From Bacteroidota bacterium (GTDB taxonomy: Bacteria > Bacteroidota > Bacteroidia > AKYH767-A > 2013-40CM-41-45): 64,000 nt of DNA. The notes under the pieces are model-generated. The model worked only from the letters and a program-made list of their open reading frames with translations. It searched no databases and was not told the DNA's origin. This document shows positions 1 through 64,000 of this stretch, piece after piece (position 1 is the stretch's first letter; the number at the start of each line of letters is the position of its first letter). The translations under genes were made by a program, and so were the position numbers. The DNA lies in contig JAPLDA010000085.1 in the NCBI GenBank assembly GCA_026391945.1, positions 8,320 to 72,319 on the forward strand, given 5' to 3'.

Positions 1-1
1 C

Positions 2-460
2 GGGTTCGTTAATAAGAATAAGAAATTGTTTGAGTTTGTTCAGTCAGCAAAAGATTCGGCCACCGCGGCTGATAGTATCGATCATTACCTCTCAGGGAAA
101 GGTATGGATAATGAAGTTCTCTTATCCATCAGGCAACTGTGTTCTCCATGGATGCGCTGGTTTATTGGTTTTGATCCGGCAGTTAATCTCCGCAAACTGA
201 ATTGTGCAGTACTGGCATTGAATGGCGAAAAGGATATCCAGGTTCCTGCAAGCCTCAATATTGCTGTCATTGAAAAAATACTGAAAGAGTCAGACAATAA
301 AAATTATAAGACTTTGATCATCCCGGGATTGAATCATCTCTTTCAACCTTGTAACAGTTGTTCGATTTCCGAATATGCGAATATCAACCTCACCATTGAT
401 CCATCTGTATTAAAAACAATCGGTGAATGGTTGGAAGATAATGTTTCATCAAATAAGTGA
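2..460 (+). CDS. alpha/beta hydrolase family protein, C-terminal fragment (5' end outside window)
   Basis: Frame is open back to the window edge. The C-terminal hydrolase-fold signature (GEKDIQVP...IIPGLNHLF) matches an acid/His region. Confidence 0.55.
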   Translation, partial: GFVNKNKKLFEFVQSAKDSATAADSIDHYLSGKGMDNEVLLSIRQLCSPWMRWFIGFDPAVNLRKLNCAVLALNGEKDIQVPASLNIAVIEKILKESDNKNYKTLIIPGLNHLFQPCNSCSISEYANINLTIDPSVLKTIGEWLEDNVSSNK

Positions 461-571
461 ATAACAATTTCACCTGTTGATGAAACAGGTTTGTAGTATA
501 AATTATTTCATCAGAATTAACAGTATCTTTTGTTTACTTTTTATAGCTTTGACGCTCTTAAAATTAAACCT

Positions 572-2617
572 ATGAAAATTACTATTGGCACGGCATTGTT
601 GATCTCAACACTGTTTATTTCCTGCAACACATCATCAAACAAGGATAGCAACCCTTCCCGAGATGTACTCATTGAAAATATGGATACAACAGTGAATCCT
701 GCTGTTGATTTCTTCTCTTATGCAAACGGTGGCTGGATAAAGAAAAATCCGATTCCTGAAAGTGAACGCAGGTGGGGGATTGCCAACCTTGTTCAGAATG
801 AAACATACGATCGTATGAAAAAACTGAGCGAAGCAGCAGCTGCAAACACCAAAGCGGCAGCAGGAACCAACGAGCAAAAAATCGGTGACTTTTACGCTTC
901 AGGACTGGATTCTACAAACATCGAAAGCAAAGGCATCACGCCACTGAAATCAGAATTTGATGCGATCAATTCCATAAAAGACGTACAAAGTGTGATGGAT
1001 GTGATTGCTCATTTGCAGATGATTGGTTGCAGCCCTTTGATTGGTCCGGGTATCAGCCAGGATGAGAAAAACAGTGATGTGATGGCGTTGCATTTTTACC
1101 AGGGCGGAATTGGTCTTCCTAACAGAGATTACTATTTCAATTCAGACACACGAACAAAAAATATCAGAGAAGAATATGTGAAGCATATTGTAAACATGTT
1201 CCAGTTGCTCGGCGATGATGTTGCGAAAGCGAAAAGGAACAGCACCGTTATTATGAAATTAGAAACGAACCTCGCGAAAGCTTCGCGTAAACTGGAAGAC
1301 CTCCGGGATCCATACATGAATTATAACAAAATGAGTGTTGGCGAATTTGGAAAATTAACTCCTTCCATTCACTGGGTTGATTTGCTCAGCAAGATGAATA
1401 TCCGGAACATCGACAGTGTGATCATCGGACAACCGGAATTCTATAAAGAAGTTGAGAACAGCCTGAAGACTGTTAGCATCGAAGACTGGAAAATTTATTT
1501 ACGCTGGAACCTCATCAATGCTTTCGCAGGAGAGTTGAACAATGCCATCGACAAAGAACATTTTCATTTTTTCGGCACCGTGATGAGTGGCGTGAAAGAA
1601 CAACGGTTGCGCTGGAAACGCGTACTCGACAATGAAGAAGGTTACCTTGGAGATGCCCTCGGGCAATTGTATGTAGAGAAATATTATTCTCCCGTTACCA
1701 GGAAACGTTACCAGGAATTAACCGATAATACTTTGGAAGCGTTTAAAGAGCGAATTCAAAAACTGGAATGGATGAGCCCTCAGACAAAAGAGAAAGCTAT
1801 TGCCAAACTGGCCTCAGTCCGAAAGAAAGTCGGTTGTCCGGATAAATGGAGGGATTATTCTTCCATGAAAATCACCAGGAGTTCTTATGTTGAAAATGCT
1901 ATCCAGGGAAATCTCTGGCAGTACAATTATTATGTGAATAAACTTGGCAAGCCGGTTGACCGGGAAGAATGGGACATGACGCCACAGACCTACAACGCGT
2001 ATTACAATCCATCCAATAACGAAATTGTATTACCGGCTGCACAATTCATCGTTCCGGGTTTTCCGGATTCTTTACTGGATGATGCAATTCTTTATGGCTA
2101 TGATGCAGCAAGCACTATCGGTCATGAAATTACTCATGGCTTTGATGATGAGGGAAGACAATTTGATTCCAAAGGTAATTTGTCGCCATGGTGGACATCA
2201 GAGGATTCAGCGCAGTTTGTGAAGAGAGCTCAGTTCATGGTGGAGCAATTCAATCATTATGTGGTACTTGATAGTATGCATCTGAATGGTAAAGCTACGT
2301 TAGGAGAAAACATCGCTGATTTTGGTGGAGTTGTAATCGGGCTTGATGCATTCAAAAAAACAAAACAGTTTAAAGAAGGAAATAAAATCAACGGACTGTC
2401 ACCGGTTCAACGCTTTTTCCTGGGGTATGCATTAGGCTGGCTTGGTGATGTGCGTGATGCTTCTTTGGCTCAGCAAGTGATGACGAACGTCCACGCTCCC
2501 GGAAAATTCCGTGTGCTTGGACCCATGGCTAATATCCCGGAATTTTATGAAGTATTTCATGTGAAGCCTGGAGATCCGATGTACAGGCCCGACAGCATTC
2601 GTGTGAAAATCTGGTAA
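572..2617 (+). CDS. M13 family zinc metallopeptidase (neprilysin/PepO-like) lipoprotein
   Basis: HEITHGFDDEGRQFD (HExxH), GENIADFGG third-ligand Glu motif, NAYY motif, and a lipoprotein signal MKITIGTALLISTLFISC. Confidence 0.9.
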   Translation: MKITIGTALLISTLFISCNTSSNKDSNPSRDVLIENMDTTVNPAVDFFSYANGGWIKKNPIPESERRWGIANLVQNETYDRMKKLSEAAAANTKAAAGTNEQKIGDFYASGLDSTNIESKGITPLKSEFDAINSIKDVQSVMDVIAHLQMIGCSPLIGPGISQDEKNSDVMALHFYQGGIGLPNRDYYFNSDTRTKNIREEYVKHIVNMFQLLGDDVAKAKRNSTVIMKLETNLAKASRKLEDLRDPYMNYNKMSVGEFGKLTPSIHWVDLLSKMNIRNIDSVIIGQPEFYKEVENSLKTVSIEDWKIYLRWNLINAFAGELNNAIDKEHFHFFGTVMSGVKEQRLRWKRVLDNEEGYLGDALGQLYVEKYYSPVTRKRYQELTDNTLEAFKERIQKLEWMSPQTKEKAIAKLASVRKKVGCPDKWRDYSSMKITRSSYVENAIQGNLWQYNYYVNKLGKPVDREEWDMTPQTYNAYYNPSNNEIVLPAAQFIVPGFPDSLLDDAILYGYDAASTIGHEITHGFDDEGRQFDSKGNLSPWWTSEDSAQFVKRAQFMVEQFNHYVVLDSMHLNGKATLGENIADFGGVVIGLDAFKKTKQFKEGNKINGLSPVQRFFLGYALGWLGDVRDASLAQQVMTNVHAPGKFRVLGPMANIPEFYEVFHVKPGDPMYRPDSIRVKIW

Positions 2618-2638
2618 GATGTTTAACAACTTCAGAAT

Positions 2639-2676
2639 GAAAATCCCGTGCTGTTTTTGTACGGGATTTTTTTTGA
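2639..2676 (+). terminator. rho-independent terminator after the M13 peptidase gene
   Basis: AAAATCCCGTGC-tgttttt-GTACGGGATTTTTTTT stem-loop followed by a T-run. Confidence 0.75.
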
Positions 2677-2738
2677 TCGATTAAATGAATACATGCCGGG
2701 CCGGGTAAAATATCAGATCTATCTTTTATCTTTGTGAA

Positions 2739-3485
2739 ATGAGAAGAACAATCGTTGTCATCATCTTTTGTATATTTAGTGTCATCACTTTTGCACAAAC
2801 CTTCCAGGTATTCAAAGGGGATACCATTAACCGGAGAGACAAAAATGGTTTGCAACAGGGAATATGGAGGAAGTATTTTCCGAATGATTCACTTTTTTCC
2901 GAATGTATATTTAAAAATGGAAAACATTCCGGAGCATTTAAGACCTACTACAAAAGCGGGAAACTTCAGTCCATTCTTCAATACCATGGATCGAATGAAA
3001 CCAGTCATGCATTGGTTTATTTTGAGAACGGGAAGATGAAGGCAAAGGGTAAATATGTTGACAAAAACAAAGACAGTGTTTGGACTTATTTTGATGAAAA
3101 AGAAAGGATCACTTCAACAGAATTTTATTCGAAGGGGAAAAAGGAAGGAACCTGGAAAGTGTTTTATTCAAATGGAAATGTATCTAGAGAAATATCGTAC
3201 AGGAATGATCTAAAAAATGGTATCTACCGAGAGTATTTTGAAGACGGGAAAAAGAAAGCAGAGGCATTTTTGAAGAATGGAGATTACGATGGTCCGGCTC
3301 TCGTGTATCATCCGAATGGTAATATTTGGATGAAAGGCAACTATAAAAATGGCATCCATGAAGGCACCTGGAATATTTTTAAAGAGAATGGGGAAAAGGA
3401 TCACGATGAAATTTACAAAGGTGGTAACCTGACGAATCCTGTTCCTGAAAAGGAGGAAAGACTTCCTGAACCCCAGCAGAAATAG
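2739..3485 (+). CDS. MORN-variant repeat (YwqK-like) exported protein
   Basis: Signal peptide, then repeated G-x-W-x-x-Y/F-x-NGK motifs (GKKEGTWKVFYSNGNV, LKNGIYREYFEDGKK, IHEGTWNIFKENGEK). Confidence 0.7.
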   Translation: MRRTIVVIIFCIFSVITFAQTFQVFKGDTINRRDKNGLQQGIWRKYFPNDSLFSECIFKNGKHSGAFKTYYKSGKLQSILQYHGSNETSHALVYFENGKMKAKGKYVDKNKDSVWTYFDEKERITSTEFYSKGKKEGTWKVFYSNGNVSREISYRNDLKNGIYREYFEDGKKKAEAFLKNGDYDGPALVYHPNGNIWMKGNYKNGIHEGTWNIFKENGEKDHDEIYKGGNLTNPVPEKEERLPEPQQK

Positions 3486-3583
3486 TATCTTTGCCGCATG
3501 ATTCAAGGGTTCATTCCGAACGAATGTCAATCTTTGAAGTCCCCCGATAACCCAATCCTGACTTCTTTTATTCAGAAATAGAC

Positions 3584-4690
3584 ATGAGCAAAGGTCGTGT
3601 ATTAATGGCAATGAGTGGTGGCATCGACAGTTCGGTGTCGGCCATCTTGCTTCATGAGCAAGGTTATGAAGTGGTGGGGATTACCATGAAGACCTGGGAT
3701 TATGCCGCATCAGGTGGTTCAAAAAAGGAAACAGGATGCTGCTCCCTCGACAGCATCAATGATGCGCGGGGCATTGCAGTTGACAAAGGATTTCCTCATT
3801 ACATCATCGATATCAGGGAAGAGTTTGGGAATCATGTGATCGGTAATTTTGTCGAAGAATACCTGGCCGGAAGAACTCCCAATCCTTGTGTGATGTGCAA
3901 CACTCACATCAAATGGGAAGCACTTTTGAAGAGGGCCGATATGCTCAATTGTGAGTTCATCGCGACTGGCCATTATGCCAATGTCAGGGAAGAAAACGGC
4001 CGCTACGTTATTTCCAAAGGTGCAGATGATTGGAAAGATCAGAGTTATGTCTTGTGGGGCGTAAGCCAGGAATGTTTATCACGAACCATGTTCCCGGTTG
4101 GAAAATTCAGAAAACCTGAAATCAGGGAGATGGCTCTTGAAATGGGATTCACCGAATTGGCAAACAAAAGTGAGAGTTATGAGATTTGTTTTATTCCTGA
4201 CAACGATTACCGTTCATTTTTGAAGAGGCAGGTTCCTGGTATTGAGGACAAATTAGCCAATGGAAATTTTGTAACTTCCTGCGGGAAAATTCTTGGAAAA
4301 CACAATGGTTATCCTTTTTATACCATTGGTCAAAGAAAGGGATTGGAGATTGCTTTAGGTGAACCCATGTATGTTACTGAAATAAACCCAGAAACGAATA
4401 CGGTTGTACTGGGTTCAATAGACGAATTAAAGCGTCAGGAAATGTGGGTAAAAGATGTAAACTTTATCAAATATGCTTCGTTAGATGATTCTAAAGAAGC
4501 TGTCACCCGCATACGTTATAAAGATAAGGGAACATACAGTACCCTGGAACAAAAAGGAAAAACCATTAAAGTCACTTTCCATGCTCCGGTCAGTGCAGTT
4601 GCTCCCGGTCAGTCGGCTGTATTTTATGAAGGCAATGATGTAATTGGTGGCGGTTTTATCGCTAAAGATAAACCGGATGAAGTTGCTTAA
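3584..4690 (+). CDS. mnmA: tRNA 2-thiouridine(34) synthase MnmA
   Basis: PP-loop AMSGGIDSSV and conserved CC..D / CN motifs; typical length of 368 aa. Confidence 0.9.
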   Translation: MSKGRVLMAMSGGIDSSVSAILLHEQGYEVVGITMKTWDYAASGGSKKETGCCSLDSINDARGIAVDKGFPHYIIDIREEFGNHVIGNFVEEYLAGRTPNPCVMCNTHIKWEALLKRADMLNCEFIATGHYANVREENGRYVISKGADDWKDQSYVLWGVSQECLSRTMFPVGKFRKPEIREMALEMGFTELANKSESYEICFIPDNDYRSFLKRQVPGIEDKLANGNFVTSCGKILGKHNGYPFYTIGQRKGLEIALGEPMYVTEINPETNTVVLGSIDELKRQEMWVKDVNFIKYASLDDSKEAVTRIRYKDKGTYSTLEQKGKTIKVTFHAPVSAVAPGQSAVFYEGNDVIGGGFIAKDKPDEVA

Positions 4691-5363
4691 ATCATTATTG
4701 ATTTTTATTCTCACGATCGTTTTATTTCATGCCTGTAAAAAGGACAGTGTTATTCCTGCTGAACCTTCCTTCAATTATTTTCCAGTAGAGAAGGGAACGT
4801 TCGTGACGTATGATGTCGATTCTGTGCTTCATGCTGATAACGACAACAAGACCGATGATTCAGTTTACTACTGGCATTTCCAGTTAAAGGAAGTAATTGA
4901 TTCCAGTTTCCTTGACGGACAGGGAAGGGTTGCTCAGGTAATCCGGCGTTTCAAAAGAGATAATGATACGCTTTCATGGAACTTTGTCAACATTTGGACA
5001 CAAGTGCTTACAAATTTTGCCGCTTATAAAACCGAGGATAATATTCCCTTTCATAAATTAAGTTTTCCCATCAACAACCACATCTCATGGAATGGGAATG
5101 ATGCCAATACCGGTGATGAGGAAATGTACGGGTATGAAGATTTTCATGTTTTTTATACGCTGAATCACCTCAACTTTGATTCTGCACTGATCGTTCTTCA
5201 AAGAGACGATGATAATTTTGTTGAGAAGGTGTACGGGAAGGAAATCTATGCGAATCATGTTGGGATGATCTTTAAGGAAAGAGATGATTTGAAGAAAGTG
5301 AACGGCATGGTGGTGGAAGGAACCGAATTTAAAATGAGAGTAATCGCATACGGGCAGGAGTAA
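4677..5363 (+). CDS. hypothetical lipoprotein
   Basis: Lipobox signal MKLLKSLLIFILTIVLFHAC. Overlaps the mnmA stop by 14 nt (operon-like). No family recognised. Confidence 0.5.
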   Translation: MKLLKSLLIFILTIVLFHACKKDSVIPAEPSFNYFPVEKGTFVTYDVDSVLHADNDNKTDDSVYYWHFQLKEVIDSSFLDGQGRVAQVIRRFKRDNDTLSWNFVNIWTQVLTNFAAYKTEDNIPFHKLSFPINNHISWNGNDANTGDEEMYGYEDFHVFYTLNHLNFDSALIVLQRDDDNFVEKVYGKEIYANHVGMIFKERDDLKKVNGMVVEGTEFKMRVIAYGQE

Positions 5364-5528
5364 TATTTAGCGGTTGATTTTTTCTTTGAATGAATGTCAC
5401 GGTAGACTTCCCGTTTGATTATTCGCAATGATCTTTTTTCATACTTCTGTTCCGCGTTTCACAGTCTTCATTTTAGAATTTTTGCTTTAAAACCTTTATA
5501 CCTTTACAGGCATCAATTTTTTTTAGCT

Positions 5529-8279
5529 ATGGATAAACTAAATTACCTCAGTGATGAGGAGAATTCAGAAATACTTTTGCTTTACAGGAAGTACCAAAAT
5601 AATCCGGAATCAGTAGATGACAACTGGAGGCTTTTTTTTGAAGGATATGAATTTGCCCAACAAGATACTTCCGCGGTTAAATCAGTTAAAAGTTCAACGG
5701 ATGCTTCGGCAAGGCAGGAAAACATCGATCCCGAATTTAAAGTCGTGAACCTGATCAACGGGTACCGTTCCCGGGGACATCTTTTTACAAAAACAAATCC
5801 TGTCAGAGAGAGGAGAACGTATTCACCGACACTTGATATGGAGAATTTCGGACTTGTTCCTGCAGACCTTGAAACAGTTTTCCATGCCGGTTCATTGATC
5901 GGTATTGGCGCATCTAAACTGAAAGACATCATTGCTCACCTCGAAGCTACCTACTGCGAAAGCGTGGGTGCCGAATATAAATACATACGCACTCCTGAAA
6001 TCGTAACATGGCTTGAGCAAAAAATGGAGGGTTCAAAAAACTCGAAAGAGTTTTCAATCGAAGAAAAAAAAGATATCCTGAAAAAAATAAATTCTGCGGT
6101 TGCTTTTGAAAATTTTATTCATACAAAATTTGTTGGGCAGAAAAGATTTTCACTGGAAGGATGTGAAGCTCTGATCCCTGCATTGAATGCTGTGATTGAA
6201 TGCGGGGCAGAACTCGGGATCAGGGAATTTGTGATTGGTATGGCTCACCGCGGCCGGCTGAATGTTCTTGCGAACACGTTGGGTAAATCGTACGAAGAAA
6301 TCTTCACGGAATTTGAAGGACTTGACTACGATGAAAACACATTTTCCGGTGATGTAAAATACCACCTTGGATTTTCCAGCGTCATTGCAACCAAAGGAGG
6401 GAAGGAAATTCGCCTGGGACTTGCTCCAAATCCTTCACACCTCGAAGCAGTTGATCCGGTTGTTCAGGGGATGGTGCGCTCGAAGATTGATCAGGCTCCC
6501 GGTGCTGATGAGAACAGCATTGCGCCGATCCTGATTCATGGTGATGCCGCAATAGCTTCCCAGGGCGTGGTGTACGAGGTTATCCAGATGTCGCAATTAA
6601 AAGGATTCAGCACCGGTGGCACCATACACCTCGTGATCAATAACCAGATCGGGTTTACCACCAATTACCTGGATGCACGTTCATCCACGTACTGTACAGA
6701 TGTTGCAAAGGTGACTTTGTCGCCCGTATTTCATGTGAATGCCGATGATGTGGAAGCCGTGATTTACACCATTCAGCTGGCGATGGAATTCAGGCAGAAG
6801 TTTCACCGGGATGTTTTTATCGATATGCTGGGTTACCGGAAATACGGACACAATGAAAATGATGAACCCAGATTTACACAACCGCTTTTGTATAAAGCGA
6901 TCGCCTCTCACCCAAACCTCCGGGAAATGTACAATTCCAAACTGCTGAAGCAAGGTGAAGTTGAAGCAGATCTTGCAAGAGAAATGGAGAAGGAATATAA
7001 GGCGATGCTTCAAAAAGACCTCGATCTGGCAAGGCAGGCAAAGACAAAATCAAACCCGAATCAGAAAGTAATTGAAAAAGGAAAATGGAAAGGACTTCGT
7101 TTTGCTGAAATAAAAGACTTCGATTTTTCTCCTGAAACACTAGTTGAAAAAAGTAAGCTCGTTGATATCGGTGAGCGGATTTCAGATTTGCCTCCCGGTA
7201 AAAAATTTTTCGATAAAACGGTCCGGCTTTTTGCCGACAGAAAGAAGATGATTCAAAGCGGAGATAAAATCAATTGGGCCATAGCGGAACTGTTGGCTTA
7301 CGGAACGCTTGTCTCAGAAGGACACATGGTTTGGTTTTCCGGGCAGGATGTTGAGCGGGGAACTTTTTCTCACCGACATGCCGTGGTTCCTGTTGAAGAG
7401 AGTGAAGAACATTACGTACCGCTGAATAACATTGCAAAAGGACAATCACCTTTTTATATTTTCAACAGTCCATTAAGTGAGTATGCCGTATTGGGTTTTG
7501 AATTCGGTTATGCTTTGTCATCGCCTGGTGCACTTGTAGTTTGGGAAGCACAATTCGGGGATTTTGTAAACGGAGCCCAGGTGATCATTGATCAGTATAT
7601 CAGCAGTGCAGAGAGTAAATGGAGACTGATGAATGGGCTCGTGATGTTGCTGCCGCACGGTTACGAAGGGCAGGGTGCTGAACATTCGAGCGCAAGACCG
7701 GAGAGATTGCTTCAATTGTGCGCCCAGTTGAATATGCAGGTGGTAAATTGTACAACACCGGCTAATTTTTTTCATGTGCTCAGGAGGCAATTGAAACGGG
7801 AATTCAGGAAACCGCTGGTTGTACTTACTCCGAAAAGCCTGCTTCGTCATGAACGTTGCTTTTCAGCCATTGAGGAATTCACTTCTGGTGGTTTCAAAGA
7901 AATCATCGATGATGCAGGTTTTGAAACCGGGAGCGACCAGGTGAAAAAGATTGTTTTTTGCAGTGGTAAAATTTATTTTGATTTAGCGGCACGCCGTGAA
8001 AAAGAAACCAGGAGGAACATGGCAATTGTCCGAATAGAGCAACTCTATCCTTTTCCTGAAAAACAATTTCAGTCGCTGCTGTTAAAATATGAAAAGGCGA
8101 AGGAGTTTCTGTGGGTACAGGAAGAACCAGCCAACATGGGAGCATGGAATTATTTACAAAGCATATTTCCCACCGGCTCATTTCGACTTATTTCCAGACC
8201 GGAAAGTGCAAGTCCTGCGACAGGTTCTTACAAAACACATGAGCGGGAGCACCAACAAATACTGGATGAGTTATTTTAG
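5529..8279 (+). CDS. sucA: 2-oxoglutarate dehydrogenase E1 component
   Basis: N-terminus MDKLNYLSDEENSEILLLYRKYQ, TPP-dependent E1 architecture across the whole length, ~917 aa. No sucB lies downstream. Confidence 0.9.
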   Translation: MDKLNYLSDEENSEILLLYRKYQNNPESVDDNWRLFFEGYEFAQQDTSAVKSVKSSTDASARQENIDPEFKVVNLINGYRSRGHLFTKTNPVRERRTYSPTLDMENFGLVPADLETVFHAGSLIGIGASKLKDIIAHLEATYCESVGAEYKYIRTPEIVTWLEQKMEGSKNSKEFSIEEKKDILKKINSAVAFENFIHTKFVGQKRFSLEGCEALIPALNAVIECGAELGIREFVIGMAHRGRLNVLANTLGKSYEEIFTEFEGLDYDENTFSGDVKYHLGFSSVIATKGGKEIRLGLAPNPSHLEAVDPVVQGMVRSKIDQAPGADENSIAPILIHGDAAIASQGVVYEVIQMSQLKGFSTGGTIHLVINNQIGFTTNYLDARSSTYCTDVAKVTLSPVFHVNADDVEAVIYTIQLAMEFRQKFHRDVFIDMLGYRKYGHNENDEPRFTQPLLYKAIASHPNLREMYNSKLLKQGEVEADLAREMEKEYKAMLQKDLDLARQAKTKSNPNQKVIEKGKWKGLRFAEIKDFDFSPETLVEKSKLVDIGERISDLPPGKKFFDKTVRLFADRKKMIQSGDKINWAIAELLAYGTLVSEGHMVWFSGQDVERGTFSHRHAVVPVEESEEHYVPLNNIAKGQSPFYIFNSPLSEYAVLGFEFGYALSSPGALVVWEAQFGDFVNGAQVIIDQYISSAESKWRLMNGLVMLLPHGYEGQGAEHSSARPERLLQLCAQLNMQVVNCTTPANFFHVLRRQLKREFRKPLVVLTPKSLLRHERCFSAIEEFTSGGFKEIIDDAGFETGSDQVKKIVFCSGKIYFDLAARREKETRRNMAIVRIEQLYPFPEKQFQSLLLKYEKAKEFLWVQEEPANMGAWNYLQSIFPTGSFRLISRPESASPATGSYKTHEREHQQILDELF

Positions 8280-8311
8280 GATGATCACGTCAGTTGAAGT
8301 CGATCATAAAA

Positions 8312-8338
8312 AAAGAGCTCCCATTGAGGAAGCTCTTT
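8312..8338. terminator. bidirectional hairpin between convergent sucA and susD
   Basis: AAAGAGCTCC-cattgagg-AAGCTCTTT palindrome between the two stop codons. Confidence 0.6.
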
Positions 8339-8360
8339 GAGAAATATCTCTCAGCCTTTT

Positions 8361-9728
8361 TTAATGATCCCAAAAGATTCTCGGTGAATAAAGAGTGGAT
8401 GCAGGAACATTAGCCGCATTGTAAGTATATTCAGTTTGCGTATAAAGGAACCTTCGTGGAATTTGACTGCCGGCGACAGGTGCTAAGGTAGGAGCATTTG
8501 TTCTCCGCCATACTGTCCATGCTTCCGGGTTTAAATAAAGAGATATCCATTCTTCATAAGCAATCGATGCTATTGCAGTATCAACCGATGTACTTGAAAT
8601 CGTTCCATAAGCAGTTAGGTATGCAGAAGCAGCCGAAGAGGAAACTCCTAATCTTGTCATGTTAGCCTGAATTGCACTCTGGAAATCAGTTTGAGCACCG
8701 GCAAAATCTGCACTTGCCCTGAGTTTAGCTTCTGCTTTTATAAAGAGTAATTCTTCGTAAGGGATAAATACAGCAGGAGCATTCGCCGCGCCATAAAAAT
8801 CTCCTAAGCCGACTCCGTTTACATCATTGAAAGTACTGTCGAAAAGAACCTGGTACCGCGGGTCGGTATTTACAGCCATTGCATTTGCAAGTGTGCTGGT
8901 TGTAAAACTAATGTCAGCACGGTTTTCATTGTACTGGTACATTGCGTTCGCACCTGTTTCATCCGTACTGAATGGAAACTGGGCTGAAGTAAAACCAGAG
9001 GAATCCAAACTCAGAGCCACTTCCGTCAAAGCTGAATTAGCCATGGCAACATTTCCTTTGCTCTGATGAATATAGAGTCTTGCTTTAATGGCATGTGCAA
9101 AGGCAATCCATTTTGTCGCGTCACCATTATAAATCACGTCTTCACCGTGTTGCGAAGGTTTATCGGGACCAAGAACAGGGTTAGATAAATAGGTTATGCC
9201 ATTATCTAAGAGTTGATGAATGGAAACGTATAAATTAACATCAGAATCATAAGCTGGGTGAAGATTATCCAATCCCTTAAATGCTTGAGAATATGGAGCA
9301 CTTCCCCATGCATCAACTACTTGTTGAAGAGCGAACGCCATTAAAACCCTTGATATTCCACTGTATTGATTATCACCTCTTGTGTCAGCAAGTTGCATAA
9401 GTTTTAAATCATTTTCCATTACGGAAGTATACCAGTTAGACCAAGGATCATCCAGATCCTGAGAAGTAACGACGTATTGATCATATGCATAAGCCTGACG
9501 GGAAACACCTTGAACTTGCTGAGTAAACAATGCTGTAAAGAAACTATGGGTAGAAGTTTGGGTGTAACCCATTGCACCTTCCACGCTTGTCAGTAATACA
9601 TAAGGCACAACAGCAGGAGGGGTATTGGGATTATTATTTACATCGGTGAAAAAATCCTTTTTACACGATGTTACTGTTAGCAGAGAAAGTATCGCTAACG
9701 TTGACAGAATATATTTTATATTTTTCAT
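8361..9728 (-). CDS. susD: SusD/RagB family nutrient-binding outer-membrane lipoprotein
   Basis: Lipoprotein signal ...LTVTSCKKDFF. SusD-like composition. Sits immediately downstream of a SusC-type gene. Confidence 0.85.
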   Translation of the reverse strand: MKNIKYILSTLAILSLLTVTSCKKDFFTDVNNNPNTPPAVVPYVLLTSVEGAMGYTQTSTHSFFTALFTQQVQGVSRQAYAYDQYVVTSQDLDDPWSNWYTSVMENDLKLMQLADTRGDNQYSGISRVLMAFALQQVVDAWGSAPYSQAFKGLDNLHPAYDSDVNLYVSIHQLLDNGITYLSNPVLGPDKPSQHGEDVIYNGDATKWIAFAHAIKARLYIHQSKGNVAMANSALTEVALSLDSSGFTSAQFPFSTDETGANAMYQYNENRADISFTTSTLANAMAVNTDPRYQVLFDSTFNDVNGVGLGDFYGAANAPAVFIPYEELLFIKAEAKLRASADFAGAQTDFQSAIQANMTRLGVSSSAASAYLTAYGTISSTSVDTAIASIAYEEWISLYLNPEAWTVWRRTNAPTLAPVAGSQIPRRFLYTQTEYTYNAANVPASTLYSPRIFWDH

Positions 9729-9754
9729 AGCTGATTTTTTTGATTTAGTTATTA

Positions 9755-12700
9755 TTATATTCCTATCATGACACGGAAACCGTAACTCTTAATGCCGGGA
9801 TTGTTAAAGTAATCCAGTCCCTGACCATTTGCAGGTCCAACAAGACTTGTTTCCGGATCAACGCCCGAGTACTTGGTTTGCAGAATGAAATTATTGGCAA
9901 ACACAGTCATAGCCAAATTATAGAATCCGATTTTATGTGCCCACTTCTTAGGGAAGTTATAGCTGAGACTCACCTGACGCAATTTCACAAATGAACCGTC
10001 TTCAACATCTGGCTCAGTAGGGCCGATAAAACTATTTCCAATATTTTGCCAGTAATATTGACCTAAAGTCACCTGGGTTGTATTGGTGCCTCCAGGTCCC
10101 GGTAATTCCGTAATTCCATTTGCAGCATAATGAACAACATTACCTTGAATATCCAAATGACCATAAACTCCACTGAATGTTTTGGTGGCATTTCTGTCTT
10201 CTGTTTCTTTACCGGTTCCGAAATATGCCATTGCACCGCGTGTGCCATTCCAGATATCTCCTCCATGTCGGATATCAATTTGTCCTGAAAGCGTAAAACC
10301 TTTGTAAGTAAAGGAGGTAACGGCAGAACCAATCCATATGGGTTGAATATTTCCGATAACACCATTTTTAGTACCCGGAATTGGCATACCCATACCCGGA
10401 TCACCGGTAGCGTCATTAATTAGATATTGGCTATTAGGATCATTAGGATCAACACGAACATACCTGCTTCCATAAATCACCCCAAAAGGTTGTCCCTTTA
10501 CAGCATACAAACCTCCATTGGTGAATCCTGAAATAAAAAGATTATCAATACCCGGCGCTAAATCGGTTACCAAATTATTATTCTTACTCCAGTTCAAAGT
10601 TACATCCCATTGAAATCCATTTTTTAATTTAACGGGTGTGAGGTTAAGAGATAGCTCAACTCCTTTATTTGTAATAGTAGCAGCATTCAGCAGAGAGGAG
10701 GCAAATCCGGTTGTGTATGAAATAGGAACTGTGAAAATTCCATCCGTGGTTTTGTAATTGTAATAAGTAGCATTGAAACTAATCCTGTTTTCAATAAATG
10801 CAAGGTCAACACCTACTTCAAAAGAATTTGTATGTTCAGGTTTCAGATTAGGATTACCTATTACTGAAGTTGTGGAGCTGATAGAAAATCCAGGCTCACC
10901 GGCAAGTGGGTAAAAAATTCCAGGAGACCAGCCATCAAAAACATGAGTAGGCAGATATGGAGTAGTTGTTCCAAACGGAGGTGCATCTTTTCCGACACCG
11001 GCATACGAAACCCGAAGTTTTCCAAAGGGCAGGGTTTTATTATTAGCAAGCGAAGGGAGCTCTGTGAAAACCCAACCCGCACTGGCAGAAGGATAAAAGA
11101 ACGTGTTGTTATTTGCAGGCAACGTGGAGGATATTTCATTACGACCCGTCAGTGTCAAATAAAGTTGGGATTTGTAATCCAACGTAGCCTGGGCATACTC
11201 TGCCATCCTTCTGATTTTGACTTCACTTTCACTTGAAAAGAAAGAAATCGAATTGCCAAGATCAAACCAGGTAGGTACAGCGAAACCACTTCCGGAGGCA
11301 AGCCTGTTGGTACTATAATTTGCGTAATAATTATGACCTAAAATCAGGGAGGCATTCCAATCTTTATTAAATTTTCTTTGCATGGTAATGATTGCATCCG
11401 AATTATAAGATTTATTAGAATAGTCAACAAGGTAAATTGCCCCGGCTGAAAAAGCATTGGAATGAATATCATAACCGTTCTTTGTTGCCTGCGCATAAAA
11501 ATCTCCTCCGAGTCTATAGGTTAAAGTCATCCAGTCATATAACCTGTAATCAGCCTGGGCAGAACCAAATACGCGATCTAAATCCTGGTGATAAGGATTA
11601 CGGTTGATAGTCCAATAAGGATTATCATAACCGGCACCACCTCGGTAATCTCTTTCTGTTCCGGCTGGTGAAATAACGTAAGCAGCAGGATTATTTGCCG
11701 GATCGGATAGACCATTAGAATTATCAAAAGTGGTTGGAGTCCTCAGTAAACCTAACATTAAACCGGAAATGTTCGAGCCTTGCTGAACCTTATCGGTTTC
11801 TGATTTGATATAATTAACGGTTGCCGAAGCACTGAGTTTTTTTGTAAGCACTGATTGTCCGCTTAAACTAAAATTAGTTTTCACGTAACCGGTCAGGGGG
11901 ACAATTCCGGTTTGCTTAACATTCCCTATCGACATGCGGTAACCATTTTTATCGCTTCCTCCTGAAACGGCAATGTTGTTATCAGCAGTATACCCGGTAA
12001 CAAAAAAATCATACGGGTTGTAGGCTGTTACCGGAGTAAGTCCAGGTGCTGATGGGACAATGCTGCCGTGAGGATCCCACTGAGTAGGGATACCATCCCA
12101 GGCAAGAGTACTAATAGGAGCGCCCCAGGTAAATTTCTTGCCTGAACCACTTGGAGGTCCAGAATAAACTCCGTTCAATCCTTGCGAGTATATATTTTGA
12201 CGCTCTGGTAATCGATTCTCCTGGCTCCATGAAGAAGAAGAATTAATTGTTACAATCGGACCAGGTTGTGCATTTGCACCGCCACCTTTTTTTGTAGTAA
12301 TAATGATTGCACCACTTGCAGCTTCAATACCATAAAGTGCAGTAGCTGCAGGCCCTTTCAAAACAGTAATTGAAGCGATATCATTTGGATTGATATCAAT
12401 TCCCCGATTATCTGGATTAGTACCCCCAACCGAATTGCCATTTGCTCCGGATGCCAGAAAACCAAATCCATTTGTAGGATCATAATTATTGATTGAGTTG
12501 TCAATCGGTACACCATCAATAACAATGAGTGGCTGGTTACTTCCTGTCAAAGAAGTAACACCGCGTAACTGCATATAAGTTCCGCTTCCGGGATCGCCGG
12601 CACTGTTAATAACAGATAGGCCTGAAACTTTTCCACTTAGTTCGCTAAGCACATTCCCTGTTCCGGATTTTCCTAGCTGATCATCCGTAACTGTCTGGGT

Positions 12701-13069
12701 AGAATAACCAAGCGCTTTCTTTTCCCGACTGATGCCAAGTGCAGTTACAACCACCTCATCCAACTTAAACACATCTGATTCCATCACCAAGTCCAAATTA
12801 TTGGAAGCACCAATTTCAATTTCTTTTGTTTTCATCCCCACGGCTGAAAAGCGAAGGGTCTTAGCATTAGTTGGAATAACTAATTTATAATTACCGTCAA
12901 CATCGGTAGTGGTGCCGATCGTAGTTCCTTTTACTACAATGCTCACCCCGGGAATGCCTGACTTGTCATCAGCAGATGTCAATTTCCCGGTGATCGTTCT
13001 TTCCTGCGCTGTTGCATGAAGGCATAGGAATGCCAGCAGCATTACAATAAGTGTAGTTGTTTTTTTCAT
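9755..13069 (-). CDS. susC: SusC/RagA family TonB-linked outer membrane transporter
   Basis: Signal peptide, N-terminal carboxypeptidase-regulatory-like domain, plug, and a C-terminal beta-barrel ending in an aromatic residue; 1104 aa. No anti-sigma-type N-terminal extension. Confidence 0.9.
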   Translation of the reverse strand: MKKTTTLIVMLLAFLCLHATAQERTITGKLTSADDKSGIPGVSIVVKGTTIGTTTDVDGNYKLVIPTNAKTLRFSAVGMKTKEIEIGASNNLDLVMESDVFKLDEVVVTALGISREKKALGYSTQTVTDDQLGKSGTGNVLSELSGKVSGLSVINSAGDPGSGTYMQLRGVTSLTGSNQPLIVIDGVPIDNSINNYDPTNGFGFLASGANGNSVGGTNPDNRGIDINPNDIASITVLKGPAATALYGIEAASGAIIITTKKGGGANAQPGPIVTINSSSSWSQENRLPERQNIYSQGLNGVYSGPPSGSGKKFTWGAPISTLAWDGIPTQWDPHGSIVPSAPGLTPVTAYNPYDFFVTGYTADNNIAVSGGSDKNGYRMSIGNVKQTGIVPLTGYVKTNFSLSGQSVLTKKLSASATVNYIKSETDKVQQGSNISGLMLGLLRTPTTFDNSNGLSDPANNPAAYVISPAGTERDYRGGAGYDNPYWTINRNPYHQDLDRVFGSAQADYRLYDWMTLTYRLGGDFYAQATKNGYDIHSNAFSAGAIYLVDYSNKSYNSDAIITMQRKFNKDWNASLILGHNYYANYSTNRLASGSGFAVPTWFDLGNSISFFSSESEVKIRRMAEYAQATLDYKSQLYLTLTGRNEISSTLPANNNTFFYPSASAGWVFTELPSLANNKTLPFGKLRVSYAGVGKDAPPFGTTTPYLPTHVFDGWSPGIFYPLAGEPGFSISSTTSVIGNPNLKPEHTNSFEVGVDLAFIENRISFNATYYNYKTTDGIFTVPISYTTGFASSLLNAATITNKGVELSLNLTPVKLKNGFQWDVTLNWSKNNNLVTDLAPGIDNLFISGFTNGGLYAVKGQPFGVIYGSRYVRVDPNDPNSQYLINDATGDPGMGMPIPGTKNGVIGNIQPIWIGSAVTSFTYKGFTLSGQIDIRHGGDIWNGTRGAMAYFGTGKETEDRNATKTFSGVYGHLDIQGNVVHYAANGITELPGPGGTNTTQVTLGQYYWQNIGNSFIGPTEPDVEDGSFVKLRQVSLSYNFPKKWAHKIGFYNLAMTVFANNFILQTKYSGVDPETSLVGPANGQGLDYFNNPGIKSYGFRVMIGI

Positions 13070-13336
13070 AATTTTTTTTTTAGTTATTCTGAATTCATGA
13101 AAATTTGCTCAAGCTAACGAAAATAATTTTTCATTAACAAGTTTTTAACAAAAACTTTATGAACAGATTTTTTTAATCCCAATAAGTACGAATACATATA
13201 AATAAAAAAATTTCTCTGGTTTTGAACAACTTAAGGTTTATAACTAATAAATATACTTGCTTTACATTTTTCTTTTGCCATAAATTTGACGCCATTAATT
13301 CGAAACCAAACTAACTAAACCTAAAAACACAAAAAA

Positions 13337-14197
13337 ATGAAAAAAGTATTTTTAACAGTTGCATTCTTATCCGCAATCGGATTTGCAAATGCCCAGGACA
13401 TGTTGTCGAAAAAAGGAACTCCTATTCTTCCGGAAGAAAAAGACTGGTCAATTGGCTTTGATGCCATGCCGGTTCTGAATTATTTTGGAAACCTGATGAG
13501 CGGATACACCTACCAGAACCAGGCTGCCATCCGTTACCAGACTCCTTATACACTTGTTGGAAAAATGATGAAGGATGCCAACACTGCTTACCGTGCCAAA
13601 CTTAGAATTGGTTTTGGTTCTACTTCCATTGACAATTTTGCTAATGATGATACTTACACCGGCACTGGTGTTCCTCCAAAAGTTACGGATACCTGGAAAA
13701 ACAGCACGATGAATATTACGATTGGCGGCGGTATCCAGAAATACAGGGGCAAAGGCCGGTTGAAAGGGTATTATGGTGCTGAAGCAGCAGTTATGCTGGG
13801 CAGCGATAAGCATACCTATTCTTATGGTAATGCCATCACGTCAACCAATACTTCTCCGACTACTTCTGATTGGAATGCTCCTATTACAGGCGGAGGTTAC
13901 AACACGACTTCTATGTCAAACAGGCTTACTGAAGAAAAATCAGGTTCTACATTCGGAGTCGCATTGCGCGGTTTCATCGGTGCTGAATATTTCTTCGCTC
14001 CAAAAATGTCGGTAGGTGCTGAATACGGCTGGGGACTTAATTTAAGTTCAACAGGTGAAGGTTCAAGTACAGTGGAAAGTTGGGATGGCACTGCCAATGC
14101 AGTAAAAACAACTACTTCAAAAGTTGGCGGTAGTTCTTTTTTCGGTCTTGATGTTGATAATGCTGCCGGATCGGTTTACCTCTCCCTTTATTTCTAA
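13337..14197 (+). CDS. small outer-membrane beta-barrel protein (porin-family-like), hypothetical
   Basis: Signal peptide MKKVFLTVAFLSAIGFANAQ, alternating amphipathic strands, and a C-terminal ...YLSLYF. Confidence 0.6.
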   Translation: MKKVFLTVAFLSAIGFANAQDMLSKKGTPILPEEKDWSIGFDAMPVLNYFGNLMSGYTYQNQAAIRYQTPYTLVGKMMKDANTAYRAKLRIGFGSTSIDNFANDDTYTGTGVPPKVTDTWKNSTMNITIGGGIQKYRGKGRLKGYYGAEAAVMLGSDKHTYSYGNAITSTNTSPTTSDWNAPITGGGYNTTSMSNRLTEEKSGSTFGVALRGFIGAEYFFAPKMSVGAEYGWGLNLSSTGEGSSTVESWDGTANAVKTTTSKVGGSSFFGLDVDNAAGSVYLSLYF

Positions 14198-14220
14198 TAT
14201 TCGAATTAATTTTTTCAAAA

Positions 14221-14254
14221 GGAGTCTGCCCGCAAAGGCAGGCTCTTTTTTTCT
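14221..14254 (+). terminator. rho-independent terminator
   Basis: GGAGTCTGCC-cgcaaa-GGCAGGCTC followed by TTTTTTT. Confidence 0.7.
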
Positions 14255-14422
14255 CTCAGAATATTCCACTCAATCAGATTGGAAATATGATTTCCGAAAA
14301 ATCAGCTTTTCAAGCTGATTCATACACATTCCATTGTGGAAAAAAAGAAAACGTATCAAATTTGGAAATACAACAAAAGACACTACATTTGCGCACATAA
14401 ACCTCAAAAAAACACATAACAA

Positions 14423-15172
14423 ATGAAAAAAATTGTATTAATTGCTTTAGGCGCGCTTATGTTTACAGCAAATGCTGATGCACAAAAACAAGCCGGTAAT
14501 GAAAAAAATCTTCAGGTTCTTTTTGCTCCGCTTGGTGGAAGCCCGGTTTCTCTGAATGGTGGTGGAATCAGTTTCAGAAAATTTAATTCTGATGGAACCT
14601 CTGCATGGAGATTGAATCTTTTTATTGGATTAAACAACAAGACTGAGGTTACCGGTCAACCTATTGATACCGGAAGTTACACTACAGGCGGTGGCAAACC
14701 TGAATTGGACAAAAAGACTTCAGGAATGACTATTGGTCTTCGTCCGGGTTATGAAAAGCATTTTGCCGGTACTGAAAAACTTTCTCCTTACATCGGAGCT
14801 GAAATTCTTTTCAGTATGACGACAAAAACAGTTAAAGAAGACCAACTTGGTAACAATGGTACCAACACTTCTGCTGCAACAGCCTGGTCAGTTTTAACAG
14901 AAGAAAGAAAAGGTGATGGTGCAAGCACTACATTTGGTGTGAACCTGATTGCCGGTATGGACTATTACATCGCTAAAAACCTGGCACTCGGCGCTGAATT
15001 CGGTTTTGGTTTCTCAACTACCAGCATGCCTGATATCGAGCAAACTTCAGCTCAGAACAATTCAACAACAGGCGCTTTTGAACTCGTAACTGATCCTAAA
15101 CAAAAACAAGGATCATCTATGAACGTAGGCCCGAATGTTACTGGACAACTTAAATTGGGCTGGTTGTTTTAG
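14423..15172 (+). CDS. small outer-membrane beta-barrel protein, paralog of 13337-14197
   Basis: Signal peptide. Shares the block TFGV.L..G.DYYIA...LGAEFGFG with the upstream gene. C-terminal ...KLGWLF. Confidence 0.6.
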   Translation: MKKIVLIALGALMFTANADAQKQAGNEKNLQVLFAPLGGSPVSLNGGGISFRKFNSDGTSAWRLNLFIGLNNKTEVTGQPIDTGSYTTGGGKPELDKKTSGMTIGLRPGYEKHFAGTEKLSPYIGAEILFSMTTKTVKEDQLGNNGTNTSAATAWSVLTEERKGDGASTTFGVNLIAGMDYYIAKNLALGAEFGFGFSTTSMPDIEQTSAQNNSTTGAFELVTDPKQKQGSSMNVGPNVTGQLKLGWLF

Positions 15173-15250
15173 TACTTACAATTCTTATATTTGAGTCCAC
15201 CAGAGGCGGATTATAAATCGTAAATTGTAAATATTAAACCTATACTTAAA

Positions 15251-16102
15251 ATGAAAAATATCAAATTTAAATCGGCATTAGTTCTCTTTATCGGGTCGGT
15301 TCTGTTATTTTCATCTTGCTCTAAAAAGGATGATGCTCCTTATGGAAGTTCATCAACCACCAGCAAGAATGAAGCACTTGACAGGAGAATTAAAACCTTG
15401 ATCCATAAGATTCCTAACATTGTGTATAAAAGGGCAGCGTTAAGAACCGGTGCCGGTACACTGAATACTCAAAGCGGATTTGACTTCTCTGACCCTAACA
15501 GCGGATACAATTATTCGTCTCCTTCCGGTGTTACATGGTCTACCAGTTCAAATACGATGTACCTGTCAGCTAGTTCACTGGGCAGTAATCCTTCCGGTGG
15601 AACAGTTGTCGCCGGATCGAGTGCGCTTGACATGAATTATACGTTCTGCTTTACATCAACGGATCCTGCTGGTGGAGTGGGTTTATTCAACACTGGAGCA
15701 CCAACGAACGGCGTTTCCGGTGTGATCGGAGTGAGTGGTGATTTTGCTGCTTTGGCAAATGCAAATGATTCTACCTCATTTTCCGACATCTTCCATGGTC
15801 TGGCGTTTTACTTTGTGTATGACGGACAGGCTTCCGGATCTTATGATGTGATCGACTGGTCGAATGCAAACTGGAGTGATTCAACAAGTATCGACCAGAA
15901 ATGCTTCGCTTACGTATTTGATTTCGTGAACGGGAAGTTATATTTTTCCCTTTCAGGAACTCTGAATGTAACAGGAGGATCCATGGATTTCAACGGACAG
16001 TATCTTGAAATTTCCGGATTTATTCTGGATCAAAACGGACTGAATACAAACAACATCACCTACCGGACAGTTCCCGGATTCGGTGCCATGGGTTGTAATT
16101 AA
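15251..16102 (+). CDS. hypothetical lipoprotein (Ser/Thr/Gly-rich)
   Basis: Lipobox MKNIKFKSALVLFIGSVLLFSSCSKKDD. No recognisable domain. Confidence 0.5.
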   Translation: MKNIKFKSALVLFIGSVLLFSSCSKKDDAPYGSSSTTSKNEALDRRIKTLIHKIPNIVYKRAALRTGAGTLNTQSGFDFSDPNSGYNYSSPSGVTWSTSSNTMYLSASSLGSNPSGGTVVAGSSALDMNYTFCFTSTDPAGGVGLFNTGAPTNGVSGVIGVSGDFAALANANDSTSFSDIFHGLAFYFVYDGQASGSYDVIDWSNANWSDSTSIDQKCFAYVFDFVNGKLYFSLSGTLNVTGGSMDFNGQYLEISGFILDQNGLNTNNITYRTVPGFGAMGCN

Positions 16103-16124
16103 TCCGTATTGGTTAACCATTGTT

Positions 16125-16165
16125 GCGAGAGGTTGTTGCTGCAAAGCGACAACCTCTTTGCTTTA
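16125..16165 (+). terminator. rho-independent terminator
   Basis: GCGAGAGGTTGTTGC-tgcaaa-GCGACAACCTCTTTGC stem-loop. Confidence 0.6.
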
Positions 16166-16315
16166 AAGAAGATTTTCGAAACCGTTTTTACGTAATCCGT
16201 TTTATCAATCGCTGCACTTAATCTTCTTTGAAAAGCAGAGGAATCAAAAAAAATTATTCCTTTGTCATCAACCAGTCAATACAAAACTTATCTTTGAAAC
16301 TCAAAAAAATCAACC

Positions 16316-16660
16316 ATGGACATTACAGGAAAAGTAATCAAAGCACTTCAGTTGCAGTCAGGACAAGGGAAAAACGGCGTATGGAAAAAACAGGATTACA
16401 TCCTGGAATTGCCTTCAGAAAAATTTCCTAAAAAAGTGTGCATTACGATTTGGGGTGATAACATCGAGAAATTCAAAATATCGGAAGGACAAACCATCAC
16501 GGCAAGTATTGATATCGAGAGCCGGGAATTCAACGGACGGTGGTATACCGATGTAAAAGCCTGGAAAGTCAGTTCCGGTGACATGCCTGTTTCCCAGGAA
16601 AACCAGGAAGTTTATTATCCTGAGAATTCTTCTAAAGAAAAAGATGATTTACCTTTTTAA
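16316..16660 (+). CDS. DUF3127 domain-containing protein
   Basis: MDITGKVIKALQLQSGQGKNGVWKKQDYILE... is the characteristic Bacteroidota DUF3127 N-terminus. Confidence 0.65.
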   Translation: MDITGKVIKALQLQSGQGKNGVWKKQDYILELPSEKFPKKVCITIWGDNIEKFKISEGQTITASIDIESREFNGRWYTDVKAWKVSSGDMPVSQENQEVYYPENSSKEKDDLPF

Positions 16661-16728
16661 GGCTGACTGAATTTCCGGTTAAATTTTTTCGGAATATTTC
16701 GAAAGCACTGGTTTGATCATTTCATGTA

Positions 16729-17208
16729 CTACCTGCTTAACAGGAAGAGAAGAAACCCAATCACGATAATGGAAACAACAGAGCCGGCTACCAGTGCCCG
16801 GATGTAATCTCTTTCGTTTTTCCTCAGTCGCTGTAGTTCATTGATCTTAAGAATAGTGGTGAGCACGGTGGTGAATGTACTTTCGGTTCCTTTCATGTAA
16901 TAATCAACAGCTCCGTTCTTCAGCGCCTTTAATGCAATGGCGATATTGTCCTGCGCAGATAATATAATCACCGGAATTTTCGGATCTCTCTTCCTGATTT
17001 CTTCCATCACCTGTAAGCCATTCATTTTGGAATACGTTCCAAAATCAAAGTCGCAAATCACCAATCGTTTGTCGCTTTTTTTCATGGACAAAATGAACTC
17101 TTCTCCAGTCGAAAAACATTCTACCTGCTCAATCTTCATGGATTGGAGATAGTCTTTCAATGCCTCCCGAAACATCGGGTCGTCATCAATGATAGAAACG
17201 GTAAACAT
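16729..17208 (-). CDS. response-regulator receiver domain protein with a C-terminal transmembrane anchor and no output domain
   Basis: REC fold: IIDDD acidic pocket, phospho-acceptor Asp in VICDFDFG, conserved Ser/Lys downstream. The last ~22 aa (LVAGSVVSIIVIGFLLFLLSR) are hydrophobic. Confidence 0.65.
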   Translation of the reverse strand: MFTVSIIDDDPMFREALKDYLQSMKIEQVECFSTGEEFILSMKKSDKRLVICDFDFGTYSKMNGLQVMEEIRKRDPKIPVIILSAQDNIAIALKALKNGAVDYYMKGTESTFTTVLTTILKINELQRLRKNERDYIRALVAGSVVSIIVIGFLLFLLSR

Positions 17209-17411
17209 CAGTTCCTGCTTTTCTTCTGAACCAGCGTTCAGGACAAGATGATACAATTCATACATGGTATTTTGTTTTGAAAAAAATGGCGTAATGGTAT
17301 TCGTAAAGGATGCAAACGATTGCAGCAGATCAAAGATAATGGATTCGGAATTTTTAAAAGATTTTTTTTAATTAAATTTGAAACTTGTAAAAACATCCTT
17401 CTCATCTTGCC

Positions 17412-19010
17412 ATGAAAAAAAATATGAAGTCAATGAAAAAACTCTACACCCTCGCTGTTTTTATTTTCCTGGTTATTTCTGTCCATGCACAATGGGTTGC
17501 CGATACCAACGTACGGAACATCATCTGCAATGTAAGCGGAACACAATACCAACCCCGCATCTGTTCCGATAATCACCACGGCGCTTTCATCGCATGGACT
17601 GATTACAGAACCGTTCATCCCGGCATTTACATGCAGCACATCGACAGTTTGGGCTACACGCTATGGACAACGAATGGAATGTTGTTTACGGATACTACAT
17701 TGCCTTTTTCACCCTACAATCCTGACATTACCAGTGATGGCAATGGTAGAGTGATCCTGGTTTTTGCCAGAACTCAATTAGGAGGAGCCGATCATCTTTT
17801 TGCAACGAGGGTGGATGGAAGCGGAAACATGTTGTGGCCGACTGTAAATATGGATGTCTTCGGTGATGCGCGGAATCCCGAAATTCACAACGACGGAATG
17901 GGAGGAGCCATCATCAACTGGTATCGCTATCCCGGCCCGCAAATTTTTGTACAGTGGATTGATTCTTCCGGACAGGTTCATCTTCCGGCCAACGGACTTC
18001 AGATCACCAATTCAAACGCTGCTCATTATGATAGCCATGCCGCCATTGCCGGTGATGGTACTGCTTATGTAGCCTGGGAAGATTACGATACACTCAGGCT
18101 TTCACGCTTCGATACTTCAGGCAATGTATTGTGGCCGGTGCCTGTAACTCTTTCAAACAGTTTCAGCCATTTTGCAAATGAATATGCGTTGATGGTGAAT
18201 GCCAACCACGATGTAATTGTTTTCTGGAAAGATGTACGTGCTATATCTCCCGGGTTATATGCACAACGCATTGATACAACCGGTGCGATCGCGTGGATAG
18301 CCGGCGGACAGCCGATTGATACACTCATCACGAGTGTGAATACAATTTCATTAACCACCGATGGCAACAATGGTAATTTTGTTTCTTATGGTGGCAATAC
18401 CACCAGGATTCAGCGAGTAGGATTAAACGGACAAACTTTTTTCAATCCCGTTGTGCAAACGTGTTCTTCCGGGTACGAAACGTATTCTTACATCCGGTCG
18501 GATTCGCACAACGGAGCCATCGTGGTGTGGCAGGATGGAAGGGGAAACAATGGTGTGTATGCGCAGCGCATTGATACCGCCGGCAATTTATGGTGGAGGA
18601 GTTGTGGTTCGCCCGTTTACACCAATTACAATGTCGGAACCAACAACGACATGCATGCCATTGCCAATGACGATGGAACAGGAATCGCCGTTTTCCTTTA
18701 TGTGCAGGGTGATGTGGTGTGTGCAAAAGTGGACGACATCCTCACCACCGGAATGGAAGCATTGCATGGCAACAACCTCATCCAGGTATTTCCGAATCCT
18801 GCCAATGATGAAATTCATGTGGTTGTTTCCGAATCCTTGCATCATGTTCAGATAAAGTTGTTTGACGTAATGGGGCAGTTGGTTTTATCGAACGAGCAAA
18901 CCAATTTCCTGTCGGCCACATTTTCTGTAAAGAATTTTGAAAAAGGAATTTACTTTTTATCCTTTCAGTCCGATCAGTTTACTTCTGTAAAAAGGATGGT
19001 GGTGAATTAA
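17412..19010 (+). CDS. T9SS C-terminal-sorting-domain cargo protein with about eight W-D-R...PG-Y-Q-ID..G repeats (beta-propeller-like)
   Basis: Signal peptide. Repeats GAFIAWTDYRTVHPGIYMQHIDSLG, GGAIINWYRYPGPQIFVQWIDSSG, HDVIVFWKDVRAISPGLYAQRIDTTG, NGAIVVWQDGRGNNGVYAQRIDTAG and others. C-terminus reads VFPNPANDEIHVV...GIYFLSF, typical of a T9SS CTD. Confidence 0.7.
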   Translation: MKKNMKSMKKLYTLAVFIFLVISVHAQWVADTNVRNIICNVSGTQYQPRICSDNHHGAFIAWTDYRTVHPGIYMQHIDSLGYTLWTTNGMLFTDTTLPFSPYNPDITSDGNGRVILVFARTQLGGADHLFATRVDGSGNMLWPTVNMDVFGDARNPEIHNDGMGGAIINWYRYPGPQIFVQWIDSSGQVHLPANGLQITNSNAAHYDSHAAIAGDGTAYVAWEDYDTLRLSRFDTSGNVLWPVPVTLSNSFSHFANEYALMVNANHDVIVFWKDVRAISPGLYAQRIDTTGAIAWIAGGQPIDTLITSVNTISLTTDGNNGNFVSYGGNTTRIQRVGLNGQTFFNPVVQTCSSGYETYSYIRSDSHNGAIVVWQDGRGNNGVYAQRIDTAGNLWWRSCGSPVYTNYNVGTNNDMHAIANDDGTGIAVFLYVQGDVVCAKVDDILTTGMEALHGNNLIQVFPNPANDEIHVVVSESLHHVQIKLFDVMGQLVLSNEQTNFLSATFSVKNFEKGIYFLSFQSDQFTSVKRMVVN

Positions 19011-19121
19011 TTTGTTGTCTTCAATAGAATTTTTTTGAAGCGACACATTTTCGCGTTGATCCGCCTCCGTTCCCGCTGTCCGCGATTCTCCTTCGTCGAA
19101 TCGCTACCATCGGGGCTATGA

Positions 19122-19961
19122 ATGAGGTTTTCAGTTTCATCGTTCCTCGCTGTTTTTTTCTACTTTCGCAGGGTGAAAAAAGAAAGACCAGTTATTCTCG
19201 TTACCAATGATGACGGAGTTACCGCTCCCGGGCTACATGCATTGGTGGAAGCGGTTCAGCCGCTTGGTGATGTGTTCGTGGTAGCTCCCGACAGTCCGCA
19301 ATCCGGTATGGGACATGCCATTACCATCAACAACCTGTTACGGCTCGATAAAGTGGGGATGCATGGCGAAACCCAATGGCATCAATGCTCCGGTACGCCG
19401 GTTGACTGTGTGAAGATCGCCATCGATAAAATTCTTCACCGCAAACCCGATCTCTGTGTGTCAGGAATCAATCATGGTTCCAATTCTTCCATCAACGTAA
19501 TTTATTCAGGTACCATGTCGGCCGCCATGGAAGGAGCCATTGAAGGAATTCCATCGATTGGTTTTTCATTCCTGAATTATTCGCTGGAAGCCGATTTAAC
19601 CGGTCCGAAAAAATTCGCCCGCGTCATTGCCAAAAATGTTCTGGAACATGGATTACCCGAAGGAACGTTGCTGAACGTGAACATTCCGAATGTTCCGTAC
19701 AAGGAAATCAAAGGAGTGAAAATCTGCCGGCAGGCCATGGCAAAGTGGGAGGAAGAATTTGATGAACGCCTCGATCCGAACAAACGGAAATACTACTGGC
19801 TCACCGGCAAGTTTAAAAATTATGATCACGGTGAAGATACCGATGAATGGGCGCTTGCCAATGGATATGTTTCCATCGTACCGGTACAGTTTGATTTCAC
19901 TGCTCACCATGCCATTTCTTTTCTCAACAAATTAAATTACGATGTGGAAAAAATTTCCTGA
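19122..19961 (+). CDS. surE: 5'/3'-nucleotidase SurE
   Basis: ILVTNDDGVTAPGL...VVAPDSPQSG...GTPVDCV motifs. The true start may be an internal GTG near 19170. Confidence 0.85.
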   Translation: MRFSVSSFLAVFFYFRRVKKERPVILVTNDDGVTAPGLHALVEAVQPLGDVFVVAPDSPQSGMGHAITINNLLRLDKVGMHGETQWHQCSGTPVDCVKIAIDKILHRKPDLCVSGINHGSNSSINVIYSGTMSAAMEGAIEGIPSIGFSFLNYSLEADLTGPKKFARVIAKNVLEHGLPEGTLLNVNIPNVPYKEIKGVKICRQAMAKWEEEFDERLDPNKRKYYWLTGKFKNYDHGEDTDEWALANGYVSIVPVQFDFTAHHAISFLNKLNYDVEKIS

Positions 19962-20250
19962 TTCATTTTTTATCGGAACTGTTTCAGGAGCGGTAACGCT
20001 GGCGTTGTTTTATTTCCTGCTTGCTTCAGTTCGTTCATGGCTGTGCAACCTGTACGGAAACCCTTACCTGTTGCTGGCTCCGAGAGTTCAGTTGTTTTCC
20101 ATTTTTCTGAACATCCTTCTTTTTCGTTTTGTGATGGTGAAGACGGATAAAGAAAAATCCGGGAAAGGAATGTTGCTTTCAACAGTTGGCATCAGCTTTA
20201 TTTATTTTTTATATTATTTTAAATTCCATCATTCCATCATCGGGTCATGA
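19942..20250 (+). CDS. small integral membrane protein, hypothetical
   Basis: Three predicted TM helices. Paralogous to the next gene. Confidence 0.45.
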   Translation: MWKKFPDSFFIGTVSGAVTLALFYFLLASVRSWLCNLYGNPYLLLAPRVQLFSIFLNILLFRFVMVKTDKEKSGKGMLLSTVGISFIYFLYYFKFHHSIIGS

Positions 20251-20534
20251 AAAAAGATCATTTCTTCACCGGGCTCATCAGCGGAATACTTTCGCCTGCT
20301 ATTGCTTTTGCCGTTTATTCAAAAATCAAATTGCCGGATGTGTCACTTTTGAATGTGATGCATCACATAAGGGAATTGGGAATCTCCGCCACGATCATCA
20401 GCCTGAGTACGTTCATCAACCTGCTGGTCTTTTTTATTTTCATCTGGACCAAAAATGACCATTCAGCCAAAGGCGTGCTGGCGGCTACATTCGGCTATGC
20501 GTTTGTTGTTGTCATACTAAAATTTGTTCTATGA
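20247..20534 (+). CDS. small integral membrane protein, hypothetical (paralog of 19942-20250)
   Basis: FFTGLISGILSPAIAFAVY aligns with FFIGTVSGAVTLALFYFLL of the upstream gene. Stop/start overlaps with neighbours suggest translational coupling in a surE-lpxB operon. Confidence 0.45.
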   Translation: MKKDHFFTGLISGILSPAIAFAVYSKIKLPDVSLLNVMHHIRELGISATIISLSTFINLLVFFIFIWTKNDHSAKGVLAATFGYAFVVVILKFVL

Positions 20535-21655
20535 AGTATTACATCATAGCCGGGGAAGCATCAGGTGATTTGCATGCTGCCAACCTGTTGAAGGAACTGA
20601 AGAAACTGGATTCTCAGGCATCGTTTCGCGGATGGGGCGGAGACCGGATGCAGCAGGAGGGAACCACACTAGTAAAACATTACCGCGATCTCGCATTCAT
20701 GGGATTCACCGAAGTGGTGATGAACCTCCGAACGATACTCAGCAATATTTCTTTTTGTAAAAAGGATATTCTATCTGAACAACCGGATGTGATCATCCTG
20801 GTGGATTATCCGGGATTCAATCTTCGCATTGCAGAATTTGCAAAACAAAATAACATCCGTGTTTTTTATTACATCTCGCCGCAGGTGTGGGCATGGAAGC
20901 AATCGCGTGTTGAAAAAATAAAAAAATCTGTGGACAGGATGTTCGTGATCCTTCCGTTTGAAAAAGAATTTTATAAAAAATTTGATTACGAAGTTGACTT
21001 CGTCGGGCATCCGTTGCTGGATGCGATTGAGCAACAAAAGCACGAGCCTGTATCACGCGAACAATGGCTTCAGCATAATAAACTTCCCGCAAAACCATTG
21101 ATCGCCTTGCTTCCCGGAAGTAGGAAACAGGAAATCACCACGATGCTTCCGTTGATGCTCAGCATCACCAATGATTTCCCGGGTTACCAGTTTGTCGTAG
21201 CTGCCGCACCTTCCGTTCCGCAAACGTATTACCAGGCTTTGATGCGGAATAAAAATGCGTCACTCATTTCCGATCAGACGTATGCTCTTCTTGCTCATTC
21301 GGAAGCTGCCTTGGTTACTTCCGGTACGGCCACGCTTGAGACTGCTTTGTTTGAAGTGCCGGAAGTAGTCTGTTACAAAGGCGGACAAATTTCTTACCTG
21401 ATCGCACGCTCTTTAGTGAAGGTGAAATATATTTCATTGGTGAATTTAATCATGGATCAGGAAATCGTGAAGGAGTTGATTCAGAGTAATCTTAATTTTT
21501 CGAACCTGGAAAATGAACTCAAGAAAATTCTGGAGCCGGTTCAACGGGAACGATTAAGATCGGAATACCAATCGTTGAAACAAAAACTCGGCGGCAGCGG
21601 TGCATCCGAAAAAACTGCGAAGCTGATGGTCGGTTACCTCAAAGGTGATTCCTGA
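20531..21655 (+). CDS. lpxB: lipid-A-disaccharide synthase
   Basis: N-terminus MKYYIIAGEASGDLHAANL and GT19-family length. Confidence 0.85.
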   Translation: MKYYIIAGEASGDLHAANLLKELKKLDSQASFRGWGGDRMQQEGTTLVKHYRDLAFMGFTEVVMNLRTILSNISFCKKDILSEQPDVIILVDYPGFNLRIAEFAKQNNIRVFYYISPQVWAWKQSRVEKIKKSVDRMFVILPFEKEFYKKFDYEVDFVGHPLLDAIEQQKHEPVSREQWLQHNKLPAKPLIALLPGSRKQEITTMLPLMLSITNDFPGYQFVVAAAPSVPQTYYQALMRNKNASLISDQTYALLAHSEAALVTSGTATLETALFEVPEVVCYKGGQISYLIARSLVKVKYISLVNLIMDQEIVKELIQSNLNFSNLENELKKILEPVQRERLRSEYQSLKQKLGGSGASEKTAKLMVGYLKGDS

Positions 21656-21758
21656 GAATTTACGATTTTAGTTTGACGGGTTCATTTCATTCCGGTACAT
21701 TTGTAAACGTTTTTATTTTTTTTAATTTTTAGTTAACCTTTTTTAATTTTTCCTCCTG

Positions 21759-23882
21759 TTGAAATCCTGGAATCGCTCACCGTTGGTTCGTTTACTTCCT
21801 GCATTTATATCGGGCATCCTTGCCGGTATTTTTGGAAGATATGTTGAGCCAAATTACTTGCTGACCTTCTGTTTCGTGCCCTCTTTGGTTTTGTCACTGC
21901 AGGTTCTGTTTCCGAAAAGGTATTTCAGTTACCGGTTGCGGTGGCTCACCGGAATGTGTGTGCATGTGTTGATTTTTTTATTTGCCTGGCAACTCACCGG
22001 ATTGAAAACAGAAATTCATCGACCCAATCACTTTTCTAAATTTAGCCATGTAAATTCTTACCTGGCATTTCTTGATGACAGCAAGCAGGAAAAGAGCAAA
22101 AGCTATAAAACAACCATTCGTATTGTTGCCGCATATTCAGGAAATGTTTGGAATAAAACGGAAGGGAAATGTCTTGCCTATTTTTCAAAGGATTCTATTT
22201 CAGATTTACTTCATTACGGCGATCTTGTTATTTTTTCCACCCGCCCCGATGAAGTAAAACCTCCGGCGAATCCTTCCCAGTTTGATTACAAACGATGGCT
22301 TTCCTTAAACCAGGTGTATCATCAGTTGTACCTGAAAAATTCAGACTGGAAAAGCCTCGGGCATCACTATGGAAATCCCCTTGTTGAAACAGCCATCAAC
22401 ATGAGAGAAAGGTTGCTAAAAATTTTCAGAGACAACAACATCAGCGGTGACGATTATGCAGTGGTTTCTGCTTTACTTCTGGGTGATACTGATGAAATTG
22501 ACCAGGACATCATCAATGCCTACGCTGCTTCGGGCGCCCTGCATGTGCTTTCGGTTTCCGGTTTGCACGTTGGAATCATCTACATCGCTTTGAATTCCGT
22601 TTTGTTTTTTATGAACAGAAACCGGAAGACAAAGGTACTGAAGGCCGGTATCCTTATCATGTTTCTTTGGTTCTATGCTTTGCTCACCGGGCTTTCACCG
22701 GCTGTGCTTCGTTCAGCAGCGATGCTCTCCTTCATTGTGATCGGGAAAGCATTCGAGCGTTCCACCAATATGTATAACACACTGGCGGCATCGGCCATTA
22801 CATTGTTTTGTTTCCAGCCGCATTTGCTTTTGCAGGTTGGCTTCCAGCTTTCTTACATGGCCGTTTTCGGAATTGTTTTTCTGTACAAGGAGATTCATGC
22901 ATTGCTGTTCCCGCAGAAATGGTTTTGGCAACAGGTATGGGGACTGATTGCGGTTTCCATAGCCGCACAGATCGCCACCTTCCCGATGGGATTGTTCTAC
23001 TTCCACCAGTTTCCGAACTATTTTCTTTTTTCCAATATGCTGGTGATTCCGTTATCAACGGTCATTATTTATGGAGGAATACTTTTGTTTGTTATTTCTC
23101 CAGTCACCATTGTTGCAAAATACGTGGGACTGCTGCTTGGTCAGACAGTTCACTTGCTGAACCAGACGGTGATCTTCATTGAACATCTTCCGCATTCATT
23201 GTGGCAGGGAATATCCATTAACCTCTATGAAACCTACCTGCTGTACATTTCAATTTTTATGTTGATCTTTTTTTTGATGAAGAAGGAAACGAACTATTTG
23301 ACGGCTTCACTAATCGCGACGGTGGTACTTTTTACATTTTTCATTATGGATAATATGCAATGGAACCGGCAAAAGCAATTGATTGTTTACGACATTCCGA
23401 AAACATCGGCAGTGAATTTGATTGATGGAACTTCTTCGGTACTGATTGCCGACAGTTCTATTTTACAAAACAAAAGCATGATGATGTTCAACATCGTTCA
23501 TTACTGGTGGGATTGTGGTTTTACTGAAGAGCATGTGGAGTCGGTAACCAACCTGGGTGAAAGTTGTAAATTAAAAAGCGGGAATGTATTCCTGTACAAT
23601 GATTTTTTATTTTTCGACGGAAAGAAAATTCTGATTTTGAACGATGCCAGGATACTGAAGAATAACAAAGCTCTTCCATTCAAACCGGATTATATCATCC
23701 TTTCAGGAAACATCAAAACGGGTTTGCAAAAAATAAAAAATAAAGTTCATTTCGGTAAGTTGATTATTGATTCTTCTAATTCGGAAAAGCGAACGGGACA
23801 ATGGCTGGGCGAAGCAAAACAACTCGGCATCGATTGTTATTCAGTTTTGCAAAGCGGAGCTTACGTGGAAATTCTTCAATGA
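21759..23882 (+). CDS. comEC: ComEC/Rec2 family DNA internalisation-related membrane protein
   Basis: Polytopic; conserved ...YAASGALHVLSVSGLHVG... competence domain. Confidence 0.8.
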   Translation: MKSWNRSPLVRLLPAFISGILAGIFGRYVEPNYLLTFCFVPSLVLSLQVLFPKRYFSYRLRWLTGMCVHVLIFLFAWQLTGLKTEIHRPNHFSKFSHVNSYLAFLDDSKQEKSKSYKTTIRIVAAYSGNVWNKTEGKCLAYFSKDSISDLLHYGDLVIFSTRPDEVKPPANPSQFDYKRWLSLNQVYHQLYLKNSDWKSLGHHYGNPLVETAINMRERLLKIFRDNNISGDDYAVVSALLLGDTDEIDQDIINAYAASGALHVLSVSGLHVGIIYIALNSVLFFMNRNRKTKVLKAGILIMFLWFYALLTGLSPAVLRSAAMLSFIVIGKAFERSTNMYNTLAASAITLFCFQPHLLLQVGFQLSYMAVFGIVFLYKEIHALLFPQKWFWQQVWGLIAVSIAAQIATFPMGLFYFHQFPNYFLFSNMLVIPLSTVIIYGGILLFVISPVTIVAKYVGLLLGQTVHLLNQTVIFIEHLPHSLWQGISINLYETYLLYISIFMLIFFLMKKETNYLTASLIATVVLFTFFIMDNMQWNRQKQLIVYDIPKTSAVNLIDGTSSVLIADSSILQNKSMMMFNIVHYWWDCGFTEEHVESVTNLGESCKLKSGNVFLYNDFLFFDGKKILILNDARILKNNKALPFKPDYIILSGNIKTGLQKIKNKVHFGKLIIDSSNSEKRTGQWLGEAKQLGIDCYSVLQSGAYVEILQ

Positions 23883-23915
23883 ATAATTTCTTCCGTCACG
23901 AAAATTCTTAAGCAG

Positions 23916-24758
23916 TTATTTAATTGCCGACAGGGGCATCCTGTCTTTTGCACGAACACCTTTTTCGGTCAGTTCCAGCGTGCAACATTCATGAACCGGG
24001 TCATGTTCGAAAAACAAAACAAAATTTTTCTTTGCCGCTTCGTTCAGGAATTTTGTTTTTTCTTCAAGGGTAACCAATGGTTTCATGTCATATGCCATGA
24101 TGTAAGGAAGCGGCACATGAGCCACGGATGGAATCAAGTCGGCACAATAGGCGAGATGTGTGCCATTGTAATTCAGGATCGGTAACATCATCGCTTCCGT
24201 GTGGCCGTTTACATAAAGAACATGAAACCCTTCGAACAATTTTCCTCCATCTTCGATAAATTTAAGTTGCCCGCTTTCTTTAATCGGTAAAATATTTTCT
24301 TTCAGGAAACTTGCTTTCTCCCTGGCATTCGGATGCACAGCCCATTCCCAATGACGTTCACTGCTCCAGTAAGTCGCATTTTTGAATGCCATTTCATAAC
24401 CGGTTCTGTCCTTGTTCCACTTTACACTTCCGCCGCAATGATCGAAATGAAGATGAGTGAGAAAGACATCCGTAACGTCATCTTCTGTAAAGCCCGCCTG
24501 GTGCAACGATTTGCTCAGCGTATCATCACCGTTCAGGAAATAATGTGAAAAAAACTTTTCGCTCTGCTTATCACCGGTTCCGTTATCAATGAGGACAAGC
24601 CTGTTTCCTTCTTCGACGAGCAGGCAGCGCATCGCCCAGTTGCACATGTTGTTCTCATCCGCAGGATTCAGTTTGTTCCAGATGGATTTTGGTACGACAC
24701 CGAACATGGCGCCTCCGTCTAACCTGAAATTCCCGGTGTTGATGGTATGTAGTTTCAT
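23916..24758 (-). CDS. MBL-fold metallo-hydrolase
   Basis: HLHFDHCGG metal-binding motif. Confidence 0.8.
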   Translation of the reverse strand: MKLHTINTGNFRLDGGAMFGVVPKSIWNKLNPADENNMCNWAMRCLLVEEGNRLVLIDNGTGDKQSEKFFSHYFLNGDDTLSKSLHQAGFTEDDVTDVFLTHLHFDHCGGSVKWNKDRTGYEMAFKNATYWSSERHWEWAVHPNAREKASFLKENILPIKESGQLKFIEDGGKLFEGFHVLYVNGHTEAMMLPILNYNGTHLAYCADLIPSVAHVPLPYIMAYDMKPLVTLEEKTKFLNEAAKKNFVLFFEHDPVHECCTLELTEKGVRAKDRMPLSAIK

Positions 24759-24892
24759 CTGATTCAGTTGTTGATATTTGAATGCACAAAATAAGCAATT
24801 TGGTTGTTCGTAAACGGGTGAACAGAATTAGTTTCATGTTCTTTCCCTTTGTGAAAAAGAATGTAATTTAGAAACTGAAAAATCAGGGAACC

Positions 24893-26320
24893 GTGACAGA
24901 AAATAAAACCACAGCCAGCCATTCCCGGGAAAACCGGATTCATTTCATAGCCATCGGCGGGGCGGCCATGCATAACCTTGCCATTGCACTTCATCAGAAA
25001 GGATTCAGCATAACAGGATCAGACGATGAAATCAATGAACCTTCACGTTCGAGACTGAAGTCTTGCGGACTTTTGCCCGAACAATCAGGTTGGTTTCCTG
25101 AAAAAATAACCACCGATCTTGATGCCGTCATCCTTGGCATGCATGCCCGCGCCGATAACCCGGAACTGATCAAAGCACAGGAGTCTGGAATCCGGATTTA
25201 CTCATACCCGGAATATTTGTATGAGTTTTCGAAGAATAAAAAGAGAGTAGTGATTGGTGGAAGCCATGGTAAAACGTCCATCACCGCCATGATCATGCAT
25301 GTTCTGAAGTCTGGTGGTCTTGATTTCGATTACATGGTGGGCTCTAAACTGGAAGGTTTCGAAACGATGGTCAGGCTGACGGAGAAAGCACCGGTGATCA
25401 TACTGGAAGGTGATGAGTATCTTGCTTCTCCCATTGACCGCCGGCCGAAATTTCATTTGTATCATGCTGATATCGCTTTGCTGAGCGGCATTGCATGGGA
25501 TCATATCAATGTGTTTCCGACCTTTGAAAATTATGTGCAGCAGTTTCAGTTTTTTGCTGACCAGGTTCCTCCCAATGGAACGCTGGTATATTGTGAGCAG
25601 GATGCTGAAGTACAAAGGGTAGCAGAAATATCAAGAAGTTTGTGTCCAAAAATTCCCTATGGAATTCCGGAGTATGAAATCATCCATGGAATTACTTTTC
25701 TGAAATTCAGTGATGGTAAAAAAAAGATCAGGACAGAATTGAAAGTTTTCGGGGAGCACAACCTGATGAACATCGAAGGTGCGAGGAATGTATGCAATCT
25801 TCTTGGAGTGAGTAAACAGAAATTCTTTGAAGCCATCGGAACTTTTAAAGGTGCCGCCAGGAGACTGGAACTGCTTGCTAAAAATGAAACGGTTTCTGTT
25901 TATAAGGATTTTGCGCATTCGCCGTCAAAGCTGAAAGCTACGACAGATGCGGTAAAACAGCAATATCCCGGAAGAAAAATAATTGCCTGCATGGAGTTGC
26001 ACACATTCTCAAGCCTGAATGATAATTTCCTTGAACAATATAAGGGCTCCATGAACCGGGCTGATGAAGCCATCGTTTATTTCAATCCTCGCACCATTGA
26101 ACATAAAAAATTAAGCGCCATTACTGAAGAACAAGTGAGAAACGCTTTTGGTAACAGCAACCTGAAAGTGATCACCGACTCGGTGCTGCTGAAGGAATAT
26201 CTTTTGAATATGAATTTGAAAAATTCAGTGTTGGTCATGATGAGTTCCGGAACCTTTGACGGTCTGGATATGGAAAGTCTCTCTCAAAACATTACCGGGA
26301 GGACCTATTCTGAAGTGTAA
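24893..26320 (+). CDS. mpl: UDP-N-acetylmuramate:L-alanyl-gamma-D-glutamyl-meso-DAP ligase (Mpl; MurC paralog)
   Basis: IHFIAIGGAAMHNLAIALHQKGFSITGSDDEI N-terminus and Mur ligase GGSHGKTS P-loop. Lies outside any dcw cluster, so Mpl is favoured over MurC. Confidence 0.65.
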   Translation: MTENKTTASHSRENRIHFIAIGGAAMHNLAIALHQKGFSITGSDDEINEPSRSRLKSCGLLPEQSGWFPEKITTDLDAVILGMHARADNPELIKAQESGIRIYSYPEYLYEFSKNKKRVVIGGSHGKTSITAMIMHVLKSGGLDFDYMVGSKLEGFETMVRLTEKAPVIILEGDEYLASPIDRRPKFHLYHADIALLSGIAWDHINVFPTFENYVQQFQFFADQVPPNGTLVYCEQDAEVQRVAEISRSLCPKIPYGIPEYEIIHGITFLKFSDGKKKIRTELKVFGEHNLMNIEGARNVCNLLGVSKQKFFEAIGTFKGAARRLELLAKNETVSVYKDFAHSPSKLKATTDAVKQQYPGRKIIACMELHTFSSLNDNFLEQYKGSMNRADEAIVYFNPRTIEHKKLSAITEEQVRNAFGNSNLKVITDSVLLKEYLLNMNLKNSVLVMMSSGTFDGLDMESLSQNITGRTYSEV

Positions 26321-26357
26321 TAAGTATATTTACGGATTCAAACTTATTCGTACCGGG

Positions 26358-27143
26358 ATGAAAAATATTGTAGCGACTATTTTAATTGCAGCCATGATTG
26401 CCTTCGCATCGGAGGCCGTTGCCCAGCGTAATGTGGTAAGTTCCGATGGTACGTTGCATGATAAGTTCAGCAAGAAACTCGGCAATCTGATGTTTTCCAC
26501 CACCACTTTGAAATATGGAAAACTAAAAAATAATGTTACTAAAAGTGATACGATTAAAATATACAATGCGGGCAATAAGACGTTGAATGTATCGGTGGGT
26601 AAAGTGCCTGCTCACCTTTCCATTAACCTGAAATCTTCTGTCATCGATCCGAATACAGAAAGCTGGATTGCCATCGTCTTTGATGCGACCCGGAAGAACG
26701 ACTACGGGTTTGTGCTCGATCGTTTTGAACTGGTCACCAACGATTCCGTGTTACCGAAAAAGGGTTTGTCAGTAACAGCCGCCATTGAAGAAGCATTCAC
26801 CCTGAACAATGCAGATGATTCGGCACAGGCAGCGAAAGCCCGTTGGCGTGAAACCGTTTTTGATTACGGAAAGGCGAAGCCGGGTGATAAAATGGTGCAT
26901 GATTTTATTTTCTATAACGACGGAAAAAAAGATCTGGTGATTCACAAAACAAAATCCACCTGCGGATGTCTAAAAGCGACCCTTTCAAAATACACCGTTG
27001 CTGCCGGTGACAGCAGCGCAGTGCACATTGAGTTTGATTCTTTTGGTAAGGATGGAAAGGATTCCCGGAAGTTGTTTGTTTACCTCAGCGATTTTCAGAA
27101 GCCGGAGGTAACGATTGAAATCAAAGGTGAGTTGGTGAAATGA
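26358..27143 (+). CDS. DUF1573 domain-containing exported protein
   Basis: Signal peptide MKNIVATILIAAMIAFASEAVAQ. Two Ig-like halves, with a STCGCL motif in the second. Confidence 0.6.
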   Translation: MKNIVATILIAAMIAFASEAVAQRNVVSSDGTLHDKFSKKLGNLMFSTTTLKYGKLKNNVTKSDTIKIYNAGNKTLNVSVGKVPAHLSINLKSSVIDPNTESWIAIVFDATRKNDYGFVLDRFELVTNDSVLPKKGLSVTAAIEEAFTLNNADDSAQAAKARWRETVFDYGKAKPGDKMVHDFIFYNDGKKDLVIHKTKSTCGCLKATLSKYTVAAGDSSAVHIEFDSFGKDGKDSRKLFVYLSDFQKPEVTIEIKGELVK

Positions 27144-27209
27144 AAAACCTAAGACTTGCTGAGTGTATTTTTTACTTCGATAATAACCTGATAAAATATC
27201 TTCTTAGCG

Positions 27210-27527
27210 ATGAAAGAAATAACGGCACAGGAACTGAAAGCGAAATCGGATCATAAGGAAGATTTCCAATTGATCGATGTGCGTGAACCGCATGAATACG
27301 AAATCGTAAACCTTGGAGGAGAGTTGATTCCGGTGGGATCGGTATTGAATGAGGTTGATAAAATTTCGCGGGATAAAACGGTCGTGATTCATTGCCGTTC
27401 GGGAGCAAGGAGTGGAGCCATCATCAATGAACTGGAAAGACGCCACGGCTTCACCAACCTGTATAACCTGAAAGGCGGCATCCTCGCTTATGCAAAAGAA
27501 ATTGATCCTTCTTTGCCGGTTTACTGA
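27210..27527 (+). CDS. rhodanese-like single-domain sulfurtransferase
   Basis: Active-site loop HCRSGARSG. Confidence 0.85.
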   Translation: MKEITAQELKAKSDHKEDFQLIDVREPHEYEIVNLGGELIPVGSVLNEVDKISRDKTVVIHCRSGARSGAIINELERRHGFTNLYNLKGGILAYAKEIDPSLPVY

Positions 27528-27618
27528 TTTAAGTGACATAAATATGATTATATTTGAGAGCGATTTAATAACAGAAGTTCCCCTCCTTCGTCGCTGGTAT
27601 TAATTTTAAGTTTTTCCC

Positions 27619-28269
27619 GTGATGGACCTGATACATCGTTTGCTCGACTTCATCCTGCACATTGACAAGCATCTGATTGATATTGTTAATGAGTACGATA
27701 AAACCACGTACCTGATTCTGGCACTCATTATTTTTTGTGAGACCGGGTTGGTGGTCACCCCTTTTCTTCCCGGTGATTCGCTTTTATTTGCTGCCGGGGC
27801 CATTGCTGCAACAGGTTCGCTGAGCATAGCCCTTTTGGTTATCATTCTTTTTGCAGCTGCTTTTATCGGTGACAATACCAATTATTTCATCGGGAATTTT
27901 CTCGGGCATAAACTGGTTGCATCCAAACGGAAAATTATCCGCAAAGAATACCTCGACAAGACACATGCATTCTATGAAAACCATGGTGGCAAGACGGTGA
28001 TCATCGCGAGGTTTATGCCGATCATCCGGACATTCGCACCTTTTGTAGCCGGGCTTGGAAGCATGACCTACCGAAGGTTTCTCCTGTTTTGCATCGCCGG
28101 AAATATATTATGGATAGGCAGTTTCTCGATAGCAGGATATGCCTTCGGAAACATTGAGATTGTAAAAAGGAATTTTACGATTGTAGTATTTTCGATCATC
28201 ATCATTTCCATATTACCGATGATCATTGCAGTGATCCGTCAAAAATATTTCAATAAAAAATCAGCCTAA
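27619..28269 (+). CDS. DedA family membrane protein
   Basis: VTPFLPGDSLLFAAGA signature. Confidence 0.85.
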   Translation: MMDLIHRLLDFILHIDKHLIDIVNEYDKTTYLILALIIFCETGLVVTPFLPGDSLLFAAGAIAATGSLSIALLVIILFAAAFIGDNTNYFIGNFLGHKLVASKRKIIRKEYLDKTHAFYENHGGKTVIIARFMPIIRTFAPFVAGLGSMTYRRFLLFCIAGNILWIGSFSIAGYAFGNIEIVKRNFTIVVFSIIIISILPMIIAVIRQKYFNKKSA

Positions 28270-28295
28270 TCAAACCTGTTTAACAGCATACCAAT

Positions 28296-29057
28296 ATGAG
28301 ACGTTTTGGATTATTTGGTTATCCCCTTGGGCATTCTTATTCAAAAAAATTTTTCACTGAAAAATTTCAGCGTGAAGGCCGTACGGATTGTGTGTATGAT
28401 AATTTTGAATCTTCCAATATCCAGGAGTTAAGAAACCTGGTTCGCCAATATCCTGACCTGGAAGGACTGAACATCACCATTCCATTCAAACAGGAAATCA
28501 TTCCAATGCTGGATAACCTCGACGAGATTTCCCAGCGGATCGGTGCTGTGAATACCGTGCGTGTGATTCGCGGAGAAGGAGGCAAGTTTGAATTGCATGG
28601 TTACAATACGGATGCATGGGGATTTGAACTTGCGATCCGACCGATTCTTCGTCCGCATCATAAACGTGCTCTCATTTTAGGCACGGGTGGTTCCGCCAAA
28701 GCAGTCAGCTATGTTTTTAGAAAACTGAACATGGAACATTTTTTTGTGACCAGGAATGAATCCCGTTTTCATTACACCTATTCAGATCTGAATTTTAATA
28801 CCATGAAAGCTTTCCAGGTTGTCGTGAACACCACTCCTCTCGGTATGTTTCCAAATTCAGATGAGTGTCCGCAAATTCCTTATGAATTTCTTACTCATAA
28901 GAACCTGTGTTTCGATCTGATTTACAATCCGCCTCAAACGATGTTCCTCACTAAATCGAAAGAAGCGGGCGCTTTTATTCACAATGGTTTCAGGATGTTA
29001 AGGCTTCAGGCGGAAAAGGCATGGGAGATCTGGAATGAACCGATCTTTGCACAATAG
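28296..29057 (+). CDS. aroE: shikimate dehydrogenase
   Basis: FGLFGYPLGHSYS substrate motif and GAVNTV. Confidence 0.85.
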   Translation: MRRFGLFGYPLGHSYSKKFFTEKFQREGRTDCVYDNFESSNIQELRNLVRQYPDLEGLNITIPFKQEIIPMLDNLDEISQRIGAVNTVRVIRGEGGKFELHGYNTDAWGFELAIRPILRPHHKRALILGTGGSAKAVSYVFRKLNMEHFFVTRNESRFHYTYSDLNFNTMKAFQVVVNTTPLGMFPNSDECPQIPYEFLTHKNLCFDLIYNPPQTMFLTKSKEAGAFIHNGFRMLRLQAEKAWEIWNEPIFAQ

Positions 29058-29067
29058 AAACCGCAAC

Positions 29068-29793
29068 TTATTTCGTTTCTGTAACCGGTCCGCAATTCAA
29101 TCCTTCCGGGATATCTGATATTTTATATCCATCCAGGTTAAAAGCGGATTGGTTGATGACACCCGGCTGCAGCCAGGAAATGTTCATCGTGTATGATTCC
29201 CCGGTTTCTTTCTTCACGGAAGTCACCTCGAGAATCATTCCTTTATTTTTTTTCCAAAGGAACCAATCACTGCGAACGATAAAGTCGCTCATCATTCCAC
29301 AATGAGCCAGGAGCCTGTAGATCCAGGGTAAATTGAATTGAATTTCATCTGTTACCCACAGCGAAGAGGTATACTCTTTTGATTCGATGGTGACGTGGTA
29401 ACAGTGAAAGCCTTCAATGATTTTTTTTTCTTTTGACGTTTTAATTTCCAGCTTTTGATTTTTCAGTGAGTCGCGAAACATGGCGGCTGCATGAATGCGT
29501 GTAGCTTGCTTCACATTTCCGAATTCCATCGCCATGATCCAGGTACTGTCGGACGGATTAAACATCACCCTTTTGGTCACGCCTTTTTTCTGCATTTCAT
29601 CCCGGATTTCCATCGCCATCTTTCCATGGTCGACGTTCCAGAAAAGAGGCGCCATGCTCTTGGATTTTTCCGATGTGCTGTAAAATGACATGAGAAAACT
29701 TCCCCGGAATTGATTTTGAGCTGAAACACTTCCCGTCCAGCAAACCAACACCAGCAAAGTGGTAATTTTCACTCTCATTATTTGCTCTTTCAA
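29068..29793 (-). CDS. hypothetical exported protein
   Basis: Signal peptide ...CWTGSVSAQ. Divergent from the multi-cupredoxin gene. No family recognised. Confidence 0.5.
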   Translation of the reverse strand: MKEQIMRVKITTLLVLVCWTGSVSAQNQFRGSFLMSFYSTSEKSKSMAPLFWNVDHGKMAMEIRDEMQKKGVTKRVMFNPSDSTWIMAMEFGNVKQATRIHAAAMFRDSLKNQKLEIKTSKEKKIIEGFHCYHVTIESKEYTSSLWVTDEIQFNLPWIYRLLAHCGMMSDFIVRSDWFLWKKNKGMILEVTSVKKETGESYTMNISWLQPGVINQSAFNLDGYKISDIPEGLNCGPVTETK

Positions 29794-30005
29794 ACAAAGC
29801 TAAAATAAAAATTTGAATATCCTGAAATTATTATGGAATTCTTCCTGTGTAGAAACATACCAAGTAGCTAATGGACTATTCCAATAAATGTACTAAAACA
29901 TTGGTAAAGGGTTACGAAAATGTATAATATTGAGGGACATATTCTTTTTTATCGTTTTCGTTTCCTGTTTTTTTTCAACGCCATGTGATTTCAATTAACT
30001 AACCA

Positions 30006-33000
30006 ATGCCGATGCACAAAATTTACTCCTCGTTACGAAAATGGGTTTTGATATCCGGAATAATCATTCAGTCGTTTTATTCCTTTTGCCAGACAGCGCC
30101 TGCAACACAATTGTTGCCGTACTCCCAGAATTTTTCAACGCTGGCTGCAACTTCCGCCGTTTATCCGGTAGGATGGCAAGGCTGGACGTTATCATCTTCC
30201 GGTCCGCCTGCATCTTTCGGAGCTTTTCGTACCACAGCAGCAGTTACACCAAACCAAAACCTGACAGCAAATGGTACTGCTGCAAGCACCATCGGAGTCG
30301 TATTTAATTACAATGGAAAAATCGGGATGCTTCCATCAGTTACGAGCGATCCAAGTATATGTCTTGGATTGAACACAACAGGCAACAGCAACATCCAGGT
30401 GAACTTTGATGTGATGACAATCCGTAATCCGTATGACGGAACGACCAATACCGTGATCAGCGGCATAGATTTGCAATACCAGGTTGGTTCAACAACCGGA
30501 GCGTGGACTTCTGTGTCCGGTTTAGCGAATGGTATTTACCAGAACAATACAACCAACCAAACAACTGCTATAACCACTCCGCAGAATTCACAAAGCAAAA
30601 GTTTTACTCTTCCTTCTTCCTGTAACAATCAACCATCGGTTTATCTTCGATGGGTGGAACGTGATATTTCAGGTACCGGAAGCCGTGCCAGTTTAGCTTT
30701 TGACAACATTGTTATTTGTCCAATCGTAACACCTGCGATTTCAATTTCCGGCCCAACTGCTTTTTGTTCCGGCGGAACTTCCACCTATACATCTTCCATT
30801 ACAAATGGCGGAGCAGCACCTTCCTACCAATGGAAAAAAAACGGAACCAACGTTGGTACGAACAGCCCCGTACTTACCATCGGCGGACTTGCAATTTCAG
30901 ACCAGGTTTCATGTGTGATGACTTCCAATTTTGGTTGTGTAACCTCAGCTACAGCAAATTCCAATACGATTACTGTTGCTTCTATCAATTCATCACCGGT
31001 CATCACGAATGCAATCATTACAAATGTATCCTGTCCCGGTGCAAGAAACGGCGCGATCAATATTACAGTAGCCGGCGGAACAGCACCTTATGCCATTTGT
31101 TGGGATACCATCAACAGATCTACGGGAACCATGTTTGGTGTAACAGTCGGGGCAAAAACTTCCGGAGATCCTTATTTCGGAAGAGGCAATCTCAATACCT
31201 ATTTTGTGAATGGTACTGAAGCCAAAGAACTTTTTTTAACAAGAGGAATTTCCTACACGTTCAATGTACTTACTCCCGCGCATCCGTTTCATATTTCTAC
31301 TGATTCGATTGGCGGTAATGCAAACTTTATTGTGAACAACGGCCAATCAGGTGCGCCTACTCAAAATGGTACCGTTTCATTTACGCCAAACAACACGCAT
31401 CCCTCTTTACTTTTTTACGATTGTCAGTTTCATCAATACATGGGTTACCGTGCCAACGTGGTGAATGGCTATTGTGTTGAAGACCCGGTAAATTTACCAG
31501 CAGGAATATATTCGGTTGTTGTAACTGATGCCAATGGATGCACCACTACCGCACAGTACACCATCAGTGAATTACCCTCATCGTTATCCCTGTCAGCAAA
31601 TGTTACAGGCGTGAGTTGTTCAGGTGTGCGGAATGGTTCCATCAACCTGACTGTTACAGGCGGACAATCACCTTATTCCATTTGCTGGGATACACTCAAT
31701 ACTGCGAACGGAGCGACATTCGGTGTAACCGTCGGCACCAAGACCGGAGCGAATCCAACCTATCCATTGGGAAACGGATTAGCCTATTACATCGATGGTG
31801 CAGAAGCCAAAGATTTATTTCTTGCCAGGGGAATTACCTATTCGTTTAATATTCTGAGCATCGGGCACCCATGGCATGTTTCCACGGATCCTGTTGGAGG
31901 AACCACGACGGGCCTTGTCACGAACGGACAAGGCGGCGCACCGAATGACAACGGAACGGTCACCTTTACGCCAAACAATTCTCATCCCTCACTTTTATAT
32001 TATGACTGCGCCTTCCATCAATACATGGGATCGAATGTGCATGTCGTGAACGGATATTTTATAGAAGACCCCTCCAATCTTGCAATCGGAACTTATACAG
32101 TAATGGTTACGGATGCATATGGTTGTACTGCAACTGCTCAATATACAGTAGGAGAGCTACCCACTTCCATTTCACTTTCTGCCAACGTCACGGGCGCCTC
32201 ATGTCCGGGAATTCATAATGGCTTAATTGATTTAACTGTTTCGGGTGGTACAGGTCCTTATACAACTTGCTGGGATACTGTGAATATTATGAACGGACCG
32301 AATTTTGGAATTACCGTAGGTGCCAAAACGCCGAACAATCCTACCTATCCGCTTGGGAATGGTCTTGCATTTTACACGGATGGAGTAGAAGCGAAGGAAC
32401 TCTTTTTGACGAAAGGAATTTCATACAACTTCAATGTGTTCGCAACAGGCCATCCATGGCATATAACATCCGATCCGGTTGGGGGAAGTTCTTCGGGTCT
32501 TGTTTCCAATGGACAAAGTGGCGCCCCGAATGATAACGGTACGGTCTCTTTTACTCCGGATAACTCTGATCCAACCCTGCTTTATTATGAATGTGCCGCT
32601 CACCAATATATGGGATATAATATAAATATAGCAGATGGTTATTGCATTGAAGATCCTGCAAATCTTTCCGAAGGAACCTATGCAGTTACGGTTACCGATG
32701 CAAACGGATGCAAAGCCATTTCACAATTTACAGTGGGGGAATTGCCGTCTCCCCTGAACCTTACTGCGAACATCACGGATGTGTCGTGCATCGGGAATTA
32801 CGATGGTGCCATCGATCTCAATATTTCCGGAGGCACAGGTCCCTATACGGTTTGCTGGGATACATTGAATCCTCTCAACGGACCGGTGTTTGGTGTGATG
32901 GTAGATGTGGAAACACCGGCTCACGCTTATTATGGATTAGGCCGCGGTGTTGATTTTTATATTGATGGCGTGGAAGCAAAGGAATTAAACCTGTCGAGGG

Positions 33001-34007
33001 GATTCACGTATACGTTTAATGTTTTCAACCCGGGACATACATGGCATATCTCAACTGATTTTATCGGAGGAGATGCACTCAACATTGTTTCCATTGGACA
33101 AAGCGGCGCTCCGAACGATAACGGAACAGTCACATTCACTCCCGACAATTCTCATCCTGCGTTGCTCTATTATGTTTGTGCGAACCATGCTTACATGGGT
33201 TCCAATATTAATATTTCGGATGCCTATTGCATAGAAGATCCTGTGAATTTATCTCCGGGAATTTATTCTGTTCACGTTGGAGATGTAAATGGTTGTTCAC
33301 AGGTGCAGACATTTACAGTAGGATTGCAGCCACTTCTTACCTGGTATGCCGATCTTGACGGAGACGGGTTTGGTGATCCGCTTAATTCAATTCAAAGCTG
33401 TACTATGCCGGATCATGGTTATGTGGCTAATAATTTGGATTGTAATGATAATGATGCTTCCATCAATGGACCTGTTCAGTATTACCTGGATGCTGATGGT
33501 GATGGTTATGGTGATCCGAATATTTCGATATCGGGTTGTTTACAGGTTGCAGGGTATGTGACCGATGGAACTGATTGCGCTGACAATAATCCGGCAGTGA
33601 ATCCAGGTATGACGGAAATATGCGGGAACGGAATTGATGATAATTGTAATGGGCAAATTGATGAGGGTTGCGCCGTTACGTTGAATCTGAAAATCTTTAT
33701 AGAAGGATTTTATATTACCGGTGGCCAGATGCAGCCGGTTCTGTATAACAACGGGATGAATCCGGACCCGACAGCCTGCGACACCATCGAAGTAGACCTT
33801 CGTGATTCAATCCTTCCGGATAATATCGTTGTTTCGGTTAAGGCATTGCTGCATGCCGATGGAAACACATCCTTGCTTTTGCCTTTCTCTGTGTTGAATC
33901 ATTCGTATTACCTGGCCGTGCGCCAGAGAAATTCCATTGAGACATGGAGCAAGAATCCTGTATTGTTTGATTCTTCATTGGTTAATTTTGATTTCACAAG
34001 TCCTTGA
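30006..34007 (+). CDS. secreted multi-domain protein: N-terminal Ig-like/SprB-type region, four SprB-repeat modules each with an inserted plastocyanin-like cupredoxin domain, and C-terminal MopE-like metal-binding motifs
   Basis: Signal peptide. Four ~196-aa repeats each contain C.G..NG.I.L.V.GG..PY..CWD, then ...GHPWH...(43-44 aa)...YYDCAFHQYMG..V.VV, then G.Y.V.VTDANGC. Confidence 0.85.
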   Translation: MPMHKIYSSLRKWVLISGIIIQSFYSFCQTAPATQLLPYSQNFSTLAATSAVYPVGWQGWTLSSSGPPASFGAFRTTAAVTPNQNLTANGTAASTIGVVFNYNGKIGMLPSVTSDPSICLGLNTTGNSNIQVNFDVMTIRNPYDGTTNTVISGIDLQYQVGSTTGAWTSVSGLANGIYQNNTTNQTTAITTPQNSQSKSFTLPSSCNNQPSVYLRWVERDISGTGSRASLAFDNIVICPIVTPAISISGPTAFCSGGTSTYTSSITNGGAAPSYQWKKNGTNVGTNSPVLTIGGLAISDQVSCVMTSNFGCVTSATANSNTITVASINSSPVITNAIITNVSCPGARNGAINITVAGGTAPYAICWDTINRSTGTMFGVTVGAKTSGDPYFGRGNLNTYFVNGTEAKELFLTRGISYTFNVLTPAHPFHISTDSIGGNANFIVNNGQSGAPTQNGTVSFTPNNTHPSLLFYDCQFHQYMGYRANVVNGYCVEDPVNLPAGIYSVVVTDANGCTTTAQYTISELPSSLSLSANVTGVSCSGVRNGSINLTVTGGQSPYSICWDTLNTANGATFGVTVGTKTGANPTYPLGNGLAYYIDGAEAKDLFLARGITYSFNILSIGHPWHVSTDPVGGTTTGLVTNGQGGAPNDNGTVTFTPNNSHPSLLYYDCAFHQYMGSNVHVVNGYFIEDPSNLAIGTYTVMVTDAYGCTATAQYTVGELPTSISLSANVTGASCPGIHNGLIDLTVSGGTGPYTTCWDTVNIMNGPNFGITVGAKTPNNPTYPLGNGLAFYTDGVEAKELFLTKGISYNFNVFATGHPWHITSDPVGGSSSGLVSNGQSGAPNDNGTVSFTPDNSDPTLLYYECAAHQYMGYNINIADGYCIEDPANLSEGTYAVTVTDANGCKAISQFTVGELPSPLNLTANITDVSCIGNYDGAIDLNISGGTGPYTVCWDTLNPLNGPVFGVMVDVETPAHAYYGLGRGVDFYIDGVEAKELNLSRGFTYTFNVFNPGHTWHISTDFIGGDALNIVSIGQSGAPNDNGTVTFTPDNSHPALLYYVCANHAYMGSNINISDAYCIEDPVNLSPGIYSVHVGDVNGCSQVQTFTVGLQPLLTWYADLDGDGFGDPLNSIQSCTMPDHGYVANNLDCNDNDASINGPVQYYLDADGDGYGDPNISISGCLQVAGYVTDGTDCADNNPAVNPGMTEICGNGIDDNCNGQIDEGCAVTLNLKIFIEGFYITGGQMQPVLYNNGMNPDPTACDTIEVDLRDSILPDNIVVSVKALLHADGNTSLLLPFSVLNHSYYLAVRQRNSIETWSKNPVLFDSSLVNFDFTSP
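30999..31574 (+). repeat. SprB/cupredoxin module 1 (candidate Cu ligands AHPFH ... C-QF-H-QY-M)
   Basis: Protein-level tandem repeat, aa 332-523. Confidence 0.8.
31575..32162 (+). repeat. SprB/cupredoxin module 2 (GHPWH ... C-AF-H-QY-M)
   Basis: aa 524-719. Confidence 0.8.
32163..32750 (+). repeat. SprB/cupredoxin module 3 (GHPWH ... C-AA-H-QY-M)
   Basis: aa 720-915. Confidence 0.8.
32751..33323 (+). repeat. SprB/cupredoxin module 4 (GHTWH ... C-AN-H-AY-M)
   Basis: aa 916-1106. Confidence 0.8.
33348..33671 (+). other. two MopE-like 'putative metal-binding motifs' (DxDGDGxGD...C...DCxDxD...NP...E.CGNGIDDNCNGQIDEGC)
   Basis: DLDGDGFGDP...DCNDNDASINGP and DADGDGYGDP...DCADNNPAVNPGMTEICGNGIDDNCNGQIDEGC. 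Confidence 0.7.
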
Positions 34008-34472
34008 CCGGATAAAATAAAACTTAAGTTCCGTTTTCGGAACGACTTGAAAAATACGTGATGATCGAATATTAAAGCAATGTAAGAAACAGCTTTAAAA
34101 AAAATCATCAACGTATCGCTTACGGAATGTGACTGGCTGTCGATGTCAATAAATGAATAAGCCTTATAAATTACTGCAATCATCAAGATCAGTCAGCCCA
34201 TTCATGATGATGGTAAAAATAAAATTCCATTTCTGCTGAACCAGTTTGTTTTCATCATGCCGGATTTGGTTTCTAAGGGAATCCGCAGGGAGCCTGCATA
34301 TCGTTCTTGTCAATGATTGCAACGCAATTATTTCCTTTTTGTTTTTGAGTGATAGCTGGCGTACCTGTAGAAAGGATGAGCAGCATCCCCGTTGGATAAA
34401 TCCATTGACAAGTTCATGTCTCCTGTTCAGATGGTGTTTATTATTATTATACATTCGTAACTTCATTTTATT

Positions 34473-35258
34473 TTGCTACAGAGAAGTATGACAGAAAAAG
34501 GAATTGCTTTCGAAAAGCTGCTTGCCATCATGGATGAGTTAAGGGAAAAATGTCCCTGGGACAAAAAGCAAACAATGGAATCGCTCCGACATCTTACGAT
34601 TGAAGAGACTTACGAACTTGCTGATTCCATTCTCAATGAGAACAGGACTGAAATCAAGAAGGAACTTGGAGATCTTTTGCTTCACATCGTGTTTTATGCA
34701 AAGATTGCTGACGAGCAGAATTCTTTTGACATCAAAAATGTCATCGACAGTTTGTGTGAAAAACTGATTCATCGTCATCCCCATATTTACGGTGATGTAA
34801 AAGTGAATGACGAAGAAGACGTCAAGCGCAACTGGGAACAATTAAAATTGAAGGAAGGAAAAACATCTGTCCTCGAAGGAGTTCCTCTTGCATTGCCGGC
34901 CATGGTGAAAGCATCACGGATACAGGACAAAGCGAAGGGAGCCGGTTTCGACTGGGAGAAATCCGAACAGGTTTGGGAAAAGGTAGAAGAGGAGATTTCT
35001 GAATTCCGATCCGAAGTGGAATCAACTAACCCATCCAAAGAAAAAATAGAAAGTGAATTCGGCGATGTCCTTTTTTCACTGATCAATTATGCACGCTTCC
35101 TGGATATCAACCCGGAAGATGCTTTGGAAAAAACGAATAAGAAATTCATCCGCCGCTTTCAATACATCGAAGCAGAAGCCGCTAAAGCCGGGAAGAGCCT
35201 GCATGACATGACGCTGGCCGAAATGGATGTCTATTGGAACGAGGCGAAGAAACTTTAG
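34473..35258 (+). CDS. mazG: nucleoside triphosphate pyrophosphohydrolase MazG
   Basis: Two EExxE/D MazG motifs (TIEETYELADSI, ELGDLLLHIVFYA, and the second half EEISEF...EFGDVLFSLINYAR). Confidence 0.85.
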   Translation: MLQRSMTEKGIAFEKLLAIMDELREKCPWDKKQTMESLRHLTIEETYELADSILNENRTEIKKELGDLLLHIVFYAKIADEQNSFDIKNVIDSLCEKLIHRHPHIYGDVKVNDEEDVKRNWEQLKLKEGKTSVLEGVPLALPAMVKASRIQDKAKGAGFDWEKSEQVWEKVEEEISEFRSEVESTNPSKEKIESEFGDVLFSLINYARFLDINPEDALEKTNKKFIRRFQYIEAEAAKAGKSLHDMTLAEMDVYWNEAKKL

Positions 35259-36616
35259 TTCAGTAAGTCTTTGTTCAGGTTTTCGTTTTTGATCATGAGA
35301 TCAATTCGCATGAACACTCTCCAGTAATGTTCTTTATCCATGTTCGACCAGTGAATGAAATAATAGCGGTACTGGTAGGTCTGTACCTGGCAAAAACAAA
35401 CCAGTAAAATAACCAGGCTGACAAAGATGCTCTTCAAAAGTTTTTTCTGAATCATCTTCAAGGCATATAGGAGCAAGATGGCGAAGGCAAATGAATATTC
35501 CACATAAGGCCTTACACCGAAGCCTCCGCCATAATACCAGCACCACCAGGAAGAGAAAACATAGGTGATGATGGCGAGAAAGGCAAGCAGGCTGTAAAAC
35601 CGGAATTTCTCTTTTCGAAATAAATAAATGAATCCGGCGAGCGAAAGGAAGAGGAGCGGGGTGTAGACAAACAGACCTTTCTTATAACTAAAAAGTATGT
35701 TGAGTAATTGGGGGTTCATCCAATTAAATTTTTCTCCGGGATAGGAGTCGATGAAAAATTCTCCGACCTGAATTTTATAAATAATATTCTGGATGAAGAC
35801 AATCAGCAGTAAAATGCCAATGCTTGCAATCCACCACAAGGTTTTTCTAAATAAGAATTGAAATGTCTCAACCAGTTTTTCCTTGCTTCCGGTAATAAAT
35901 GGAATGGCTATAATAACCAGCAGATTAACCGGTCTTATCAATGCAATGATTCCTAAGCTTAAGGAAGCTAAAAGCAACCATCGAAATCTTTTTTCCTCAA
36001 TAAATAAAATTATGTTAAGCACGAAGACGTGGATGAAAAAGAAGGAATAGATGTGCGACATCGCCGGCTCACACACGGTATAATAAAAAAGGTTTGTTCC
36101 AAAAGTTACGGCAAGAAGAATGAAAGAAATCAACCGCTCATCATCGTGATATTTCATCAGAATCTTCCGCAAGAAAATCAGCCCTGCCAGCAGGTAAAAG
36201 ATGGCTGCTATATTCACAGAAACAGGATATAATTTTGAATACCCGTCAGCCGGCATTCCTGAGAGTAAAGAAGCCGCATGTGCGATGAGGAAAAATGGAA
36301 GCATGGCAACGGCTGATCCGCAGTAATATTTATCAGCAAACCGTTCCTTATGCTTAGTCCGGTAATCGTAAAAGGTGTTGACGTTGTAATATTCCTTTTC
36401 AACCTTTTCAAAAAATCCGAAGTTCAGATCATGGTAAATAAAGATGGCCGGAAGATAAGCGTAGTAACCCTTTCCGTCGGATTCAACAATGTCTTTCCAG
36501 TGATTTCCACCCCATTGAATGTTGGCTGAGGAAACAGTGACAATCGCAAGGATCAACCCCAGTACATACCGGTGTAAATTTTTTTTCAGCATGAGGGAAC
36601 AAAATAAAAAAAGCAT
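35255..36616 (-). CDS. polytopic membrane protein, possibly a GT-C-type glycosyltransferase (hypothetical)
   Basis: At least 10 TM helices and an N-terminal loop with ...DGKGYYAYLP.... No firm family assignment. Confidence 0.45.
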   Translation of the reverse strand: MLFLFCSLMLKKNLHRYVLGLILAIVTVSSANIQWGGNHWKDIVESDGKGYYAYLPAIFIYHDLNFGFFEKVEKEYYNVNTFYDYRTKHKERFADKYYCGSAVAMLPFFLIAHAASLLSGMPADGYSKLYPVSVNIAAIFYLLAGLIFLRKILMKYHDDERLISFILLAVTFGTNLFYYTVCEPAMSHIYSFFFIHVFVLNIILFIEEKRFRWLLLASLSLGIIALIRPVNLLVIIAIPFITGSKEKLVETFQFLFRKTLWWIASIGILLLIVFIQNIIYKIQVGEFFIDSYPGEKFNWMNPQLLNILFSYKKGLFVYTPLLFLSLAGFIYLFRKEKFRFYSLLAFLAIITYVFSSWWCWYYGGGFGVRPYVEYSFAFAILLLYALKMIQKKLLKSIFVSLVILLVCFCQVQTYQYRYYFIHWSNMDKEHYWRVFMRIDLMIKNENLNKDLLN

Positions 36617-36661
36617 CCCGGAATTTTCAGGATGCTTTTTGATGCTTTGAGATTGAACGAA

Positions 36662-37294
36662 TTAATGTTTAGCAAGATATTCAGCAACTCCCTGGTGAGT
36701 GGTTTTCAATCCTTCGCTGCCTTTGTTCCAGTCGGCCGGACAAGCTTCACCATTCTGCTCATTGAACTGCAACGCATCCACCATGCGAATGGCCTCCTCT
36801 ACATTTCTTCCGAGCGGATTGTCATTCACCACCTGGTGGCGGACAATTCCTTCTTTGTCGATTAGAAATAATCCACGGTATGCAGTCATAGCACCGCTTG
36901 CTGCCAGTTCATTATTCTCATTGATGGAATATTCACCTGCAAGCACACCGTAATTGAAGGCAATGGTTTTGGTGGTATCGGCAACAACAGGATACATGAT
37001 TCCTTTGATTCCGCCCTGGCTTTTCGCGACCTGGAGCCATCCCCAGTGCGATTGCTCCGTGTCGGTTGAACAGGCAACGACAACGGTATTTCTTTTTTCA
37101 AATTCAGAAAGCCTGCTTTGGAAGGCATGCAATTCTGTAGGACAAACGAATGTGAAATCTTTCGGGTAGAAGAAGAAAACTACGTGTTTCTTTCCGAGGT
37201 ATTGATCGAGTGAGAAATCATCAACGATCTGGTCGCCGTGCACAACGGCTTTCGCTTTAAATGAAGGCGCTTTTTTTCCAACTAATACTGACAT
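36662..37294 (-). CDS. 2-Cys peroxiredoxin (AhpC/Tsa family)
   Basis: FTFVCPTEL peroxidatic-Cys motif, and a resolving Cys near the C-terminus (EACPADW). Confidence 0.9.
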   Translation of the reverse strand: MSVLVGKKAPSFKAKAVVHGDQIVDDFSLDQYLGKKHVVFFFYPKDFTFVCPTELHAFQSRLSEFEKRNTVVVACSTDTEQSHWGWLQVAKSQGGIKGIMYPVVADTTKTIAFNYGVLAGEYSINENNELAASGAMTAYRGLFLIDKEGIVRHQVVNDNPLGRNVEEAIRMVDALQFNEQNGEACPADWNKGSEGLKTTHQGVAEYLAKH

Positions 37295-37362
37295 GTTATT
37301 TTTGTTTTTAGATTTTGAATGGTAAAATAATCGGCTGCAAATTTAAGTATTTTGATCGGATC

Positions 37363-37974
37363 TTATGTCAACAATTCAGACTCAGTGATGAATTTCAACC
37401 CGATCATAAACATTTCCTTGCTGCTGCTTTGAGTTCCTTTGGGACGGAGAATTTTTACTTCACCGAATAGCTGTTTCATCTCATCACGAAAAATCATGGC
37501 ATCGGAGCTTTCAAAAATTTTACAGACAAAATTGCCGTTTGGTTTCAGGAATTTTTTTGCTGTTTCAAGTGCCATCATACACAAATCGTATGAGCGGGAT
37601 TGATCAACGAGTTTGTTTCCTGTTGTATTGGGTGCCATGTCAGAAATCACCGCATCAAATTTTCCTTTGAAGTCGTACTTTGTCAGGAGATCTTCCAGGT
37701 TGAGATCGTTGATATCACATTGAATAAAAACGGCATTCGGCAAATGAACGGTCACCGCTTTGAGATCTACTCCAAGAATTTTTCCCTTCGGCCCGGCTTT
37801 CTTTGAAGCATACTGTGACCATGAACCCGGCGAAGCTCCTAAATCCAGCACCGAATCGCCACTTGCGAGAATCTTAAAACGCTGGTCGATCTCTTCAAGC
37901 TTGTAAATGCTTCGCGCAGCAAAATTTTCTTTCTGTGCCTTCTGAGCGTAATAATCATTCGGTTTATAAGACAT
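37363..37974 (-). CDS. rlmE: 23S rRNA (uridine-2'-O)-methyltransferase RlmE/FtsJ
   Basis: ARSIYKLEEI...VLDLGASPGSWSQYA SAM-binding motif. Confidence 0.85.
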   Translation of the reverse strand: MSYKPNDYYAQKAQKENFAARSIYKLEEIDQRFKILASGDSVLDLGASPGSWSQYASKKAGPKGKILGVDLKAVTVHLPNAVFIQCDINDLNLEDLLTKYDFKGKFDAVISDMAPNTTGNKLVDQSRSYDLCMMALETAKKFLKPNGNFVCKIFESSDAMIFRDEMKQLFGEVKILRPKGTQSSSKEMFMIGLKFITESELLT

Positions 37975-38042
37975 GAGTTCAGATAATTCAGGAGAATAAC
38001 ATTCTCCATCCAGGATGTAAAAGTACAAATTCCCGGAGAGTG

Positions 38043-38762
38043 CTAACTGGTAGCAAGCGCCAGCCCCGCGCCAAGGAGGATGATGAAAATTTTATAATAA
38101 TTAAACCGGTGTTCTTCCGAGGTTTCAAAAAGTATCGTGGTAGAGATGTGAAGAAAAATTCCGATAACAATCGCCATGATTTGATCGAAATAAGTTGACA
38201 TGTTGCTGATTGAATTTTCACTGATCATGTTGCTGATGACAGCGCCAAGAGGAGCCATGCAGGCAAACAGGATGAGATAGAAGAGAGCACTGTATTTTTT
38301 TATTCCTGAATCCAGCAGCATGCTCGTGAGTGCAATGGCGACAGGAATGTGATGAAGGATGATTCCTGCCAGCAGGGAATTTCTTGTTTTGTCATCATGG
38401 AAATTCTGCACCAGCGGCATTCCTTCCAGGAAACTGTGCACACACAAACCGATCATCAGTGCAAACGGAAAACCCTTGTGCTGATGTTTGTGAATGTGAA
38501 TATGACCGTGTTCGATTCCTTCGGAAAAAATTTCCAGCATGATTTGCAGGAAAAAACCAACCAGGATGTAAACCCCGATGTTGTTGGTGTGAGCAGAATA
38601 AACTTCCGGAATCAGGTGAAGCACACAGATGGCAAACAGGTAGGCTCCGCTGAATGCAAGCAACAGTTTAAGTGCCTGTTTCTTTATTCCGGAAAAAAAG
38701 AAAACAGAACCTCCGCTGACGACAACGGTGAACCATAAGAGGAAATAAGAAAAAACAGGCAT
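38043..38762 (-). CDS. ZIP family metal (zinc) transporter
   Basis: Eight TM helices; His-rich loop HGHIHIHKHQHKG; HSFLEGMPL metal-binding helix. Confidence 0.8.
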   Translation of the reverse strand: MPVFSYFLLWFTVVVSGGSVFFFSGIKKQALKLLLAFSGAYLFAICVLHLIPEVYSAHTNNIGVYILVGFFLQIMLEIFSEGIEHGHIHIHKHQHKGFPFALMIGLCVHSFLEGMPLVQNFHDDKTRNSLLAGIILHHIPVAIALTSMLLDSGIKKYSALFYLILFACMAPLGAVISNMISENSISNMSTYFDQIMAIVIGIFLHISTTILFETSEEHRFNYYKIFIILLGAGLALATS

Positions 38763-38773
38763 GGAGTGGAAGG

Positions 38774-39502
38774 TTAATTTTTTCTTGCAATGAGAATCAG
38801 CCGTTCGGAATGTTGTTCATCAAATGCATTCAGCATGTAATCACCGGCAACACGCACGATGGACAGGTTGTATTGGGAGAAATATTTTTCAAAATCTTCC
38901 CGGGTAAAGAGGCGAAGCCGCTCGCAGAATTCATACTCTTTTCCCCCGTCGGTGAAGCTGATTTTTTTGAGGATGCTTCCGTTTTCAATTTTTTTCTGAA
39001 TCCGGAACGATATGCCATCCATCGTTTTTGATTCTTCGGCCACCAGGCGTGATTTCACTTTTACGGAATTCATAAAATCGAGAACAAGAATTCCTCCCTC
39101 TTTCAGTGATTCAGCATTGGCGCGAATGGTAAGGGTATGATCTCGCTCTTTTTCGAAGTATCCAAAACTACTGAAGAGATTGAATACACAGTCAAAATAA
39201 TTGACCCGGAACACTTCCCTCATGTCGTGAATAAAAAACGAAAGTTTTTCATTCTCATATTGCTGATCGTATTCAATATTCTCCGGGGAAAGATCAAAAC
39301 CGGTAACATCAAATCCCTTTTCATTCAGGTATAAGGCATGACGGCCTTTTCCACAGGCCACATCCAGGATTCTTGCCCCGTTGGCAGGCTTGAGAAATTG
39401 AATCAGGTGATCGAGAAACAATTTCGCTTCCTGGTCATCACGTTCTTTGTAAAGAATGTGATAATACGGAGAGTCGAACCAGGATTCAAACCAATTTTTC
39501 AT
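38774..39502 (-). CDS. class I SAM-dependent methyltransferase
   Basis: ILDVACGKGRHALYL motif I. Confidence 0.8.
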   Translation of the reverse strand: MKNWFESWFDSPYYHILYKERDDQEAKLFLDHLIQFLKPANGARILDVACGKGRHALYLNEKGFDVTGFDLSPENIEYDQQYENEKLSFFIHDMREVFRVNYFDCVFNLFSSFGYFEKERDHTLTIRANAESLKEGGILVLDFMNSVKVKSRLVAEESKTMDGISFRIQKKIENGSILKKISFTDGGKEYEFCERLRLFTREDFEKYFSQYNLSIVRVAGDYMLNAFDEQHSERLILIARKN

Positions 39503-39636
39503 GCTGCTGTTTCAGGATGGTACGAATATACGAATCTTAAAAAAGCTACGTTCATAACATTTTCTTTTTCATCAGCGCATCCCTTCACGTGATAAAAGTT
39601 TTGTGATTACATTCGCTGAAATAAAACTCTGAAACG

Positions 39637-40800
39637 GTGACTGGAAAATACAAACTGCTGGCGAAAACGACTTTTGGTTTTGAAGATATATTGGCTGAAG
39701 AACTTCGCTTGCTGGGCGCTGAAAACATCGAAAAGGTAACCAGGGCAGTCACGTTCGAAGGTGATGATGAAATCATGTACAGGGCTAATCTCTGGAGCCG
39801 GGTTGCCTTGCGGATTTTAAAGCCTGTAAAATCTTTTCCTGCGGGCAGCGAACAACAATTGTACGATGAAGTAAGAAAAATCGACTGGAGCCAGTTTATT
39901 TCTGTGGATGATACACTGGCCGTTGACGGAGTCGTCAGCAATTCGGTTCTGAATCATTCGTTGTATGTGGCGTTGAAAACGAAGGATGCCATTGTTGACC
40001 AGTTCCGTGATCTTACCGGTAAACGACCTTCAGTGGATACGGCACATCCTACCGTTCGAATCAATGTGCACATCAGCAGGGACGTGGCCAATATTTCACT
40101 CGACAGTTCCGGTGATTCCTTGCATAAGCGTGGATACCGCAACCAGACAGGCGAAGCTCCCATCAACGAAACGCTGGCAGCGGGAATGGTGATACTGAGC
40201 GGATGGGACCGTAAAAGTCCGCTCATCGATTTCATGTGCGGAAGCGGAACCATTTTGATTGAGGCTGCGTTGATGGCAAGAAACATTGCTCCCGGAATTT
40301 TCAGAAATGAATTTGGTTTCCAGCGCTGGAAAGAATTTGATAATGAGTTGTGGGAAAAGATCCGTGAAGAAGCCAAGGCCGGTGAAATCAGCAAAGTTGA
40401 TTTTCCGTTGACGGGAATAGAGAAATTTGCTCCGACACTTAAAATGGCGAAAGAGAATGCAGGCAATGCAAAGCTGGCAGACAGCATCCGGTTCCAGGCG
40501 ATGACGTTTGAAGAATATACTCCTGAAGCGCAAAATGGAACGGTGATCATCAACCCACCTTATGGCGGAAGAATTACCGACCAGGATTTGCTGCAGTTGT
40601 ATAAAACGATCGGCGACAACCTGAAAAAAAAATACAAAGGGTTCACTGCATGGATACTCACGGCTAATAAGGAAGCTGCAAAAAGCATTGGTTTAAAACC
40701 ATCGCGAAAAATAGAGTTGTACAATGGTTCTCTCGAATGCCGGTTTCTTAAATTTGAATTGTACGAAGGAACGAGGAAGAAAGTAAAGGAAGCCGAGTAA
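39637..40800 (+). CDS. THUMP-domain class I SAM-dependent RNA methyltransferase (RlmKL/UPF0020-like)
   Basis: N-terminal THUMP region, GSGTILIEAA motif I, and NPPYG catalytic motif IV. Confidence 0.8.
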   Translation: MTGKYKLLAKTTFGFEDILAEELRLLGAENIEKVTRAVTFEGDDEIMYRANLWSRVALRILKPVKSFPAGSEQQLYDEVRKIDWSQFISVDDTLAVDGVVSNSVLNHSLYVALKTKDAIVDQFRDLTGKRPSVDTAHPTVRINVHISRDVANISLDSSGDSLHKRGYRNQTGEAPINETLAAGMVILSGWDRKSPLIDFMCGSGTILIEAALMARNIAPGIFRNEFGFQRWKEFDNELWEKIREEAKAGEISKVDFPLTGIEKFAPTLKMAKENAGNAKLADSIRFQAMTFEEYTPEAQNGTVIINPPYGGRITDQDLLQLYKTIGDNLKKKYKGFTAWILTANKEAAKSIGLKPSRKIELYNGSLECRFLKFELYEGTRKKVKEAE

Positions 40801-40896
40801 GGAATAAGTGATCATGTTGATGGAATAAAGTACTCCGGAAATTTTTGAAAAAAAAATGAATAGTGAAAAGTGAAGATTGAAAATAGGAATCTTACC

Positions 40897-41865
40897 ATGA
40901 AAAAAATTGCACTTTTTACCAGTGGCGGCGATTCGCCTGGAATGAATGCCTGCATACGTGCTGTGGTTCGTTCGGGAATTTTCAAAGGATTGGAAGTTAC
41001 CGGGATCACTCATGGTTACGAAGGAATGATTGAAGGAAAATTCATTCCCATGAAATCTGAATCCGTCAGCGGAATTATACAACGCGGTGGTACCATCCTG
41101 AAAACAGCCCGCAGCAAGCGTTTTATGACAGCAGAAGGAATGAAGCTGGCGTATGAAAATCTTTCCCGCGAAAAAATTGACGGAGTTATTGCCATTGGCG
41201 GTGATGGTACCTTCAGAGGTGCTCTTGAATTTAACAGGACGTATGATATTCCTTTTATCGGAATTCCCGGTACCATTGACAATGATCTTGTGGGAACTGA
41301 TTTCACTCTTGGTTTTGATACAGCCATCAACACGGTTGTGGAAGCGGTGGATAAAATAAGAGATACGGCTGCTTCGCACGACCGTTTGTTTTTTGTTGAA
41401 GTGATGGGAAGAGACGCAGGATCCATTGCCTTGCTCAGTGGCATCAGTGTGGGCGCGGAAGCCATCCTGATTCCGGAGACCAAAACACATGTCGACCGGT
41501 TGATCAACACCTTAAAAAAAGGATGGCATCGGAATAAGACTTCGATGATCGTGATTGTTGCCGAAGGAGAAGAAGCCGGAGGCGCCTACCAGATTGCAGA
41601 ACTCGTGAAGAAACAATTCACCAGTATCGAAACACGGGTAACGGTTCTCGGGCATATTCAGCGCGGTGGAAACCCAACCTGCAACGACCGTGTGCTGGCA
41701 AGCCGTTTGGGTGTTGCTGCTGTTGAAGCCATGATGGAGGGCAGGAGGGAAGTGATGGCCGGACTGATCAACAATGAAATTTCTTTTACTCCTTTTTCAC
41801 AGGCGGTGAAACAACACATCATCAACCAGAATCTTTTGAAAATTGCGGAGATACTTTCGCTGTAA
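40897..41865 (+). CDS. pfkA: ATP-dependent 6-phosphofructokinase
   Basis: FTSGGDSPGMNA, GGDGT and VMGRDAG motifs. Confidence 0.9.
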   Translation: MKKIALFTSGGDSPGMNACIRAVVRSGIFKGLEVTGITHGYEGMIEGKFIPMKSESVSGIIQRGGTILKTARSKRFMTAEGMKLAYENLSREKIDGVIAIGGDGTFRGALEFNRTYDIPFIGIPGTIDNDLVGTDFTLGFDTAINTVVEAVDKIRDTAASHDRLFFVEVMGRDAGSIALLSGISVGAEAILIPETKTHVDRLINTLKKGWHRNKTSMIVIVAEGEEAGGAYQIAELVKKQFTSIETRVTVLGHIQRGGNPTCNDRVLASRLGVAAVEAMMEGRREVMAGLINNEISFTPFSQAVKQHIINQNLLKIAEILSL

Positions 41866-41915
41866 TTCATTCTTCGGAAAGCAAATATACCTTCTGCCAC
41901 CATCCTGTTTGGCGC

Positions 41916-41960
41916 AAAAAAAAACCGGTGCCTTCCAAAGGAAAACACCGGTATAAAAAT
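41916..41960. terminator. bidirectional terminator between pfkA and the SWIB gene
   Basis: AAAAAAAACCGGTG-ccttccaaaggaaaa-CACCGGTATAAAAAT. Confidence 0.7.
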
Positions 41961-41969
41961 TTAAAGAAA

Positions 41970-42341
41970 TCAAGAAAGATGTCCGCTGATGAGTTTCGTC
42001 ATTTCGAACATGTTGACGGTTTTCTTTCCGCCAAAAACTTTTTTCAGGGCTTCGTCCGCATTGATGTTGCGTCTTTCTTTAGGATCCTGAAGATTGTTTT
42101 TCTTGATGTAGGCCCAAACTTTCTTCGTAACTTCTGTTCTTGGAAGAGGTTTTACGCCTACAATCGGCTGCAATGCTGTACCGATGTTTACTGGTTTCAT
42201 GAAAGCTGCATTGGGTTTTCTTTTTGTTTTTGGTTTTGCTGCTTTCTTTACTGCCTTCGCTTTTGCTTTAGGTTTAGCTTTCGCTTTAACTTTCGCTTTA
42301 GGCTTTGTAGCCTTTTTTGCTTTTGATTTTTTTGTTGCCAT
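41970..42341 (-). CDS. histone-H1-like Lys/Ala-rich N-terminus fused to a SWIB/MDM2 domain
   Basis: MATKKSKAKKATKPKAKVKAKAKPKAKAKAVKKAAKPKTKRK, then a SWIB core ...VKPLPRTEVTKKVWAYIKKNNLQDPKERRNINADEALKKVFGG... Confidence 0.8.
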   Translation of the reverse strand: MATKKSKAKKATKPKAKVKAKAKPKAKAKAVKKAAKPKTKRKPNAAFMKPVNIGTALQPIVGVKPLPRTEVTKKVWAYIKKNNLQDPKERRNINADEALKKVFGGKKTVNMFEMTKLISGHLS

Positions 42342-42469
42342 AGTGTGGTTTATATTTAGTGGTTGAAAGATAATGCAAAATCACAATGAAAATACAATGG
42401 GTGAAAATATTTTTTCACAGGCCGGTACCGCTTTTACACAGGGTATTAACCACCCGGGATCCCCTTTGT

Positions 42470-43096
42470 TCAGTGGTGTTCATGCATAATAAAATCTCCG
42501 CTTCCCGGTCCTTCATTGAACAGTAAATCGATGCAACTGAGGCCGTGAATAAAACCATGCTTCGCTGAAAACACTTGCCTGTAGCGGTTTTTGGAGGGTT
42601 CATCATCCTTCGTCATGGCCGGATTACGATCAAATGCCCGGCGTAAATCAGTTGCAGCAGGCACGTTCACCTCGTAAGAACCGGTAAACGAAATGTCCAC
42701 AGGAACATCCAGCAACCGGAGGACAGTGTTCAAAAGTCCGAGGTTAAATTCCCACAAGGTCTCAATGGGCTCGTCGTAAAATACCCTGAAGTCATCCTCG
42801 TAGTATTCGAAAAATGCTGAGTTGCGGTAGGCTGAAACGATCGACCGCCAGTGTGTTTTCTGCCACTGAGTATCATAAGAAATTTTTACATCGCTGATCG
42901 GAATGGTGAATAAGTTGGTATGCTGAACAGGAATAATGAGAGGGAGAATACCGTTGGCTCCATAGATATAGGTACGGTTGCGAAGCGTTTGCTTTACGTA
43001 ATGTTCCTGTTTCTCAAGAATGATTTTTCCTGCTACTTTGCAAATAGCTGCATAGGAAACAGGAGGAAGATAGGAGGTTGGTAAGAGCGGAATCAC
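42470..43096 (-). CDS. WbqC-like family protein
   Basis: MIPLLPTSYLPPVSYAAI...QTLRNRTYIYGANG resembles the WbqC family. Confidence 0.6.
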   Translation of the reverse strand: MIPLLPTSYLPPVSYAAICKVAGKIILEKQEHYVKQTLRNRTYIYGANGILPLIIPVQHTNLFTIPISDVKISYDTQWQKTHWRSIVSAYRNSAFFEYYEDDFRVFYDEPIETLWEFNLGLLNTVLRLLDVPVDISFTGSYEVNVPAATDLRRAFDRNPAMTKDDEPSKNRYRQVFSAKHGFIHGLSCIDLLFNEGPGSGDFIMHEHH

Positions 43097-43160
43097 GGCA
43101 GTGAAATGAATGGCTTAGAGAATATTCAAACCTGTCAGCAGGAAATATTTTTTACCGGAT

Positions 43161-44651
43161 TCATCTTCTCTCATACGCCCCGAGGTCGGGATTGATGCCT
43201 TGCGGACGTGCATTTCCTTTCAGATCAAAATTCAGGACAGGGGAAAGGTTGGTGATGGAAATGGCCCCGGCATCAACAGCCATGGAAGTGGAATCAATTT
43301 CATAGATGTTGTTTGAAATGTCTTTGAACAAAGGAGAATAGCCTGTGATGACGGAATTGAAACGCAACGTTGAACCGGTCGGTATCGTGTTATCCACCTT
43401 CAGCAGGCAATGATCAAACCTGTAATTGTAATCAGCAAGCGTTCCGGATGATGTGGAGTCAAGACCAATTTCATTGTCGGCGGCTCCATACACGATGCAA
43501 TTGCCAAAGTATGCACTGTCGATCTTCCGGATTCCGTTGTTGTAATAGTTGTTGATGAGGATGGAAGGCGTCTGCCTGTTTCCGCCCGACCAGTAATTGG
43601 CAAACGTGCAATGCAGGAACCGGTGGTTTCCTCCGTATAACAATGCAGCCAGGTATTGCCCACTGTTTGCAAAGATGCAGTTGTTCGCCTTTACAGATGA
43701 ACCCTGTGCCAGCAAGGCAACACCGGCCATGTTCTTGACAATGGTATTGTTTAAGGATAGTGATGTTGTACCGGGCGTGTTAACCGTATCCACCTGCAAA
43801 CCGATGTTCCCGTTTTTAATGACAGCATAATCAATCGAACAGTTTTTTGCACCGGACCCGATTTCATTCGTGCCATTCACAAGGTTGCTGTGCGTAAGGT
43901 TCGATAACCAGATCCTGTCCCACTGCCCGGCTTCATTGTCGAAATTATATCCCAGCCTGTCGCCCTGGAAGGTCACAGGATCAGGCTGTGTACCGTTCAC
44001 CTTCAGTGTAGCATTGGAAAGTACGATGATTCCTGAGTGCGGGTGAAAATACACTTTGGTGCCTTCCGCAATCGTAAGCGTGCAGCCGGAATCCACCAGG
44101 GCATAACCGTAAACGACATGAGGCAAATCGTTCGTCCATGTTTCATTGCAATTCAGGAAAAACAATGAGCCTGTGTTTGCAGGCGCATGATGAAAGTGCG
44201 CGCGCTGTCCCCATGACTGGAGCATCACTTTTTGTTCGTTGCCGTTCAGGTCGAATAAAATGGAATCGCTCACCACAAAAGGCGTATTCGGATTGTTCGG
44301 GTCAGGAATGGTGACTTCCACGAAAATATAAATACTGTCCTTTGCACCGATGAAGACATTGTTAAAGGTTTTTCCAGGTGTGCCATTTACATTGAGCCGG
44401 TAATAAGAAGAATTTCCTGCGCCCAGATGTAACGATGAAATGTTCACGGCTTTGTCGTTGTTGTTGTAAACGAGGAAGACCTGTGTAGCGCTGCCAGTCT
44501 GGACAAAAACGGTATCGAAGAAAATGGTATCCTGCGAAAACTCAATGCGTGCCGAAGCATCCGTGATAATCTCATCTTCCTTTTTACAGGACGAGAAGAA
44601 AACGATGGCGGTGAGAATAACGACAGAATACCGGATCAGTGATTTGAACAT
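43161..44651 (-). CDS. right-handed parallel beta-helix repeat lipoprotein, hypothetical
   Basis: Lipobox ...FFSSCKKEDE. Repeated N.x.x.N/G beta-helix rungs (NCIFANSG, NTIVKNMAG, HCTFANYWSGGN). Confidence 0.55.
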   Translation of the reverse strand: MFKSLIRYSVVILTAIVFFSSCKKEDEIITDASARIEFSQDTIFFDTVFVQTGSATQVFLVYNNNDKAVNISSLHLGAGNSSYYRLNVNGTPGKTFNNVFIGAKDSIYIFVEVTIPDPNNPNTPFVVSDSILFDLNGNEQKVMLQSWGQRAHFHHAPANTGSLFFLNCNETWTNDLPHVVYGYALVDSGCTLTIAEGTKVYFHPHSGIIVLSNATLKVNGTQPDPVTFQGDRLGYNFDNEAGQWDRIWLSNLTHSNLVNGTNEIGSGAKNCSIDYAVIKNGNIGLQVDTVNTPGTTSLSLNNTIVKNMAGVALLAQGSSVKANNCIFANSGQYLAALLYGGNHRFLHCTFANYWSGGNRQTPSILINNYYNNGIRKIDSAYFGNCIVYGAADNEIGLDSTSSGTLADYNYRFDHCLLKVDNTIPTGSTLRFNSVITGYSPLFKDISNNIYEIDSTSMAVDAGAISITNLSPVLNFDLKGNARPQGINPDLGAYERR

Positions 44652-44731
44652 CTTGAGGCAAAGATAGATTTTCGGGAAGAACGGAAAAATCCGGTTAAAA
44701 TTTCATTGAATAAAAATTCATCAAAGAGAAA

Positions 44732-46438
44732 TCATTTGGCCACCTCTGAAAACATCTTCAGTTTTTTCTGAAGCATCTGCAATTCTTCTTTTGCCTTGCT
44801 TAAATTTTCTTCAACTTCTTTCAAAAGACCTCCCATGTTTTTTGAATTGGAGAAAAATCCCAGGTTGTTTTCATATTGGTTGATGGTGGCCTGCAGCCGC
44901 TTGATCTTGTCCTGGATGGTGCTGCGTTCCTTCCGCATCAGGTTGCCTGAATCTTCCGACTGGGCAAGAAGTTCCACGTTGTTCCGGAATTTGATGAGGT
45001 GCATTTGCGAAGCTTCCAGTTTCAGTGCATCGTACTTGCCGTCGAGTACTTTTTTGTACTTCTCATAAATGCGCTGCTTGTCTTTGTATGGAACATGGTC
45101 GATGGTTTTCCATTCGGCCGAAAAATCTTTCAGCGACTTCAGGTCGTCTTCTGCTTTGCCTGCCGGTTGAAACGCTTCCAGCCGTTTGATCAGTTCTTCT
45201 TTCTTTTCAAGATTCTTAACCAGGTCGGCATCTTTCTCATTGTAAAATCCCCGCTTGGCTTCGAAGAATTTATCACACGCTTCCCGGAATTTTTTCCACA
45301 TTTTATTTTCTTCCCATGAATCAATATGCCCGGCTTCTTTCCAGCCTTTCTGAAGCTGAAGGATTTGTTTGGTCGGGGTATCCCAGTCGTCATGCCGTGC
45401 GGCTGCAATTTCTTCTGCCTTTGCGATGATGGCCGCTTTCTTTTCTTTGTTCCCCTTATGAAGTTTTTTTATTTCAGTGAAGAAGACTTTTTTATTGGCA
45501 TAAAATAATTTTAAGGCATTCCGGAATCCTTCCCATAACTTTTCATTTTCCGCTTTCGGAGCAAAGCCGATTTGCTTCCAGCTTTCCAGGATTTTCTGAA
45601 GCGTTTCCGTCATCGTCTGCCATTGCTTCGGAGTGTCAAATTTCTCTTCACTGATTTTCACGGCGCGTTCCAGCAGCACTTTTTTTTCTGTGAGGTTGGC
45701 CTGTTCTTCTTTCTGACGTTCTTTATAATAGTCACGGATCTTTTGGTACACTTCACCGATCAACTCGCGGTAACGCGTACGGAGCTCCTCGGTTTTTTCA
45801 GGAGCAGTCGGGCCCATTTCCGACCATTCCATCCTGTACAATTTGATCATCCGTTCCATTCCACGGATGGATTCAATCTGCAGCAACGATTCAATTTTAC
45901 TGAGGAGTTGCGTACGGAATTCAAGGTTGCGTTTGAAGTCAAGCTCTTTGAGATCTTTGCTCAACTTCATGTTGTAATAAAAGTTGTGCGTATGCCGGTG
46001 GTAAGCACTCTGTACTTCCTTGTATTCGCGGTTCGGAATGTTCCCCACTTCATTCCACCTCGACTGAATTTCTTTGAATGCATTGAACGCTTTCCCGATA
46101 TTGGTTTCTTCCGCAATCAGTTTTTGCAGTTCAGCGATGATCTCTTCCTTCGCTTTCATTTTAGAATGAATCTCTGCTTTCTTTACCCGCTTGTATTTTG
46201 ATTCACGGTCACTGAGAATTAAAATGAGTTCATTGAAACGGCTATCTGCTTCTTCTTTCGGAGGCTGGAAGTCGTCTGCATTTCCTCCTTCTGCCAGGAA
46301 TTTTTCAAGCTGGTCATGTGTAATTGTCTCACAGGCCCGGAGGTACTCGTTCTTGATTTCATCTGCTTTGGCAAACGTTTCTTCTGTCATTTCTTCCTTA
46401 ACAAGTTCTTCCAAACGTTTGATAATGTCCTCTTTCAT
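44732..46438 (-). CDS. DUF349 domain-containing protein
   Basis: Highly charged coiled-coil protein with recurring ~75-aa W-containing repeats (..W.E.G.I....K..W..F). Confidence 0.65.
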   Translation of the reverse strand: MKEDIIKRLEELVKEEMTEETFAKADEIKNEYLRACETITHDQLEKFLAEGGNADDFQPPKEEADSRFNELILILSDRESKYKRVKKAEIHSKMKAKEEIIAELQKLIAEETNIGKAFNAFKEIQSRWNEVGNIPNREYKEVQSAYHRHTHNFYYNMKLSKDLKELDFKRNLEFRTQLLSKIESLLQIESIRGMERMIKLYRMEWSEMGPTAPEKTEELRTRYRELIGEVYQKIRDYYKERQKEEQANLTEKKVLLERAVKISEEKFDTPKQWQTMTETLQKILESWKQIGFAPKAENEKLWEGFRNALKLFYANKKVFFTEIKKLHKGNKEKKAAIIAKAEEIAAARHDDWDTPTKQILQLQKGWKEAGHIDSWEENKMWKKFREACDKFFEAKRGFYNEKDADLVKNLEKKEELIKRLEAFQPAGKAEDDLKSLKDFSAEWKTIDHVPYKDKQRIYEKYKKVLDGKYDALKLEASQMHLIKFRNNVELLAQSEDSGNLMRKERSTIQDKIKRLQATINQYENNLGFFSNSKNMGGLLKEVEENLSKAKEELQMLQKKLKMFSEVAK

Positions 46439-46541
46439 TGTTTTAATTTATTCGTACTGTTAGAAATCTTCAGCATGCCGCTGTCTTAAAGGGTTTCAAA
46501 AATAGAAAATGTTTTTATATTTCGTGTTGATGTCATAAAGT

Positions 46542-46592
46542 GTTTGAGAATTTGAGTGTTTGAGTGCGTAAGCGTTTGAGTGTTTAAGTGGT
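46542..46592. repeat. tandem (G)TTTGAGTG short repeats (4-5 copies)
   Basis: gtgtttgagaatttgagtgtttgagtgcgtaagcgtttgagtgtttaagtg. Confidence 0.7.
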
Positions 46593-46724
46593 AAGTTTTG
46601 GAGGGGAAAGGTACCTGTCAGGAACCCGGTTGTTGTCGTCAAGGCCACCAACCCCCCTTAAATACTTAAGCACATAAACACGTAAAAACTTCCTTGTACC
46701 CCTTGCAGGTTTACAAAAATAGTT

Positions 46725-46732
46725 TACATTTG
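46725..46732 (+). promoter_or_regulatory. candidate Bacteroidota sigma-A -7 element (TAnnTTTG) for rpmE2
   Basis: TACATTTG lies 22 nt upstream of the ATG, with TTG about 20 nt further upstream. Confidence 0.4.
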
Positions 46733-46753
46733 CACCCTCAATTTCAATAAATC

Positions 46754-47017
46754 ATGAAGGCAGACATTCACCCAAAGAATTACAGGTTAGTGGTTTTTAA
46801 AGACATATCATGTGATTATTCTTTTTTAACCAAGTCGACCGTCGACACAAAAGATACCATCAAATGGACTGATGGAAAGGAATATCCGCTGGTAAAGCTT
46901 GAGATTTCCCAGATGTCGCATCCTTATTATACCGGTAAGATGAAACTGGTAGATACTGCCGGTCGTGTGGATAAATTCCGCACCCGTTACAGCAAGAAAA
47001 AAGAAGTGGCTAAATAA
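46754..47017 (+). CDS. rpmE2: 50S ribosomal protein L31 type B (zinc-independent)
   Basis: [17 protein letters not shown]...HPYYTGK...VDKFRTRY; no CxxC pair. Confidence 0.85.
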
Positions 47018-47036
47018 TCCATCTGACTTATTGCTC

Positions 47037-47067
47037 AGAAGCTATCTCACAAGGATAGCTTTTTTTA
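47037..47067 (+). terminator. rho-independent terminator after rpmE2
   Basis: AGAAGCTATC-tcacaagg-GATAGCTTTTTTT. Confidence 0.75.
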
Positions 47068-47151
47068 TGAAAACGTTTTTTCTTTTGAAGTGAACAACAG
47101 GTTACTGAATTGCCTGCAGAAATGTAACTTTGCATTTCATGCATTCCAAAA

Positions 47152-48351
47152 TTGGCTTCGATGAACTACATTTTATTCGATGATGAAACCCGGCTCAGCC
47201 TTCTTCCATTTACGTTTACCCGTCCTGTTGCAGAAATCCGAATCGGCATTCTGACGATTCGTGAAAAGTGGGAGCATTACCTGGATCAACCTGTATCGTA
47301 TATTACAGAAAAATTTCTTCGTGATAAGTTTCCGCTGAAATCATCCGGAGAGAATATGCTGATCAACGGATCCGTTCTGCCTGACAAGAACCTGTTGAAA
47401 GAAATCAATGGTTTAAAACCCGGTGAGTGCCTGGTAAAAGACGAAGTGCTCATTGCCGGTTTTGTTTCGGGTGATGTTCTTTCCGTGATGGAAACAGTAT
47501 CTGCCGCCGGGATGACTTCAACGAAAGAGTACACGGATGCACTTTTTAAGATCAATGCGAACTGGGATATCTTTTCAAAAAATGAACAGGCATTGAAGGA
47601 TGATTTTCTGCTGATCACCCAGGGAAAAAAATCGCAACCGCTGAGTGGTACCAACCGGGTCATGGGAGCAGAAAATATTTTCATTGAAGCCGGAGCCCGT
47701 GTCGAATGCTCAGTCTTAAATGCAACATCAGGATTTATTTACATCGGCAAAAATGCTGAAGTCATGGAAGGCTCCTTGATCCGCGGACCTTTTTCTCTCG
47801 GAGAAGATTCCGTCATCAAAATGGGAACAAAAATTTACGGTGCCACTACCATTGGTCCGCATTGCAAAGTGGGAGGCGAGGTTTCCAATTCAGTTTTGTT
47901 CGGTAATTCCAACAAGGCACATGAAGGCTTCCTGGGGAATTCGGTGATTGGTGAGTGGTGTAACCTCGGAGCCGATTCGAACAATTCCAACCTGAAGAAT
48001 AATTATTCAACAGTGAAAGTCTGGAGTTACCGCGAAGAAAATTATGTGAACACCGGCTTGCAGTTCTGCGGGTTGATGATGGCCGATCATTCCAAATGCA
48101 GCATCAATACGATGTTCAATACAGGTACCGTTGTAGGCGTGAGCGCCAATGTTTTTGGAAATGGTTTTCCACCCAAGTACATTCCATCGTATTCATGGGG
48201 AGGATCGGAAGGATTCAGCACCTACCGCATCGAAGAAGCCATTGAAGTGGCACAGCGTGTGTATGAAAGGAGAGGAAAAAAAATGGATGAAACAGACCAG
48301 GAAATCATGAAATATCTTTTTGACCTGACCACCAAATACAGGGCGTGGTAA
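47152..48351 (+). CDS. putative sugar nucleotidyltransferase with a C-terminal left-handed beta-helix (GlmU-like family)
   Basis: C-terminal hexapeptide repeats (IGPHCKVGGEVSNSVLFGNS, VIGEWCNLGADSNNSN). N-terminal region is a nucleotidyltransferase-like fold. Confidence 0.6.
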   Translation: MASMNYILFDDETRLSLLPFTFTRPVAEIRIGILTIREKWEHYLDQPVSYITEKFLRDKFPLKSSGENMLINGSVLPDKNLLKEINGLKPGECLVKDEVLIAGFVSGDVLSVMETVSAAGMTSTKEYTDALFKINANWDIFSKNEQALKDDFLLITQGKKSQPLSGTNRVMGAENIFIEAGARVECSVLNATSGFIYIGKNAEVMEGSLIRGPFSLGEDSVIKMGTKIYGATTIGPHCKVGGEVSNSVLFGNSNKAHEGFLGNSVIGEWCNLGADSNNSNLKNNYSTVKVWSYREENYVNTGLQFCGLMMADHSKCSINTMFNTGTVVGVSANVFGNGFPPKYIPSYSWGGSEGFSTYRIEEAIEVAQRVYERRGKKMDETDQEIMKYLFDLTTKYRAW

Positions 48352-48570
48352 AATAATCCCGTTCAAAAACCGGATGCACAAAGTCAGCCATTCGTATTGA
48401 AAATAATTGTCAAACACATCACTTTGAAAACTCCTCTTCAACATCAATTCTGTTAGCTGCCATGATTGCCTGTGAATACCTGACAGAACTGCTGCTGGCA
48501 TGGTAATCGAACAATGGAGAATTCAATTTATCAAGCATGAACAAGATCTCATGCGCATCAAAAAAAGAAA

Positions 48571-51084
48571 ATGAAAGAACAGGATCCTATTGAAATGCAA
48601 CCTTATGGTTTCGCGAACATCATCGACGATGATACGGAGTTCATTCCGTTGCTTTCCGTCGAAGACGAGGAACACATGAATGCACAGGAAGTTCCGCAGG
48701 AACTTGCCATTTTGCCATTAAAGAACACCGTACTTTTTCCGGGTGTTGTGATTCCGATTACCGTTGGCCGCGATAAATCGATTCACCTCATCAAAGATGC
48801 CTATAAAGGCGACAAGATCATCGGTGTTGTTTCACAGAAAGATTCTTCCATCGAAGATCCTAAATTTGAAGACCTGAACCAGGTAGGAACTGTTGCTCAC
48901 ATCATGAAAATGCTGAGAATGCCTGACGGGAATACAACGGTGATCATCCAGGGAAAGAAACGTTTCAAGCTTGATAAACTTCAGCAATCCGAACCTTACA
49001 TCCGCTGTTCTGTCATCCCTTTCCCGGAAGTGATTGCCGGTAAAACCGACAAAGAATTTCCCGCATTGGTAGGTTCGCTGAAGGACATGGCCTTGCAGAT
49101 CATCCAGCAAAGCCCGAACATCCCGTCGGACGCTGCTTTCGCAATACGAAACATTGAAAGCCATTCGTTCCTCATCAATTTTATTTCTTCAAACATGAAC
49201 CTCGATGTTTCGAAGAAACAGGAACTGCTTGAAATCGCCGACCAGAAAGAAAGAGCCACCAAGGTACTTGAACACCTCACGAAAGAACTTCAGTTGCTTG
49301 AATTGAAAAACCAGATTCAATCAAAAGTTCGTACTGACATTGATAAACAACAGCGCGAATATTTTCTGAACCAGCAGTTGAAAACCATCCAGGAAGAATT
49401 GGGTGGAAGCACTCCTGACAGGGAAGTGAGTGAGTTGAAAGAGCGCGCCAAAAATAAAAAGTGGAAAAAAGAAGTAGCCGAAGTGTTTCAAAAGGAAAGC
49501 GAACGGCTGGCGCGAATGAACCCTGCAGCGGCCGAGTATTCGGTGCTGATCAACTACCTCGATTTGTTGCTGGAACTTCCGTGGAATGAATATACGAACG
49601 ATAACTTTGACCTGAAGCATGCGCAGAAAGTGCTTGATAAAGATCATTACGGCCTGGAGAAAGTGAAAGCCCGCATCCTCGAATACCTGGCCGTATTGAA
49701 ACTGAAACGTGACATGAAATCGCCGATCATGTGTTTGTACGGCCCTCCGGGAGTCGGTAAAACTTCACTCGGAAAATCAATTGCCACTGCACTCGGAAGA
49801 AAATATGCGCGGATGTCGCTGGGAGGTTTAAGGGATGAAGCTGAAATCCGCGGCCACCGTAAAACATACATCGGTGCCATGCCCGGACGGATTATTCAGA
49901 ATCTGAAAAAGGCAAAATCATCCAATCCTGTTTTTGTACTGGATGAAATTGACAAACTCGGAAATGATTTTCATGGTGATCCTTCTTCTGCATTGCTTGA
50001 AGTACTGGATCCTGAACAGAACAATACGTTCTATGATAATTATGTTGAAGTGGAATATGATTTATCGAATGTGCTTTTCATTGCCACGGCCAATTCACTG
50101 AGCCGTGTTCAGCCGGCGTTGCTGGATCGCCTCGAGATCATTGAAATCAGCGGCTACACCATTGAGGAAAAAATCCAGATTGCCATCAAGCATTTGCTCG
50201 CCAAACAACTGGAAGCACATGGATTGAAAAAGGAACACATCAAACTTTCACCTAAGATCATTGAATACCTGATTGAGCGTTACACCCGTGAATCCGGCGT
50301 TCGCGGCCTTGAGAAAAAAATTGCATCGCTGGTGCGTGGTATTGCAAAATCGGTAGCGATGGAAGAAAAATACAACCCGGTTATTGCCGAAGAGGATGTT
50401 CACCGGATTCTGGGCGCTCCTATTTTTCAGAAAGATAAATACCAGACGAATGGTGTGGCCGGCGTGGTAACAGGTCTTGCATGGACACCGGTTGGAGGTG
50501 ATATTTTATTTATTGAAGTCAGTTTGAACAAGGGAAAGGGAAGACTTACCCTCACGGGGAATCTCGGCGATGTGATGAAAGAATCAGCCACCATTGCATT
50601 GGCTTACCTGAAAGCTCATTCAACTTCACTTGGTATTGATCCGCGCGTATTTGATGAGTGGGATATCCACATGCATGTACCGGAAGGAGCCACTCCGAAA
50701 GACGGACCATCAGCCGGTATCACGATGCTTACTGCTCTGGCATCGGCATTTACACAGCGAAAAGTAAAAGATCACCTGGCGATGACCGGTGAAATTACCT
50801 TGCGCGGAAAGGTTCTTCCTGTTGGAGGTATCAAGGAAAAAATTCTTGCCGCCAAACGCGCCGGCATCAGGGATATCATTTTATCAATCGACAATAAAAA
50901 GGACATTGAAGAAATAAAACAGGATTACCTGAAGGACCTTCATTTCTATTATGTGAAGGAAATGATTGAAGTGGTGAACCTTGCTCTCACGAAAGATAAA
51001 GTTAAAAACGCCCTCGACTTCACCATTAAGAATGGTATGGATGGATCGTCAAAGAAGAAAAAAGAAGAAGCCGGGTTGAATTGA
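48571..51084 (+). CDS. lon: ATP-dependent Lon protease
   Basis: LON N-domain, Walker [10 protein letters not shown], and catalytic PKDGPSAG serine motif. Confidence 0.92.
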
Positions 51085-51125
51085 ATTTTCTTTCCTGCAT
51101 TTTCCATCCGTCAGTTTGATGGAAT

Positions 51126-51161
51126 AAAAAATGGCTCACCAAATGAGTGAGCCATTTTTTT
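51126..51161. terminator. bidirectional terminator between lon and the Spy-like gene
   Basis: AAAAAATGGCTCAC-caaat-GAGTGAGCCATTTTTTT. Confidence 0.8.
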
Positions 51162-51177
51162 GAAGGTATGAGGAAGA

Positions 51178-51645
51178 TTACCTGGGAGCAGGAGGTTTTC
51201 TGTCGCCCCTTTTTTCCTGGATGAGGTCAAGAAGTTTCCGTTTAAAATCCTCTTCTGCGCGATAGAGTTTCGCAATTTTCTTCATTGGTAAGACCTGTTT
51301 GAACTGGGGATTGTATTTTTTCTGCAGGTCAAGTTCACTCTGGCGGGATGCAATTTCAGTATCAATGACTTTTTCAATTTCCTTGTCAGTCATTTCATCG
51401 AAATTCATTCTTGCATTGACGAGGTTTTCCCTGCGTGATTTGCGCACAGCTTCCAGTTCATCGGTGTACTTGTTGTACACTGGCCAGAATACTCTTGCTT
51501 CTTCCGGCGACAGGTTAAGCCGTTCGGTGAGGAAACCAACTTTCATGGCTTCCACTTTTTCCCTGGCAGGTTTTGGTTCCTGGGCCATGGCGGAAGAAGA
51601 AACGAACAGGATCAGAACAGTGATGAGCTTTTTATATTTTTTCAT
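51178..51645 (-). CDS. Spy/CpxP-like periplasmic protein (LTxxQ-type)
   Basis: Signal peptide, ~135-aa charged helical mature protein, last gene of the ECF sigma operon. Confidence 0.5.
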   Translation of the reverse strand: MKKYKKLITVLILFVSSSAMAQEPKPAREKVEAMKVGFLTERLNLSPEEARVFWPVYNKYTDELEAVRKSRRENLVNARMNFDEMTDKEIEKVIDTEIASRQSELDLQKKYNPQFKQVLPMKKIAKLYRAEEDFKRKLLDLIQEKRGDRKPPAPR

Positions 51646-51702
51646 TGGTATCCTTTTATTTAATGTAGACAGTGGTGGAAATATAATGGATGGGTCTTGT
51701 GA

Positions 51703-52266
51703 TTACAGGTGGTTTTCAAGTTGTGAAATGTCAATGTCATTATCAATCAGGTATTGTTCCATGCCGGCGTTTTCATTCACTTCAGTGCTCCCGCTTTGAA
51801 GTTCCAGCGCTTCCACAAGAGTTGATTCATCCATTGTAGCAAGGTAAGAGGAGTTCTGAATATCATCACACGATAAATAGTTATCCGGAGATTCTACTTT
51901 TACCGGTTTCGATAAATACCGGATACCAGCTATGCAAAGAATGATTACCATGACAACTGCTAAAGCGTATTTGGGACGGAGTGAAATGGAAATCCATTCA
52001 CCGAAAATACTTTTTTTGTTTTTTGCATCAATGATCCGTTGTTGAACAAGAGAAGGCAGAGAATCAAAATAACCTTCCGGAACAGCGAACGGATTTTTTT
52101 TGTTCATCCGTTCCAGGTCAGGAAGCTCACTGATTTTATGTTGAATCTCTCCAGCAAGCGAATCAAAATAATTTTCCGGAACACGAAACGGATTTTCCTT
52201 TTTTATTTTGGAAAGTTCCGGTGCCAGTTTCTCCAGTTCGTCGTCGCTTAATAAATCGGGTTTCAT
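51703..52266 (-). CDS. putative anti-sigma factor (single-pass membrane protein)
   Basis: Sits immediately downstream of the ECF sigma. Central TM helix (ALAVVMVIILCIAGI). Duplicated NPFxVPExYFDSL motif in the cytoplasmic part. Confidence 0.55.
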   Translation of the reverse strand: MKPDLLSDDELEKLAPELSKIKKENPFRVPENYFDSLAGEIQHKISELPDLERMNKKNPFAVPEGYFDSLPSLVQQRIIDAKNKKSIFGEWISISLRPKYALAVVMVIILCIAGIRYLSKPVKVESPDNYLSCDDIQNSSYLATMDESTLVEALELQSGSTEVNENAGMEQYLIDNDIDISQLENHL

Positions 52267-52310
52267 TTTATTCTGATATGGCTTTTTTGATGGCTGATCT
52301 CATGAATGGT

Positions 52311-52856
52311 TTAATTCGATTTGATGTATTTTTCAATCTTTTTCACTGCATGATGGTAAGATGCCTTCAGCGCTCCTGTTGTCAGGTTCAGTATCGCTGC
52401 AATTTCCTCGTATTTCATTCCATCAAAGTACTTCATGTTAAAGATGATCCGCTGTTGCGTTGGCAATTTTAAAACAGCTTGCTGAAGTTTCAGTTGTATC
52501 CTGTCGCCGCTGAAATAAACATCGTTTGTAAGATGTCCTGAAAGTTCGTGTTCAACATCACTGAACCGGATGAGAAATCTCTTCTTTTTCTGGTTCAGAA
52601 AGGTGATGGATTCGTTCGTGGCAATCCGGTAAAGCCAGGTATACAATTGTGAATCTTCCCTGAACCCGTCGAGTGCTTTCCATACTTTGATGAAGGTATT
52701 CTGGATCACATCATTTGCATCATCATGGTCAATGACAATTTTGCGGACATGCCAGTACAAACGCTGCTGGTATTTTCTGACGAGCAGGTTGAAAGCATAG
52801 TGACGGGTGTCCTCGCTTTTGAATTGTTCAAGAAGTTCGTGATCGGTATATTCCAT
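52311..52856 (-). CDS. ECF-type RNA polymerase sigma-70 factor
   Basis: Region 2 (...QNTFIKVWKA...YTWLYRIATN) and region 4 HTH (YEEIAAILNLTTGALKASYHHA). Confidence 0.85.
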   Translation of the reverse strand: MEYTDHELLEQFKSEDTRHYAFNLLVRKYQQRLYWHVRKIVIDHDDANDVIQNTFIKVWKALDGFREDSQLYTWLYRIATNESITFLNQKKKRFLIRFSDVEHELSGHLTNDVYFSGDRIQLKLQQAVLKLPTQQRIIFNMKYFDGMKYEEIAAILNLTTGALKASYHHAVKKIEKYIKSN

Positions 52857-52933
52857 CAGGTTGAATCAGGAAAACGGTGAACGGGGAATGGGTAAGGACA
52901 ACATATTCATCATGCACCGATCCTTCCGTTTCA

Positions 52934-53905
52934 TTAAAAATGCACTTCAGATTTTTTTCGATTCAGCACCTGTTCAGCGGCAGCCACAATGTTTACACTG
53001 TCGAGTCCGAATTTGATCATCAGTTGTTCCGGCGTTCCGCTTTCTCCGAAGGAGTCATTCACTGCAACAAATTCCATTGGAACGGGATGGTGCCTGGCAA
53101 GAACCTGTGCGATGGCATCGCCTAACCCGCCATGAACCTGGTGTTCTTCTGCAGTGACGACACAACCTGTTTTTTTCACAGACCGTAGGACGGCCTCGGT
53201 GTCCAATGGTTTAATCGTATGGATGTTGATGACTTCAGCATGTATTCCCTTCTCTTCCAAAATCTCGCATGCTTCGAGAGATTTCCAGACGAGGTGGCCG
53301 GTTGCAAAAATGGTGATATCATTTCCTTCATTCAAAAGGATGGCTTTCCCGATTTCAAATTTCTGATCAGCAGGTGTGAAGTTCGGTACCACAGGCCTTC
53401 CAAACCTCAGGTAAACCGGTCCATGATGTTTTGAAATGGCAATGGTGGCTGCTTTGGTCTGGTTGTAATCACAGGTGTTGATCACCACCATTCCGGGAAG
53501 CATTCGCATCATCCCGATATCTTCGAGGATCTGGTGAGTGGCTCCATCTTCACCGAGGGTGATGCCGGCATGTGAAGCACATATTTTTACATTCTTATCC
53601 GAGTAAGCGATCGACTGGCGGATCTGGTCATACACCCTGCCGGTAGAAAAATTTGCGAACGTTCCTGTGTAAGGAATCTTGCCTCCGATTGTTAACCCGG
53701 CGGCAATGCCCATCATGTTTGCTTCTGCAATTCCTATTTGGAAAAACCGATCAGGAAATTCTTTTTCGAATGCATCCATTTTCAATGAACCGGTGAGGTC
53801 GGCACAAAGGGCAACGACATCAGGATTTGATTTTCCAAGTTCGAGTAATCCGGCTCCAAATCCAGAACGTGTATCTTTTTTATCGGTGTAAGTAAATTTA
53901 TTCAT
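52934..53905 (-). CDS. transketolase, C-terminal (pyrimidine-binding + C-terminal domain) subunit
   Basis: Split-transketolase C half (...GEDGATHQ..EDI..MR.LPGM...). Confidence 0.85.
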   Translation of the reverse strand: MNKFTYTDKKDTRSGFGAGLLELGKSNPDVVALCADLTGSLKMDAFEKEFPDRFFQIGIAEANMMGIAAGLTIGGKIPYTGTFANFSTGRVYDQIRQSIAYSDKNVKICASHAGITLGEDGATHQILEDIGMMRMLPGMVVINTCDYNQTKAATIAISKHHGPVYLRFGRPVVPNFTPADQKFEIGKAILLNEGNDITIFATGHLVWKSLEACEILEEKGIHAEVINIHTIKPLDTEAVLRSVKKTGCVVTAEEHQVHGGLGDAIAQVLARHHPVPMEFVAVNDSFGESGTPEQLMIKFGLDSVNIVAAAEQVLNRKKSEVHF

Positions 53906-53955
53906 GTTGTCTTTTTTTTCTTGACTCTTGATTCTTAATTCCTGACTCTAATTTC

Positions 53956-55374
53956 CTAATTCAGCACTACTACCTTCGAATCGCCGGACGTAATCGAAAA
54001 TTTCCGTTCAATGGTATAGATTGATTCTTTGGAATTTCTCGGCCTGAACACAACATGGTAATTTCCTGGTTGCATCACGACGGTTTCCTTGGTGGAATTT
54101 TCATCGAGGCTGTACACCAGTTTCATTTCGTTTTTTTCTTCCATAAAAATTCCTCCGTATCCCGGGCCATTCATGATGAAGGTTGCAATGCCGGGTTGTG
54201 GAATCTGGATGGTGGTGGTTTTACTTTGGGCAATATCCACATCCGGCAAGTTGATTCTTGGCAGTGTCAGAATTTCAAGATCGTATTTCCCGATGATGTA
54301 TTTTTCCGTGGTGTTGAAATCCTGTACCACCAGCGTTTTCATATCATTGTGTTTCCTGATGATCGTTTGAAGTTTTTTGTATTCAGGCATGCCCTCAAAT
54401 TTCAGGTTGAGATAACCCTGTGGTGCGTCAATTCCAACAATGGTGTGTTTCCCCGGAGTAAGAGTGATGGAATCTTTGCTGACGGGAGGAATGGTGTGCA
54501 CCACAACCTTATACGTAGCCAGCGGATCAATCGTCAATGTATCAGGATTGCCGTGGCTGTTGATGGTATGAATGAAATTGTAGCGGATGTTTCCGAAGGT
54601 ATCATAAAAAGTCATGTCCACATTGGTCTCCGTCGGTTTATTGTTTGCATCCAGCAGGTTCACCTGCATCGTGGTGTTGTTCAACGCCTGTGATATCACC
54701 ACATTCAACGCTTCACGGAATGTTTCTTCACTGGTAGCGTCATAATACCTTCCGACACAATCAAACGTTTTTTTCAGGGATTCATCGAGACCCATGCCGA
54801 TGACAAAAGGTTTGAGCGCCACTCCTTTTTTCTGCAAGGCCAGCGACACCGCGCATGGATCGCCTTTGCATTCTTCAATTCCGTCGGTAACGAGAATGAT
54901 GATGTTCCTGCTTTTGCTTTGTGGAAAATCATTTGCGCACAATTCAAGTGAACGCGCAATGGGAGTGGTGCCTTTTGGTGAAAGGCCTTTCAAAACTTCC
55001 TGGATTTTTGTGACGTTATTTTTTCCGAAGGGAACTTCGAGCCTGGTATCATCACAGTCCTGCGGCGGAAATGGTTTCTGATGGCCATACACACGAAGTG
55101 CAAGTTCTATGTTATCCAGTTTCCTGAGGCTATCCAGCAATTGAGTCATCAGTTTTTTCGCCACTTCAATTTTTGTTCCTGTTTGCCATTTCCCATACAT
55201 ACTTTGTGATGCATCAAACAGAAACTCAATCCTCGTAAGAGTGGCATCGTCTTTTTCTTTTTTCTGTTTCTGAGCTGAAGAGGTGAGGCAGGAGGCAGGA
55301 ACCAAAAGGCAGGACAGGAACAGGTGGAAGATTAAAGATCTTAAATTTGAAATTTGAGAAAAGAGATTTTTCAT
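53956..55374 (-). CDS. VWA (von Willebrand factor type A) domain-containing exported protein
   Basis: Signal peptide. MIDAS-like DASQSM...TPIARSL...LVTDGIE in the N-terminal half. Confidence 0.7.
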   Translation of the reverse strand: MKNLFSQISNLRSLIFHLFLSCLLVPASCLTSSAQKQKKEKDDATLTRIEFLFDASQSMYGKWQTGTKIEVAKKLMTQLLDSLRKLDNIELALRVYGHQKPFPPQDCDDTRLEVPFGKNNVTKIQEVLKGLSPKGTTPIARSLELCANDFPQSKSRNIIILVTDGIEECKGDPCAVSLALQKKGVALKPFVIGMGLDESLKKTFDCVGRYYDATSEETFREALNVVISQALNNTTMQVNLLDANNKPTETNVDMTFYDTFGNIRYNFIHTINSHGNPDTLTIDPLATYKVVVHTIPPVSKDSITLTPGKHTIVGIDAPQGYLNLKFEGMPEYKKLQTIIRKHNDMKTLVVQDFNTTEKYIIGKYDLEILTLPRINLPDVDIAQSKTTTIQIPQPGIATFIMNGPGYGGIFMEEKNEMKLVYSLDENSTKETVVMQPGNYHVVFRPRNSKESIYTIERKFSITSGDSKVVVLN

Positions 55375-55419
55375 TTGAATAATCGTTGTTAAAAATTTTC
55401 TGAATGAAAGAGAGAACAG

Positions 55420-56265
55420 TTAATAATCTCCGAGTGTCTCCTCCAGTTGTGACAAAGCTGTTTTCATTTGTTCGTCGTTTGGCGCCACACCGTGCCATTT
55501 GTGAGTGTGCATCATAAAGTCCACACCTTGTCCCATCACTGTTTTCATCAGGATCACCACCGGTTGTTTTTTGCCGGTTAATGATTGTGCCTGTTGAATG
55601 GTGGCGAGGATTGCACTCATGTCATGACCATCCATTTCGAGAACGTTCCATCCGAAACTTTCGAATTTAGGCCTGAGGTTTCCGTAAGGCATCACCTGTT
55701 CCACGGAACCATCGATTTGTTGGTTGTTAACGTCAACGGTAAGAATGATATTGTCGGTTTTCTTCGCACCGGCATACATCGCTGCTTCCCAGATTTGTCC
55801 TTCTTCCATTTCTCCATCGCCACACAAACAATACACGAGTCTTTCATCATGATTTAATTTTTTTGCAAGAGCCGTTCCGATAGCAGCCGACAATCCTTGT
55901 CCGAGTGAACCGGAAGCAATCCTGATTCCGGGCAACCCTTCATGGGTTGCAGGATGACCTTGTAAGCGGGAATTTAATTTCCGGAAAGTTGACAGTTCTT
56001 TTATTTCAAAATAGCCGGTTCGTGCAAGCACGCTGTACCAGAGGGGCGACACATGACCGTTGGAAAGAAAAAAAATGTCTTCACCATTTCCGTTCATGTT
56101 GAAATTCTTAGGTTGAAGTTTCAGGAAATGAAAATAAAGAGCCACGAGGAAGTCGGTGCAGCCCAGTGATCCTCCCGGGTGGCCGGAACTGGAACCATTG
56201 ACCATGCGGATGATATCTCTTCTTACCTGTGAAGCAATGCGCGATAAATTTTCAGGTGTATTCAT
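55420..56265 (-). CDS. transketolase, N-terminal (thiamine-diphosphate-binding) subunit
   Basis: SSGHPGGSLG and CGDGEMEEGQ TPP motifs. Confidence 0.85.
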   Translation of the reverse strand: MNTPENLSRIASQVRRDIIRMVNGSSSGHPGGSLGCTDFLVALYFHFLKLQPKNFNMNGNGEDIFFLSNGHVSPLWYSVLARTGYFEIKELSTFRKLNSRLQGHPATHEGLPGIRIASGSLGQGLSAAIGTALAKKLNHDERLVYCLCGDGEMEEGQIWEAAMYAGAKKTDNIILTVDVNNQQIDGSVEQVMPYGNLRPKFESFGWNVLEMDGHDMSAILATIQQAQSLTGKKQPVVILMKTVMGQGVDFMMHTHKWHGVAPNDEQMKTALSQLEETLGDY

Positions 56266-56439
56266 TTAGAATTTATTGAATGGATTTTTCCGGGAATGAA
56301 TGATGAATTGAATACGAATTTGAGCATACATGAATTCGATTTTCATTTTTGTCAAAAGTAATTTTTTTGGAATGGAGAAATGTTTTGACGGCCCTGAGTT
56401 ATCAAGAAAATATGAACATCAATGACGATGCAACCGGAA

Positions 56440-56805
56440 TCAATCTTCGGAGAAGAAATCATCCAGCATTCTCCGGTCTTTTTTGGTTGGCCTCCCGGTA
56501 CCGGGATCGCGGTAAATGGTAACCCGGGATGCGCGAGCTTTGAAATTTTCAATTTCTTCAGACGGGGTCTGGTCAAGATAGTAATCCGTAATCAGTTTTG
56601 CTGATAACCGGTTCTCCGTCAGTCTTAAAATTTTAATAGTTCTTGTCAGCCCTGTTCGTTTGATTTTTATTTCATCTCCTTCCTGAACCATCCTCGACGC
56701 TTTGACCGGTATTGCTGAAAGGATGATTCTTCCTTTTTCACAGGCATCTCCCGCCTGTGTCCGTGTTTTGAAAAGCCGTACAGCCCACAACCACTTGTCA
56801 ATCCT
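56440..56805 (-). CDS. hslR: ribosome-associated heat shock protein Hsp15 (S4 RNA-binding domain)
   Basis: MRIDKWLWAVRLFKTRTQA S4 motif. Confidence 0.8.
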   Translation of the reverse strand, partial: RIDKWLWAVRLFKTRTQAGDACEKGRIILSAIPVKASRMVQEGDEIKIKRTGLTRTIKILRLTENRLSAKLITDYYLDQTPSEEIENFKARASRVTIYRDPGTGRPTKKDRRMLDDFFSED

Positions 56806-56934
56806 CATTCTTGTGATCTCCGGTTTCATTGCAACAAAAGTATCAATTCGTTGCTTATTAATTTTATCTTTGCCGCCCGAAAATTAACGGAGATCGCGTT
56901 GGAGCGACCTTCGGAAACTGAAAAGAAAGCTATT

Positions 56935-58026
56935 ATGAAGTGTGGAATTGTCGGATTGCCCAATGTAGGGAAATCAACTTTGTTTAATTGCCTGAGCAAT
57001 GCCAAAGCGCAGGCAGCGAATTTTCCTTTTTGTACCATCGAGCCCAACCTGGGTGTGATTACCGTTCCGGATGAACGGCTGAACAAACTCGAAGATCTCG
57101 TGAAACCGCAGCGGGTGCAGCCTACAACGGTTGAGATTGTGGATATTGCCGGCCTCGTGAAGGGCGCCAGCAAAGGTGAGGGGTTGGGCAACCAGTTCCT
57201 GAGCAACATTCGTGAATGTGATGCCATCATCCATGTGATCCGTTGTTTCGACGATCCAAACGTGGTACACGTGGATGGCAGCGTGAATCCTGTCAGGGAC
57301 AAAGAGGTAATTGATACCGAACTGCAGTTGAAAGATCTGGATTCGGTCGATAAGAAAATCCAGCGTTTGGAGCGCGTGATAAAAAGCGGCGACAAAGATG
57401 CCGTGAAGGGAATCGAAGTCCTTAAAAAATACAAGGCTCATCTCGAATCGGGAAAACCTGCGCGGAGTGTTCAGGTAGATGAAAAGGACCAGGAATTCAT
57501 TGCAGATATTTTTTTGCTGACGGCAAAACCGGTCATGTACGTCTGCAACGTGGACGAAAAATCGGTTCTTACAGGAAACAAATATGTGGATGAACTGAAA
57601 GCTCTCGTGAAAGATGAAAAGGCAGAAGTGCTGATCATCGCTGCAGCCATCGAAGCGGATATCGCCATGCTCGACAGCTTTGATGACCGTGAAGCATTTC
57701 TCCATGACATCGGACTCACCGAGTCGGGCGTTACCAAACTGATCAAGGCGGCTTACCGTTTGCTGGATCTCTCCACGTATTTCACTGCGGGAGAAAAAGA
57801 AGTAAGGGCATGGACCATCCACCAGGGAATGACGGCTCCGCAAGCGGCAGGAGTGATCCATACGGATTTCGAAAAAGGATTTATCAAAGCCGAGGTGATC
57901 AGCTACAACGATTTTATTGCCTATGGCTCTGAAACAGCCTGCCGGGATGCCGGGAAACTGAATATCGAAGGCAAGGAATACGTGGTTCACGACGGCGATG
58001 TGATGCATTTCCGGTTCAATGTCTGA
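56935..58026 (+). CDS. ychF: redox-regulated ribosome-binding ATPase YchF
   Basis: GIVGLPNVGKSTLFN P-loop, ...VDIAGLVKGAS..., and a TGS-like C-terminus. Confidence 0.9.
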   Translation: MKCGIVGLPNVGKSTLFNCLSNAKAQAANFPFCTIEPNLGVITVPDERLNKLEDLVKPQRVQPTTVEIVDIAGLVKGASKGEGLGNQFLSNIRECDAIIHVIRCFDDPNVVHVDGSVNPVRDKEVIDTELQLKDLDSVDKKIQRLERVIKSGDKDAVKGIEVLKKYKAHLESGKPARSVQVDEKDQEFIADIFLLTAKPVMYVCNVDEKSVLTGNKYVDELKALVKDEKAEVLIIAAAIEADIAMLDSFDDREAFLHDIGLTESGVTKLIKAAYRLLDLSTYFTAGEKEVRAWTIHQGMTAPQAAGVIHTDFEKGFIKAEVISYNDFIAYGSETACRDAGKLNIEGKEYVVHDGDVMHFRFNV

Positions 58027-58215
58027 CGGAAGCCTTTTTTTTCAATAAATATTTTTCAATTTTTAATGATTAATATGTAATTTCGCTACGTCTTTTCAAT
58101 TTTTGAAGAGTTATTAAAACTGTAGCATACCTAAACGGGGTCGAAATAAAAATCATTCTTTGTGCGTCATTCACGAGATGAAAAAAGTTGAACACATTTT
58201 TTACAATCTACATCA

Positions 58216-59001
58216 ATGAGAATCAAGATTTCCTTTTTGAAAGTTCATGGGAGTAATGGTTTAGTCCCTCTTCATCATCAGAAAATTATTTCCGCATTCA
58301 TGGAAGAAGTGATCCGTGAACTTCCTATCCAGTCGGAGTTTTATAATTTTTCTTCTTTGAAGGGAACTTCGAAAGTTCAGAACGGGCAAATCCGTTTTCT
58401 TTCATCCAAAATATCGCTGGTGATTTCTGCTCCCGAGGCGGAATTTGCAGAGCAACTGGTGAAGAAAATATTTGACCGGCGACTGGTGAGTTTTGCCAAA
58501 CTCACCCTGGTTCCCAAAGCGTACCAGGTCATTCCTGACCCTGATTTTAAAACGGTCATGAAATATGTCTGCATTTCTCCGCTGGTTCCGCAACAACCTT
58601 TTATTGCGGAAGACATTGCTCCCGAGCCGCTGGATCCGCGCACCCAGGAAATTTCCGATTTGTTTTTCGAGACCATCCTCAACCGGATGGAACAGGCAGG
58701 GTTTACAGAAAAACAGCTCAATGAATTTGCGGAATTCGAAATCACTCCCGATCCGCAGTATATCGACCGTCTGGTTGCATCACAAAAAAAGTTTGCCCGC
58801 ATTTATAAAAACAATTTCAACCAGACTATTTTCGGATACCTGCTTCCTTTCACTCTTCATGCACATCCGCAGGTACATAAGTTCATCTGGGATTGCGGAA
58901 TGGGGTTGTTTACCACGCAAGGTTATGGTATGATTGACGTGGTCGGAAATGAAGCAGCAGCTGACCTTTCGGATACCCAGGCTCCTCCTGCTGAAAATTA
59001 A
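58216..59001 (+). CDS. cas6: Cas6-like RAMP-superfamily protein (solitary; no array or other cas genes in the window)
   Basis: N-terminus MRIKISFLKV...LVPLHHQKIISAFMEEVI parallels Cas6 MRf.i.l......vPynHqyylqgliY. C-terminal glycine-rich loop GMGLFTTQGYG matches GhGxxxxxGhG. Length of 261 aa fits a duplicated RRM/ferredoxin fold. Confidence 0.6.
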   Translation: MRIKISFLKVHGSNGLVPLHHQKIISAFMEEVIRELPIQSEFYNFSSLKGTSKVQNGQIRFLSSKISLVISAPEAEFAEQLVKKIFDRRLVSFAKLTLVPKAYQVIPDPDFKTVMKYVCISPLVPQQPFIAEDIAPEPLDPRTQEISDLFFETILNRMEQAGFTEKQLNEFAEFEITPDPQYIDRLVASQKKFARIYKNNFNQTIFGYLLPFTLHAHPQVHKFIWDCGMGLFTTQGYGMIDVVGNEAAADLSDTQAPPAEN

Positions 59002-59011
59002 CACGGGGAAA

Positions 59012-59557
59012 TTACTCGATATTTACTTTAAGGATTTTTTTCGCTTTGTATTCACCATTCAGGCTGACCACGAGAAGATAAACTCCTTTCTGGAGCCCTG
59101 CGAAAAAGTCAACATTTAAGTCGGTTACAGCCGTACCTTGCCCGGTACTTGAATTATCATAGAGGTACAGGTACCTGGAAAATTGTATCCTGTCAAATAC
59201 ATCAAAAAGATAAATGCTGATGCTGGTGGGAAGAAGACTTTGTTTGACGTACACATACAATAAATTATCGCAGCCGGTTTTGGAAAATGCACTGACGGGA
59301 TTCGGTGAAAAATCAAAATCGAAATTATCGCAGATGCCGGGATTATTCGGAGTTACTCCTACCAATCCACCCCAGTATTGAGCCGCACACTGGTTGCGGT
59401 ATGTTTTTCCATCGCATCCGCAAACGGGCTGGTAACAATCGTAGCATTGATGGTATGGATCGGCCCGGGTGCTGTCTTTACAGGTGATGTAGGTCTGCTG
59501 ACCTTTTCCAAAAAATGGAATCAATAAGAAAACAAGGAGAAGATATTTTTTCATCAT
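59012..59557 (-). CDS. Kazal-like domain protein with a T9SS-type C-terminal sorting domain
   Basis: Signal peptide MKKYLLLVFLLIPFFGKGQ. Core ...CYQPVCGCDGKTYRNQCAAQ... matches Kazal PVCGxDGxTYxNxC. C-terminal ~80 aa (…KGVYLLVVSLNGEYKAKKILKV) look like a T9SS CTD. Confidence 0.6.
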   Translation of the reverse strand: MMKKYLLLVFLLIPFFGKGQQTYITCKDSTRADPYHQCYDCYQPVCGCDGKTYRNQCAAQYWGGLVGVTPNNPGICDNFDFDFSPNPVSAFSKTGCDNLLYVYVKQSLLPTSISIYLFDVFDRIQFSRYLYLYDNSSTGQGTAVTDLNVDFFAGLQKGVYLLVVSLNGEYKAKKILKVNIE

Positions 59558-59652
59558 GCGACCGTAAAAGTAGTGATTCATCCTCCGTGAGTCAAATTTG
59601 TTCGGAGACCTTAACGTATCTTTGTGTGAATGGATTGTAATCACCTGTAAAA

Positions 59653-60243
59653 ATGAATTTCCTGGCTCATCTTTATCTTTCGGGCGACGATCACCAGTAC
59701 ATGATTGGTAATTTTATCGCTGATTTTGTGAAGGGGAATAAAAAGGATTTGTACCCGTTGAAGATCAAACAGGGAATCGAACTGCACCGGATGATTGATG
59801 ATTTTACGGATCATCATGAAATAACAGAACGAAGCAAAGCACGCCTGCGGCATAAGTATGGAAAATATTCAGGTGTGATTGTCGATTTGTATTATGATCA
59901 CTTCCTGGCGGCTAACTTTGGAGAGTTTCATAAAATGACGTTGCATGATTTTTCAAAAAGCGTCTATGAAATTTTAGAAAAGAACAGGGAAGTCCTCCCG
60001 GAACGAGTTCATCATTTTCTCCCCTTTATGATGGAGCGGAACTGGTTGCTCAACTATGCGAGCATCGAAGGAATAGGACGGGCTTTGACCGGTTTGTCAA
60101 CCCGCGTTTCATTTGAAAATAAAATGAATGAATCCACCGTTGACCTGCAGGAACAGTATGCATCATTTGAAAATGACTTCCGGGAGTTTTTTCCATACCT
60201 CGAATCGTTTGTGAAGGATCAGATTGTTCGGTTTGATTTGTAA
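59653..60243 (+). CDS. acpH: acyl carrier protein phosphodiesterase
   Basis: MNFLAHLYLSGDD...IGNFIADFVKG N-terminus typical of AcpH (DUF479). Confidence 0.75.
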   Translation: MNFLAHLYLSGDDHQYMIGNFIADFVKGNKKDLYPLKIKQGIELHRMIDDFTDHHEITERSKARLRHKYGKYSGVIVDLYYDHFLAANFGEFHKMTLHDFSKSVYEILEKNREVLPERVHHFLPFMMERNWLLNYASIEGIGRALTGLSTRVSFENKMNESTVDLQEQYASFENDFREFFPYLESFVKDQIVRFDL

Positions 60244-61735
60244 AACATTTCGAAAAAAATGGAATGAAATCATACTAGACACCGAATTGAATGTTAATTT
60301 CGCGACTGTGAATCGTACTCTCTTTTTTATACTCTTTTATCTCTTCGTTTTGGATGCTTCAGCCCAGGAAATGTGGGGCTTCAGCAACAGTAATTTCAGC
60401 GGTAACATGGGGATTTATCTGAATCCTTCTGTGATTGTTGCGGCACCGTACAAATATGAATTTCATTTGATCAGCGGAGATGTATTCGCCCAGAATACGT
60501 ACGGCTATGTTCCCCGCAGCCATGATGCTATTATGAATGCGATCAAAGGGAAATCGTCTTCAGTCCCCGGCGAAAAGGATTTTTATGATGTGTATAATGA
60601 CCATCCGCAGACTGCCTATGCTCATGCCAACATAACCGGTCCGGCATTTTTTAAAAATGACGGAATGAGTGCATGGGGAGTTCACCTCGGTTTCAGGAAT
60701 GAAGCAAGCGCCAGCAATGTGTATTCTCCGGTTGTCAAATTTGTCTATGAAAAATATGATTACCTCCCGTTCGTTGGACAGCATTTTTCCGGCGGAGATT
60801 TTTCCACTGCTTACCTGAGCTGGGGAGAACTGGGTGGAACCTACGGTAAGGTCATCTCCGAACGGAACGATGGTTTCCTGAAAGTAGCCGGCACGCTGAA
60901 TTTTCTTGCTGGCTTCGACGGCATGTACATGGATGTGAGAAAAGTGGATTTTTCAGTTTACGATTCTTCAACAGCCGTGATTCATACCATGGACGCCACC
61001 ATCGCACATGCCTTAGCTTCCAACGGAAGTACAGGATTCGGAAGCTTTGTCACCTTGCGCGGAATCGGTGCCAGTACCACGCTTGGAGCCACCTACATCC
61101 GGCACCGGAACCGGGGAGGTTTTGACTGTAACAAAACTTCCGACAACATCCGGAAGTACCAGTACAGGATTGGTTTGTCGCTGATGGACTTCGGGTTCAT
61201 CCGTTTCAATGACCAGGCGCAAATGCTGAACCTGAACACTACCACTGATAAATTCTGGAGCAGGATCGATACGCTGAAGTTTCATTCGTTCGGTCATTTG
61301 GATTCGCTGCTGAGCGGACATGTGAATGGCTCAACAGGAACCATGGTCAATGAATCCTTCAACATGTACCTTCCTTCTGCCATCAGCATTCAGTTTGATT
61401 ATTCTTTTTCACCTCATGTGTACGGGAACATTTCGCTGGTAAACCGGATTTTTTTTACAGCTGCACAGGTGGCAAGAGGCAACCAGATGGATCTTTCACT
61501 TCGTTATGAAAAAAGAAGGTGGGAGGTCACGGGCGATTTTACACTTTATGAATACAAGGTTCCGGAAGTCGGATTAGGTTTCCGTTATTGGATTTTTGTT
61601 TTAGGAACCGACCGCCTGATGGAACTTTTAAATTTGACCGACCTCAGAAGTTTCGATGTCTTCTTCGGTCTCAAATGGAATGTATGCGACTGGAATAAAA
61701 AATCAAAAGGAAGCTGCCCGGCTTATAAAGATTAA
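60224..61735 (+). CDS. hypothetical outer-membrane-type protein (start codon uncertain)
   Basis: Internal signal-like segment LFFILFYLFVLDASAQ near the N-terminus and beta-rich composition. No firm family. Confidence 0.45.
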   Translation: MFGLICKTFRKKWNEIILDTELNVNFATVNRTLFFILFYLFVLDASAQEMWGFSNSNFSGNMGIYLNPSVIVAAPYKYEFHLISGDVFAQNTYGYVPRSHDAIMNAIKGKSSSVPGEKDFYDVYNDHPQTAYAHANITGPAFFKNDGMSAWGVHLGFRNEASASNVYSPVVKFVYEKYDYLPFVGQHFSGGDFSTAYLSWGELGGTYGKVISERNDGFLKVAGTLNFLAGFDGMYMDVRKVDFSVYDSSTAVIHTMDATIAHALASNGSTGFGSFVTLRGIGASTTLGATYIRHRNRGGFDCNKTSDNIRKYQYRIGLSLMDFGFIRFNDQAQMLNLNTTTDKFWSRIDTLKFHSFGHLDSLLSGHVNGSTGTMVNESFNMYLPSAISIQFDYSFSPHVYGNISLVNRIFFTAAQVARGNQMDLSLRYEKRRWEVTGDFTLYEYKVPEVGLGFRYWIFVLGTDRLMELLNLTDLRSFDVFFGLKWNVCDWNKKSKGSCPAYKD

Positions 61736-61882
61736 TTTTCCTTCTTCAACAATTCATCCTGTTTAGCAAAGATTAACTTCTCGTTAATACTTTTTAAGAG
61801 AGTTGATGGTTAGTTTTATCCGGTTGATGAATTGAACCAGGTATCACCGTCACCCGAAGACAAAAAAAATAAATTCATATTT

Positions 61883-64000
61883 ATGAAACATGCGTTTGCT
61901 TTTCTGACCCTGTTATTTTTTTCTGTTTTTTCATTTGCCGAAGATGCCGTTAAAACCTGCATGGCAACCAGGATCACAGTGGCTCCGAAGATTGACGGCG
62001 TATTGGATGATGCCATCTGGACGACTGCCATTCCGATTTCCGATTTCGTGATGAGCAGGCCGTTGGAAGGAGGAAAACCAACTCAACTTTCTGAAGTGAG
62101 AGTTGCTTATGATAACAAAGCCATTTACGTCGGAGCGATGTTGTATGATACGCATCCCGACAGCATCCTGCATGAATTGGGAAACAGGGACGACTACGAC
62201 CTGAATGCCGACAATTTCCGTTTCGTTGTTGATCCGTACAACCTTCGCCAGGATGCATTTGATTTTGGTGTGTATGCTTCGGGCGTGCAGACGGATTCAA
62301 AATTCACCGATCCTACTTTTAACGCAGTCTGGCAGAGTGCCGTAAAAATAAATGACAAAGGATGGGTGGTGGAAATGAGGATTCCGTATTCAGCCATCCG
62401 GTTTCCAAAAAGAGATGTTCAGGAATGGGCGATGCAATCGACACGGTATATCAGGAGAGCCCGTGAATTTGATCAGTGGTCGCTTACTCCTTCCACGGCA
62501 GCCAATGCACAGGTGTTCTGGGGAACGATGAAAGGAATGGACAACATCAAAACTCCGCTGCGCTTATCGGTGACACCTTATGCTTCCACGTACCTCGAAC
62601 GGTCGCCTGATTTTTCGTCCGCAACAGAATACCATTATTCCAATTCCTATTCTTACAACATGGGCGCTGATGTGAAATACGGAATCGATGACCGGTTTAC
62701 ACTCGACATGACCTTGCTTCCCGATTTCGGACAAACACAATCCGATAATAAAATTAAGAATCTCAGTTACCGCGAAGTGACCTACAATGAAAACCGTTCG
62801 TTCTTCAAAGAAGGAACGGATATTTTTTCGAAGAACGGATTGTTCTATACAAGAAGAATAGGGAAGACGCCGACTTTTTTTTACAACGTACTCGATTCGT
62901 TGCAGCCCGGTGAAACGGTTGAAAACAATCCATCGAGAGCGAAGCTGCTGAATGCATTTAAAATTTCCGGGCGAACGAACCAGGGAATGGGAATCGGTTT
63001 GTTCAATGCCATCACCGGCAACACGTATGCGGAATTACAGGATGCCGAAGGGAAAAAAAGAAGGGTGCTCACCGAACCTCTTACCAATTACAATGTACTG
63101 GTTGTGGATCAGCAGCTGAACAATTATTCAAATGTGTATTTCATTAACACCAACGTGATCCGTGATAAGAAGTACAACGATGCGAATGTTACAGGTTCCG
63201 GTTTCACTCTCGCCGATAAAAAAAACAGGTTTGCCGTGGATGGAAGTTATTCACTCAGCCAGTCGCTGGAGAAAAACGATTCGGTTGACAACCGGTTCAT
63301 CAACACGATGGGTTATAAATATTTCATCGGCATCAGGAAGATCAGCGGGAACTGGCAGTATGGAATCAGCCGAAACAAAATCAATGATACATACAACCAG
63401 CTTGATCTCGGGTATTACACGATTACCAACCATCAGAACACAAGAGCGTATGTTACTTATCTCTGGTACAAGCCATGGAAGGGTTTTCGAGAAGGGAACA
63501 TCAATGTTGCATCCGATTATTCTATCAATCCCATAACAGGGAAAAGAACTTTGTTCCAGCTTTACCTCGATGCATTTGCAAACCTGCTGAGTTACAACCA
63601 GGTTTTTTTCGGCGGAGGAATTGTCCCGGTTGCAAGCTTTGATTACAACGAGCCGAGAATTCCCGGGCGGTTCAACAAGACGCAACGGTTCTGGTATGCG
63701 TATATGGGTGTGAGCACGGATTACCGGAAACGACTGGCTCTTGATTTCAGTTTCAACCCGAGCAATTTCATGGATCGTTTTGTATCGGAAGGGCTCAACA
63801 CCAACACTACGTTGCGTTACCGTTTCAGTGATAAGTTTACGCTGAAGTTCACCAATAATTTCAATTATGATCCGTACAACTTCGGTGTAGCGGATTACTC
63901 CAATCCCGGTGAAATTATTTTCGGGCTGAGGGTGATGAATACGTATGAGAACATTCTTTCAGGAAAATATTTGTTCAAGAACGACATGGCGCTGACGCTG
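61883..64000 (+). CDS. DUF5916/CBM9-like domain exported protein, 3' end outside window
   Basis: Signal peptide MKHAFAFLTLLFFSVFSFA, then ...RITVAPKIDGVLDDAIWTTA.... Manual translation stays open to position 64000. Confidence 0.6.
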   Translation, partial: MKHAFAFLTLLFFSVFSFAEDAVKTCMATRITVAPKIDGVLDDAIWTTAIPISDFVMSRPLEGGKPTQLSEVRVAYDNKAIYVGAMLYDTHPDSILHELGNRDDYDLNADNFRFVVDPYNLRQDAFDFGVYASGVQTDSKFTDPTFNAVWQSAVKINDKGWVVEMRIPYSAIRFPKRDVQEWAMQSTRYIRRAREFDQWSLTPSTAANAQVFWGTMKGMDNIKTPLRLSVTPYASTYLERSPDFSSATEYHYSNSYSYNMGADVKYGIDDRFTLDMTLLPDFGQTQSDNKIKNLSYREVTYNENRSFFKEGTDIFSKNGLFYTRRIGKTPTFFYNVLDSLQPGETVENNPSRAKLLNAFKISGRTNQGMGIGLFNAITGNTYAELQDAEGKKRRVLTEPLTNYNVLVVDQQLNNYSNVYFINTNVIRDKKYNDANVTGSGFTLADKKNRFAVDGSYSLSQSLEKNDSVDNRFINTMGYKYFIGIRKISGNWQYGISRNKINDTYNQLDLGYYTITNHQNTRAYVTYLWYKPWKGFREGNINVASDYSINPITGKRTLFQLYLDAFANLLSYNQVFFGGGIVPVASFDYNEPRIPGRFNKTQRFWYAYMGVSTDYRKRLALDFSFNPSNFMDRFVSEGLNTNTTLRYRFSDKFTLKFTNNFNYDPYNFGVADYSNPGEIIFGLRVMNTYENILSGKYLFKNDMALTL

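Follow-up and report, generated by a model that had tools for sequence, protein, structure and literature searches.

A solitary Cas6-family clade lacking the canonical catalytic loop in Bacteroidota, probably exapted outside CRISPR-Cas loci

The cas6-like gene and its surroundings

In CRISPR systems of types I, III and IV, Cas6 is the nuclease that processes crRNA. In the window analyzed here, by which we mean the whole stretch of 64,000 nucleotides of Bacteroidota DNA, the open reading frame 58216..59001 (+) starts with an ATG and encodes 261 amino acids followed by a stop codon, and its product begins exactly as the first-pass annotation had read it. The features of the locus are listed below.

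56935..58026 (+): ychF, encoding a ribosome-associated Obg-like ATPase, the upstream neighbour (YchF-GTPase_C, E=1e-41; MMR_HSR1)
58027..58215 (+): ychF-cas6 spacer, probably holding the promoter and leader of the cas6-like gene (six orthologous spacers aligned)
58053-58064 and 58093-58104 (+): two copies of the 12-bp sequence TTTTCAATTTTT, specific to the window
58216..59001 (+): cas6-like gene, member of a probably CRISPR-independent Cas6 clade
58267..58281 (+): P-L-H-H-Q motif, residues 18-22, start of helix alpha1 (alignments)
58315..58338 (+): short alpha1-beta2 connector, residues ~34-41, site of the missing 'xxYLHxxG[FY]' loop (alignments)
58351..58376 (+): clade signature F-S-S-L-K-G-T-S-K, residues 45-53 (alignments)
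58897..58929 (+): G-rich loop GMGLFTTQGYG, residues 228-238, of the form GhGxxxxxGhG (alignments)
58951..58998 (+): variable, acidic C-terminal tail, residues 246-261, modelled with low confidence (pLDDT <50)
59012..59557 (-): convergent small secreted-type gene (Kazal_1 and Por_Secre_tail signals below cut-off)
59653..60243 (+): acpH, encoding an ACP phosphodiesterase (Pfam ACP_PD, 1.1e-70)

In profile searches the 261-residue protein scored 63.4 bits against TIGR01877, above the cut-off of 58.65, and 54.8 bits against PF01881 (cut-off 23), and the PADLOC Cas6b profile PDLC01782 matched it from end to end (E=1.4e-27). It has the tandem ferredoxin/RRM fold of Cas6 together with the G-rich loop. 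Both the profiles and the fold thus bear out the Cas6-like label proposed from the letters, and the protein is a genuine member of the Cas6 family, beyond mere resemblance. The G-rich loop had been placed at the very end of the protein; it is present, but MIDVV and a tail of about 16-18 residues, which differs in length and sequence between homologues, come after it. The gene does not differ in GC content from the surrounding DNA.

No CRISPR array was found in the 64-kb window by Tandem Repeats Finder, a repeat search or a k-mer chain scan. Among the 54 other non-overlapping window ORFs of at least 100 amino acids, PADLOC identified no Cas family and gave only generic matches to mad2, BrxL (in fact the Lon protease), DolB and IetA. 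Likewise, no Cas family occurs among the 25 listed of the 80 Pfam families matched by these ORFs; those listed represent core metabolism and envelope functions, and the housekeeping genes of the window include PFK, LpxB, Lon, SurE and transketolase. The statement of the first-pass annotation that the 64 kb hold no array, cas1/cas2 or effector gene therefore stands as far as the repeat scans, PADLOC and the listed Pfam families reach. Rfam gave no match on the window at gathering score and nothing above noise at a relaxed E-value. Repeats of other kinds do occur at 46538-46595, 42256-42306 and 52058-52206, namely short tandem arrays with units of 8/16/24 nt (AGTGTTTG) and 12 nt (TTCGCTTTAGCT), and a 50-nt direct repeat whose copies lie 99 nt apart with 80% identity.

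The upstream neighbour is ychF, as previously named. The downstream neighbour had been described as a Kazal/T9SS gene: weak signals of both kinds are there, but both fall below the Pfam cut-offs (Kazal_1, 19.9 bits against 21; Por_Secre_tail, 15.9 against 23). Its stop codon lies 10 nt from that of the cas6-like gene (gap 59002-59011). The acpH gene is a syntenic neighbour in the groups at 65-92% identity, and we claim no functional link between it and the cas6-like gene.

The 12-bp direct repeat reported upstream of the gene is real at both of its positions, but it is not conserved and lies outside the conserved unit. TTTTCAATTTTT occurs three times in the window (0.34 expected), and the match stretches to 22 nt at 82% identity. 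No related locus contains the sequence in its corresponding spacer, and the ychF-cas6 spacer folds no better than shuffled sequence (z=+0.77), so we discarded it as a mini-array or binding site. Two elements are conserved in the closest relatives, namely a -7-like box of degenerate sequence at ~58155-58162 and, at 58187-58204, the leader element GTTGAACACATTTTTTAC. The Bacteroidetes promoter consensus is TAnnTTTG, and by comparison with it this spacer is the probable promoter of the cas6-like gene itself.

Distribution, gene context and constraint of the clade

A protein search returned 252 homologues. The 120 matches listed share 50-100% identity with the query and measure from ~170 to 440 residues, mostly 245-280, and those among them that carry an organism name belong to Bacteroidota. 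A scan for the FSSLKGTSK signature in one genome per GTDB species identified 122 genomes, all of uncultured Bacteroidia. Among them is Candidatus Pollutiaquabacter aromativorans, represented by a complete genome and assigned an order of its own in the NCBI taxonomy. The window itself is most similar to the uncultured Bacteroidia lineage that contains Candidatus Pollutiaquabacter.

We fetched 88 loci of this clade. Together with the window they amount to 1.38 Mb, in which our own CRISPR k-mer scan detected no array. The four three-copy k-mer chains flagged by the scan were rejected as tandem or REP-like repeats with units of 21 nt (L007/L008), 96 nt (L021) and 8 nt (L057). In L007 (5742-5948), about ten tandem 21-nt units resembling TTTGATTTSGYTTAAACG occupy the spacer between an NTP-transferase gene and rpmE; they are not a CRISPR and could be iterated protein-binding sites. 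Those of L021 (16632-16844) are 96-nt direct repeats that each contain a 20-nt inverted repeat, and L057 (16589-16849) holds a tandem array of 8-nt units of the TAGTTTGT type. No cas gene was found within 10 kb of the cas6-like gene in three members (92%, 72% and 51% identity) with Pfam-labelled gene calls, nor among the called, annotated or recurrent neighbours in any inspected locus, recurrence in the 88 loci being defined by comparison of clustered ORFs. At the inspected loci, the gene is therefore encoded with neither an array nor other cas genes.

Three gene contexts recur. In the first, the order is an S4-domain gene, ychF, cas6, a convergent small Kazal-like gene and acpH; in the second, a capsule operon, cas6, a convergent small gene, acpH, DUF167, parE and parC; in the third, mutL, two rhomboid genes, in some cases an EEP-family gene, cas6 and a transglycosylase gene (mutL, rhomboid, EEP, transglycosylase and several other genes were named by eye from their sequences). 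ychF lies directly upstream in the closest group (A) and in the scattered deep branches L051, L052, L060, L079 and L086, in all about 13 of the 88 loci, and the two genes are 90-290 nt apart with promoter-like sequences between them. The Kazal-like convergent partner (cluster 2) is also present in 45 related loci. The stop codons of the cas6-like gene and its convergent partner are usually 0-30 nt apart (for example L004 10772-10775, L007 7370/7371 and L092 10823-10829), which leaves no space for a terminator. A conserved partner gene was considered and rejected, because the neighbours change between sub-clades and only ychF upstream and a convergent T9SS-related gene downstream keep recurring.

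A translated search of plasmids identified a full-length homologue with 35% identity on a 602-kb replicon of Bernardetia sp., located between a methylmalonyl-CoA-mutase-family gene and an oxidoreductase gene, with no cas gene within 15 kb. A phage or plasmid origin was rejected: there was no phage match, and the single match was to this chromid, in a housekeeping context. With the Bernardetia protein as query we found 1389 homologues over the Cytophagaceae, Cyclobacteriaceae and Bernardetiaceae, with cultured hosts such as Bernardetia litoralis, Cecembia rubra, Lunatimonas lonarensis, Shivajiella indica and Litoribacter populi. All homologues of the solo clade, as we call the cas6-like genes of the two groups together, bear the automatic name 'CRISPR-associated endoribonuclease Cas6'. 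In five Cytophagales genomes the order is cas6 followed by a convergent T9SS plug gene, with ychF directly upstream in four of them (4 of the 6 loci; the plug gene is the convergent partner in 5 of 6), and no cas gene lies within 10 kb. The convergent partner is thus T9SS-related in both groups, by a weak Por_Secre_tail signal in the window and as a T9SS plug gene in the Cytophagales. Rfam at gathering score gave nothing above noise in the six Cytophagales loci. In L090-L093 a conserved block comprises genes for DUF3276, an AI-2E transporter, YchF and the Cas6-like protein, with an ABC-F ATPase gene nearby. ABC-F proteins associate with the ribosome and DUF3276 presumably has a nucleic-acid-binding fold like that of Pur-alpha, so that several of these neighbours would be linked to RNA or the ribosome.

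The ychF-cas6 adjacency, whose conservation the first-pass annotation had proposed to examine in related genomes, thus extends to very distant relatives. Since it is seen in the closest group, in scattered deep branches and in the Cytophagales, the simplest reading is that it is ancestral and may have been broken in some lineages.

To delimit the clade, a family profile was run against 1.84 billion representative proteins. Full-length matches scored from 400 down to 146 bits, after which the scores dropped to 83 bits or less, and most of the lower-scoring proteins are shifted in the alignment by ~15 residues beyond helix alpha1. Among the next canonical bacterial Cas6 proteins is P0304, which belongs to the same PF01881/PF21350 family and has the same G-rich loop, with ~23% identity to the solo clade; its gene stands at the end of a type III operon that also encodes Cas10, four RAMP proteins and a Csm6-like protein. 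The finding of this operon serves as a positive control, indicating that our context analysis detects CRISPR-Cas when it is present. In a neighbour-joining tree all solo sequences separate from the canonical ones and, as judged from the tree and the score gap, the solo Cas6 clade is a discrete branch.

The gene is also strongly constrained. An alignment of 27 members (50-92% identity) has 47 invariant columns. In comparisons with the four closest orthologues, dN amounts to 0.04-0.05 and dS is saturated (at least 1.9 or not computable), and dN/dS does not exceed 0.03 where it can be computed. Between the window and L001 the Cas6-like protein (92% identity) is about as conserved as YchF (91%) and more so than the transketolase subunit (80%) or the Kazal-like neighbour (53%). 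Almost every locus fetched has an intact ORF (that of L076 is possibly split). This indicates that the cas6-like gene evolves like a housekeeping gene under strong purifying selection. The same pattern, purifying selection and a stable context outside CRISPR-cas loci with synteny across 98 loci, is that expected of an exapted 'solo' Cas protein, and with such selection on a gene that stands alone, 'domesticated' was a fair word in the first-pass annotation.

The upstream regions of the clade contain conserved elements of their own. In loci at 67-77% identity, a 4-bp hairpin GCUN/NAGC follows directly after the -7 box; 89% of its cells in the alignment are paired, three of the four pairs have changed on both sides and none of 500 shuffles reached the observed score. 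Its sequence differs by sub-clade (GCUA, CCGG, ACUA, UCAU). The order of the leader is a -7 box (TACTTTTG), the hairpin, a U-run and an invariant TTTTCA ~15 nt before the ATG. This architecture was defined on 11 loci (L011, L012, L013, L014, L004, L015, L020, L022, L027, L028 and L033), ~45-60 nt upstream of the ATG (alignment A4, columns 27-39), and no equivalent of the hairpin is visible in the Cytophagales spacers. A repeat-handle-like sequence, TTGAAAAC, in the leader of the closest relatives and L007 was dropped as evidence, as k-mer enrichment relative to control upstream regions returned U-rich words only. In a separate subgroup at 48-51% identity, a sigma-54-like -24/-12 element, TGGCAY-N5-TYG, lies 42-109 nt upstream of the cas6-like ATG. 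It was found in 15 of 89 loci, all in this subgroup (L060, L067, L069, L070, L072, L074, L077, L078, L080, L082-L085, L087 and L088), with a background of 0.0023 per 120 nt, and suggests RpoN-dependent expression there. Across the clade, we found no conserved structured element or repeat-like sequence common to the spacers and flanks that would designate an RNA partner.

Conserved motifs and the missing catalytic loop

The active site of Cas6 is built from helix alpha1 and the alpha1-beta2 loop, and its catalytic histidine is near-universal (PMC3902920). In a joint alignment, most of the canonical relatives (P0304 and P0307-P0315) carry a 'YLH[DEN]xG[FY]' loop that aligns with the catalytic histidine of canonical Cas6. 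This alpha1-beta2 'LHxxG' loop is missing in all 23 aligned solo sequences, from the clade of the window and the Cytophagales alike, and in the profile-to-PDB alignment the family has a 10-residue gap opposite 'PAYAKRLHNY' of 5YI6. The position equivalent to Tyr31 of PfCas6, whose catalytic triad we take to be Tyr31/His46/Lys52, is E30 in the 261-residue protein and varies across homologues. The catalytic histidine and helix-alpha1 tyrosine that mark Cas6 are thus lacking.

Other parts of the protein are strictly kept. G228, G230, G236 and G238 are invariant, the canonical relatives included; S46, L48, K49, G50, T51 and K53 are invariant within the clade of the window, and [LIV]-K-G is kept clade-wide. 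Most of the solo clade has P-[FL]-[HY]-H-Q where canonical Cas6 has P-x-N-Y-Q. The other motifs kept or gained by the solo clade are the N-terminal MR, FS-x-[LIV]-K-G-x-x-K, ISPL, FSD, RME, PD-x-x-Y, KKFARIY and G-x-G-x5-G-[FY]-G-M-x-D. From this motif conservation and the absence of the loop in the alignments, we conclude that the solo clade has kept the hallmarks of RNA binding and lost the canonical catalytic element. In Thermus Cas6A and Cas6B the active site includes Arg22 and His23 (PMC3902920), and the P-L-H-H-Q motif may be equivalent to this site. H215-A-H217 was rejected as a clade-wide catalytic pair, being invariant only in the clade of the window and not kept in the Cytophagales.

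The first-pass annotation had called the protein an RNA endonuclease. Such an enzyme would use a non-canonical site, for instance H20/H21 with K49/K53, and its target would be a particular cellular RNA, for example a precursor of rRNA, tRNA or mRNA. The nearly universal presence of the clade-specific P-[FL]-[HY]-H-Q motif argues for this reading, and the high conservation is compatible with an enzyme. Loss of the histidine does not imply loss of cleavage, because Cas6 active sites are plastic and a few Cas6 enzymes function entirely without an active-site histidine (PMC3902920). The term nevertheless goes too far: the histidine-carrying loop of the closest canonical relatives is deleted in every member, the Tyr31 equivalent is variable, H215/H217 do not extend to the Cytophagales and, of the two closest structures, one belongs to a non-catalytic Cas6. 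With the loop deleted and the Tyr31-equivalent position variable, cleavage by the solo clade is uncertain; an active endoribonuclease is possible although somewhat unlikely. A non-catalytic RNA binder of the Cas6nc kind is at least as likely as an endonuclease, and the clade-wide loss of the loop and the non-catalytic structural match make us lean slightly towards non-catalytic or altered chemistry.

Archaeal Cas6nc proteins are found in CRISPR-rich genomes and bind repeat RNA. P. horikoshii PH0350 (3QJJ) is a non-catalytic Cas6 homologue (PMC3902920). The solo clade resembles PH0350 and the Cas6-related protein of P. furiosus (3UFC) in having a Cas6 fold without the catalytic histidine. It differs in being bacterial and conserved at the level of orders with no array nearby, and it is not a close relative of the archaeal group. 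With only 19-20% identity to Cas6nc and a branch of its own, the solo clade probably lost the loop independently. Compared with Cas6 of the Pyrococcus/Methanocaldococcus type (PfCas6, 3PKM/3I4H; 5YI6, 'Cas6 1'), the solo clade lacks the catalytic-histidine loop, does not conserve the helix-alpha1 tyrosine position, lies apart from cas genes and arrays at its loci and is apparently inherited vertically in Bacteroidota. A further solitary gene, P0303 (L096 10001-10819), encodes a canonical-looking Cas6 (PYNYQ, GFGEKNHFGFG) that is also without the histidine loop. It adjoins a Ras/Arf-like GTPase gene and belongs to a lineage different from the solo clade, so solo Cas6 genes without the loop may have had more than one origin.

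Possible roles of a Cas6 outside CRISPR-Cas loci

The reading that we consider probable is that of an exapted Cas6-fold RNA-binding protein, a distinct clade outside CRISPR-Cas loci as judged from their flanks, acting on a conserved cellular RNA. The intact Cas6-fold clade would no longer work within a CRISPR-Cas locus; in the Cytophagales and the uncultured Bacteroidia lineage it would have been passed on vertically as one chromosomal gene surrounded by housekeeping genes. From the RNA-binding architecture of Cas6 it keeps the pair of RRM domains, the basic strands, which are conserved, and the invariant G-rich loop, but not the alpha1-beta2 loop, from which the canonical relatives draw their catalytic histidine. 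Its most likely function would be to bind a conserved cellular RNA unrelated to CRISPR, with specificity for sequence or structure; cleavage would have been given up, as in the Pyrococcus Cas6nc paralogues, or would depend on other residues such as H20/H21 and K49/K53.

Could the gene instead be an ordinary crRNA-processing Cas6 that lies far from its CRISPR-Cas locus and serves arrays elsewhere in trans? Cas6 genes and arrays can work in trans and isolated cas loci are common (PMC7145637, PMC5294841), the protein exceeds an equivalog cut-off with TIGR01877, and its solitary status is defined on flanking DNA. Nevertheless, we regard this as improbable because the gene keeps the same core-genome positions across orders (beside ychF, mutL-rhomboid or parE/parC) and the clade is discrete, loop-less and slow-evolving, unlike the patchy and transfer-prone CRISPR systems. 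No arrays occur in the 1.38 Mb of flanks, and the canonical relative checked, P0304, does lie inside a cas operon.

We give as little probability to autoregulation, in which the protein would bind the small hairpin of its own mRNA leader. The compensatory changes in that hairpin fit such a role, as does the fact that Cas6 proteins typically bind short hairpins (PMC8616872). Against it, the hairpin varies in sequence by sub-clade while the protein surface is highly conserved, a 5' hairpin may merely stabilize the mRNA, and the Cytophagales spacers show no equivalent. Finally, a decaying, functionless relic of a lost CRISPR-Cas system, which would account for the isolation from any array or cas gene, is effectively refuted by the conservation described above: intact ORFs, very low dN/dS, invariant columns persisting at 50% identity and a clade that spans two orders.

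For the exapted RNA-binding protein, the recurring position next to ychF is a weak hint of a connection with translation or with RNA associated with the ribosome. Co-function with YchF is itself weakly indicated, given how few loci of the window's clade share the adjacency and the gap with promoter-like sequences between the two genes, and the ychF, ABC-F and DUF3276 genes of the Cytophagales are only a lead in the same direction. A more specific version is a housekeeping RNA-binding or RNA-processing factor in the core RNA metabolism of the Shine-Dalgarno-poor Bacteroidota (Cytophagales and relatives), working with or alongside YchF on a conserved RNA, for example a precursor of rRNA or tRNA or a particular group of mRNA leaders. 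In this specific form the proposal is unlikely; if true, it would give Cas6 its first organism-wide role outside defence.

Other Cas-family proteins in non-CRISPR contexts include solo-Cas4, casposon Cas1 and the Streptomyces Cascade-STAND proteins (PMC5704561, PMC6452270, PMC8730458). These are tied to mobile elements or other defence genes, whereas the solo Cas6 is a single gene among core housekeeping genes. Solo Cas4, solo Cas1, isolated cas loci and Cas6 as a stand-alone enzyme have been described in the literature, and in the incomplete part of it that we covered no conserved non-CRISPR Cas6 clade was found. In practical terms, the automatic 'Cas6' names mean that CRISPR-Cas components are overcounted in the Cytophagales and in related metagenome-assembled genomes. 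Exaptation is directly testable, since cultured hosts are available (Bernardetia litoralis, Cecembia rubra, Lunatimonas lonarensis and Litoribacter populi). A slow-evolving, loop-less Cas6 clade in the core genomes of whole Bacteroidota orders would be a clear case of the exaptation of a Cas protein for a cellular RNA function.
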